Assembly (NCBI GenBank): GCA_951406725.2
Contig: OX597825.1
Location: 25,420,001-25,484,000 of the forward strand
Reading direction: 5' to 3'
DNA: 64,000 nt
Source: Octopus vulgaris
Taxonomy: Eukaryota
Position numbers and translations under genes: made by a program. The notes beneath the pieces are model-generated. The model did not search any database, was not told the DNA's origin, and was given only the letters and a program-made list of their open reading frames with translations. Below are positions 1 through 64,000 of this stretch, piece by piece. The stretch's first letter is position 1, and every line of letters begins with the position of its first letter.

Positions 1-112
1 AGGATTAAAGGCAAAGTCGACCTCGGCGGAATTTGAACTCACAACGTAACGCAGACGAGATACCGCTAAGCATTTCGCCCGGCGTGCTAACATTTCTGCC
101 AGCTCACCGCCT
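1..112 (-). mobile_element. tRNA-derived SINE family C (Nin/Deu-like central domain), partial
   Basis: Reverse complement of the GGCGGYGAGCTGGCAGAA...GAGTTCAAATTCCGCCGAGGTCGACTTTGCCTTT head that recurs more than 15 times in the window. Confidence 0.85.
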
Positions 113-129
113 TATACCTACATACCTAT

Positions 130-291
130 TTCTTTATTACCCACAAGGGGCTAAACACAGAGGGGACAAACAAGGACAGACATAGGTATTAAGTCGATTA
201 CATAGACCCCAGTGCGTAACTGGTACTTAATTTATCGACCCCGAAAGGATGAGAGGCAAAGTCGACCTCGGCGGAATTTGAACTCACAACG
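130..291 (-). mobile_element. SINE family C, 5'-truncated, with TSD
   Basis: Family C body and tail; TATACCTACATACCTA at 114-129 and 292-307. Confidence 0.85.
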
Positions 292-594
292 TATACCTAC
301 ATACCTACCTGTCTACATACCTACCTATCACCTACCTACCAACCTGCCTACCTACCTGCCTACCTACCTGCCTACCTACCTGCCTACCTACATACATATA
401 TACATACATTCATACGCAGGGAGATATATACATATATATACATGCATACCATAACATACGTATATTCATGCATACATGGTTGCATGCTTACACACACATA
501 CGTATGTGTGTGCGTGTGTATACACGGCCATGCAAATACACACACACACACACGTATATATGCCCCATACTTATACATAGATACAAACATACGT

Positions 595-607
595 CTATGT
601 ATGTATG

Positions 608-641
<34 letters not shown>

Positions 642-643
642 TG

Positions 644-714
<71 letters not shown>

Positions 715-736
715 TTCTCTCTCTGTCTGTCTGTCC

Positions 737-808
<72 letters not shown>

Positions 809-820
809 GTCTGTCTGTCA

Positions 821-853
<33 letters not shown>

Positions 854-925
854 CCCACCTACCTACCTACCTACCTACCTACCTAATTACCTACCTACAT
901 ACCTACATACCTACCTACCTATCTA
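595..925. repeat. compound (ATGT)n/(ATCT)n/(GTCT)n/(ACCT)n microsatellite
   Basis: Directly visible tandem tetranucleotides. Confidence 0.95.
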
Positions 926-1329
926 TTTGCGAACACTGTCCCTCACCAGTCATTTCTATTACGTATTTATCCATTATATATAATATTTGCCGTAAATCAC
1001 CCAGATTAGCTGCTGACCTATATATATTCACACATATAAGTACTCTTCCTTTAAACTTTGTACAAACCACACACCACTTCTCATATATCCTTCCTTGTTG
1101 TCATTTCCTTTGTTTCTTTCTTAATCAAAGTTGTTCGACATGTTTCTACTCAGAAAGAGGAAATCGGAATCTAGATATAATAATACCCAGATGATAATAC
1201 TTTCCTAACACCTTGTATTTAAACAATACATTCTTGTCGTCAAATGTTTGTTTCGGAACACTTCTTCTCACAATGCCTATGTTCTATACAATTTTTTCAC
1301 GGAACCTGAAAAACTACAGCGGACCTCCG

Positions 1330-1480
1330 TACATACATACATACATACATACATACATACATACATACGTACGTACATAAATACATACATACATACATAC
1401 ATATATACATGCATACATACATACATACATACATACATACATACATTCATACATACATTCATACATACATACATTCATAC

Positions 1481-1511
<31 letters not shown>

Positions 1512-1540
1512 CATACATACATACATACATACATTCATAC

Positions 1541-1571
<31 letters not shown>

Positions 1572-1848
1572 CATACATACATACATACATACGTATATAC
1601 ATACATACATACTTACGTACATACATACATACATACATACATACATACATACATACTTACGTACATACATACATACATACATACATACATACATACATAC
1701 ATACATACATACATACATTCATACATACATTCATACATACATTCATACATACATTCATACATACATACATACATAAATACATACATACATACATATATAC
1801 ATGCATACATACATACATACATACATACATACATACATACATTCATAC

Positions 1849-1879
<31 letters not shown>

Positions 1880-1972
1880 CATACATACATACATACATAC
1901 ATACATACATACATACATACATACATACATACATACATACATACATACGTACGTACATACATACATACATAC
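1330..1972. repeat. long (ACAT)n microsatellite
   Basis: About 640 bp of ACAT with variant units. Confidence 0.97.
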
Positions 1973-2007
1973 AGAATATATATATTTTGAAAAAATATAT
2001 AGAATAT

Positions 2008-2120
2008 TGGCTGTGTGGTAAGTAGCTTGCTAACCAACCACATGGTTCCGGGTTCAGTCCCACTGCGTGGCACCCTGGGCAAGTGTCTTCTACTATAGCC
2101 TTGGACCGACCAAAGAAGCC

Positions 2121-2203
<83 letters not shown>

Positions 2204-2465
2204 TGTGTGTAAGTGTGTGTGTAAGTGTGTGTGTGTGTGTCTGTGTTTGTGTTTGTGTTTGTGTGTATGTGTGCTTGTGTGCCTGTGTTTGTCCCCCCAC
2301 CATCGTTTGACAACCGATACCGGTGTGTTTACGTCCCTGTAACTTTGCGGTTCGGCAAAAGACACCGATAGTACTAGGCTTACAAAGAATAAGTCCTGGG
2401 GGTTGATTTGTTCGACTAAAGGCGATGCTCCAGCATGGCCGCAGTCAAATGACCGAATCAAATAA
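2008..2465 (+). mobile_element. tRNA-derived SINE family B (CORE-like) with internal (TA)/(TG) microsatellite
   Basis: TGGCTGTGTGGTAAG A-box, GGTTCAGTCCC B-box, CCYTGGGCAAGTGTCTTC CORE-like segment, tail GCTCCAGCATGGCCGCAGTCAAATGAC. Confidence 0.85.
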
Positions 2466-2714
2466 AAAAATAAAAAGAATAATATATTCATTCTTTATTA
2501 TACAAGTTGATTACAAAATTTTACGCTTCCGTGTTTTTTGTTTGTTTTGATTAGTTAGACTATGAAGAGCTCCATCCATGACCTTCTTAAAGAAGGTTAT
2601 GACAGTTTATTTTTTATTTTTACTTGTCGAATCTAGAAAAGGGGGACAATGTCCATGGTCTGTGCAGGACCAGCCCATAACCTTTTGTAAGATCTCTGAG
2701 CGTTGTTTCATCTA

Positions 2715-2935
2715 TTATTTGTTTTTATTTGTTTCAGTGATCAAACTGTGACCATGCTGGAGCACCGCCTTGAGGAATTTTAGTCGAACAAATCGACCCC
2801 CTCCCGCCCAACTTATTTTGCTTTTAAGCCCGCTGCTTACGCTGTCGGTCTGTCTTGCCGAACTAAGTCACGGGGACGTAAACTCACCGACATCGGTTGT
2901 CAAGCGGTGGTGGAGGACAACCCCCCCCCCATCCG
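2715..2935 (-). mobile_element. SINE family B, 3' half
   Basis: Reverse complement of the family B tail. Confidence 0.75.
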
Positions 2936-3312
2936 CACATTCACATAAACACACATACACAGATACACACACACAAGTACGCATGCACACACGCACACAT
3001 ATCTGTTAACAATAGAATACGATACCGAAAAGGAAGGGAGATATTGGATTCTGTAGTTGGGATGGTCACAGCTGGAATGAATTTGATAGTGTGTCACGTA
3101 GTTTCGTGCTGACAACAACAATAGCAACAATCATATAGGTTTGAATTGAAATCTTGCTGTATAACAGTTTATAACATGTTATGCTCAGATACGAAAAAAA
3201 AAAAATTCAATTTGCAAGCAAATTCTTTTTGGATTTATACACGACTCCGTTGTTTGTATCTCCCATGCATGCCTGGCAGAATTTACAGACATGCATGGGA
3301 AGGAGTGAGAGA

Positions 3313-3388
<76 letters not shown>

Positions 3389-3464
3389 TGGAGGTAGGAG
3401 GCAGTGTATCTGTATGTGTATGTGTGTGTTGTACTTGTGTTGTTTAAGTATTTGATACTTATGT

Positions 3465-3660
3465 GGAGGCGCAATGGCCCAGTGGTTGGGGCAGCGGACT
3501 TGCGGTCGGAGGATCGCGGTTTCGATTCCCAGACCGGGCGTTGTGTGTGTTTATTGAGCAAAAACACCTAAAAGCTCCATGAGGTTCCGGCAGGGGGTGG
3601 TGGTGATCCCTGCTGTACTCTTTCACCACAACTTTCTCTCACTCTCTCTTCCTGTTTCTT
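3465..3660 (+). mobile_element. tRNA-derived SINE family A head and body
   Basis: GGAGGCGCAATGGCCCAGTGGTT A-box, GGTTTCGATTCCC B-box; recurs at about 9.1, 15.2, 20.9, 42.1, 44.8 and 50.7 kb. Confidence 0.85.
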
Positions 3661-3664
3661 GAGT

Positions 3665-4115
3665 ATTTCGTATCTTAACGTTCTGAGTTCAAATTCCGCC
3701 GAGGTCGACTTTGCTTTCATCCTTTCAGGGTCAATAAATTAAGTACAAGTTGTGTACTGAGGCCAATCTAATCTACTGGCTCCCTCCCCCAAAATTTCGG
3801 GCCTTGTGCCTTGAGTAGAAAAGCTGGCGAGCTGGCAGGAAGTTAGCAGGCCGGATGAAATTTCGTCTGCCGCTACGTTCTGAGTTCAAATTCCGCCGAG
3901 GTCGACTTTGCCTTTCATCCTTACGGGGTCGCTGTGTTTAGCCCCTTGTGGGTAGTAAAGAAATAGGTCTGCCGCTACGTTCTGAGTTCAGATTCCGTCG
4001 AGGTCGACTTTGCCTTTCATCCTTTCGGGGTCAATTAAATAAGTACCAGTTACGCACTGGGGTCGATATAATCGACTTAATCCGTTTGTCTGTCCTTGTT
4101 TGTCCTCTCTGTGTT
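3665..4115 (+). mobile_element. tandem cluster of family C SINE copies
   Basis: Three successive TTCTGAGTTCARATTCCG...GTCGACTTTGC units. Confidence 0.85.
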
Positions 4116-4118
4116 TAC

Positions 4119-4490
4119 TGTAGTGTTGAGTTAGTTGTCTGTACTTCATTGGTGTAAAGTTATTTTTGTTCTTGATCAAGATCTGTGACAACTGCCTCTC
4201 TGTTTTCAAAGGAGAGTCTTTCTTTACTTTGCTGTAGCTACCATCACTTATAAGACTTGCCAGTTTTTCCGAGTAGTCAGACTTGTTCATTACCACTGTA
4301 GCATTTCCCTTGTCCGCTGGAAGTATTATGATGGAATAGTCACTTTGTAGTCTTTTGATAGCGAACCTTTTCTTCCTTAGTGATGTTTGGTTTGAGAAGT
4401 TTCGCCTTTTCTAGTACTTGTCTCACTTTACACCTTAGTTCATCTTCCTCAGCTTTTGGTATCGCTAGGGCTATCTCCTCATAATTGCAG
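4119..4490 (-). mobile_element. Penelope-like retroelement fragment (region upstream of the RT core)
   Basis: Translates to LPADKGNATVVMNKSDYSEKLASLISDGSYSKVKKD and KPNITKEEK; the xADKGxxxVVM motif is typical of PLE polyproteins. Confidence 0.8.
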
Positions 4491-4519
4491 TTATTAATAA
4501 ATAGCATTACGCTGGTAAT

Positions 4520-5197
4520 GGAGGTGGTGGCGGTGGTGGCGGTGGTGGTGGTGGTCGTCGTCGTTGTCATCGTATGATACAAAAAGGTGAATGTAAAATA
4601 GTGGGGGATGGGAGTTTGTTAGTGTGGATGGTGTTGGTGGCAGCATTGACGACTACGGCGACGTGGACGACGGAGAAGAAAAAGAAGAAGAAGAAGAAGA
4701 AGAAGAAGAAGAAGAAGAAGAAGAAGATGATGATGATGATGATGACAAACATGATGATGAAGAAAAAGAAAGGAGAAGAAGAAGACTGGGAAGAGCAAGA
4801 GGAGAAGAATAAGAATAAGAATGGGAAGAGCAAGAGGAGAAGAGGATGAAGGAGAAGGGCAAGAGGAGGAGGAGGAGGAGAATAATAATAATAAGATGAT
4901 GATAATGATGATGATGATGATGATAAATATGATGATGATGACGAAAGAAAAAGGAGAAGAAGAAAGGGAAGCGCAGGAGAAAGGGAAGAAGACGGGGAAG
5001 AGCAACAGGGGGAGGAGGAGAAGAAGAAGAAGGGAAAAAGGAGGAATGATGAGGGTGTTGAGGAAGTGGAGGAGAAGGACGACGATGATGACAATGATGA
5101 TGGTGATAATGACGATGGTTGTGATTGTTTTGAAGAAAGATTATGACTTCAGTGAGAGTAGAGAATGGGAGTGAGAGAGGGGAAGAAAGAGAGAGAC

Positions 5198-5231
<34 letters not shown>

Positions 5232-5250
5232 GGAGAGAGAGAGAGAGAAA
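4520..5250. repeat. compound (GGT)/(GAA)/(GAT)/(GA) low-complexity tract
   Basis: Directly visible. Confidence 0.9.
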
Positions 5251-5641
5251 AGGTAAGCGTCAGTTTTAGAGGGTAAGGTTGAGGGGAAAGGCGGGTCCTG
5301 CAGAATTGCATTGTGCTTGAAAATATATAAACGGGAAACGCAAATGCATTGTGGGAATGGTCTTTAGTTGTTGGCAGTTAATCAATGCAAGCACGTCTCC
5401 GAAACGACGAAGTTTTATTAAACATAATAAGTTTTAATGAAAATTCACAGATGCCAAATTAAAATCATTTTCTCGATGAAAATGTTGGCAATTTCTATTA
5501 AATGACTCATTGATTAATTGATTATGAATGTTGTTGTTGCTGTTGTTGTTGTTGTTATTGTTGTTGTTGGTGGTGGTGGTAGTGTTGTTGTTGTTGTTGA
5601 TGTTGATGTTAGTGGTGGTGGTGGTGGTGGTGGTGGTAGTG

Positions 5642-5673
<32 letters not shown>

Positions 5674-6176
5674 GGCGGTGGTGGTGGTGGTTGTGGTTTA
5701 ACCCAAATCAATCACGATTGAGCAAGCCCATGATCAAAGACGTTTCGGCTGTGACCATCTCGTCTTTGTTTAAAAGACATAATGTATCTATGATTTCATT
5801 AATCTATGAATACGTAGTCTTATTTACTTATTTATCTATTTATTTATTTATTTATTATTATTTTCTTTTTGCTCTTTTGGAGTGTGGTGTATTTTTAAAA
5901 TGTTAAAGCAAGCATAGGCAACTTCGAGACAAGGTTCGTCATCAGGCGGGCCTCACTACTAAAATAAAACCCAAGGTAGGGTGTGCCATGGACAGCAGTT
6001 TTCCCATGACTGCGGTAATGTGGTTTAAAGGAAACTTGGACATTATTTCTAGCAGGTCAAGCGATCATACAGATGGTAGATACTCCCTAACTGGTTCAAT
6101 GGAATCGTTAATAAAGAGCAATGCAAGAAATTCTTTACTTTATTGTCATTCGGCGGTCGAGATTGTGCTGTTTATG

Positions 6177-6335
6177 CTTTCTACTCTAGGCACAAGGCCC
6201 GAAATTTTGCGGGAAGGGAGCCAGTAGATTAGATCAACCCCAGTACACAACTGGTACTTAATCTAAATTTAAAAGGATGAAAGCAAAGCTGACCTCGGCG
6301 GAATTTGAACTTAGAACGTAAAGACAGACGAAATA
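6177..6335 (-). mobile_element. SINE family C
   Basis: Reverse complement of the family C body. Confidence 0.75.
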
Positions 6336-6371
6336 CTCAAGAAACAGGAGGAGAGAGTGAGAGAAAGTTAT

Positions 6372-6965
6372 GTGGACGGAATGAGCAGGTGCATTGTCGT
6401 GGTGAAGTTGCCACTTCTTCGCCGCCCACACGTCCGGCCGCTTTCAACGTACAGCAACATGAAGGTGACGTATAACTTCCAGGTAATATCCCTTATTGAT
6501 TGGGGGCGTGCTGGTAGAAACGTTAGCAAACCGGGCGAAATGCTTCGCGGTATTTCGTCTGCTGCTCCGTTCTGAATTCAAATTCCGCCGAGGTCAACTT
6601 TGCCTTTCATCCTTTCGGGGTCGATAAATTAAGTACCAGTTACGCACTGGGGTCGATGTAATCGACTTAATACCTATGTCTGTCCTTGTTTGTCCCCTCT
6701 GTGTTTAACCCCTTGTGGGTAGTAAAGAAATAGGTATTTCGTCTGCGTTACGTTGTGAGTTCAAATTCCGCCGAGGTCGACTTTCCTCCCTTCGGGGTTG
6801 ATAAATTAAGTACCAGTTGCGTAGTGGGGTCGATCTAGCCTCCTCCTCAAAATTTTCGGGCCTTGTGCCTAGAGTAGAAAAAAATATTCCTTATTGATTG
6901 TTTGGCCTTGTGGTAAGTATTCATGATGCACAATACCACGGGAGTCATAGAAACAGTTCAGCATT
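6372..6965 (-). mobile_element. mariner transposase fragment interrupted by SINEs
   Basis: Removing the SINE and one TSD copy gives YDSRGIVHHEYLPQGQTINKEYYLEVIRHLHVAVR*KRPDVWAAKKWQLHHDNAPAHS. Confidence 0.85.
6503..6882 (+). mobile_element. family C SINE dimer with TSD
   Basis: Two units flanked by AATATYCCTTATTGATTG (about 6485-6502 and 6883-6900). Confidence 0.88.
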
Positions 6966-8543
6966 ATATCTGATCGATATTTTCGGTCATCTTGCGTGAA
7001 AACAAAAAATACCAGCAAGCGTGCATACACGTCTGTACTTTAGGCGTAATATCTAGAAACGGATGTGGCCTACCGGCGTGGAAATTTTCACGCATGCGCA
7101 GGAATATTGGTGTCACCGGTCATCCAAAGGATTTTATCCACGCGGCATTATTTTTGGCGAGAAAAGCTAATGTTGAATACCTTTTGAACGCACATCGTAA
7201 AGGCATACTTATCAATAATAGATAGTTTTCTTGGTTTAGGTAGAGACTTCCTCGTTGGCTCATTGTTCTTGGATATGATGTTGTTGTTACTGCTGATGGT
7301 GCTAATCGTGATGGTGATAGCTGTAGAGATAGCGATGTTTGTGAGGATGATGATGATGATGGTGAGATTTGTGGTTGTAACAATGATAATGGTTGAGCTG
7401 ATCCTGACTAAACCTAAATTTAAAATGGCGGAATATGTTTCATGCTTTCCACCATTTTCATTTATTTGAATTTGATGGTTGTTTTCGATTTGTAAAAGGA
7501 TACAAATAAACAAATAAATAAATAAATAAAAAGAAACAAAAATAGGAAAAAAAAAAGCAAACAAAAGCAAAAATGAAATAGGAATCTACAAACGTCGAAG
7601 AGATGGCATTCCCATCCCGCTACTAAATAGATATTTCGTGATGCCAATAGCCATCTCTGTTCTTACATCATTTGCCAAAGTCAATTTTCCAATTTTATTT
7701 CTTAGAAACCATTATTTTTCTAGTTAGTAAATTTTATGGTTTATTTATATTTTTCACTGAAATTTGTTGCCATTACTAAATAGAGAAAAAAGAAAAACAA
7801 CACAAATTGTAGTGGACCTGTTCGTGCAGAATTTTAAAACAACTGTTATTGTCTGTGGTGTAAAACCAATCAGACTTAGGTTTTATCTCTTAGGTAGTTT
7901 GCATAGAAAACAAGTAAATGTTTAGTATTTTAGTTTTTAAAAAAAATTACTAAACCACGCAAAGTAAAATGAATGTTTTTTTTTCCTCTGAAAAAAAAAA
8001 TTACCCCAAACCAAAAACGATATAAAAGCAAAACAAAGTCTGTAAATGTTGAATTTATATATAAACGTTGTCCTAAATATTAACTACTGGGAGACAATAT
8101 ATACACTTAGTAGAATAACATTGCATATAGATAGAGATACTGAGCCTATAATAGTCATAGCTTATAATTGTTAGATAGACACGTCTGGAAACTGATAGAT
8201 AGACACTGCCTGGAAATGCGAACGAGATTAGATAGAGTGCTTTTAGATTTTGACTAGACATAGTCTATAGATTTTCTTTTTGACTGAAAAACATAATATA
8301 GAGATATCGAATGTACACACAGAGTTTAAAGTTTTTTGTTGGATAACTAGTTTCCAAGATACAGTAGAAGGTAAATAAAACGTGATTAGACAGAGTGCTT
8401 CTAGCTGTTGACCAGACGTAACCCATTGAGTTTTTGACTGGACAAACACTGCGTCGAAATGTTCAATGTAGACATTCAGTTAATAATCTTAAATACATCC
8501 AGTTTATAAATTTTGGATGGATATTTCTCAAGAAGTTTTAGAT

Positions 8544-8915
8544 AGGCGCAGACGTGGCTGTGTGGTAAAAAGCTTGCTTCCTAACCATATGTTTCGGGGT
8601 TCAGTCCCACTGCGTGGCACTTTGGACAAGTGTCTTCTACTATAGCCTCAGGTGGATTTAGTTGACGGAAACTGAAAGAAGCTCGTCGTATGTATGTATG
8701 TATGTATGTATGTATGTATGTATGTATGTATGTATGTATGTATGTATGTATGTATGTATGCATGTATGTATGTATGTAGCTAAAGAATCGATAAAATAAG
8801 TATCAAGCTTTTAAAACAGAAAAGTACTGGGTTCCTCGAGACATTCTACTAAAATTTCTTCAAGACGGTGCCCCAGCTTGGCCGCAGTCTATTGACTGAA
8901 ACAAGTGAAAGATAG
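8544..8915 (+). mobile_element. SINE family B with internal (ATGT)n
   Basis: GGCGCAG..GTGGCTGTGTGGTAA head and family tail. Confidence 0.85.
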
Positions 8916-8970
8916 TAAAAAATCGTGAGTAGGCAGAATGCTTTTAAATGTTCAGCAGACACACCTCATA

Positions 8971-9283
8971 AAAAAAACGTCACCCTTTTCAAGCCTAGCC
9001 AGGCTCATGGGCCCCTTTTCCCGGATTCTGTGGCGTATGTGTTCCCCGCTGCTGGAAGGGACGCCAGTCCATCGCAGCGTTACTAAAAAAACAGGAAGAG
9101 ACAGTGAGAGAAAGTTGTGGCGAAAGAGAACAACAGGGGTCGCCACCACCCCTTGCCGGAGCCTCGTGGAGTTTTTCAGGTGTTTTCGCCCAATAAACAC
9201 ACACAACGTCCGGTCATGGAATCGAAACCGCGATCCTCTGACCGCGAGTCCGCTGCCCTAACCACTGGTCCATTGCGCGCCCA
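8971..9283 (-). mobile_element. SINE family A with alternative tail and 15-bp TSD
   Basis: TSD CAGACACACCTCATA at 8956-8970 and 9284-9298. Confidence 0.88.
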
Positions 9284-10179
9284 CAGACACACCTCATAGA
9301 CTAATTTAACTGGAAAACACTTCATGAAGTTATTGAATGTAAAGATATATTTTGACCACGTAGCGACCCACGTACTTTTCTTCTGACTATCAATTCCTTC
9401 TTAGACTTCGCCTTCTCTAGACATTCTTCCACTATCCGACGAAGAGTCATGCCCGAAATATGAAACATTTTACTTCAATTCTCTCACCGAACGTCAAACT
9501 AATATATTCACCATGTATGTCCATCTAACTTTTGTTGTTTTCATTTTTGTTTTTTCAATCTACCGTTCGTAAGCGATTTGTTTATCGTATTTTTTCTTGG
9601 GGTAAAACTCCATGATAATACTTACTACACATAGAAGCTACCATTGGATAAAATGCGTTGTTAAGATGTTGATTAGAGACAGTCTGTGCAATTTGACTGG
9701 ACAGACTGTACATTTTTGACTGCATACGTCTATCGTCCATTATGAAGATATTTAATACCAAGATGTTGAGTAGGTAGAGAAACACAGACAAAGAGGGAGA
9801 GAGAGAGAGACTGGCAGAAAGGGAAGGAGAGAGAGGGGGGAAGAGAGGGAGAGAGGATATGTGAGAAAGAGTGTAAAATATAGTTCGATACCACGATACA
9901 TTCTGTAGGTGCCGACTAGATAAGAATACAGAGGCCGTATCTTTTCAACAGGATTCAACATTATATCAATATTTAGTGAATAGACACCATCACTACAAGC
10001 TGTAGAAGTCCACTCTATTGATGAAATCTTCTATAGTATTGTTTATATAACCACACAGAGACTCGGTGTGAAGATTGCTTTAGGCTGACGTCTAAGTTAA
10101 TGACAAGACATGACCCGGAAGTAGATTCCATTTACTTTCGGTCTCACATGTCTCCCTCCATGTCTGCTTGCGACAAATA

Positions 10180-10181
<2 letters not shown>

Positions 10182-10233
<52 letters not shown>

Positions 10234-10259
10234 TGTGTATATATACATACATACATATA

Positions 10260-10303
<44 letters not shown>

Positions 10304-10313
10304 TATATGTGTG

Positions 10314-10357
<44 letters not shown>

Positions 10358-10507
10358 TCCATCCATTCGTACGCAGACACACACACACACCCACACACAC
10401 ACACACGTATACATACATGCACAACTGTATAAAATGTCGTTCTACCTCTCTCTCTCGCTCACACATGTATGCACATATGCATATGTAAGTATATATTGGC
10501 CTAAATA

Positions 10508-10542
<35 letters not shown>

Positions 10543-10609
10543 GCATGATTATATATTTTTATATATATGTATGTATATATATAAATATATATTTATATAT
10601 ATATGTATG

Positions 10610-10640
<31 letters not shown>

Positions 10641-10854
10641 GCGTGTATATACTCTTTTACTCTTTTACTTGTTTCAGTCATGTGACTGTGGCCATGTATA
10701 TATATAAATATACATACATAAATGCACACATACATACACATACACATACATGTCTGTATAGATATGCGTATATACGTTCATTCACGTATATAAAGTGTTT
10801 CTATACATCTATCTAAACATTTATATACATGCATATATGTAGCCACACGCATGG

Positions 10855-10940
<86 letters not shown>

Positions 10941-10960
10941 ACACACACACACACACAGTA
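10182..10960. repeat. (TG)n/(TA)n/(CA)n microsatellite cluster
   Basis: Directly visible. Confidence 0.93.
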
Positions 10961-11174
10961 CGAATTAAAAGCATCTTTAGCAATGTAAACATTATCGATC
11001 GCGCATGCTCAGTGTATGTGTTACGCTTATAAACAAGATAGCGTCCTGGGAAAGCTCCTTGTACGACGCCGAGAGTTAAAGAATATTTGAATGTCGCAGA
11101 GTAGGCGAGACAACTCTCAGTAAATTCAGTCTATAAACAGAAAAATCCCCAGTGTGTAAGTGCGAACGATAGTG

Positions 11175-11253
<79 letters not shown>

Positions 11254-11426
11254 CCCTGTCTGTCTATCTCTGTCTCCCTGTTTCCATGTCTCCCTGTGTG
11301 TCTGTCTCCCTGTCTCCCTGTCTGTCTGTCAATCTATCTATCTGTCTGTCTATCTGTATGTCTGTCTGACTGCTTATCTGTCTATCTATCTACATACATA
11401 TTTGAGTGTGTGCGTGTATACATACT

Positions 11427-11628
11427 TATTTCTTTACTACCCACAAGGGGCTAAACACAGAGGAGACAAACAAGGACAGACAAACGGATTAAGTCGATTA
11501 CATCGACCCCAGTGCGTAACTAGTACTTAATTTATCGACCCCGAAAGGATGAAAGGCAAAGTCGACCATGGCGGAATTTGAACTCAGAACGCAGCGGAAG
11601 ACGAAATACGTTCTGACAGCTCACCGCC
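11427..11628 (-). mobile_element. SINE family C with TSD
   Basis: TSD TATACATACT at 11417-11426 and 11629-11638. Confidence 0.85.
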
Positions 11629-11789
11629 TATACATACTGATGAAATGTGACGGTCGAGAGTGTCCTTCTCTTGACTACGGACAGTACGTCAATACCAGAG
11701 GCGTGCAACTTGTTCTGGCCCATAACATAATATAAAGGACCCGGCGATATCCGAGACGTTATAACTGGCGGCTGGAATTAAGAGCAAGA

Positions 11790-12050
11790 ACTCACCTTTT
11801 CATAACATGTCTCTGATTCTGATTGGTATCAACCACGTTGATACTCTTGAAACACCTTTTGGAACATAAAATGAGAAAACTGAAATTTTGTGCATATGTC
11901 ACGTGACGTTACGTCAGGTTGATTTCTATTTTTTTAAAGCGCTGAAGTCTTTTCTTCTTATAAATATCCTACTTATACGCCCTTCCTTCTATCTTTCTCT
12001 TTACACACACTCGTCCCTTGTGTGTGCTTGTGTGCGCCCGCCCCCGCGCG
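11790..12050 (-). promoter_or_regulatory. candidate Pol II promoter with first exon and splice donor
   Basis: GC box at about 12035-12046; GTCACGTGAC E-box overlapping TGACGTTACGTCA at 11898-11916; Inr-like TCAGTT on the minus strand at 11878-11883; AAG|GTGAGT donor at 11796/11795. Confidence 0.35.
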
Positions 12051-12503
12051 TGTGTATGTTACACGCAACATGACAGGAATTGTAAAAAAAAAAAACAACC
12101 TTTTTTCTTTCTCTCCACCTTTTTCTCTTTCTTCTCCACTTATGTTATAAAAACTCAATATGATTGAACTTTCAATAATGTATATTCGTTATGATCTTCA
12201 CCGAACGTTTACATTGATGTTACTATATATCTCCGCGAAACTCATTGAAATTTCTCTGAACATTTGAATATTTTATGGTTTAAACATGTTTGTCCAATTT
12301 TTACTTTCTAATTTTAAACTCTCTCAAACCACCATTTCTTCTTTTATATATTTGTATCATAGATAAGCAAAAAATTGTTGAAACGAATTTGGTATGTGAA
12401 TAAATCAATTTAAAAACGTCTACACGTTTTTAGATTGCAGTGCATTTTTAAACTTCAAAACAAATACTCCTATATTTTTTTCTGCGTTGTAATACACTTA
12501 TCT

Positions 12504-12580
<77 letters not shown>

Positions 12581-12590
12581 TGTATTAAGT

Positions 12591-12690
12591 ATGGTCATTT
12601 TTTTTTGCCAAATAAACAAAAAAAAATGACCATCACGAAATACAACAATATCTGTTTCAACACACGATTTCACGTCAGGAATCTTGCAAC

Positions 12691-12696
<6 letters not shown>
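12591..12696 (+). mobile_element. short PLE-type terminal fragment in (TA)n
   Basis: Carries the 34-nt terminal motif (12654-12687) and a 17-bp inverted repeat at 12591-12607/12617-12633. Confidence 0.55.
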
Positions 12697-12752
<56 letters not shown>

Positions 12753-12785
12753 ATATGTATACGTATATATATATGTATATGTATA

Positions 12786-12842
<57 letters not shown>

Positions 12843-12852
12843 ATGTATATGC

Positions 12853-12897
<45 letters not shown>

Positions 12898-13055
12898 CAC
12901 ACGTACAGATACATATATACACACACATACATATATGCGCGCGCACACACACTAGAAATTAAGAAAATCTTGACGTAGGAACATATATGAAAAAATCAGA
13001 TAAAAATACTCCTACAGAAGGGAAAAAGTGGCTCATATATACATATGTATGTCTA

Positions 13056-14171
13056 TAGGGGGTGGAAGTATTTCAGAATATATTTGGTAATTTAATAAAA
13101 CAACTCCAATCTAACAAGAACTAAACCTGTTTTAATAATATTCTGTGTACATACTCTTGATAAGTTTTCTTATAAGATTATTCTCTAAATCCACCTCCGG
13201 CCTCGAAGACGGCTTCAATGCGGAACCGGAATCATTGACATGACACCACTAAATGGTGCGTATTAATTTCAATCTTTATCTGGACAATGGCAGCCTTTAA
13301 TGAAGCTATCATATTATGATAGCTTCATTAATGGCTGCCTTTCAACAACATTCTAAACGGAGTAGTCGATGGGATTTAAATCTGGCAAGTTTGAATCTGA
13401 CAAGTTTGGTGTTACGTGGTCATAATGATTGTCTTGCATTCATTCTTGGATTATGTAGACCTTTTGAGAAGGTGCTGAGTCTTGTTGAAACTCTTATGGT
13501 CTTCCACTGTGTCCTTCATCCATCCAGGGCTTAATAAATGTATCCAGAACCTCAACGCAGTCAACAGTATTAATTCTAAGACGGCATGATAATTCTGAGA
13601 TGGCATGATACAGCCTTCGTTACTCACCACTCCTAAAACCATCAGAGTTGCTGGAGTGTGAACACCCTGGACAAATCAGAAGAATCTGCACGTAACTATC
13701 TGTCATTTCTCCTGTTAGACTTTTGACTTTGGGTGAAACTTTTCATATCAGAGAAAAATCAAAGCATACGATGTTCGTGAGTTTTATTTTTGTATCTTGC
13801 TAAGTAACCGCTCGGCATGGATCCAACGAAATTGCTTCGTCTTTGCAGACATGGTTTGACTTCAGTATACAAATGCACATACAATCTCTGATAGCTCACC
13901 CAGACACCTGAAATATTTTGGCGAGGGCCCTCATTGATTTCTCAGGATCATCATGTTTTGAATCCGTTGAATGAATTGCTTCTCCTTATTGTGTCTGAAC
14001 GTTTAGAAAGTTGTTTTTTTAATCTTTGATACAGTTGAAATACGCTTCCATCTTGCAACGTTTAGAGATTTGCAATTTTAGCAATTTCAGCAAGAATGAC
14101 TGTATGTCTCTTCATTTCTTGTACAAACATTTTATTTGCCATAAAGGGTCAGAAAAAAAATAACTCCTTTA
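13056..14171 (-). mobile_element. decayed Tc1/mariner-superfamily transposon (maT/DD37D-like)
   Basis: Translates to FFSDMKSFTQSQKSNRRNDR, PATLMVLGVVSNEGCIMP and LPDLNPIDYSV*; multiple stops and frameshifts. Confidence 0.8.
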
Positions 14172-14454
14172 CGGTGCTCGCGCGCAGGGTTTGTATATAT
14201 ATATATATACACACATTTGGCGAATGGTGCAAGTGAGAGTGTATAATTTTAGGCGCATGCACGTGGGTGGGCGGGCGCGCACGTGTAGGTATAAACATGC
14301 GCGCTTATGCGAATACTATGAACTTTTTTATTCCCTTACATTTACTCCCTCCCCTCACTTAGCGGTCATTCTAATAGCTCTTTTGTCTTAATAACGGTCA
14401 ATCATACAGTAATTTCCCTTTGTATAACTCATTTTCCATAGTATTCTTCCGTTT

Positions 14455-14525
14455 GCCGGATAACTGAAGAGATGGCGGCGTGGATATCCACTTCGGTACC
14501 CGAAACTCGGAGTTTTATCATTGGC
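14455..14525 (+). ncRNA. type I hammerhead ribozyme-like motif
   Basis: GAUAA-CUGAAGA-G...C-GAAA-CUCGGAG-UU-UUAUC; stem II imperfect. Confidence 0.55.
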
Positions 14526-14555
14526 TACCGAATAATTGCTACATATTACATTTAC

Positions 14556-14614
<59 letters not shown>

Positions 14615-14617
<3 letters not shown>

Positions 14618-15049
14618 TCATTATCATCATCATCATCATCGTTTAACGTCCGCTTTCCATGCTAGCGATTTGACTGAGGACTGGCTAACCAGATGGCTGT
14701 ACCAGGCGTCATTCTGATTTAGCAGAGTTTCTACAGCTGGATGCTCTTCCTAACGCCAACCACTCCGAGAGTGGGTGCTTTTACGTGCTTTTACGTGCCA
14801 CCGGCATGAGGGCCAGTCAGGCGGTACTGGCAACGGCCACGCTCAAATGGTGTTTTTTACGTGTCACCTGCATAGGCGCCAGTCCAGCGGCACTGGCAAC
14901 AATCACGCTCTGATGGTGCACGGATGTCAGGTCTTCGCAAGCAGAGTTTAGTGTCCAATGAAGGAACGGTACGCATAAGTGGGCTGGTTACACCCCTGGC
15001 ATAGGCCACAAGGTTATGGTCTCACTTGGCTTGCCGGGTTTTCTCAAGC

Positions 15050-15050
<1 letters not shown>
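14615..15050 (-). mobile_element. non-autonomous retroelement, probably RTE-related, with (GAT)n tail
   Basis: GTTGGCGTTAGGAAGAGCATCCAGCTGTAGAAA segment, internal repeats of about 60 bp, ends GGACGTTAAACGATGATG. Confidence 0.65.
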
Positions 15051-15081
<31 letters not shown>

Positions 15082-15083
<2 letters not shown>

Positions 15084-15326
15084 CACGTGATCACGTGACC
15101 ATCAGATGTTGCTACACATCGCTGGTCACAATGTGTTCGCATTGTTTTAGCCGTCGAACGATGTCACCCCGCTGGCTAAGCGAACAGGCCGACAGAAGAA
15201 AGAGTGAGAGAAAGAGTGGTGAAAGTGTACAGCACAGATCACCACCCACTGCCGGAGCCTCGTGGAGCTTTTTAGGTGTTTTCGCTCAATAAACACTCAC
15301 AACACCCGGTCTGGGCCATTGCGCCT

Positions 15327-15328
<2 letters not shown>
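15082..15328 (-). mobile_element. SINE family A with a third tail type, internally deleted
   Basis: Family A head and body joined to a tail ending at TCACGTGATCACGTGA. Confidence 0.75.
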
Positions 15329-15414
<86 letters not shown>

Positions 15415-15432
15415 GTATTTGTGTATATATAT

Positions 15433-15476
<44 letters not shown>

Positions 15477-15829
15477 GTATATATGTATTTATCTGTCTGT
15501 GTATGTATCTTTTTCTTCCCCTCTGTATATATGTGTGTATCTGTGTGCGCTTGTGTGCATATCTGTGTTTCTGGTAGACTCTGCTTGTTCATGTGTGTGT
15601 GTGTGTATGTCTTTGTGTGTGAATGTGTGTTTATGTTTGTGCGTATGGGTCCGTGTGCACGCTTGTTACATCTATAGAATGCTTGTGTAAAATGAAATTA
15701 TGGAAATAATAAATATCAGAAGGACATTTAAAATCCAGTTCTAAGCGTAGAAGTAGGTAACAGTATGAGACGAAAGGCAAAACAAAATATAAAAAAATAC
15801 TAAACAACAGCTACAACAAAAACCATAAT

Positions 15830-15914
<85 letters not shown>

Positions 15915-16264
15915 CGTACATGTATGTATATATAAAAATATATACACACATACATACATACACATAGACACACACAAACTTACATATATATATTTATGTG
16001 TATGTATATATATTGCTCGAGTATATGTTGTTTGATGATTCCTTCCACCTGCGACATTAGGAGGAAGTGCCGCCATCGTATTAATTTTTTGGTTAACCTT
16101 CGAAATCTAACAACAGAATCATACGAACGCTTGATGAGAATAAACAGATGTTGATATGATGTGTGAAGGGGCAGCGGTAAGTTACTCGATATATATATAG
16201 ATATATATATACATATATATATATATACACATACATATCTACACACATACATATACACACGTGC

Positions 16265-16295
<31 letters not shown>

Positions 16296-16320
16296 TAGTA
16301 TATATATATATATGCATGTA

Positions 16321-16373
<53 letters not shown>

Positions 16374-16571
16374 ATATATATATATATAGTATATATATAT
16401 GTATATATATATATATATATAAATATATATATAACATATATATATATATATATATATATATAACACATATAATATATATATATATATATATAACATATAT
16501 AATATATATATATGTGCACAGAGGAAAAGAGAGAGGAAGAAAGGCAGACAAGTAGACACACAAATATACGC

Positions 16572-16665
<94 letters not shown>

Positions 16666-16972
16666 CCAAACATAGAGAGAGGAATGAGAGAAAGAGGTGG
16701 ATGTAGATGTACGTATGGATGAATGGTTGAGTGGTTGGAAATGGTAGGTTTGTTTGCTGGAGTAGCTAAATGTATATGTTATGATATTTTCCCCTCCTTC
16801 GAAATTCAAAACAGAAGAAAAATAATGTATACGTATAACTTGAAATTTAAACAAAATATATCTGAAATGGCGTATCTCAACGCTTTCAAATTTTCTAAAA
16901 AACAAGTTAGTGTCAACTTAAGCGAGACAAATTTGAATGTAATTTTCAACTGCAAGAAATTAATAATAACAG

Positions 16973-17375
16973 TCCTTTCTACCAAAGGCACAAGGCCTGA
17001 AGTTTTGGAGGAGGGTAACTAGTCGATTACATGGAACTCAGTGTTTTACTCGTACTTAATTTATCGACCCCGAAAGTATGAAAGGCAAAGTCGACCTCGG
17101 TGGAATTTGAACTCAGATCGGACGGAATGACGCTAAGCATTTTGTCCGATGCCCTAACGATTCTGCAAGCTCACCGCCTTTTGTATATTATTAATCCTTT
17201 CTGCTAAAGGCACAGGGCCTGAAATTCGTGCGGGAGGGACTAGTCGATTACACCGACTACGAAAAGGATGCAAAGCAAAGTCGACCTCGGCGAAATTTGA
17301 ACTCACGACGTAAAGATGGACAAAATACCGCTTAGCATTTTTGCTGGGTGTGCTAACGATTCTGCCATTTAACCG
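16973..17375 (-). mobile_element. two family C SINE copies
   Basis: Two reverse-complement family C units. Confidence 0.8.
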
Positions 17376-17470
17376 TCAATAACATCAAGAATAATAATAA
17401 ATAATTATAATAGTAATAATTACAATAATAATAATAATACTTTCTTTTTATTCTCCAGTTTTTATATATG

Positions 17471-17585
<115 letters not shown>

Positions 17586-17604
17586 GTTATATATACTCTT
17601 TACT

Positions 17605-17823
17605 CTCTTTTTTACTCTTTTACTTGTTTCAGTCATTTGACTGCGGCCATGCTGGAGCACCGCCTTTAATCGAGCAACTCAACCCCGGGACTTATTCTTT
17701 GTAAGACCAGTACTTATTCTATCGGTCTCTTTTGCCGAACCGCTAAGTGACGGGGATATAAACACACCAGCACCGGTTGTCAAGCGATGTTGGATGGGAC
17801 AAACAGACACACAAACATACACG

Positions 17824-17865
<42 letters not shown>

Positions 17866-18031
17866 TACATATATACGACGGGCTTCTTTCAGTTTCCGTC
17901 TACCAAATCCACTCATAAGGCTTTGGTCGGCTCGAGGCTATAGTAGAAGACACTTGCTTAAGGCGCTACGCAGTGGGACTGAACCCGGAACCATGTGGTT
18001 CGTATGCAAACTACTTACCACACAGCCACTC
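17605..18031 (-). mobile_element. SINE family B
   Basis: Near-full reverse-complement copy. Confidence 0.88.
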
Positions 18032-18190
18032 CATGTATATATATATATATATATATATTAATAAAAAGAATTCCAACCTTGTCTGATTTTCACGTTTTAT
18101 TTACAATCTTATAATGATATATTATAAGATAATATATTATAATTGAATAAAATAAAATGAAATAGTAGAATGTTAAATATTCATTCTGAT

Positions 18191-18235
18191 TGAACTAGTA
18201 CTTTCATGCATTGAATTCTGCAATCTTCGGGTTCA
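18191..18235 (-). ncRNA. minimal type I hammerhead ribozyme (U4C core)
   Basis: UGAAC-CCGAAGA-U-UGCA-GAAUUCAA-UGCA-U-GAAA-GUAC-UA-GUUCA. Confidence 0.75.
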
Positions 18236-18729
18236 TGTAGTAGTGTTGACAGTCATGCTTCACAATTTTTGACTGTAGCAAGATGAGTGATTCTGTGCTA
18301 TAAATACAGCTGGGTAGGCTCCAGAGTGCTAGGTTTTGCAAACTGTATTCTGACCAATCAGTGTGTAGTATCACTCAATTACTTAAGCTGATTGGTTGGT
18401 TGAGCTGATTGGTTTAGGCATCACGCTTTGTTGGACAGGTCAAGAGTCCTGTATCTTGACCCTGGCCGAAGCAGCAATTGTTGGGTTATTTTTAGAAATG
18501 TTGTAAATATCCTTTGTCAGAGATTTTTATATTTTTATATTTCAATTGTCATCATCATCATTGTCAGCACCTTAATTATTGTTGCTAGTGGTGATGGTGG
18601 TGGCAATAGAACTTTTAACCCTAAATAAGATAATTTTCCTGCTATCTTCGTCTTGATCACCTTTAGTATTGTTGTTGTTGTTAGTGGTCATGGTCGTAGC
18701 AGTGGAAGTAATACCTCTAAGTATTATTA

Positions 18730-19626
18730 TTATTGCTTATTTAGCTTGGGTTCGAATTTATCAATAAAATTCTTTTCTCTGATTTTCCTCTCGATTTCAC
18801 TTGGGCTGTGTAATTTGTAGAATGGAAATATTATATATATTTTCCGACCACATGTTGCTAGGTGGTTACTCAAAGGTATCTGACGGACCTCTGGGTCTCT
18901 AATCTGTTGCCGGTGTACACGTGAGCGTTCTAATAGTGCGTTTCCCGTCTGACCTACATATATTTCTTCACAATTTGGGCATTTGATGCAGTAAATTAAA
19001 TTTCTGCTTTTGCAGTTCATATTCGCGTTTGTGAATATTTTCCCGGTTTTTGTGTTTATATATTGACCGGTATGTATGAATTGGCATGTGCCACATCGGC
19101 TATCATTGCATTTAGATACCGTGAATGTTTGGTCTTTGTTGCTGAGGTCAAATTTTGCCTTTGTTAGTAATGTTTTCAAGTTTTTAGGCTGTCTTTTACT
19201 AAGCACCATAGCTCGATCCTTGATTATGTCTTTTAATTCATTACTTTGGGCAATGATTGGTAGGTTTGCTTTGGCAATGTTGAAGATATTCTGGTGACAT
19301 GGGTTGTGTGTCACTATGAATGGTATGACTTGTTCTTGTTTTCCTCTTCCTTGGGTTGTCCTAAGTTGTTGTATAGGTATTTTTATAGCCCGCTGTATGC
19401 CATTTTCTATAAGTAGAGATGGGTATTTTTGTTTGAGCAAAAATTCTCTTAGTTCTATTAGGCGTTTGTTCCTGATATTTGCATCTTCTACAATAGTACA
19501 AATTCTTCTGGCTAGGCAGTATGGGATGTTACGTTTTGTATGTGGTGGATGGCACGACTTAAAATTTAGGTATTGATGTGTGTCTGTGTGTTTATAGTAT
19601 ATATCTGTGGTGATGGTGGTGTCTTT
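18730..19626 (-). CDS. PLE polyprotein C-terminal part: RT thumb, Cys-rich linker, GIY-YIG endonuclease (no start, truncated)
   Basis: Open frame: TDIYYKHTDTHQYLNFKSCHPPHTKRNIPY, CNDSRCGTC, NLIYCIKCPNCEEIYVGQTG, RxRVHRQ, SNHL, REKNFI..PKLN. Confidence 0.9.
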   Translation of the reverse strand, partial: KDTTITTDIYYKHTDTHQYLNFKSCHPPHTKRNIPYCLARRICTIVEDANIRNKRLIELREFLLKQKYPSLLIENGIQRAIKIPIQQLRTTQGRGKQEQVIPFIVTHNPCHQNIFNIAKANLPIIAQSNELKDIIKDRAMVLSKRQPKNLKTLLTKAKFDLSNKDQTFTVSKCNDSRCGTCQFIHTGQYINTKTGKIFTNANMNCKSRNLIYCIKCPNCEEIYVGQTGNALLERSRVHRQQIRDPEVRQIPLSNHLATCGRKIYIIFPFYKLHSPSEIERKIREKNFIDKFEPKLNKQ

Positions 19627-19719
19627 TTTATCATTATAAGATTGTAAATAAAACGTGAAAATCAGACAAGGTTGGAATTCTTTTTATTAATATATTCTTC
19701 TATACACAATCACACACCC

Positions 19720-19774
<55 letters not shown>

Positions 19775-19804
19775 TGTGTGTATGTGTGTGTGTGTGTGTG
19801 TGTG

Positions 19805-20015
19805 TGTATGTTTGTGTTTGTTTTCCTCCACCACTTGGCAGCCGGCGTGGGTGTGTTTACATCCCCGTAACTAGTGGTTTGCTACAAAAGATCGATAGAA
19901 AAAGTATCAGGCTTGAAAAAAACGTACTGGGATCGATTCGTTCGACTGAAATTCCTCAAGTCGTTGCCCCAGCATGACTGCAGACTAATGAAAGCAACAA
20001 GTAAAGGATAAAAGA
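19805..20015 (+). mobile_element. SINE family B, 3' half
   Basis: Similarity to the family B tail. Confidence 0.7.
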
Positions 20016-20022
20016 TGAAAGT

Positions 20023-20120
<98 letters not shown>

Positions 20121-20183
20121 TATGCATATCTATGTATATCTCTCTCGCTCTCTACCTATATATATACATACACACACACATAT

Positions 20184-20610
20184 AGGCGCAGAGGTGGTTG
20201 TGTGATAAGAAGCTTGCTTCCCGACTACATGGTTCCGTGTTCAGTTCCACTGCGTGGCACCTTGGGCAAGTGTCTTCTACTAATGGCTCGGGTTGACCAA
20301 AGCCTTGCGAGTGGATTTGGTAGACGGAAACTGAAAGAAGCTTGTACAAATATATATATATATATATATAAATGTGTGTGTGTGTGTCTTTGTGTCAGTG
20401 TGTGTTCCACCATCATCGCTTAACAACTGGTGTTGGTGTGTTTACGTTCCCGTAACCTGATGGTTCGGCAAAAGAGGCCGATAGAATAACTAGTAGGCTT
20501 TAAAATAAGCTCTTGGGTCGATTTGTTCTACTAAAATCCTTCAGGGTGGTGTTCCAGCATGGACGCAGTCAAATGACCGAAACAAGTAAGAGAATAAGAA
20601 AATAAAAGAA
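20184..20610 (+). mobile_element. SINE family B
   Basis: Full head, body and tail. Confidence 0.87.
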
Positions 20611-20715
20611 TATATATATATTGGGGGAGAATTCACGAAAAAAACAAAAGACGAAGGCAGGTGGTGTAGAAAACAAACAGATGTATTAGTATCACTTTCG
20701 GGAATTGAAAAAGTA

Positions 20716-20749
20716 TTTTACGTTTCGAGCCTACGCTCTTCCACAGAAA
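20716..20749 (-). ncRNA. minimal hammerhead-like motif with CUGUGGA core in a short PLE-type insert (20622-20818)
   Basis: UUU-CUGUGGA-A-GAGC-GUAG-GCUC-GAAA-CG-UA-AAA. Confidence 0.5.
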
Positions 20750-20827
20750 GGAACATAGAAAGAAACAAAGAGAGAAAAAAATGTGTGTAATGGCTACCGA
20801 TCTATCATGGCGACTCGTATATATATA

Positions 20828-21139
20828 ACACTCGTTGTGAGTGTTTATTGAGCGAAAACACATAAAAGCTCCACGAGGCTCCAGCAGGGGATGGTGGTGA
20901 TCCCTGCTGTACTCTTTCACCACAACTTTCTGTCACTCTTTCTTCCTGTTTCTGTTGTACCTGTATTTCAAAGGGCCGGCCTTGTCACTCTCTGTGTCAC
21001 GCTGAATATCCCCGAGAACTACTTTAAGGGTACACATGTATGTGGAGTGCTCAGCCACTTACACGTTAATTTCACGAGCAGGCTGTTCCGTTGATTCCTA
21101 TCAACCGGAACCCTCATCGTCGTAACCGACGGAGTGCTT

Positions 21140-21143
<4 letters not shown>
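20828..21143 (+). mobile_element. SINE family A lacking head
   Basis: Near-identical to the reverse complement of 50450-50760. Confidence 0.85.
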
Positions 21144-21195
<52 letters not shown>

Positions 21196-21196
<1 letters not shown>

Positions 21197-21774
21197 GAGG
21201 GGGTGCGCCAAAGTAAACGGAAACGATCTCTGTCAAGACAATGCTGATTTGTTCCATCGTTGCGAAAGGAATTGTCCACAATTGTTAACCAGACATTTTA
21301 CTTGGCACTTCTGAAGCATTTGCGAGAAGCGGAGAGATCAAAACACCCCAATATGTGGCAAAGTGCAGAGTGGTGGTTTCATTACGACAATTTGCCTGCC
21401 TGCATACGCCGTCTTGCGTGTGAGAGAATTTTTGACCAAAAACGACATGGCCCCCGTTTACCCACCCTCCTTATTCACTCAATCTTGCTCCCTGCGACTT
21501 TTTTTTTTACTCTGAATGAAAAAACCCCCTTAAAGGAAAAAGCTTTGTAGATGTGGTGTGGAAGAGGTGAAGAAGAAGAAAAAAATCGACGGAGACGTTA
21601 AAAGGCATCACTTCGCAGGAGTTCTACGACTGCTTCGAACAGCGGAAAACGCTTCTGGACCGACCGATGCATTGCTTCAAATGAAGAAAGCTTTGAAGGC
21701 GATAAAAGTGTAAACGTAAAAGCAAGCGAATAAAATAATATTGCACAATTCCGGTTTCATTTGGGTACTCTTCG
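21196..21774 (+). mobile_element. internally deleted mariner with TIRs
   Basis: TA-CGAGGGGGTGCGCCAAAGTAAACGGAA ... TTCCGGTTTCATTTGGGTACTCTTCG-TA; remnants VNQTFYLALLKHLREA, WWFHYDN and PPYSLNLAPCDFF. Confidence 0.85.
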
Positions 21775-21893
21775 TATATATATATATATATATAGTAATT
21801 AAGGGTAAAACTAATTAATTACGAAGTAATCAATAAATTTCACCAAGTAGTATTCGGTATGAAAGCAGGACCGTTATACGGTAAATTCTAGTA

Positions 21894-22110
21894 ATACTAA
21901 TATTGAGGGGTCAGCAAAAGAAATGCGTCACCACGTACCGAAATTCAGAAATAGCAGCCAAAATCTAAGCCATTTCTTCTACTTAAAAAGGGTCTACCAG
22001 AGAAACCATACATAATACTTGAATCCTAGAAGAAATGGCTTAGATTTTGGCTGCTATTTCTGAATTTCGGTATGTGGTGACGCATTTCTTTTGCTGACCC
22101 CTCAATATTA

Positions 22111-22114
<4 letters not shown>
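21894..22114. repeat. foldback inverted repeat, 88-bp arms, 45-nt spacer
   Basis: 21894-21981 vs 22027-22114, one mismatch seen; the whole insert 21796-22114 is flanked by (TA)n. Confidence 0.95.
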
Positions 22115-22164
<50 letters not shown>

Positions 22165-22773
22165 TTTTATTCTTTTACTTGTTTTAGTCATTTGACCGCG
22201 GCCATGCTGGAGCAGCGTAGAAGACAAGCAAAAACGTTTAGCTTCATAAAACCATTTCGTATTTAGTGTTAAACTTTTCGTTGTACCAACTGCGACCTGG
22301 TCACTGATATGGTTTCATTGCAGCTGGTTTTCAATGGTTAATACATGTCTTTCCGCCTCGTAATTGATTTAATTTCAAAACACAGTCTCAGATCAAGCCA
22401 CTTGTCTTAGCAAAACACCGCCCCTCCCGCTCACACACAAGCACAGACACCCACCCTTCTTCTCTACATCTAGTTCTCTTTAATTTTGAAACGTATAGAG
22501 TGAGTTTGAAATGATAAAAATCCACCATAACAGTCCGTAAAAGCTGGAAAAATGCACAAAAAAAAAACACGCAAACAAAATAATTCTTAAGAGAAGCAAC
22601 CATATAACAGAAAAAAAAAAAGCAAGAAGGAAACTCTTAAAGTTTAAAACTGGAAATATTTTTGGAAAATTTAACTGTCATTTAGTGTGTTTTTGTCTTG
22701 TTTTTTTTTGTTTTGTTTTGTTTTGTTATTTTTGGTTTCAGTCTTCACATATTGTACAAAGTTATTCTAACTT

Positions 22774-23730
<957 letters not shown>

Positions 23731-24220
23731 GAAAAAAATTGATTTTCCAATCACATTAAACATTTCAACACCATGTCTTTTAATTTGTAACTTCTCACCT
23801 GCGTTCTTGCCACATCTCTTCCTCTCCCCTTCCTCCTCTTACTTTCTCTTACTCTCCCTCTTTCTGCCTCTCATTCTCCCACTCTCACACTCTTTCTCTC
23901 TCTCTCTGTGTCTTGGAGTGTGTGTGTTCTTTATTTTGTTTACCGTGTGTTTTAGGCTTATTGCCGAATGTATTTTTGTTTTTATTACAACTTTTAAATA
24001 AGTTTTCTATAATGTAGCGCTATGCTCACATGTACATGCATTCGTCTGTATGAACATTCTTGCACGTTTTCACCACCGATGTATGTATGTATGTATGTAC
24101 ATGTGTATGCATGTATGAAAGTAGGTATTCATGAATGTTTGTTTGTATGTATGCAAGTATATATGAGTACTAATATGTTTGTGTGGATTGGGGTGAATGG
24201 TGGTATGCAGACACATATAG

Positions 24221-24314
<94 letters not shown>

Positions 24315-24319
24315 GTCTG

Positions 24320-24364
<45 letters not shown>

Positions 24365-24451
24365 TTATCTAACTATCTATCTGTCTATCTGTCTGTCTTT
24401 CTGCCTACTCATTTATCTATTAATTTATGTAATGTATGTATCATATATACA

Positions 24452-24515
<64 letters not shown>

Positions 24516-24999
24516 TACATATATATATCTACATAATTAATTTTGTGGAGGTACATTAACTCACACACACATGTACACATATATAGTTCATACTCTCTCT
24601 ATACACACACATACATACATACACACACATACACACACACATACACTCACACACACACACACTCTCTCTCTCTCTCACACACACACCCACGTACACTCAC
24701 ATATTAATCACAAGCACAGAAACACAGACATAGACACAGACACACGTCCACAATCGTATGGTTATATTAGTCATATAACTTCTCCATGTTATTGAGATGT
24801 TTGATAACATCAAATATTTCTTTGCCGTCATTTGCTCCATTAAAAGTACTCCTTTTTTTAAATAATTTTAAAACGCTTTTTTTTTTCTTCTTCTGATATA
24901 TCACTAGGGTTCGAAACGAAATGAAATCTTGAAAGGAAATGATTAATATTTCAATGAATTCAAGGAAAAATAAAATGAAAGCAAAGAAAAAGGAAAGCA

Positions 25000-25540
<541 letters not shown>

Positions 25541-26420
25541 ATCGCATTGTAACCGTTGGCAGCAATTTAAAAATTTTCTCCTGGCTTTTTATTCTTTAAA
25601 TATCACTTTTAACATCGTCATTATAAAGACACTTGTGTCTCAGGCACCAGTTATCAATATTTTAGATTTTCTATCGGACTGGAGATCAAACAATAAATTT
25701 ACTGGCACACTTTGTATGGAAAGTTAAAAAAAAAAATTCTTTCCTTTTAAAGTAAAAAAAAAAAAAAAAACTTAAATGCAGGGAAGGGAAGACATACTCG
25801 TTTAGTTGTATTCATTACATGTAGCGTTTTTCTCTATTACTTGTTTCAGCCATTGAAATGCGGCCATGCTAAGGCACCATCTGTATTTCTTTCTTTTCAA
25901 GTCTGGTACTCATTCTAGTGTTTGTTTCTGCCGAGTCGCTAAGTGACGTGAAAGGCTTAAAGGATATGGGGAGGAGTTTCGTATATGGCCAGGGTGGACA
26001 TTACACGACCCATATGAGTGAGGCATGGAAAATGGCAGGATACAGGAACTCAAGCGGCATTGAAGATAATGATGGATATATTGATTGATATATCGATGAG
26101 TAGGAGGTAAAAAAGCCTCGTTAGAGGGTTTTTGAAACCTCATCTTATTGTATTATTTGTAGTGGTTTATAACCTCAATTGTGTGTTAAAAAAAACATGT
26201 TAAGTAAGAGGTTTTAGTGCCCCCTTCTTGTAAGAGGTTTGAAACCTCATATTGATTTTTAAAAAAAGAAAATATGTTTTCGAGAAAAATCCAATCGGCG
26301 GGTGTTGGGTTTCGTCTCTCATTTATTCATTTTACTTCATTTTCATTTATTAATGTGTTTGTCCAGCCTGCAAAGCTACCCAGTCTTTGTACTGCCTTTA
26401 TGGCAAATTTGATAAACTAC

Positions 26421-26560
26421 AGTAGCTTGCTTACCAACCACATGGTTCCCGGTTCTGTCCCACTGCATGGCACCTTGGGCAAGTGTCTTCTACTATAGCC
26501 TCGGGCTGACCAAAACCTTGTGAGTAGGTTTGGTAGACGGAAACTGAAAGAAGCCCGTCG

Positions 26561-26633
<73 letters not shown>

Positions 26634-26820
26634 GTATGTGTGTGTGTGTGTGTGTGTGTATGTGTTTGTGTTTGTCCCCGTAACTTAGCGGTTCGGCAAA
26701 AGAGGCCGATGGAATAAGTACTAGGCTTACAAAGAATAAGTCCTGGGGCCAATTTGCTCGACTAAAGGTGGTGCTCCAGCATGACCGAAGCCAAATGACT
26801 GAAACAAGTAAAAGAATAAA
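26421..26820 (+). mobile_element. SINE family B
   Basis: Family B head, body and tail. Confidence 0.87.
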
Positions 26821-26871
26821 GACTAGACATAAGAATATATTCTCTAAAGACATAAATTTTTCTTTTAAAAA

Positions 26872-27097
26872 CTGCGTCTTATCTAGACTCTCCTTAGACG
26901 CACCTAGATATCGTAGGTGGCACACCTCTATATCCCTTGAATCGCACATTGATACACTTTGTGGCGTACATGGGTTCTTTCGGAATACTTAGATATCTCT
27001 TGCAGCATATAGGATATCGCTTGTAGCGCACCTAGGTATCCGCTGGATATTTGACTCGTCTAGTTTCACTTTGCGGCGCACTTAGATACTCTGTGGG
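26872..27097. repeat. degenerate minisatellite of about 22 bp
   Basis: Recurring GCGCACCTAGATATC-like units. Confidence 0.6.
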
Positions 27098-27553
27098 TAT
27101 ACTGTTTAATTATTACTCTTCTATGGAAATTAATTAAATTTGTAAAGAAATTTGTCCATCACTCTATCAATTCTACTAATAATAATTGATACTAAATTGC
27201 TGGGTGTTACGTATAATCGATTTAAACATTTTCTCACTGCTTTAGTCTTAGTCTTGTTATCAACTTGATAAAATATAAAGTTAAAGTCAACCATGGCAAA
27301 TTTGAAGTTGGATCATAAGAGGGAGTAACTCAAAGAATCTCGTCCAACTCTCAATTATCATAAAATTATTGTTAATAGTATTTAATAATAGTTATCGCCA
27401 AGCTACCATGGCAGACCAGAAAAATAGGACGAATGCTGCCGTTGATTAGCTCCAAGAGGCCATCGCTTCTAGCTAGCTATGTGATTCACGAACCTGTGTC
27501 CATTATAATCTTCGAACAGGGGAGGTCAGCTGCTTCCCCTTGCTGGTCTGGCA

Positions 27554-27596
27554 TCTACAGAGTAGTTTCAGAGTATTTGCCCCTTATCAATGTAGA
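27554..27596 (-). ncRNA. minimal type I hammerhead, U3-A8 variant
   Basis: UCUACA-UUGAUAA-GGGG-CAAAUA-CUCU-GAAA-CUAC-UC-UGUAGA. Confidence 0.6.
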
Positions 27597-28053
27597 GTAG
27601 CCGAACCCAGCGACGCCTATTGTTACTAAATAATCTGAAAAACAATAATAATATTAAAATAGCAGAAAAAAGCTATGGAAGTTTAACTGTGAAGTACAGA
27701 GAGGTCAGTAGATTGCACATATGCTTGTCATTGTCCATTAGAAGGCAGCCAGCTTGCAGAATAGTTGGAGCATCGGAAAACCTATTTTGCAGTATTTCTT
27801 CTGACACTTTAAATTCCGTGTCTGAATCTCGCCGAAGTCAGCTTTGCTGTTTATCCTTTTGGGTTAAAATAAACTACCAGTCATGTCTGGTTTCAAAAGT
27901 ATCGACTAAACATCAAACCTAAATTGCTGGGTTTGTGCCAATTATTTTCCATTACAAAAATGTCAATAGAATATATTTTATCATCGACATAGCGACACCA
28001 AATGATTTTTAAAGCTGTACAGAAATGAACTGAAAAGGTAAGAACATTACACA

Positions 28054-28217
28054 AGGCGCAGGCGTGGCTATGTGGTAAGAAGCTTGCTTACCATCTACAT
28101 GATTCCGGGTTCAACCTCTCTGCGTGGGTACCTTGGGCAAGTGTCTTCAACTATAGCCTCGGACCGACTAAAGCCTTGTGAGTGGATTTGGTAGACGAAA
28201 ACTGAAAGAAGCCCGTC

Positions 28218-28268
<51 letters not shown>

Positions 28269-28485
28269 AGTTTGTGTGTCTTTGTGTCTGTGTTTGTCTC
28301 CCCACCATCTCTTGACAACCGATGTCGGTGTTCTTACGTCCCCGTAATTTAGCGGTTCGGCAAAACAGAACGATAGAAGAAGCACTAGGCTTACAAAGAA
28401 TAAGTCCTGCGGTCGATTTCTTCGACTAAAACCCTTAAGACGGTGCTCCAGCATGGTCGCAGTCAAATGACTGAAACATGCAAGA
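28054..28485 (+). mobile_element. SINE family B
   Basis: Full copy. Confidence 0.88.
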
Positions 28486-28897
28486 AAAAAAAAATGATTA
28501 AAAGAATAGTTGTTAAACTAAAAGCATTATGACAAAGAAAGATGTGTTTGTAATCGGTCTAGTTTGGAGTGATAAGCAACTATTTCTTTATAGACATTGA
28601 CAAACTGACTTTGTAGATACACACGTTCTAGAAACTATCAATAGTTAAGTCTTTGACCTTTTGACAGCGTAATTAAATTTCATGGTCATTCCAGTAATGA
28701 TGTTAATTATCCACCCAAAATATAATCGATAGTTTCTGCTTTGGCAATCACTTTTTCAGTATCTCCTGTAGGTACGGTTTTCATATCTAAGACTACTAAA
28801 AGCAGTCAATTCCCGCCCTGTAAAGAGAATAAGTTTTTAGAATTGTGTGGAAAATATACGTGACCGCTACAGTGCTTGCTTGTCACTTACGGAAACT

Positions 28898-29385
<488 letters not shown>

Positions 29386-30159
29386 ATCGAAAAATACCTT
29401 AGGAATGAGAACCCAGGTTCAAAATTTCCCCAAGTCACCCGAAGAAGGCTGGAGGGTATATCAAACAAGATGAGGACAAATATCCGTCGAATGTAAATAA
29501 TGTAAATAATGTAAAAGGAATACAAGTTTGGTGATGAGTAAAATTATGTCCATCAACTATACAATATAAAAGGAAGCGTATCATAAATAGCTAATGGAAA
29601 TTCATAGGATCAGATATGCTAGAACGAGTAAAGGAGAATAGGAGTAAGGAGTTCCAGAGGAAGAAAGAATCGATGGATGCAAAGAAATGAGTTACTGAGA
29701 TTTAACTGATGAAAGACATATTGAAAGTGATGAAAGTGTGAAATTATAATTGTAATTTGAGATAAGCTTGGTAAATGTTTTTGATGGATAAATATTTGTG
29801 GGTTTCTGAAGATAACATAGAAACCCAAAATTAAAGAAATTCTATGCAAACCGTTTGGAGACAAATAATCTTCTAGAAAAAAATTCGGTGATCATAAATG
29901 CGATAAAGTTTGGCTGTAGACACCACCAAATAAATTGCTATGCGAAGTGATGAAACTTGATTTATTTAGAATGGGTAACGACCTATATTAAAATTGGTTG
30001 CATAAACATGGAGAGGCAGACATATGTGTAAACATGAAAGCATACACAGATGTCCATACACGCATACGAGGTTGGGCTGGAAAGATCATAGGCTGTCTAT
30101 GAAGAAGTGATGATAGAGCTGTGAAATCTTGTATGCATTAATTTCGTATATACATATAT

Positions 30160-30323
30160 ACGACGGGCTTCTTTCAATTTCCTTCAGCCAAATCTACTTA
30201 CAAGGCTTTGGTCGGCCCGAGGCTATAGTGGAAGACAGTCGCCCACGGTGCCACGCAGTGGGACTGAACCCGGAACCATGTGGTTCGTAAGCAACCACTT
30301 ACCACACAGCCACTCCTACGCCT
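30160..30323 (-). mobile_element. SINE family B, 5' half
   Basis: Reverse complement of the head and CORE-like segment. Confidence 0.82.
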
Positions 30324-30504
30324 ATTATAAAAAAAACAACATAAGTACCTGTGTTGATACCTGCCCAAAAAACTGAATATTGCATATAGACACAAGAACG
30401 AACACACATCTTGGCACAGATGTTGATACACAACCACACATATTGCAGCTCTCACTTGTAAACGACTATGACATGGTACTAAGTACCAAGCCTTCGCTAG
30501 TTGT

Positions 30505-30723
30505 TTTAGGTGTATATAGTATTACGAGTGATAAAGACACCCTGTCAGCCTGCCTCCTCTCGATCCAGTGGGGTATCGAGGATGAAGGGAAAGAACGCTG
30601 CACCAGAAGTCTGTTGTTCGGCTGCAGCAACGAAAAATGAAACGCATTCATCAAGGACTCAACGTCCGGAATTGAACCCACAACTTCATGCTCCGAAGGC
30701 CAACGTTTTAACCGCTGGTCCAC
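30505..30723 (-). mobile_element. tRNA-derived SINE of a fourth family (Arg-TCG-like head)
   Basis: GTGGACCAGCGGTTAA A-box, CTTCGGA loop, GGTTCAATTCC B-box, non-tRNA body. Confidence 0.55.
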
Positions 30724-30795
30724 ATACCTTTGCCAAGTGCACGTACATATAAATATATATGTACATGTATAAATCCATGCATAAACATGTCTCTG

Positions 30796-30884
<89 letters not shown>

Positions 30885-30886
<2 letters not shown>

Positions 30887-31080
30887 CGTTTTTGGATTTG
30901 GTTTTCAAGATTCTTTATATGAGTTCGTGTGTTGAAGCATATTCTGTTATGTTTGGGGAGAGTCATTTTCTTTTTTTTGCCTTATTATGTAACACACTCA
31001 CCGGTAAAATTTCCACTTTTTTCTTATTTGTATTTTCCTAAAATTTTCGTTGCGTCTTGCAACCTTTTCAATAGTTTTGA
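30885..31080 (-). mobile_element. short PLE-type insert: HHR plus conserved terminal motif, in (TA)n
   Basis: HHR at 31038-31074 and 34-nt motif at 30905-30938. Confidence 0.65.
31038..31074 (-). ncRNA. minimal hammerhead, U3-A8 variant
   Basis: CUA-UUGAAAA-G-GUUGC-AAGAC-GCAAC-GAAA-AU-UU-UAG. Confidence 0.6.
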
Positions 31081-31175
31081 TATATATATATGTTTTGGGC
31101 GAAATGCCCCTAAGCATTTCGTTCATTGTGTTAACGATTCTACCAGCTCGCCACCTTTAAATGATAATGATGATG

Positions 31176-31250
<75 letters not shown>

Positions 31251-32012
31251 GGAGGGTTCTGAGCACTTGAAAGACTGCTGAAAACTTGTAGATTCCTAAG
31301 GTTACAGGTAGTAACCCACTACCCACATAAGTCCTGCCAGGAATAAGACCAACCTGAACTAAACCAAAATAATGATACATACATACATACATACATACAT
31401 ACATACATACATACATACATACATACAAACACATATACATACATACATACATACATACATACAGACATACATACATACATACTTACGTACCTACACACAT
31501 ATGCGTGTGTGTATATATATAAGCGTGACTGCATGTATGTGAGCGTCTGTGTGGCTTGATTTGTTTTTAAATTCTAATAAATCGAACATATCGATTCTCC
31601 TTTAATATAGTTAATCACTATGAAAGCGATATTTGATTATGGACAAAACTAATTATAAGGGCTTTGGTAGCTCTGTATTACTGTAAATTATAATGAATAT
31701 TTTTAGTAGGGAAGTTAAGTAGTAAGAATATAAATCTGAAGATTTAACATTTGAGTTAGAAGCGACTCTATAATGTAAACGTTGTAAGCTCTATGATCTA
31801 AATGTAATGCATACATCAATTGCTTTGAAGTATGCTATGTTTTCAATATACTACGCCCAAAAGCGTTTAACATGAGACATACATTAAGAACGTGTGACAT
31901 AGATAATATTTACATTACACAGATGCTTTTAACTCAAAATTAAAATTTTGTTTTACTTGCGTAGCGCAGTAGTAAGTCAGCTGATAGATTTTTACTCTAT
32001 CTGTCTATATTT

Positions 32013-32113
32013 CGGGCGGGCGGGCTGGTAATTTGATTTCCTCTTGAGGGTCATTCGATTATACGGAACTGATGAGCTGAAGTAAAAGCGAAATCTCGAT
32101 ACCATTCGTTCGT
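32013..32113 (+). ncRNA. type III hammerhead-like motif with extended closing helix
   Basis: UUGAGGGUC-A-UUCG-AUUAUA-CGGA-A-CUGAUGA-GCU-GAAGUAAA-AGC-GAAA-UCUCGA. Confidence 0.55.
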
Positions 32114-32388
32114 GTTCACCCCCGGGGCGATTCATTACGCCTGGGTTTGAAGAATATTGGTGCTTCTCAACACACTGCGACTTTAAAAGGAGATTCCCTG
32201 AACGAAATACTGCAGCCAAAAAGCATTTAGCAACACTCATACAAGAAGTATGTGGCATCGATAACACACACACAACCATATATATCTGAATAGATCCATA
32301 TATATATACATATAAATGTCTATATTTAAGCAAGTATGTATGTATCTATTTATTTATGTGTGTATATGTATATATACATATACACATC

Positions 32389-32439
<51 letters not shown>

Positions 32440-32442
<3 letters not shown>

Positions 32443-32846
32443 TCTTTTACTCTTTTAGTTGTTTCAGTCATTTGACTGCGGCCAAGCTGGAGCACCGCCT
32501 TTAGTCGAGCAAATCGACCCCAGGACTTATTCTTTGTAAGCCCAGTACTTATTCTATCGGTCTCTTTTGCCGAATCGCTAAGTGACGGGGACGTAAACAC
32601 ACCAGCATCGGTTGTCAAGCAATGCTAGGGGGACAAACACAGACACACAAACATATACACACACACTTATATATATATACATATATACGACAGGCCTCTT
32701 TCAGTTTCCGTCTACCAAATCCACTCATAAGGCTTTGGTCGGCCCGAGGCTATAGTAGAAGACACCTGCCCAAGGTGCCACGCAGTGGGACTGAACCCGG
32801 AATCAGGTGGCAGGTAAGCAAGCTACTTACCACACAGCCACTCCTA
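32440..32846 (-). mobile_element. SINE family B
   Basis: Near-full reverse-complement copy. Confidence 0.88.
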
Positions 32847-33579
32847 TATATATATAAACGTATACGTGCCCGTGAATGTGTGAATTTATGTGACCTTCAA
32901 ACCTATATGTGTGTGTGTGTGTGTGTGTCTGTGTGCTCACTTATCATTACTGAAGACGAAACTCATTTCTTCTTATCAGTAAAAGACTGTCATTCTATCT
33001 GACAAGGATTTGTTTCTCGTTCGCTTAACGCCACGAAAACCAAGATAAACCACTACCGTTGATATCTAAATACGATAAAAAATAAAATTGATGGAATAAT
33101 TCGTCTTTCTGTCAGTTGGCTGTTAACTATATCATTTTTACATTTTTTCTTAATATCGTAATTCTCAAAAAAAAAAAAAAAAAAAAAAATGGTATTTCCA
33201 AAAGAATAATTTTTGAAAAGGAAAAAATAAATGGTATAAATAAGATGAAGTGTAGGTATGTCTTGGTCGAGCTGGTTCGGACGTGCTGGAATCTCTGACA
33301 TCAACTTTCATGACCTTGCATCGCATAGGAACCGTAAGGTGAACAGAGTGCCACACTTCACCCTACAAAGCTGCTGTATGAAGGCTTTTGCTAGACGATT
33401 GATCCGTGTATGTCTTTGTAGAGGTGTCTCTAAGGGTGGATCAATAACGATTTCCTGCTCAGCCTTTCAGCAATGTTTTGCAAATTGCATTCGGTTCACT
33501 CATCTCTCTCTCTCTCTCTCTCCCTTTCTATCTCTCTCCCTTTCTCTCTCTCTCCTTTTCTCTTTCCCGTTCTGTCTCT

Positions 33580-33850
33580 TATGTTTTACTTGCTTCGGTC
33601 ATTGGAGATCGGCTATGCAGGGGCACAGGTTTGAAGGGTTTACTTGATAGAAATCGAACCCCAATTCTAATTTTTTAAAAGTCTGGTACTTATTCTCTCT
33701 GTCTCTTTATGCCGAACCGCTTCTTCTATTAAGACATCAACAAACCAATACCGATTGTCAAGCTGTGGAGTGGGGGACAGAACAAATACAAAATATAAAC
33801 ATGCTCAAACTCACGCACACATATATTCGACGGGTATCCACACAGTTCAC
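33580..33850 (-). mobile_element. diverged SINE family B
   Basis: Degenerate tail and body. Confidence 0.6.
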
Positions 33851-33888
33851 ACAGTGAAATGCCCCCTTTACACACACACAGAGGAAAT

Positions 33889-33944
<56 letters not shown>

Positions 33945-33982
33945 GTAGTACTACGACTACTACTACTAGCAGCAGCAATAGT

Positions 33983-34195
33983 AAGGCAGCGAGCTGGCAA
34001 AATCGTTAGGACGCCGGACAAAGTCCTCAACAGTATTTTGCCCTACTTTACGTTCTGAGTTCAAATTCCGCCGGGGTCCATTTTGACTTTCGTCCTTTCG
34101 GGGTCGATAAAATAAGTACCAGTTGAGTACTGGGGCCGTAATCAACTTAATTTCTTCCTCAAAATTGTTGACCTTGCGCCAAAATTTGAAACCAT
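33983..34195 (+). mobile_element. SINE family C
   Basis: Head and Nin-like domain. Confidence 0.8.
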
Positions 34196-34525
34196 TATTA
34201 TTTGCCAGATTCTGAATCACGAACTTTATATATTATTGTTGTTTTATTGTTTTGTTCTTGTTGTTTTATTGTTTTGTTCTTGTTGTTTTATTGTTTTGTT
34301 CTTGTTGTTCTTCTCCTCATACTTCCTCGCCTTATGGTTGCAATTGTAATTAAATACTTCATCAATGACCAAAAGTCATTAATTAATGCAAAGAGGCAGG
34401 CAAGATAACAATTTTCATATAGCAAATACATACATGCATATATAATGCGTACACATACATAAGCACTCATTCACATATATACACATACATAGACACATAC
34501 ATACATACATACATACATACATACA

Positions 34526-34605
<80 letters not shown>

Positions 34606-34751
34606 TAGTTAGATAGATACATATACATTCATATATAAATACATATATAATACGTTAATACCTACACATACATATGCATACATTCACATACATACACATA
34701 CATACATAAACACATACATACATACATACATACATACATACATACATACAT

Positions 34752-34782
<31 letters not shown>

Positions 34783-35159
34783 GATAGATACATACATACA
34801 GACATATACATTCATATATAAATGCATGTATAATACGTTAATACCTACACATACATATGCATACATTCACATACATACACATGCAAATGCATACACATAG
34901 ATACGTAGACACTTACATACATATATACATACATATATACAGATACATATTCATTCATATATAAATGTACGTATGCATGCATATATGCATACGAAGTACA
35001 TACATACATGTATACATCCATAAACATTTATATGTGAATGTTCGTGTGCATATATACATATAAACACACATAACACACATAGAGACACCTGCATACATAC
35101 ATGCATACATACATAGAAACATATATACATACAATACATACTTATGTACATACATACAA

Positions 35160-36102
35160 TACATAGAAACATACAAACATAAATACAAACATACATACAT
35201 ACAAACATACAAACATACATACACACATACAAACATGCATACAAAATGCATACAAACATACATACAAACATACATACATACAAACATACAAACATACATA
35301 CAAACATACATACACACATACATACAAACATGCATACAAACATGCATACAAAATGCATACAAACATACATACATACAAACATACAAACATACATACACAC
35401 ATACATACAAATATGCATACAAACATGCATACAAGCATACATACAAACATACATACAAACATACATACATACAAACATACAAACATACATACACACATAC
35501 ATACAAATATGCATACAAACATGCATACAAGCATACATACAAACATACATACAAACATACATTAAAACATACATACATTCATACAAACATGCATACATAC
35601 ACACAAACATGCATACATACAAACATACATACATACACACATACAAACATACATACAAACATACATACACACATACATACAAACATGCATACAAACATAC
35701 ATACATACATACATACAAACATGCATACAAAATGCATACAAACATACATACACACATACATACAAACATACATTAAAACATACATACATTCATACAAACA
35801 TGCATACATACATACAAACATGCATACATACAAACATACATACATACAAACATACAAACATACATACAAACATACATACACACATACATACAAACATGCA
35901 TACAAACATACATACAAACATACATACAAACATGCATACAAAATGCATACAAACATACATACACACATACATACAAACATACATTAAAACATACATACAT
36001 TCATACAAACATGCATGCATACATACAAACATGCATACATACAAACATACATACATACAAACATACATACAACCATACATATATACATAAAAACATACAT
36101 AC
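35160..36102. repeat. ACAT/ACAA microsatellite with higher-order periodicity of 211 bp and about 96 bp
   Basis: Marker ATTAAAACAT at 35561, 35772 and 35983. Confidence 0.9.
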
Positions 36103-36221
36103 AATAGAATTCAATTAGAGGTTATGTTGGCCTCCTTTAAATAAACTCACTTGGTAATATTTATATATGTTTGACTATTATTCACACAACTACTTTTTAT
36201 TAATAAAAATATTACATCTTT

Positions 36222-36549
36222 TTTACGGAGATGTACTCGCATAGCAAGTAATTTGATCTGAGATCGTGTGCTGAAACGAAAACAATTGTAGCGTGGAAGG
36301 TGTTTATAAGCCATTTAAGAAACACACAAAAGCCGTTCGATTCACTTCAACATTTAAGTTTAATTTGTCAAAATATTTTCGTCGCTAAAATCCGCGACCT
36401 GTTCACTGCACGGATTTTTGTCAGTGAACAGGTCGCGGATTTTAGCGACGAAAATATTTTGACAAATTAAACTTAAATGTTGGAGTGAATCGAACGGCTT
36501 TTGTGTGTTTCTTAAATGGCTTATAAACACCTTCCACGCTGCAATTGTT
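36222..36549. mobile_element. foldback PLE-type insert with 14-bp TSD
   Basis: 128-bp arms at 36281-36408/36422-36549; TSD AATATTACATCTTT at 36208-36221 and 36550-36563. Confidence 0.9.
36417..36466 (+). ncRNA. minimal hammerhead, G3-C8 variant
   Basis: UUUGUCA-GUGAACA-G-GUCGC-GGAUUUUA-GCGAC-GAAA-AUAU-UU-UGACAAA. Confidence 0.7.
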
Positions 36550-36812
36550 AATATTACATCTTTAACTACAAAATAGTACTTGATGTTCATACACATTTTG
36601 ATATTTATATATTTGATATCTTTATACTTTCAGTTAAATATATATATTCATGTAGATTATTTAATTCAATTATCATTTATATTATTATATTACCCCTCCA
36701 TTACACCTATATTTAGTATCATTTTATACCAATCACCATAAATAACCAATCTATTTGTAAACACCATGAGTAACCTTCTACCAATATTTGAGCATACACA
36801 ATTGCTTTTATA

Positions 36813-37292
<480 letters not shown>

Positions 37293-37821
37293 CGACTTTT
37301 ATTCTAACCTTTAGAATAGACACACTTGTCAACACCTCCATCAGTTTGATTATTATTCACACAACTACCTTTCATTAATAACCATATTAACACATCATAA
37401 ACAAGAAAACAATACCTGGTATGCACTCACGTTTTTATATTTATATATTTTACACCTTTACTCTTTTATTTTAATATACTTGCATGCATGTGTGTATGTA
37501 CATATATCGGCATGTGACTGTGTGTAGATAGGTTGCTAGTACAGGCATATATCTGTATATGTGTGTGTGTTCACGTGTATGGGAACATGTGAACATTTGT
37601 GAATATGTTTGTATGGATATATGCATAGATCTACGTGCAGGTGCATTCATATATAGATATATATATATATATTTGAATGCATATGTATAGGTTGCCAGTA
37701 CATATATGCAAGTGCATTTAAATGTGCTTTATTCTATGTATATTTGTACACATATATGTATACACGGGTATGTGTGTTTATGTGTATGTACATGCGCTTA
37801 AGTACTATGTTTCTGTGAGTG

Positions 37822-37920
<99 letters not shown>

Positions 37921-38117
37921 GTAATAATAATAATAATATTTGACCAAACACACTTAACAATATTATAAATGTCTGATCAATACCTTAGTATTATTTAATC
38001 ACATTATTTTTGATTGAATTGGTAACTAAACTTATGTAGATTACTTAATTATTATTCAATCACCTTTGTTTTGTTTTGGCAACCAAACTTATTCCAAGTT
38101 ATAATTATATAAATATG

Positions 38118-38841
38118 CTAGCAGCTAAGCCCGGGTTCACCCGGTCAGTTTGGATAATGTGGCTGTAAAACCTGCTCTGTGTAAGCATCCGACTTGTTTG
38201 GGCACGCTTACGTTAAGATAACAATTCTAGAATGACTTTTTTCTGTGTAAACGCTAAAAATAACTGACCAACAACCACAAAAAAAAACAACAACCAAGAT
38301 TCAACCAAATCAAAAAATAAGCCCAAATAGTAAGCGAACAAAGATGCAAGACATAAAGATGTCAAACAACAGAAACAAACATAAAAAATAAAACAAAAAT
38401 TAAAAGAAATAAAAAATGGTTAAAAATCTTTTAAATTTTCGAAGGTAAAAAAAACAACAAAAAATGACTGGAAAACATTAAATACATCATCCTCAATATT
38501 ATACAAAATTTAAAAACCGAAAGAAAACCAAAAGAGTTGAAATGCTGTTTGATTTATATTTTCAGCGTACTATTTTCCTCATCTCATTACCAAGTATGAC
38601 ATCACCCCTTTCTTCCTTATTCATCTATCACCCCTTCCTTTCTTATTCATAAACACAAGAGTATTATTATAGTAGATTATCTCGGTAACTATAGGTGCTA
38701 TGGAAAATAATACAAAGCCCAGAAACACCACCGGATCATTTTACACACATCTGTGTAATTCTTCGCGCAATTCGACCCAGCCGTTTGACCGTGAATCCCA
38801 AGACAAGAACGAATCGCCCATATCAAATTTATATGTATAGA
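38118..38841 (-). mobile_element. non-autonomous Helitron-like element
   Basis: 3' CTAG at 38118-38121 preceded by hairpin CCGGGT-TC-ACCCGG; A|TC 5' ends at 38676 and 38841. Confidence 0.6.
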
Positions 38842-39456
38842 TAAACATAAATGTAATATTAAACACATTCATAAGAAAAAATCTCACATAATTCTCTCCG
38901 CTCTTACATTATACTAGTATAAGATTGATAATGAAACACAAACCCATTATTCACAAATAAACATCTAAATAAACCGTTAGATCAATTTAACTTCCCTAGA
39001 AATGCTATCTGGTTTGAAAACACATTTAAAATTCTACTAACCAATCGAATTTAACTGATCTAAAGGGATCTATATACTACTTTCTTCTTAGGGGTGAGGA
39101 ATGATAAATAGTGTAAACATATTTACGCGTGTGTATGTACGCGTATATTTGTATGCGTCTCACACATTCACATATAAACAGCCAACACCACACAAACACA
39201 ACACACACAATCGCATACACACACACACACAATCGCATACACACACACACACACACAGACTTGTGCGCACGCATATACCCACACATACACACTCATACCT
39301 CCTTCTCTTACACTCTCCTATCTTAGAAAGAACTTTTTCTTCACCCGTTCTCTTCCGATCATTTCAAAATGTAGCCACATGTGAATCGTTGGCAAGTTTT
39401 TTTTCCTCCGTCTTACTTTTCTCTTGGACTTTCCCCCGTTTTGCAATGATATTGGT

Positions 39457-39665
39457 TTCAAATTTTGGAATACGGCTAGAAATTTAGGGAGTGGAGGTAA
39501 GTCGATTACATCGACCCCCTACCCCCCAGTGTTCCACTGGTCCTTGTTTTATCGACCTCGAACGGTATGAAAAGAAAAATCGGTCTCTGCAGAATTTGAA
39601 CTCAGAACCTAAAGATAAACGATATGGCACTAAGGATTTTGTCCAGCGTGTTAACAATTCTGCCA
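39457..39665 (-). mobile_element. diverged SINE family C
   Basis: Reverse complement of the family body. Confidence 0.65.
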
Positions 39666-40429
39666 ACGATTCTGTTTTACGACAATGTTAACAACAACAA
39701 CAACAGCAACAAAATCATCGACAACAATAACAACAACAACAACAACAATAACAAGATAAAGAAAATCAACAGTAACAGTCACATCAACAATAGAAGCCAG
39801 GAGTAATGGCACCAGGAAAAGAAAAAAAAACAACAACAAAACTAATAAAAACGATAGCAAATAAAAGAAAAAGAACATAAGCAGTATCAACAACAACAAC
39901 AACAACAACAACAGCAATAATAACAACAACAACAATAACAATAACATTTACAAAAGAAATAACAACAATATATTCAGATACACGTTGCCGTCTTGTTTTT
40001 ACTGCCAAAATAATTAATTGTAAACGAAAGGTACCTATTTGGTAGATGAAAATTTGTGGGAATTCTTCCATCTTGTTAACAGACTGGTAAAGTATTATAA
40101 ACAATTAACATAGGTGGCAGTAGCAGTAACTGTAGAGGCAGCAGCAGCAGAAGCAGCAGCGGCACCATCTCCACCATCACCGCCACTAACACCTTCACCA
40201 CCACTACCTTCACCACCACCACCACCACCATCTTCACTACCACCACTACTACCACCACCACCACCACCGCCGCCGCCGCCAGCACCAGCGTTTACTAAAA
40301 CCACTAACACCAGCACCACCACCACCACTACGAACACATCCACCACAAATCACGACCACCACCACACAACCACCCATCACAATCACTACCACAAATATTG
40401 GCATTGAAAGAAAGAACTTGATAGTACAT

Positions 40430-40475
<46 letters not shown>

Positions 40476-41204
40476 GTAGTAGTAGTAGTAGTAGCGGTAA
40501 TAGTTGTAACATTACAACACATAATGACATTAATCATCCTGAAACGGTAAACGAACCTCAATGTCTGTGGTAATCAACTTTCTTCCCTTTTGAAGGACTA
40601 CTATTGATTTGAATAAATTTTCTCTGGGACTTTTGTAAAGTCAGTCTCTTTAATAAACTGCTTTCTATTAATTAGCAACTAACTCATTTACCCAGTTTTG
40701 ATCTGTTAATTGGAAAAAGAGAACTTAATATTTAATTTTATATGACTGAATAACTATTCATTTTACACAGGAGCTTTTAGAATTTTAAACACGTCTTAAT
40801 GACTCCACAGTCGCAATTTTGTTGACACATCCAGGGTTCCGCAGACCCTTTTTTGGCAATCACCAATCAATGTATGTTTTTGTATGTTAGAAATTGAAGC
40901 CAACTTTCCTTTAAATCTTCGCTGGAAATGGACGCATTGACTAACGTTCTGATGTGACGTTTTGAATAACGTTCTAATAGTCCTAAATATATAGATAGAA
41001 AAAAGGGTCAAAGGTCCTTTCCCAGCACTAGGATCATAAAGCAGGTTTCCTGGATTCTGAGGCGTATGTGAATAAAGCTGTATTGCCAGAGATCCTAGAA
41101 GACACACACACACAGAGGAGACAACGGATTTTATGTAATATATATATATATATATATATATATCAGGGTCGATAAAATAAGTACAAGTTAAGCTCTGCTA
41201 CACA

Positions 41205-42000
41205 CTCGGTGGGGGTAGCAGAATCGTTAGCATCCTGGGTAAAGTGCGAGGCGACATTTCGTCCGTCTTTACGTTTTGAGTTCAAATGTCGTCTAGGTCG
41301 ATTTTACTTTCCATCCTTTGGAGTCGATAAAATAAGAACCAAATGACACACACTGGAGTCGATGTAATCGACTTACTCCTCCTCCGATGTTGCTGGCCTC
41401 GTGACAAAATTTGAATTCAGTATTGATGTCGATGTCTCAGCTACAACTTTCATTGCCCTGTCTATTTCTGGAACCCCACCACCAAAAGCATGACAGACAA
41501 AAATCAGACGAAAAAGATCAACTCAACAAAAACAAAACAAAAAACAATAAAACAAAAGCTAAAACCATAATTCTAATTTTGGCACAAGGCCAGCAATTTT
41601 TGAGGAGAGTGGCAAGTTGATTATAGAGACACCGTACTCAACTGGTGATTTTTTTTATCGACCCCGAAAGAATGAAAGGCTAATTTGAGCTCGGCAGAAT
41701 TTGATCTCAGAACCCAAAGCCGGGAGAAATGTCACTTAGTATTTTGACTGGGTGCTAACGATTCGGTCAGCTTGTCGCCTAGAAACACTGTAACAATAGT
41801 AACAATGCTTTCAAATTTTGACACAGGGCCAGCAATTTTTATATTTTCATCGACCCCAATACTTTATTTATTTTATGGATCTCGAAAGATGGAAGGCAGA
41901 GTTGAATTCGGAGGAATTTGAGCCCAGAACATAAAGACGGACGAAATGCCGCTGAACATTTTCTCCGGCTTTGTTAATGGTTCAGCCAGTTCACCGTCTT
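41205..42000. mobile_element. cluster of diverged family C SINEs (one plus strand, two minus strand)
   Basis: Family motifs at about 41210-41415 (+), 41575-41780 (-) and 41810-42000 (-). Confidence 0.7.
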
Positions 42001-42104
42001 AACACTAGTAATAATAAAAAGAAAGGCTAGTAGCCCCAGCAGCAGCAGCAACAACAACTACACTAACAACAATAACAACAGCCGCAGCAACAGCAGCAAC
42101 ATTA

Positions 42105-42290
42105 GGAGGCGCAATGGCCCAATGGATAGGGCAGCGGTCTCGCGGTCGTAAGAACGCGGTTTCGATTCCCGCTCCGGGCACTGTAAGTGTGTATTGAGTA
42201 AAAACACCTAACCTCCACGACGCTTCGGCAGCGGATGGGTGAACCCCGCTGTACCCTTTCACCAGAACTTTCTCTCACTCTTCCTTCCTA
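42105..42290 (+). mobile_element. SINE family A
   Basis: GGAGGCGCAATGGCCAATGG head and B-box. Confidence 0.82.
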
Positions 42291-43131
42291 CTTCTGCCAC
42301 AAAGCAGAGGAACCATGGTGTAACCCACTATGGTGTGGCAAACTTTCAGACCCTAGTCTAGATTGCGAATCCTCAGTACCCCAGGATGGTTCAGCTCTCC
42401 ACCCGTGAAAAGACACTGTTCACGGAATGAGGATAACAACGTAGCTTTCGCGCCCGTGCAACCGCCAGTCTATCGCGTGTGGTGGGTGGATCTTCAAGTT
42501 GCCGCACGCATTTTTAGTAGCTTAGAGTAGGCTCGAATTAGAGATTATTCTTTGTGGCTAATGGCGTTTAGTCCTGATTGGAAGAAGAAGAGGAAAAAGA
42601 AGAAGAAGAAGAAGACAACAGCTACACAAATAATAAAAACAACTGCAGCAGCAGCAACAACAACAATAGCAACAACAATAACAACAACAACAACAACAAC
42701 GTGATAGTAATTATATGAAACGTTGGTTGTATGTAGAAATAGCAACAGAAATATTCGTGCAAGCAACAATAGCAGTATTAGCAACAGTGATAGCAGTAAT
42801 ATACACAGCAGCGTGACTAACAACAGTAGCGCCAGGTGTACAACGACAGGGGCTGTATTTACGTTGTCACGTGTGCAACTAGAAATAGCAGCCAAATTTC
42901 CCGCAAACCACATCTTACTATGTTAAAATGAAGGATACATGAGTTAATATAGAGTGGCGTATATTATTGACGAGAAAAAATAAAATAAATGCAGCGAGTT
43001 TACAGAATCGTTAGAGCATCGGAGAGAATGCGTTGCAATATTTACTTCAACTTTTTACGTTCTAAATTCAAATCCTGCCAGAATCAACTTAGCTTTTCAC
43101 ATTTCCGGTGTTGATAAAATAGCTATCAAGC

Positions 43132-43542
43132 ATTAAGACCTATAGTGAGCTGTAGAGGTTCAGCATGTTATCCACTGAGTCGCTTCCTTGTGGATATAAT
43201 CAGTCCATTTGCAGGAAAGTCAACATCGTACGTGAAGAATTCCACACACTTCACAGAATTGATCAAGGATACCCCCATTGAATCCAAACAGATGATGAGT
43301 CTAGATGTGATAAGTCTGTTCACCAAAGTCCCAACTGGTGAAGCACTATCGGTGATTCAAGAAAAACTAGTGACAGACACCCATCTAAAAGAACGCACTA
43401 GTATACCAATAAAAAACTTGATGGAAATGTTGACCTTCTGTTTAGAAACTACCTACTTCAGTATGGACACTGATGTATATATCGACATGAAGATGGTTTA
43501 GCAATGGGTTCGCCATTATCACCGATAATAGCCAATATTCTT
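43132..43542 (+). mobile_element. Penelope-like reverse transcriptase fragment
   Basis: LRPIVSCRGSACYPLSRFL...SYVKNS...SLDVISLFTKVP, then frameshifted GLAMGSPLSPIIANI. Confidence 0.9.
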
Positions 43543-43707
43543 CAATAGAGACAGATAAACTATCAGGCAAGTACGAGGGTCGATTATATGGACCTTCCCG
43601 CTCCCCTCAACATTGCTGGTTTAGTCCCAAAATTAGAAAGAATTATGGTTACGGAAAAAAATCAAACAGAAAGCAAAAACAAACAAAAAACAAAATAACA
43701 AAAAGCA

Positions 43708-44300
<593 letters not shown>

Positions 44301-44428
44301 TTCAGTTTGAAATAAATACAAAGCGTGATATTTTTAAGTGTCGACAATTTTTTTAAAGCTTAAACATATATATCTATGTGAATATATTGATCGTGTAAAT
44401 ATGCACTTATACGCACGTGCTCTCTCTT

Positions 44429-44483
<55 letters not shown>

Positions 44484-44584
44484 AGTTTTCATTTTATCTC
44501 TACAGATTTTCTACAAAATTTAGAGCCACCATTGAAAGTTGCGACGTTTCGTATACCAACATGTCCTTATAAACAATGTTTGTT

Positions 44585-44898
44585 TGTTCCTTCTCGAGCC
44601 ATGCCTGGCTCATAAGGGTCGGTTTCCCCGGTTTCCTTGGCGTATAGGTTCCCCCCCCCCGCCCCTGGACGGGACGACGGGACACCGGTCTGTCGCAGGT
44701 GAGCTGCTAGATGCTGGAGGAAAGAGTGAGAGAAAGTTGTGGCGAAAGAGTCAGCAGAAGTTCGCCATTACCTTCTGCCGGAGCCACGTGGACCTTAGGT
44801 GTTTCGCTCATAAACACAAACATCGCCCGGTCTGAGATTCGAACGCGCGATCCCTCGATCGCGAGTCCGATGCTCTAACCACTAGGCCATGTGCCCCC
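44585..44898 (-). mobile_element. SINE family A variant
   Basis: tRNA-like head at 44830-44898; tail related to 8980-9085. Confidence 0.75.
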
Positions 44899-45314
44899 AA
44901 CAATACGATCAATGACAGAAAAATACGAAATGGATGTATATACATATTTCAAGAGTTATTGCTCTTTCAACAGTACTACACCCAATCCATCAACAATCCA
45001 CAATTTATTGCTACAATACTCGCCGCTTAAGATCTAGCGGCGTAACACTATTGGATATGCCATTTTACATATCAAACACATTCCTGGCAACTGGTACGTA
45101 CGTATTAATTGCTGGTAGGGACACACACCGTATTTCAGTTTTATTATCATTATTATACTCCGCCAGTTACACGTTAACGTAATGAATCGGAGGCTCAGTC
45201 GATCGAACATCTGAATGCTCATCGTCGAAGCCATCGGAGGATCCATCGCGCGTGTACACAAACATACACACAAGCGATTATGCGCGCACGCACACACGCA
45301 TGTATGTATGTATG

Positions 45315-45369
<55 letters not shown>

Positions 45370-45475
45370 GTATGTCTGTCCTTAGATACATATGCTGCCT
45401 GTACAAAATACAAATGTATATATGTATATATATATATGTATATATGATTAAATAAATGTATGTCTGTATGTATGC

Positions 45476-45537
<62 letters not shown>

Positions 45538-45773
45538 GTATGTACATATATATATGTATGTATGTCTTTCCTTACATACATCTACTGCCTGTGCAAAATA
45601 TAAATGTATATATGTATATATGATTAAATAAATGTAAGTCTGCATGTCTGCATATATATATATATTTATATATATATATGCGTATATACATATATATCTA
45701 TATATTTTGTGTGTGCAAGTACATAAGTAATGCATATATGTAACACGCAAAATACGAATAAATAACTAAACAG

Positions 45774-45814
<41 letters not shown>

Positions 45815-47237
45815 CTCACTCGCACACATAGTTGCATTAAGTCTGGTGCATCATACAATTAGTCAGAGTTTGAAACTGTCGGTACTTATATGTTTAATAC
45901 AAAGTTCTCTATATTGTGGACGACTTGAAAACATTTCGTTCGTAAACAATAGAGCTAATTATGTATGCTTGCAGGTATATATTTAAATATACTGGGAAAG
46001 AGCATGATCTACAATAGTAGATATTAATCAAGACATCTAGTAAACTCTTCCGACATTGCTCGCAATGCTGCGCTTCCATAGTTTTCTTCAGGGGAGATTG
46101 AGTAACGATGATTTTAGAGCCTGCTGTGTCTCTATATATGGATACCAATCGGATCAACGCAAGAGTCTCTGGGTAAAGTGAAAACAAGATCCATTTTTAT
46201 CAAAAACATACGCTTAATCGACAAATATATATAAACAAAACGGGTCCCTTTGGTGATTAACATTTTTTAAGTGCATGACTTGCGGGAAATAGAGGCAAAG
46301 CAATGATAAGATTTTGAGTGCATACCTACTCTCGTTTTTGAGAAGGTATACTTTACCGAGCATTAACATTTATATATCGACTGGTTAACATTGACGGAAA
46401 ATTAGAATATTTATCAATTCCAACCAAAGAAGTTTGAACACTCTAAAATTTTAACCACTAAAAATTACGTGTACGAGAGAATTTCGTAAGCACACCTTCC
46501 GTTTCTATATTTTTAGATTAAGCAGGTATTTTGTTCTTTCGGTTTATGGTAAAACGACTGTTTGTTTCGGTTCATCCTAAATGTTTTTTGCAAACCCTGC
46601 TGCTATTTATATACAGAGATAGCGTACATGAAAATACAATTACTCTTATTCTCCTGATGAGCTATGAAAGCGAGCGAAACCTTGCACAAGCTGCACAAAC
46701 ATTTTATTAGATATTTAGTTTAACGACATGTAATATAATGCCATTTTTTAATATATTTAAATGTATACCTACATGCATATAAATATATACACATAAATGT
46801 ATGTATGTATATGCAGAGTTCAATTCTCCGTGGCGCCTTCTATCAATTTTTTTCTCCATCTATAGGGGTATTTTTACCACATTCTTTGAAGCTGTTTTCA
46901 CAGATATTCTCCTGCGTTCAAATTTTCTTAAATTTTAAAAACATGTTACTCACTCGACGCTTCAATGTTTTTTTTTATAAAAATGTCCTCGCATTTCATA
47001 AAGTTATTAATTTAGCGTTACAAAATACGGCATCAGTTGTCACAGGGGTCATTTAGCTCAACGGTATTGAGCACTGAGCCGTAATTTAAGAGGTACAGAG
47101 TTTGATACACTAGAGCTGCTGCTAGCTACCCCTTTCTGTCTATAGAGACATTTTTACCCGATTTTCTAAAGCTACTTTCATAGCTGTTCTGCGTTCGAGA
47201 TTTTCTCAATATATATAAGAAAGAAGAAAAAACAAAG

Positions 47238-47281
47238 GACCACTGATGCGGTCACAGGAGTGTGACGAAAGAACTCTGGCC
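47238..47281 (+). ncRNA. minimal hammerhead (C3-G8, A9C) in PLE-type insert at about 47200-47458
   Basis: GACCA-CUGAUGC-G-GUCAC-AGGAGU-GUGAC-GAAA-GAAC-UC-UGGCC; 34-nt terminal motif at 47406-47439. Confidence 0.6.
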
Positions 47282-47747
47282 GAAATAAGATTAAGATTAA
47301 TGTAAAAAATAAATAACACTGAAGCAAAATAACACCAAATATATAGTGCGTGTGTTTTTATTGGCTAAACTGGCAAAATGACCATTCCGAAATATAACAA
47401 TATCTGTTTCAACACACGACTTCACATAAAAAATCTTGCACAACAAATATTTAAACGTATATATATATATATATATACACAATACATGCCGGCGTACTAA
47501 GAAACCATGAAAGGAGGTCTAGATTTCTAGTGATAACATATTCTTCTTAAAACTGTCGCACTCTAAGAATGGAGCCATTGTTGTAGACAGTCAGGCGATT
47601 CGTGCAGAAGATTTCAACATATACCTTGTGGATTTTGGAACCTCTCGAAGAAGATCCTGTCTAGAAATCGACGAACAACAGCAAGAGAATGTACGCATTA
47701 GCTTAACTATTCCATCATTAACGTGGATAATGATGATGATGATGATG

Positions 47748-47826
<79 letters not shown>

Positions 47827-48611
47827 TAATCCTAGGATGGAATTTATTAACATTTAATGCATCGCTATGCGCGTTGCCACAAATAGCTGCATATTCAAAA
47901 CGTTACCATAAACAAATATATATATATAAAGACACACACACACATATATGGAAAAATATTATACATGTATATTATGAATATATATATGTGTGTGTGTGTG
48001 TATGTGTTGTATACACAAATATGTATGTGCGCATGCGTGTATACGATTCAAATTCTGTTGTTAAAGAGAGAAATTTGCGTCGCTAGTGAAACGAAGATAC
48101 ACAAACACGTACACACACATACACACACACATACACACACACATACACACACACACACATACACACACACACAAGTATAGGGATATACATAGTTATACAA
48201 ATGCACACCCAGTAACACACGTAATCATGTATCAAAGTCCACAGCGTATCATCCATTACAAATTTGACCTTGTCTTTACCTCTTGTTTCTAAAGAGGGTC
48301 AGCAGAATTCAAACAGCGCTCCTATTTGAACTCAGAATGTAAATGGACGTAACTTGGTATCTTAAGGCGATTTGTTCGGCAATCTGCTGTTTCTGCTGCT
48401 CCACTGCTTTCTGTAAATTGAATATTGATTTAATACAGTCTGAAGAGAATTTGGTAGATGCTTACCTACATATATACGTATATACACAGATATATGGATA
48501 CATATATATATACATACATAATACTATACATGCATGCATATGTACACACATATGTACCCAGACGTAGACATACACATGTCATATATTCGTGTATGTTAGT
48601 GTATCTCTGTC

Positions 48612-48648
<37 letters not shown>

Positions 48649-48667
48649 ATATATATATATGCACACA

Positions 48668-48745
<78 letters not shown>

Positions 48746-48931
48746 TATACGTAATATGCGTAGACATACGTGTATATATTTGTATATATATGTATCAACA
48801 TACATGTATATTTACATGCACATGTTCACACATGCGCATATATGAGTATGTATGCATGTATATATGTATGTATATGCATGTATTTATATATATTTATATA
48901 TGTATCTATATGAATATATATACACACACGC

Positions 48932-48969
<38 letters not shown>

Positions 48970-49344
48970 AATATATCCCGAGGAATCATTTCGTTTCAGC
49001 TCCGTAAGTACTTTGGACTCGGACCAAGGAAATTACAACTTTCTGGTATGAATCCTAGTCGAAAGGAAAATATTTCTGGCAAACACTAACCCAGCAAGAA
49101 ATAGAATTATCATCGCATCTATATTTTGATAAAAATTCAATTAGACAGTGCAAAACTCGAATTATAAAATGCTTAAAAATAATGCCTTTTAAATACGATG
49201 CGATATACGTAAGATATCACATTATATCTTATTAGGATGGCGAGAGGAAAGTGATAGTGAGAGAGAGGAAAAGAGAGAGAGAAGGAGGGAAAAGGAAATT
49301 TTCACGTATAGCACTGTATAGTGCTTTCATTTACTCTTTTCTTT

Positions 49345-49722
49345 TAACTCTTTTACTTGTTTCAGTCATTTGACTGCGGCCATGCTGGCTGGAGCACCGC
49401 CTTCGGTCGAGCAAATCGACCCCAGAACTTATTCTTTGGAAGCCTAGTACTTATTCTATCGGTGTCTTTTGCCGAACCGCTAAGTTACGAGGACGTAAAC
49501 ACACCAGCATCGGTTGTCAAGCGATTTTGGGGGGACAAGCACAAACACACAAACATTACACACACATACATATATATATACATATATACGACGGGCTTCT
49601 TTCAGTTTCCGTCGACCAAATCCACTCACAAGGCTTTGGTCTGCCGGAAGCTAAAGTAGAAGACACTTGCCCAAGGTGCCACGCAGTGGGAATAAATCCG
49701 GAACCATGTGGCTGGTAAGCAA
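49345..49722 (-). mobile_element. SINE family B
   Basis: Reverse-complement copy. Confidence 0.87.
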
Positions 49723-49725
49723 GAG

Positions 49726-50097
49726 GGCGGCGAGCTGGCAGAAACGTTAGCACGCCGGGCGAAATGCTTAGCTGGGGTCTTAATCGACTTAATCCGTTTG
49801 TCTGTCCATGTTTGTCCGCTCTTGTTTAGCCCTTGTGGGTAGTGAAGAAATAGGTATTTCGTTCTCCGAGTTCAAATTCCGCCGAGGTCGACTTTGCCTT
49901 TCATCCGTTCGGGGTCGATTAAATTAAGTGTCAGTTACTGTGAGTCGATATAATAAACTTAATCTGTTTGTCTGTCCTTGTTTGTCTCTGTGTTTAGCCC
50001 TTGTGGGCAGTAAAGAAATAGGTATTTCGTCTGTCTTTACTTTCCGAGTTCAAATACCGCCGGGATCGACTTTGCCTTTCGGGGTCGATAAATTAAA
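49726..50097 (+). mobile_element. tandem family C SINE array
   Basis: Three partial units joined at AAGAAATAGGTATTTCGT. Confidence 0.82.
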
Positions 50098-50445
50098 TGT
50101 GTTTATTTACGTTGTTTTAGGCCCTGAGTTGAAAACATTCCAAGGTTAATATTACATTTTATCCGGGATCATAAAATAAAGTATCTCTTCTTTGAGGTAC
50201 AGAAACCGATACAAACTCCCTCTGCTACTATGTCCTACATATTTCTTTAGTTCTTGTTTTAGCCTCAGAATCTATATTCTGCCAGTCACAAAATGTGTTA
50301 CGCCTTCAGCAGCTATAATCATAGAACGAAGTGGAAAACATGATCAAGAAAATCATTGTTATGAAAATTAATAAACGTATTCATTCAAAGACAAATATAG
50401 ACATTTATAAAGTATGGATATCCGCGACTCCTGTTATATCGTTAT

Positions 50446-50837
50446 GGATGGATGGAAGCACTCCGTCGGTTACGACGACGAGGGTTCCGGTTGATCCGAA
50501 TCAACGGAACAGCCTGCTCGTGAAGTTAACGTGTAAGTGGCTGAGCACTCCACAGACACGTGCACCCTTAACGTAGTTCTCGGGGATATTTAGCGTGACA
50601 CAGAGAGTGACAAGGCCGGCCCTTTGAAATACAGGTACAACAGAAACAGGAAGTAAGAGTGAGAGAAAGTTGTGGTGAAAGAGTACAGCAGGGATCACCA
50701 CCATCCCCTGCCGGAGCCTCGTGGAGCTTTAGGTGTATTCGCTCAATAAACACTCACAACGCCTGGTCTGGGAAACGAAACCGCGATCCTATGACCGCGA
50801 GTCCGCTGCCCTAACCACTGGGTCATTGCGCCTCCAC
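50446..50837 (-). mobile_element. full-length SINE family A with 11-bp TSD
   Basis: TSD TATATCGTTAT at 50435-50445 and 50838-50848. Confidence 0.9.
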
Positions 50838-51603
50838 TATATCGTTATATACCTACCACAGACACAAAAGTAGGCGATACGTTGCTGAACAGAACGTCGT
50901 TTAATCTCTAGTTGCCTCCGTTCACAATTTGAGTTCAATCTTCACCAATAATCTTAGAGCCTTTCTTTCCTTCCATATGATTCAAATTGAAATAAATACA
51001 AGTAGTCATATTTTCGACTCTTTGTTTCATGATGTATAAATAATTACCTTTGCCTCATGAATCTGCGTGCTTTTCTTATTCCCAGCTGCTTACTTATCTT
51101 CATTATATTTCTATTCGATTTCCCAATATATTTCAAATCACTCCTGTCTATATACAACAGTATTTTTCTCCTTGTGTTCTTTAATTAAATTATTAGATTT
51201 ACCTTTATTTTTCTATTAGCTGCTTTCTTGCGGTTCTGTTGCAGCTATTTTATAATAACTATGAATTCGCACGACTATTCTCCTTCTCTAGCGCTCTCCT
51301 TACGCTGTCTGCAGCAAATTTAATGATAGAGTATTAGAAATTCTTTCTTAAGTTTCTTTGTTTTCCTGTCTAAGTTTCTAAATTTAATTTCCAATTTATT
51401 GCATCAAAACTAGCTAATTACTAGAATATATTGTGTGTTTATACCAATTACTATTTTTTCCGCATTTCCTTCCTCTAACCATGATCATTTTCATTTATAT
51501 ATATATATGTAACGTCTTCCTATATTTGTAAATATTATAAAAACAACACATAAGTTCTTATTCCAAATCTTTGATTTCTATATCATTATCTATCTTGATT
51601 CTA

Positions 51604-51818
51604 AGGTGGCGAGCTGACAGAATCGTTAGCCCGTCGGACGAAATACTTAGCGGCATTTCGTCCGTCCTTATGTTCTGAGTTCAAATTCTGTCGAGGTCGA
51701 GTTTGTCTTTTATCCTTTCGTTGGTCGATAAAATAAGTATCAGCTACGTACTGGGGTGGATGTAATCGATTAACCTTCTCCCCCACAATTTCAGGCCTTG
51801 TGCCTATAGTAGAAACGA
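51604..51818 (+). mobile_element. SINE family C with TSD
   Basis: Flanked by ATTATCTATCTYGATTCTA. Confidence 0.85.
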
Positions 51819-52341
51819 TTATCTATCTCGATTCTATCATAATTGAGTATGGTAAATGGTGGGAAGCGAAGCAGAGCCAAACAGTGTAACATTCAGTATT
51901 CATTTTTAGTTGCTTCCTTTATGTTCTGACCCGAATGAAAATGTCATCTACACCATGGGACATTAAAATAAATGCTAATTATGAATCCACACCAGAAATT
52001 TGTGGTTTTAACCAAATCATCATTATTACTAGTGGGACCTGCGGAAATTCTGTTCACAAATTTATAGATCTCATAACAATGACGACCAGTCAGCAGAACC
52101 ATTAGAGCGGCGGACAAAAAATATTTTGCGGTAAATGAGTTGGGTTCTTATTAATTTACCTTGATGGGGTTTGAACTCCGAGGTAAAATTCACCCTCATC
52201 TTCTCGAAGGTAAGAAAATATAGTATCAATCAAGTACTGGGATCGATTTAATCGATAAAACCCTTTCTTCCAAATTTCAGGCATTGTACCTGTATTAGAA
52301 ACAAAGACTTTCATAATGTTTTAGATTTCGTTTCACAGTTA

Positions 52342-52565
52342 AGCTGGCAGAAACGTTAGCACGCTGGGCGAAATACTTAGTGGTATTTCGTCTGCCGTTA
52401 CGGTCTGAGTTCAAATTCCGCCGAGGTCGACTTTGCCTTTCATCCTTTCTGGGTCGATAAAATAAGTACCAGTTACGCACTGGGGTCGATGTAATCGACT
52501 TAATCCGTTTGTCTGTCCTTGTTTGTCCCCTCTATGTTTAGCCACTTGTGGGAAATAGAGAAATA
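52342..52565 (+). mobile_element. SINE family C
   Basis: Near-consensus copy. Confidence 0.85.
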
Positions 52566-52789
52566 TGAATTACACTGGACAACAAAGATTTTGCTACTGG
52601 GGTCGGTATTTGTGATATTTGTATATTTGTGTGCTGAGGAAGTTCATCATAGAGGAATGTTTCTTCTATGTGTGCAGTTCGTGTATTGTATATATTCAAT
52701 TTTCAAGTTCAGGAAAAGAAACTATCTTGGTGGGGTTAGCGGCGCGGATGGCGTTTCCTTTTTGCAGTGTCTAAGTGTAAAAAACTATT

Positions 52790-53200
52790 TGTGTATGCGG
52801 GGAGAGAAGGTTTCATCCCTAATATTTTGAATGTTATCTGTTGATTGTATGGTATTTAGATTTTCAGTGATACAGAGCTCACATTTGATACCCCGTTCTC
52901 TGTATTTTCTGGCTTTAGCAATGATGTTCTGTTTTATCTGTGGGTTACTTATTCTCCCTTCTTTCAATGTCCATATCATATTAGATAGGGATGTTTATTT
53001 TTGTCCCCAAATGATGCCAGGTATTGTGAGCATCTTTTCTTCAATGAATTGCCCGTCATTCCGATATATGTCATTGTTACTCTGTTGGGGTCCATGATTT
53101 TGGCCTTGTATATAAGTTCTTTTTCCAGACAGTTGTTATGTGGAAGACAGCGATTTGGAAATCTACAGTTACATTGTCTTCTTGGATATTTCTAGTACGT
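52790..53200 (-). mobile_element. decayed PLE GIY-YIG C-terminal fragment
   Basis: CNCRFPNRCLPHNNCLEK..IYKAKI and IWTLKEG...IKQNIIAKARKY..KCELCITE. Confidence 0.6.
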
Positions 53201-54049
53201 TTATCATAGCTATTTCCATTGAACAGACATCTACACTGAATAAGTAAATTCTGATAATACTAATTAGCATTATTATTATTATTAGCTCTTCAGGCATAGA
53301 AGTGCCAAGAGCCGAATTTGCCCGAGATGCTTGCTGGGGAAAGAAACCGTCCCGCAAGAAATAATTCAGTGTCCATGCATTAGAGAGACGTGATATTGTG
53401 TGGAGCAGCCGTTGTAGCGTGTAAGACGAATTTAGCTGTCTGCCGAGTGTATAGTGAAAATCGACGCACCACTTTAACCTTAACAGGAAGGTAAATCTTT
53501 CCTTGCTTAGTGACTATGGAAAAAGAGGCTGTGTGGCGGACTCATCTGAAAGGTTTGAAGACAGGCACTCTCCTATCTGGTCAAGTCTACATAAATTTCT
53601 TCAAATATCAGTTGAAGAGGACGGTGAGGATAGAGAGGGTGGTGCTGCCTCCTAGTGTGTTATCAAAAGGTGGTCGACAGTAGTAAGACTAGTAAGACTG
53701 GATCGACTCTGAGTATGCTTTTCTAAGTAGAAGGAAAGAAACTAGAAGAGGGCACTTTCCCATGCCTTGGGGATGGTAGAGTAATCCAAGATTTTTGCAA
53801 GGGGTTTACCCCGGATTACCTTAAGTGGACTGCTTAACTATTGGTGATTCTATTTGTTTTTATTTATTTGTTATCGATTTTTCTAATTTTTATTATACAC
53901 CCTCTGTTATATACTTTAATGTAGTAGTATCTCCCCTTGATTGACGTTTAAGCCCACCTGTTTTTGTAATATTTTTGTTTTGTTTGAGTGCTGTAACGCG
54001 TTCTGCAATATTGTCCTCCATGTCTTGGGCCCTTGTGGCCAATAAATGA

Positions 54050-54362
54050 AATCATCATCCTTCTTCTTCTTCTTCTTCTTCTTCTTCTTCTTCTTCTTCT
54101 TCTTCTTCTTCTTCTTCTTCTTCTTCTTCGTCGTCGTCGTCGTCGTCTTCTTCTTCTTCTTCTTCTTCTTCTTCTTCTTCTTCTTCGTCGTCGTCGTCGT
54201 CTTCTTCTTCTTCTTCTTCTTCTTCTTCTTCTTCTTGTTCGTCTTCGTCGTTGTTGTTCTTGTTGTTCTTCTTCTTCTTCTTCTTCTTCTTCTTCTTCTT
54301 CTTCTTCTTCTTCTTCTTCTTCTTCTTCTTCTTCTTCTTCTTCTTCTTCTTCTTCTTCTTCT
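54050..54362. repeat. (TTC)n/(GTC)n array
   Basis: Directly visible. Confidence 0.95.
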
Positions 54363-54492
54363 GCTAATTGCAAATTGTGCCGAGATCATCATTTCGGGGT
54401 AGATAAACTGAGTACTAGTCGAGCACTGGGGTCGTTGTAGTCGACTTACCCGCTCCCCCGAAATATCAGGCTTTGTGCCTTTAGTAGAAAGG

Positions 54493-55263
<771 letters not shown>

Positions 55264-55854
55264 TTGTTTGCTATTGAATGCTGCTTTATATCGTGGAGAG
55301 GAGAACAGGATGTTTTCTTCTTATAATAGCTGCGGGAATCTTAAAGACCGTGTTTCATCTAATTATTATTTTACTTCTATCCTGCCAGCTTGACCTTTTA
55401 TCACCAGAGTTTATTTTGGTAAAAACGTCTTTTATCTTCAGCTGACACTTGAGTAAGCTTGTGGCATCTTTGAACCCTATTGAACACATTCTTCACCATA
55501 GATTCAATCGAATCAGCCACACTATGTATCGAAACTTCGCAGGATTGTATTTGCGAATCGATGTGTATAAAACTGTGTGCGCGGATTTTGTTTGTAGATA
55601 TACATATATAGATATTTGAAAACATGCATGCATACAAACTCACACACACACAGATACACACGCGCGCGCGCGCACACACAGAAACGCATATACGTATACA
55701 TATACCTCTCTCACTCTCTTTCTCTCTCTCCCTTTCTCTCTCTCTCTCTATATATATGTTTAATATGCATATATGTATGTTCGTATATAAAGTTATATAT
55801 ACACGCACACCCACCCATACACAAACATACACATAATACGTACACACACACACT

Positions 55855-55939
<85 letters not shown>

Positions 55940-55948
55940 CACACACAC

Positions 55949-56006
<58 letters not shown>

Positions 56007-56898
56007 GTATATCTATATATAACTTTATACACAAATAGATGTAAACATTCATTTATATATATATATATATATATATATCTGACTGTATATGTGTGTGTGT
56101 GTCTGCGTATATGCTGTGTGTGCATGCATGTGCTTGTTTGCGCGTGTGTGTATGTATCAGTGTGAGTGTGTGTCCGTGTGCGTATGTCTGTGTGTTTATG
56201 TGTGCATTCGTGATTTAGTGATTCTGTGTATGTGTGTGTATATGCGTGTGTGTGTGTGAGTAAGCGCCAATTCCGGTCTTTGGAGATTCATTTCTCTGCT
56301 TCATTACACTCAACCGAGCACACATATAAACACACAGCTAAGCATACACACACATACACTCAGAAAACACACACACACACACACAAACACGCACACACAC
56401 ACATACACACACACGTACAGTGAAGCATTCACATACACATTTACACAGACTTATATAAACAGCCAAAATAGAAAAACCCCTATGTGCATACATACATTGG
56501 CACACACACGCACACACACACATAAACATATATGCGTACATATATACATACATGCATACATGCAAACATAAATACATACGCCTGCGCACAAACACGCACT
56601 CATTCACATATATGTATGTATATGCATACATACGTTTATACTGAAGAACATCGACTTATATTTACACAAATTCAAACAGCTAAACTACTAAAATTTATAT
56701 GCTTATATGCACACATAATTATATTTACATACATTTATGTTCAACAAGATAGAAGCATTGAGATTCATATAACGAACGGAAATAGAACAAATCTATTCAT
56801 ATATACATACATACATACTTATATACACATGTACATACTGAATAACATCCACAGGAAAACACCTTCACACAATCGCACATATATTCCATATATATTCA

Positions 56899-56936
<38 letters not shown>

Positions 56937-57201
56937 AGTATACATAGATCCATTTGTATAAGTTGCATACACACCCTTATACATTAATACGTACAAGAAT
57001 ATAAAACATGCTTTGATAGATATAATTATAACATACAATCATATACATACACCCCATGAGAAAGTGGAACATATATACATAGATTACGTGCACGCACACA
57101 CACACATCCATCCATCTATCCATCCATCCATCAACCTATCTATCCATCCATCAATTCATCAAACTATCTATCCATCCATCCATCCATCCATCCATCGATC
57201 C

Positions 57202-57303
<102 letters not shown>

Positions 57304-57583
57304 GCATGCACACGCACACATAACATACATCATACATGTACATACACACACATATATACATACATACATACAGACATATATAAATACATACATACATGCA
57401 TACATACATACATACATACATACATACATACATACATACATACATACATACACACAAACCACCCATGCCCTGATACTTATGAGTTCGCGTCTGATTACAT
57501 GGCCACCCAACCGTATCTGATCCTGATTTTTCACAAAACAACATTGCTAGTTTGAAGAATGCAACACTCGCGTACATATATAT

Positions 57584-57615
<32 letters not shown>

Positions 57616-57646
57616 ATAAATGTATATATTTAAATATACCTATCTG

Positions 57647-57715
<69 letters not shown>

Positions 57716-57734
57716 ATATATATATATAATAATA

Positions 57735-59054
<1,320 letters not shown>

Positions 59055-59428
59055 ACATTTAAATATGAGAAGGCTGCGCTTGGAGGCGTAAGAGAATATA
59101 TTTTTTCAATGCGTCTGGCGTTATAACATCTGGTGGACGTCACAGACAAGAGAGATAACTCGCATCAGATTCCATTCAAGAGCCATGAGCGACGTTTCGT
59201 CATTTTTGTGATTACCCACGAACTAGCAAAACACATAACTCGTGTATATGTGTTTGCTATTGCTTATATACCTCGAAGTGTTTTTAACTTATATTTGAAG
59301 TTTTTCCGTGGTATCAAACGTTGGGACATATTAGCAGATCGTTCTTACACCGCTTTGCATATTGTCGTAGACAGTGGTTCAGCTTACATCGGGCCTCGTT
59401 TAGGGTACGCGGTATTGACAAGTCACAA

Positions 59429-59659
59429 GGCGGCGAGCTGGCAGAATCGTTAGCACGCCGGGCGAAATGCTAAGCGGTATTTCGTCTGCCGTTATGTTCT
59501 GAGTTCAAATTCCACCGAGGTCGACTTTGCCTTTCATCCTTTCGGGGTCGATTAAATAAGTACCAGTTACGCACTGGGGTCGATATAATCGACTTAATCC
59601 GTTTTTCTGTCCTTGTTTGTCCTCTCTGTGTTTAGCTCCTTGTGGGTAGTAAAGAAATA
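59429..59659 (+). mobile_element. full-length SINE family C with 18-bp TSD
   Basis: TSD GGTATTGACAAGTCACAA at 59411-59428 and 59660-59677. Confidence 0.92.
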
Positions 59660-59876
59660 GGTATTGACAAGTCACAAAAATGACTTATCAATACGAAACA
59701 TTGATGTCTATCGCTTCTGAATGGGATCTGACGCGAGTTATCTCGCTTGTTATGACTTCCAGATGTTTTAACAACAGGCGCATGATGAGAATATATTCTC
59801 TTACGCCTATCAGCGCAGCCTACCTACGAACTAGCAAAACGCATACCATGTATATGTGTGTTCGATATTGTTCATA

Positions 59877-59950
<74 letters not shown>

Positions 59951-59952
<2 letters not shown>

Positions 59953-61252
59953 AGGTGGAGGGAAGTAATTAGGCATTAAAATTTGGTTATAAAATCATAT
60001 TCCTTTTACAAATTTATTGAAACAAATAATACATGTTCTTTATTACATGGGAAAATGAAAGTAAATTGTCATATTTCAACGTAATCACCGGCGACAATAA
60101 CCAGTTATCTCAAACGGCCAAGGATGGAATAAACAACCTTCTGAAGGACGTCGTCTGAGGTATCATTGAGAAAGTCCTGAATCCGTGTCTTCAAGTACTC
60201 CAGTGTGCGAGGTTTTGTCTAGTACTCCTCCACTTTTGTGCAACCCCACAGGTAAAAAATCACACGGAGGAGGGAGATCTGGACATTTTGGAGGCCTATT
60301 CATGGGGCCCACGTCGTTCCATCCAACGTCCTGGAGAATGTTGGTCTAACCACGCACGCGCAGTAAGAGAAAAATGGGGTCGTGCACCATCCTGCATGAA
60401 TATCCGATTACCAATGTTATCCAAGCCAGGCACCGTGGGTCACACGTAATTTTCGAACATCTCTCCATATTCATGGTGTCACGCGGAAGATATGGGTCGA
60501 CGACTCTTGTTGCTGTCATTCCGCATCACACGGTCCTTTTTGGTCGAGCTTGCATCCTCTCAACCGTCATGTTTATCAACCGTCATCTTTATCACACGAT
60601 ACCCAATAACGGTAGTTGTGACGATTGATGAAACCACTATCAGAGAATGCAGACTCGTCACTCCAGAGGATGTTTTGAAACAATTCAGGCCAATATTCAT
60701 GCCAAGCTAGTATTAACTCTCCATATTCCATTCTGCGATCACTCTTCAGGTTTTAGCTCCTGCACATAATGGGGTTTACACGGACGAAAATTCAGTTCTT
60801 TAGGCAACACCGTACGTATTGTGTGTCTTGTTAGTCCACTTTCACGAGCTGCTTGAACTGTTGACTTTTGCAGGCTGCGATTAAACATTTCCTGCTCTGT
60901 TGCCACGTTCTCCGGGGGTCAGGATGTGGTTGGATGGCTACTTCTTGCATCGTTCACAGAGCCCGTGGTCATCAACTTTGCATGACAGCTTTTTATTGTC
61001 TCCAGACGTAATGTTGTATGCTTACCTTTCCATGCTTGCCACCATCTCTGAACCAAAACAGTGGAATTCCACACGTTATGGCATTCTGATATCTTAGCTC
61101 GGTCCTGACCAGTCAAGCAACCGGCCATTAAGAAATAAGAAATAAGATATAAGAAATAAGATATTCCCATTAGTGTTGTCTGCTTTAAAAATGTTTTCGT
61201 CATCACTTCAGTGATACTAAAATTTCTATAAGTAATTTCCACCAACCCTCTG
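59951..61252 (-). mobile_element. decayed Tc1/mariner-superfamily transposon (rosa/DD41D-like)
   Basis: QDGARPHFSLTARAWLDQHSPGRWMERRGPHE, FYLWG and KPRTLEYLKTRIQD remnants; degenerate TIRs. Confidence 0.8.
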
Positions 61253-61274
61253 TGTGTGTGTATATATATATATC

Positions 61275-62466
61275 TATAGATTAAATGGTAAATTACAGCT
61301 CTGAACTAATTGTGGTTTCTGATTTACAGGTGTTTGAACTGAGTCAAGTGTGAAATGGAGCCTGTTGAGTGTCGAGCAGTGATTCGGTTTTTGTATTTGA
61401 AAGGACGCACACCACGGGAAACTTTTGATAAAATGAAAATAACTTATGGTGATGATGCCCCATCCTATGACCTTGTAAAACGCTGGCATCGTGAATTCAA
61501 ACATGGTCGGAACTCTGTGGAAACAGCTCCCATATCTGGTCGCCCCCTTCTGCCATTGATGAGGCAATTGAGGCTGCCATTTTGGAAGATCGACGCATAA
61601 CTATTCGCCAAATAGCCCATGAAGTCAAGATTAGTACCGGGTCTGTGGAAACTATCATTCATGACCATTTGCATATGCAGAAGGTGTCTGCCAGATGGAT
61701 TCCCAGGTTGCTCACACCTTTCCAGAAGCAAGAACGCGTCGAGTGCTCGAGGATGAATTTGGAGATGTGCCAAGAAGATGAGTCAAAATCTTTCAAAAGA
61801 CTGATTGCACAGGATGAAACCTGGGTCCCTCACGATGATCCAGAGACCAAAGCCCAGTCAATGCAGTGGAAGCACCGTGACTCATATCCTCCAAAGAAGG
61901 AAAGGGTGCAGCCCTCCGCTGGCAAAGTCATGCTCACAGTCTTCTGGGACCAGGACGGAGTAGTGATGACAGATTTCCTGGCAAAGGGTACCACAATTAC
62001 AGGAGCCTATTATACTTCACTTTTGAGGAAATTAAGAGAAGCTATCAAAATCAAGAGGCGGGGCAAGATCAGCAAAGGCATCCTCCTCCTGCAGGACAAC
62101 GCTCCGGTCCACAACTTGCATGTCGCCAGATCAGAAGCACAGGCGTGTGGCTATGAACTCCTCCCCCATCCCCCTACTCTCCTGACCTTGCACCCTCTGA
62201 TTTTCACCTCTGCCCAGCCATGAAGTTGTTTTTGAAAAGAAAGCGTTTCCCAGATGATGCAGCCTTGATTTCTGAAGTCACGTCGTGGTTGGAGGACCAA
62301 GCTGGGATCTTCTACAAAAACGGTCTCCAGAGCTGCATCAAACGATGGGAGAAATGCGTAACTCTGGGTGGTTCCAATGTAGAACAAGACGAATAACTGT
62401 GCCAAGTTTCGTTGCTCTACTGCTATGGGAAGTGGGTCAGGGGCATTACGTATTGAACGCCCCTCG
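61275..62466 (+). mobile_element. mariner (D,D34D-type) element with 3' TIR
   Basis: Near-complete transposase; end ...ATTGAACGCCCCTCG-TA. Confidence 0.92.
61355..62395 (+). pseudogene. mariner transposase pseudogene (two frame disruptions)
   Basis: RAVIRFLYLKG..VKRWHREFK, SARWIPRLL, QDETWV, QDNAPVH, then shifted PYSPDLAPSDF..KRWEKCV..*. Confidence 0.9.
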
Positions 62467-62921
62467 TAGACGCTATAGAAATAGACGGTAAATGGCTCTA
62501 AAAGCAACATCAACACTCCGTTAGCTCAGGTTGTATGCGAGCAGATGAATAAATAAATAAATTTATGTGTATGTATGTATATATTATATAAATGGAACAA
62601 GAACACAATAGAGGGCGTTAAAACGTTCAGATAGATAGACGATACAAAGGCGGATAAGTGAACCACAGGCAAAAAAAAAAAAGCAAAAAAAAAAACCCAG
62701 ACGGGTCATACGTGACTTTCTTTCCTCAATCAAGTCCCAGAGGTCACGACCATTTCGGGCAGTTACACTTGAGATGGTTCGATCTGGTTGCTCCCAAATA
62801 GTCTAAGCTAAGAGCACTAGACCTCTTTGTAAGAAAGCTAGCGAATGTGTACGGCAACTAAGACAAAAAAAACTAACAACCGAAAAAGAAAAAAAACGGG
62901 GAACATAGTACACAATTACGA

Positions 62922-63011
<90 letters not shown>

Positions 63012-63359
63012 TATGTTTATGTATGTGTATAAACACACGCGTATATATATGTATACACACACACTTATACACATGAACACGTATACACGGATACACTGTC
63101 ATAAATCATATATATTCAACAATAAAAAAAAGAACGCGCATAGACATATGCTTCACAAACGTAAAGTCGGTCACAGATAAACACAAAACATACGGCTAAC
63201 ATGTTGGCACATACATACACTCACACACTCTCCTATGCAAACACTTTGCGCAAACAAATTACCGACCTCTTTTGTTGACATCTGAAACCGAGACTTCATT
63301 TCCGGTCATCATCTTATTTCAAGAGTCTACTTTATCTCGAGAAACAAGCTGTTTGTTCA

Positions 63360-63375
63360 AATATATATATATATG

Positions 63376-63434
<59 letters not shown>

Positions 63435-63547
63435 ATATATATATATGTATATATATGTATGTACGTACGTACATATGTATGTATGTATGTATGTGTATAT
63501 GTATATATATAATATGAATAATATAAATATATACATATATATATACG

Positions 63548-63610
<63 letters not shown>

Positions 63611-63611
63611 G

Positions 63612-63644
<33 letters not shown>

Positions 63645-63724
63645 GTGTAAATATATTCATATATATATAATATATATTATTATTATTTATATTATACACA
63701 TATAATATAAATATATACACATAC

Positions 63725-63782
<58 letters not shown>

Positions 63783-63847
63783 TATATATATATTACTATT
63801 ATTATCATTTATATCATATATATATATATCCATATACATACATATAT

Positions 63848-63898
<51 letters not shown>

Positions 63899-63942
63899 TA
63901 TATATATAAGACATATATATTTTATTATTATTTACATATATA

Positions 63943-64000
<58 letters not shown>
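63360..64000. repeat. (TA)n-rich low-complexity tract
   Basis: Directly visible. Confidence 0.95.

What the first reader, a model, noticed from the sequence alone, without database searches (positions are those of the whole stretch)
32013..32146. Type III hammerhead-like RNA in a GC-rich island
Seen: GUC site (32050-32052), stem-loop I UUCG-AUUAUA-CGGA, CUGAUGA (32069-32075), stem-loop II GCU-GAAGUAAA-AGC, GAAA, and stem III UCUCGA pairing with UUGAGGG with one bulge. The helix continues with UGGUA/UACCA and G-U-rich GCGGGCGGG/UUCGUUCGU, which pairs as RNA but is not a DNA inverted repeat. A further hairpin lies at about 32121-32145. Defects: an A-A mismatch at the base of stem I and a bulge in stem III. 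Known: animal repeat HHRs are mostly type I, whereas type III is typical of viroids, satellite RNAs and plant retrozymes. Inference: a decayed copy of a retrozyme-like or circular-RNA element.
Basis: partly seen in the sequence, partly recalled or inferred. Interest (0 to 1): 0.7.

Follow-up and report, generated by a model that had tools for sequence, protein, structure and literature searches.

The report
Decayed type I hammerhead in retrozyme
This stretch is an ordinary find: an old, mutated copy of a small repeat whose relatives carry the usual animal (type I) self-cutting hammerhead RNA; this copy is likely dead, and its unusual 'type III' look likely comes from a chance letter change.

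Summary
The hammerhead core is real, but its topology is type I, not type III. CUGAUGA, helix II and GAAA sit where stated, and the core is well above chance (2 in the window; 0.017 expected). At least 10 related loci decide the topology. All 3 readable at the 'type III' site have GUG, which cannot be cut, instead of GUC. All 3 singly readable copies that keep the stretch after GAAA have an AUC triplet, with helix I formed by the downstream strand and compensatory changes in two. This copy has lost core U16.1 (ACC), as have its orthologues, and one orthologue has an insertion in the core. Neither active fold is populated in silico. The motif lies in a 360-bp unit with a partial tandem repeat and an inverted 5' piece, the layout of Penelope-type insertions and animal non-LTR retrozymes. 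The scan already noted 359-364-bp retrozyme families on other DNA of this genome; identity with them was not shown. Cleavage and expression are untested. Low interest.

The parts
31731..31833 (-). Inverted, diverged copy of the start of the unit (31848-31955); resembles the inverted 5'-truncated piece of Penelope-type insertions
   Evidence: 69 of 110 columns identical, 0 of 1000 shuffles as good; also seen by blastn, E 2.5e-12
31848..32207 (+). One whole unit, about 360 bp, 40% G+C, no recognisable coding frame, one hammerhead
   Evidence: period 360 from the offset scan and alignment; G+C; related contigs at about 80-87% identity over three parts of it in all five runs laid; six-frame translation and tblastn
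32207..32281 (+). Partial second unit in tandem (repeats 31848-31924)
   Evidence: 54 of 78 columns identical, 0 of 1000 shuffles as good
32048..32055 (+).
   Evidence: pairs G48-C121, G49-C120, G50-C119, U51-A118, A53-U116, mismatch C52/C117; loose ends before 32055 and 32060
32063..32068 (+). Helix I, 5' strand (positions 2.6 to 2.1)
   Evidence: pairs A63-U109, C64-G108, G65-C107, G66-U106, A67-U105; compensatory changes in relatives
32069..32075 (+). Catalytic core strand CUGAUGA (C3-A9); a T is inserted behind 32069 in the orthologue of organism D
32076..32089 (+). Helix II: 3 bp in this copy; 4 bp (G79-C86) in 4 of 6 related contigs of run X1 that cover 32086
   Evidence: 32086 A>C; contigs assigned by summing depths
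32090..32103 (+). GAAA, short helix III with a UCGA loop, and the type I triplet at 32101-03: AUC in relatives, ACC here (U16.1 changed to C); 32095 is A in 4 of 6 X1 relatives, which makes 32093-32102 a 10-base palindrome
32104..32109 (+). Helix I, 3' strand (1.1 to 1.6); A32104 is specific to the window allele, the three other alleles or orthologues have U, which pairs with A32068
   Evidence: records 9, 17, 23
32016..32030 (+). G-rich strand of the outer helix in the MFE fold (partner 32100-32113); it masks the helix I 3' strand; four bases at 32013 are absent in organisms B and D
   Evidence: deletion rows
32122..32145 (+). Small hairpin 3' of the ribozyme (GGGCG/CGCCU); conservation not tested

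Best explanation
This is an old, mutated copy of a roughly 360-bp interspersed repeat whose relatives carry a canonical animal type I hammerhead; it is likely a non-LTR retrozyme monomer pasted in by a Penelope-type retrotransposon, and this copy likely no longer cleaves. Shown by sequence: the core, the 360-bp period, the inverted 5' piece, the AUC site and helix I partner 3' of the core in relatives, and the U16.1-to-C change in this locus and its orthologues. Inferred mechanism for the ancestral element: a longer-than-unit transcript folds helix I (32063-68 with 32104-09), a 4-bp helix II and a short helix III capped by a palindromic UCGA loop, cuts after 32103 as a monomer or a dimer, yields a unit-length RNA that may circularise, and is reverse-transcribed by a Penelope-type RT/GIY-YIG enzyme. 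Copying past the unit junction would give the 1.2-unit tandem, and the inverted 5' piece is the known by-product of such insertions. After insertion the copy decayed; a G-to-C change at 32052 created the GUC that mimics a type III site.
For: Type I site: U-C directly after A32101 in 3 of 3 singly readable related loci that keep the stretch (X1/X2 piece 32056-32150 in the difference table; X5 loose end; X5/X8 loose end behind 32086) and in 4 of 4 pooled loose-end rows behind 32101 (X1, X2, X5; X6); a fourth locus has lost this stretch. Helix I covaries: the 32056-32150 relative has U67-A105 and A65-U107 where the window has A67-U105 and G65-C107, and U104 opposite A68; a second has A65-U107; a third has U67-A105 and G66-C106. 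Type III site absent: G at 32052 in 3 of 3 readable loci. Helix sizes (6, 4 and 2-3 bp with a palindromic loop) fit the canonical metazoan type I form in PMC4209133. Unit length 360 bp and 40% G+C fit 150-450 bp and under 50% G+C, with 350-390 bp in mussel (PMC7229834). Partial tandem plus adjacent inverted 5' copy is described for Penelope-like elements (PMC8557442). A GIY-YIG frame lies in the same window (PF01541, E 5.9e-6). Decay: C32102 in all 4 versions of the locus seen, core insertion in organism D, active folds under 1e-8 of the ensemble.
Against: I could not fetch whole related copies: the comparison rests on difference tables and 30-letter loose ends, some pooled from 2-3 contigs, and the tool lists only part of the differences (13 of 17 for the best copy). 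Four related loci cover 32052 without a listed letter. Helix I is imperfect in relatives too (4 of 6 and 5 of 6 pairs in two of them). No copy with two whole hammerheads in tandem was seen. No target-site duplication was found (best shared word 8 bases, A+T only). The 360-bp unit folds no better than shuffles (z -0.34). The mobilising enzyme, cleavage and circles are inferred from other species.
Confidence: 0.8

Rival explanations
1. Same type I hammerhead, but the unit is the terminal repeat (pLTR) of an autonomous Penelope-like element whose coding body is missing here, not a self-contained retrozyme.
For: Penelope-like elements carry type I hammerheads in their pLTRs and leave many single truncated motifs (PMC4209133); tandem plus inverted layout is theirs (PMC8557442); retrozymes and pLTRs are related (bioRxiv 10.64898/2026.07.22.740005).
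Against: No coding frame is recognisable in the unit; the window's GIY-YIG frame matches it only at E=3.8. The second unit repeats the start of the first at 360 bp. The helices fit the canonical form better than the minimal form with a 7-8 bp helix II.
Confidence: 0.12
2. Topology switch: after the type I site died, the G-to-C change at 32052 let the same core work as a type III ribozyme that cuts after 32052.
For: All core letters are intact in this allele and in organism B; a GUC with 4 stem I pairs and 7 stem III pairs arises in only 497 of 20000 shuffles; stem I pairs have probability 0.33-0.50; C32052 is shared by all 4 versions of the locus.
Against: A-A at 1.1/2.1 fails the filter of PMC3088659; pair 15.2-16.2 is G-U and followed by a bulge; helix II has only 3 bp; the fold is about 11 kcal/mol above the MFE; organism D has an insertion in the core; 2 of 8 differences among orthologues in 32000-32178 fall in the 56-base motif against 2.5 expected, so no sign of constraint. 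A 2.5% look-alike rate is unremarkable among many decayed copies.
Confidence: 0.04
3. The family is ancestrally type III, or the locus is an inserted piece of a viroid-like or deltavirus-like circular RNA.
For: Type III hammerheads occur in HDV-like circles of toads and termites (PMC7761336 passages); the window allele can be drawn as type III.
Against: G at 32052 in 3 of 3 readable relatives and a conserved 3' site; no Hammerhead_3 match; 38 viral contigs with the same core share nothing with the unit beyond the core (best E 0.44); the flanks have a retro-insertion layout.
Confidence: 0.02
4. Chance look-alike with no ribozyme ancestry.
For: No Rfam hit at gathering level; fold z-scores are not significant.
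Against: Core far above chance; at least 10 related loci with compensatory changes in helix I.
Confidence: 0.02

Closest known systems
Metazoan non-LTR retrozymes (Cervera and de la Pena 2020, PMC7229834; mussel repeats of 350-390 bp; Li, Clavereau and Pollet 2026, bioRxiv 10.64898/2026.07.22.740005)
   Same: Non-coding unit of 360 bp, 40% G+C, one type I hammerhead per unit, tandem continuation, dispersed related copies.
   Different: Only 1.2 units and one hammerhead here (a monomer derivative in the terms of Li et al.); core U16.1 lost; no target-site duplication found; expression and circles untested.
Canonical metazoan type I hammerheads and Penelope-like element hammerheads (Cervera and de la Pena 2014, PMC4209133)
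   Same: Helix I about 6 bp, helix II 4 bp in relatives, short helix III capped by a palindromic loop; G10.1-C11.1.
   Different: Not the minimal variant with a long helix II; this copy has lesions at 16.1, 15.3, helix II pair 4 and, in this allele, 1.1.
Penelope-like element insertion structure (Craig et al. 2021, PMC8557442)
   Same: Partial tandem with an inverted 5'-truncated copy next to it.
   Different: No RT or endonuclease frame in the insertion; the 30-40 bp tail was not identified.
Type III hammerheads of plant LTR retrozymes, viroids and HDV-like circles (Rfam Hammerhead_3; PMC6155905, PMC7761336)
   Same: The window allele can be drawn with a GUC 5' of the core.
   Different: No Rfam match, 1.1/2.1 mispaired, site not conserved in relatives, no two hammerheads about 700 bp apart, G+C below 55%.

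Membership tests
Type III hammerhead | Intact core C3-A9 and G12-A14 | tested here: met
   broken by an insertion in the organism D orthologue
Type III hammerhead | NUH site 5' of the core, conserved in the family | tested here: not met
   GUC in this locus only; G at 32052 in 3 of 3 readable relatives
Type III hammerhead | Pair 1.1-2.1 and a populated closed stem I and stem III | tested here: not met
   A53/A68 mismatch; stem III pair probability 0.000; no Hammerhead_3 match at E up to 10
Type I hammerhead (family level) | NUH site 3' of GAAA with A15.1-U16.1 | tested here: met
   AUC in 3 of 3 singly readable relatives that keep the stretch; not met in this copy (ACC)
Type I hammerhead (family level) | Open helix I between the strand before CUGA and the strand after the site, with covariation | tested here: met
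   5 of 6 pairs in the window; compensatory changes at 65/107 and 67/105 in relatives
Type I hammerhead (this copy) | Unchanged core and paired core-flanking positions | tested here: not met
   C at 16.1 in all 4 versions of the locus; A/A at 1.1-2.1 in this allele; criteria from PMC3088659
Type I hammerhead (this copy) | Self-cleavage | not testable with these tools
   needs a bench assay
Non-LTR retrozyme | Non-coding unit of 150-450 bp, G+C under 50%, one type I hammerhead | tested here: met
   360 bp, 0.40; no coding frame recognised
Non-LTR retrozyme | Tandem copies with at least two whole hammerheads somewhere in the family | tested here: inconclusive
   1.2 units here; whole related copies could not be fetched
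Non-LTR retrozyme | Dispersed multi-copy family | tested here: met
   at least 10 other loci over the ribozyme part, more over the flanks, one more piece in the window at 10962-11028
Non-LTR retrozyme | Expressed as linear and circular unit-length RNA | not tested
   no RNA run was laid
Autonomous Penelope-like element | RT and GIY-YIG frame between the repeats | tested here: not met
   none within the insertion
Autonomous Penelope-like element | Partial tandem with adjacent inverted 5' copy | tested here: met
   description in PMC8557442

The most novel reading that the evidence does not exclude
A dead type I hammerhead was re-wired into a working type III ribozyme by one point change that created an upstream GUC, reusing the same core and helix II: a natural switch of ribozyme topology by point mutation in an animal genome.
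Probability: 0.04. Interest if true: 0.6.

Novelty: new member of a known kind. Interest (0 to 1): 0.12.

Why it matters
As it stands it matters little: one decayed copy of a known kind of element, in a group where type I hammerheads are already annotated (235 in the giant squid, PMC6962438). It is a useful caution: a decayed type I core acquires a convincing type III drawing in roughly 2.5-9% of shuffles, so single-copy 'type III in animals' calls need a family alignment. If the topology switch were real, it would show a one-step path between hammerhead types.

Tried and rejected
No whole genome is held for this window, so no genome-wide copy count or family alignment. Rfam scans: microsatellite-driven miRNA hits only in 30000-34000; HH9 at E=3; nothing at gathering level. 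No second copy of the ribozyme stretch in the window by blastn. I first suspected terminal inverted repeats around the motif (a MITE); left and right flanks are direct, not inverted, repeats (inverted score beaten by 430 of 500 shuffles). A degraded endonuclease frame in the flanks: not supported. Target-site duplication: none found. Sequencing runs: no RNA holder listed, which says nothing about expression; of 24 listed runs I laid 5, all DNA or unlabelled, and no RNA run. A motif scan of JGI metagenomes found 0 loci; 38 viral loci share the core only. The re-wired (non-circularly permuted) hammerheads noted elsewhere in this genome were considered: not needed, because the order here is core strand, GAAA, site, which is plain type I. 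Look-ups of earlier findings by sequence and by place found nothing. The second core at 46654 is not detectably related to this unit beyond the core. Contig depths of relatives (41-70 in X1, against 28-40 for the locus) give no sign of a young high-copy subfamily near this copy, but contig depth is not a copy number.

Full report
Setting. The window is microsatellite-rich animal DNA, 35.7% G+C, with 175 tandem-repeat rows. Earlier notes of the scan call the genome octopus-like; the repeat at about 32466-32620 looks to me like a common octopus SINE, which is recall and not a tool result. No genome is held for the window, so related copies were read from assembled contigs of public runs.

The observation. 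The core, taken as CUGANGA, a helix of at least 3 bp opening with G-C, then GAAA, occurs twice in the window (32069 and 46654) against a mean of 0.017 in 300 shuffles. The type III drawing is much weaker. The 134 bases fold no better than shuffles (z -0.68; 40 of 200 as good). In the MFE fold GAAA is paired with 32035-39. Forcing the type III core costs about 11 kcal/mol, and its share of the ensemble is 5e-9; forcing type I gives 5e-10. The outer helix is separated from the proposed stem III by 13 unpaired bases. Rfam returns only the type I family HH9, at 12.9 bits and E=3, and nothing at gathering level. With the core fixed, shuffled upstream sequence gives an equally good type III decoration in 497 of 20000 trials, and in 1781 of 20000 if stem III needs only 5 pairs (thresholds chosen after the fact).

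Related copies. Thirteen of 24 listed runs hold part of 31900-32280, from six organism labels. I laid five of them (X1, X5, X6, X8; X1, X2, X5, X8). Over 32000-32178, 31 contigs were laid and 27 shown. Grouping pieces with the same ends across runs (my inference) gives at least 10 loci besides this one, at about 80-87% identity. The tool shows only some differences and 30-letter loose ends, so what follows is a partial reading. I assigned differences to contigs by summing depths.

The 3' side of the core. The relative spanning 32056-32150 (X1, X2) has U at 32102, U at 32104, A at 32105 and U at 32107, with U at 32067 and A at 32065. That gives an AUC triplet at 32101-03 and a helix between 32063-68 and 32104-09 with two compensatory changes against the window (A67-U105 to U-A; G65-C107 to A-U). 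This copy also has a core lesion (32093). A second relative (X5) reads UC after 32101 and keeps A65-U107, with 4 of 6 pairs. A third (X5, X8) reads AUC then UACCGU, 5 of 6 pairs. The four pooled loose-end rows behind 32101 all start with UC. One relative has lost about ten bases here. In 4 of 6 X1 relatives 32095 is A, which makes 32093-32102 a palindrome with a UCGA loop, and in 4 of 6, 32086 is C, which adds a fourth pair to helix II. Helices of 6, 4 and 2-3 bp with a palindromic loop III are the canonical metazoan type I form (PMC4209133).

The 5' side. Where relatives can be read at 32050-52 (three loci; loose ends before 32055 and 32060) all have GUG. This G would pair with C32117 in a distal helix I, of which five pairs remain in the window. 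Four other loci cover the place, but their letter is not listed. The GUC is therefore best read as a change in this locus.

The locus in other samples. A second individual of the same organism label differs at only 32104-05 (U, C); organisms B and D share those letters (records 9, 17, 23). So the window's A32104 is a recent allele, while C32102 (U16.1 lost) and C32052 are in all four versions. Organism D has a T inserted behind 32069, inside the core. B and D lack four bases at 32013, so part of the G-U-rich helix depends on a lineage-specific length change. Counting events in 32000-32178 (32010, 32013, 32020, 32069, 32098, 32104-05, 32109, 32145), 2 of 8 fall in the 56-base type III motif, against 2.5 expected by length. 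The numbers are small, but there is no sign of constraint.

The element. 31848-31924 recurs at 32207-32281 (54 of 78 identical; 0 of 1000 shuffles), a period of 360 bp, and 31848-31955 recurs inverted at 31731-31833 (69 of 110; 0 of 1000). The unit has 40% G+C and no recognisable coding frame. Animal non-LTR retrozymes are tandem repeats of 150-450 bp, under 50% G+C, with type I hammerheads; mussel units are 350-390 bp and are expressed as circles (PMC7229834). Penelope-like insertions form partial tandems with an adjacent inverted 5'-truncated copy (PMC8557442), and retrozymes are argued to be their non-autonomous derivatives, with dispersed monomers (bioRxiv 10.64898/2026.07.22.740005). A GIY-YIG frame lies at 18733-19683 of this window. 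No target-site duplication was found.

Mechanism. Shown: the anatomy, the family's type I arrangement, the lesions. Inferred from other species: cleavage after 32103 in the ancestral RNA, unit-length or circular RNA, and copying by a Penelope-type enzyme. One study found that hammerhead cleavage was not needed for insertion by a lizard Penelope-like protein in vitro (PMC11167929), so the role of cleavage in mobility is itself unsettled. By the filter of PMC3088659 (any core change, or a mispair next to the core) this allele is rejected under both drawings; that paper says its rejected hits were mainly cryptic mutant hammerheads in repeats.

Novelty. Type I hammerheads are already annotated in a cephalopod genome (235 in giant squid, PMC6962438). 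Seven searches showed no paper on this particular family; the library lacks most subscription papers. Earlier notes of this scan describe 359-364-bp retrozyme families with Penelope-type insertion marks on other DNA of this genome. They are unchecked notes; sequence look-ups did not link them to this copy.

What I saw of each paper. PMC4209133: parts 1-2 of 4 of the text. bioRxiv 10.64898/2026.07.22.740005: part 1 of 5 and passages. PMC7229834, PMC3088659, PMC8557442, PMC11167929, PMC6155905, PMC7761336, PMC6962438: passages only. No supplements were read; their alignments might hold this family.

Verdict. A real but decayed type I hammerhead in a retrozyme-like monomer (0.80), or in a pLTR remnant (0.12); a working type III by topology switch 0.04; other readings 0.04. 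New member of a known kind; interest 0.12.

Noticed in passing
window 46654-46680 (+), with 46067-46245 inverted against 46492-46675: A second hammerhead core (CUGAUGA, 3-bp helix, GAAA, with an apparent 4-base duplication in helix II and no clear site) in another old inverted-repeat arrangement (114 of 193 identical, 0 of 300 shuffles); not related to the 360-bp unit beyond the core.
   Followed up: partly
window 10962-11028 (-): Another piece of the same 360-bp family, matching 31861-31935 (55 of 76 identical, 0 of 300 shuffles).
   Followed up: partly
window 18733-19683 (-): Open 317-aa frame with a C-terminal GIY-YIG domain (PF01541), the 3' end of a Penelope-like element; a 54-base piece of its start is repeated inverted at 18065-18118.
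   Followed up: partly
window 43118-43501 (+) and 3988-4618 (-): Frames that look to me like Penelope-type reverse transcriptase fragments (recalled motifs); Pfam gave no supporting match for the two tested.
   Followed up: partly
window 61495-62223 (+): Mariner-type transposase fragment (PF01359, E 1.5e-24).
   Followed up: partly
L001-L038 (for example L002, L008, L009, L035): Many of the 38 viral contigs, mostly 4-20 kb, share a hammerhead core preceded by GGUUAA and followed by a G+C-rich hairpin, apparently one type I family; hosts and genes not examined.
   Followed up: no
window 36330-36560: A long, nearly perfect inverted repeat (MITE-like) seen and hit on both strands.
   Followed up: no
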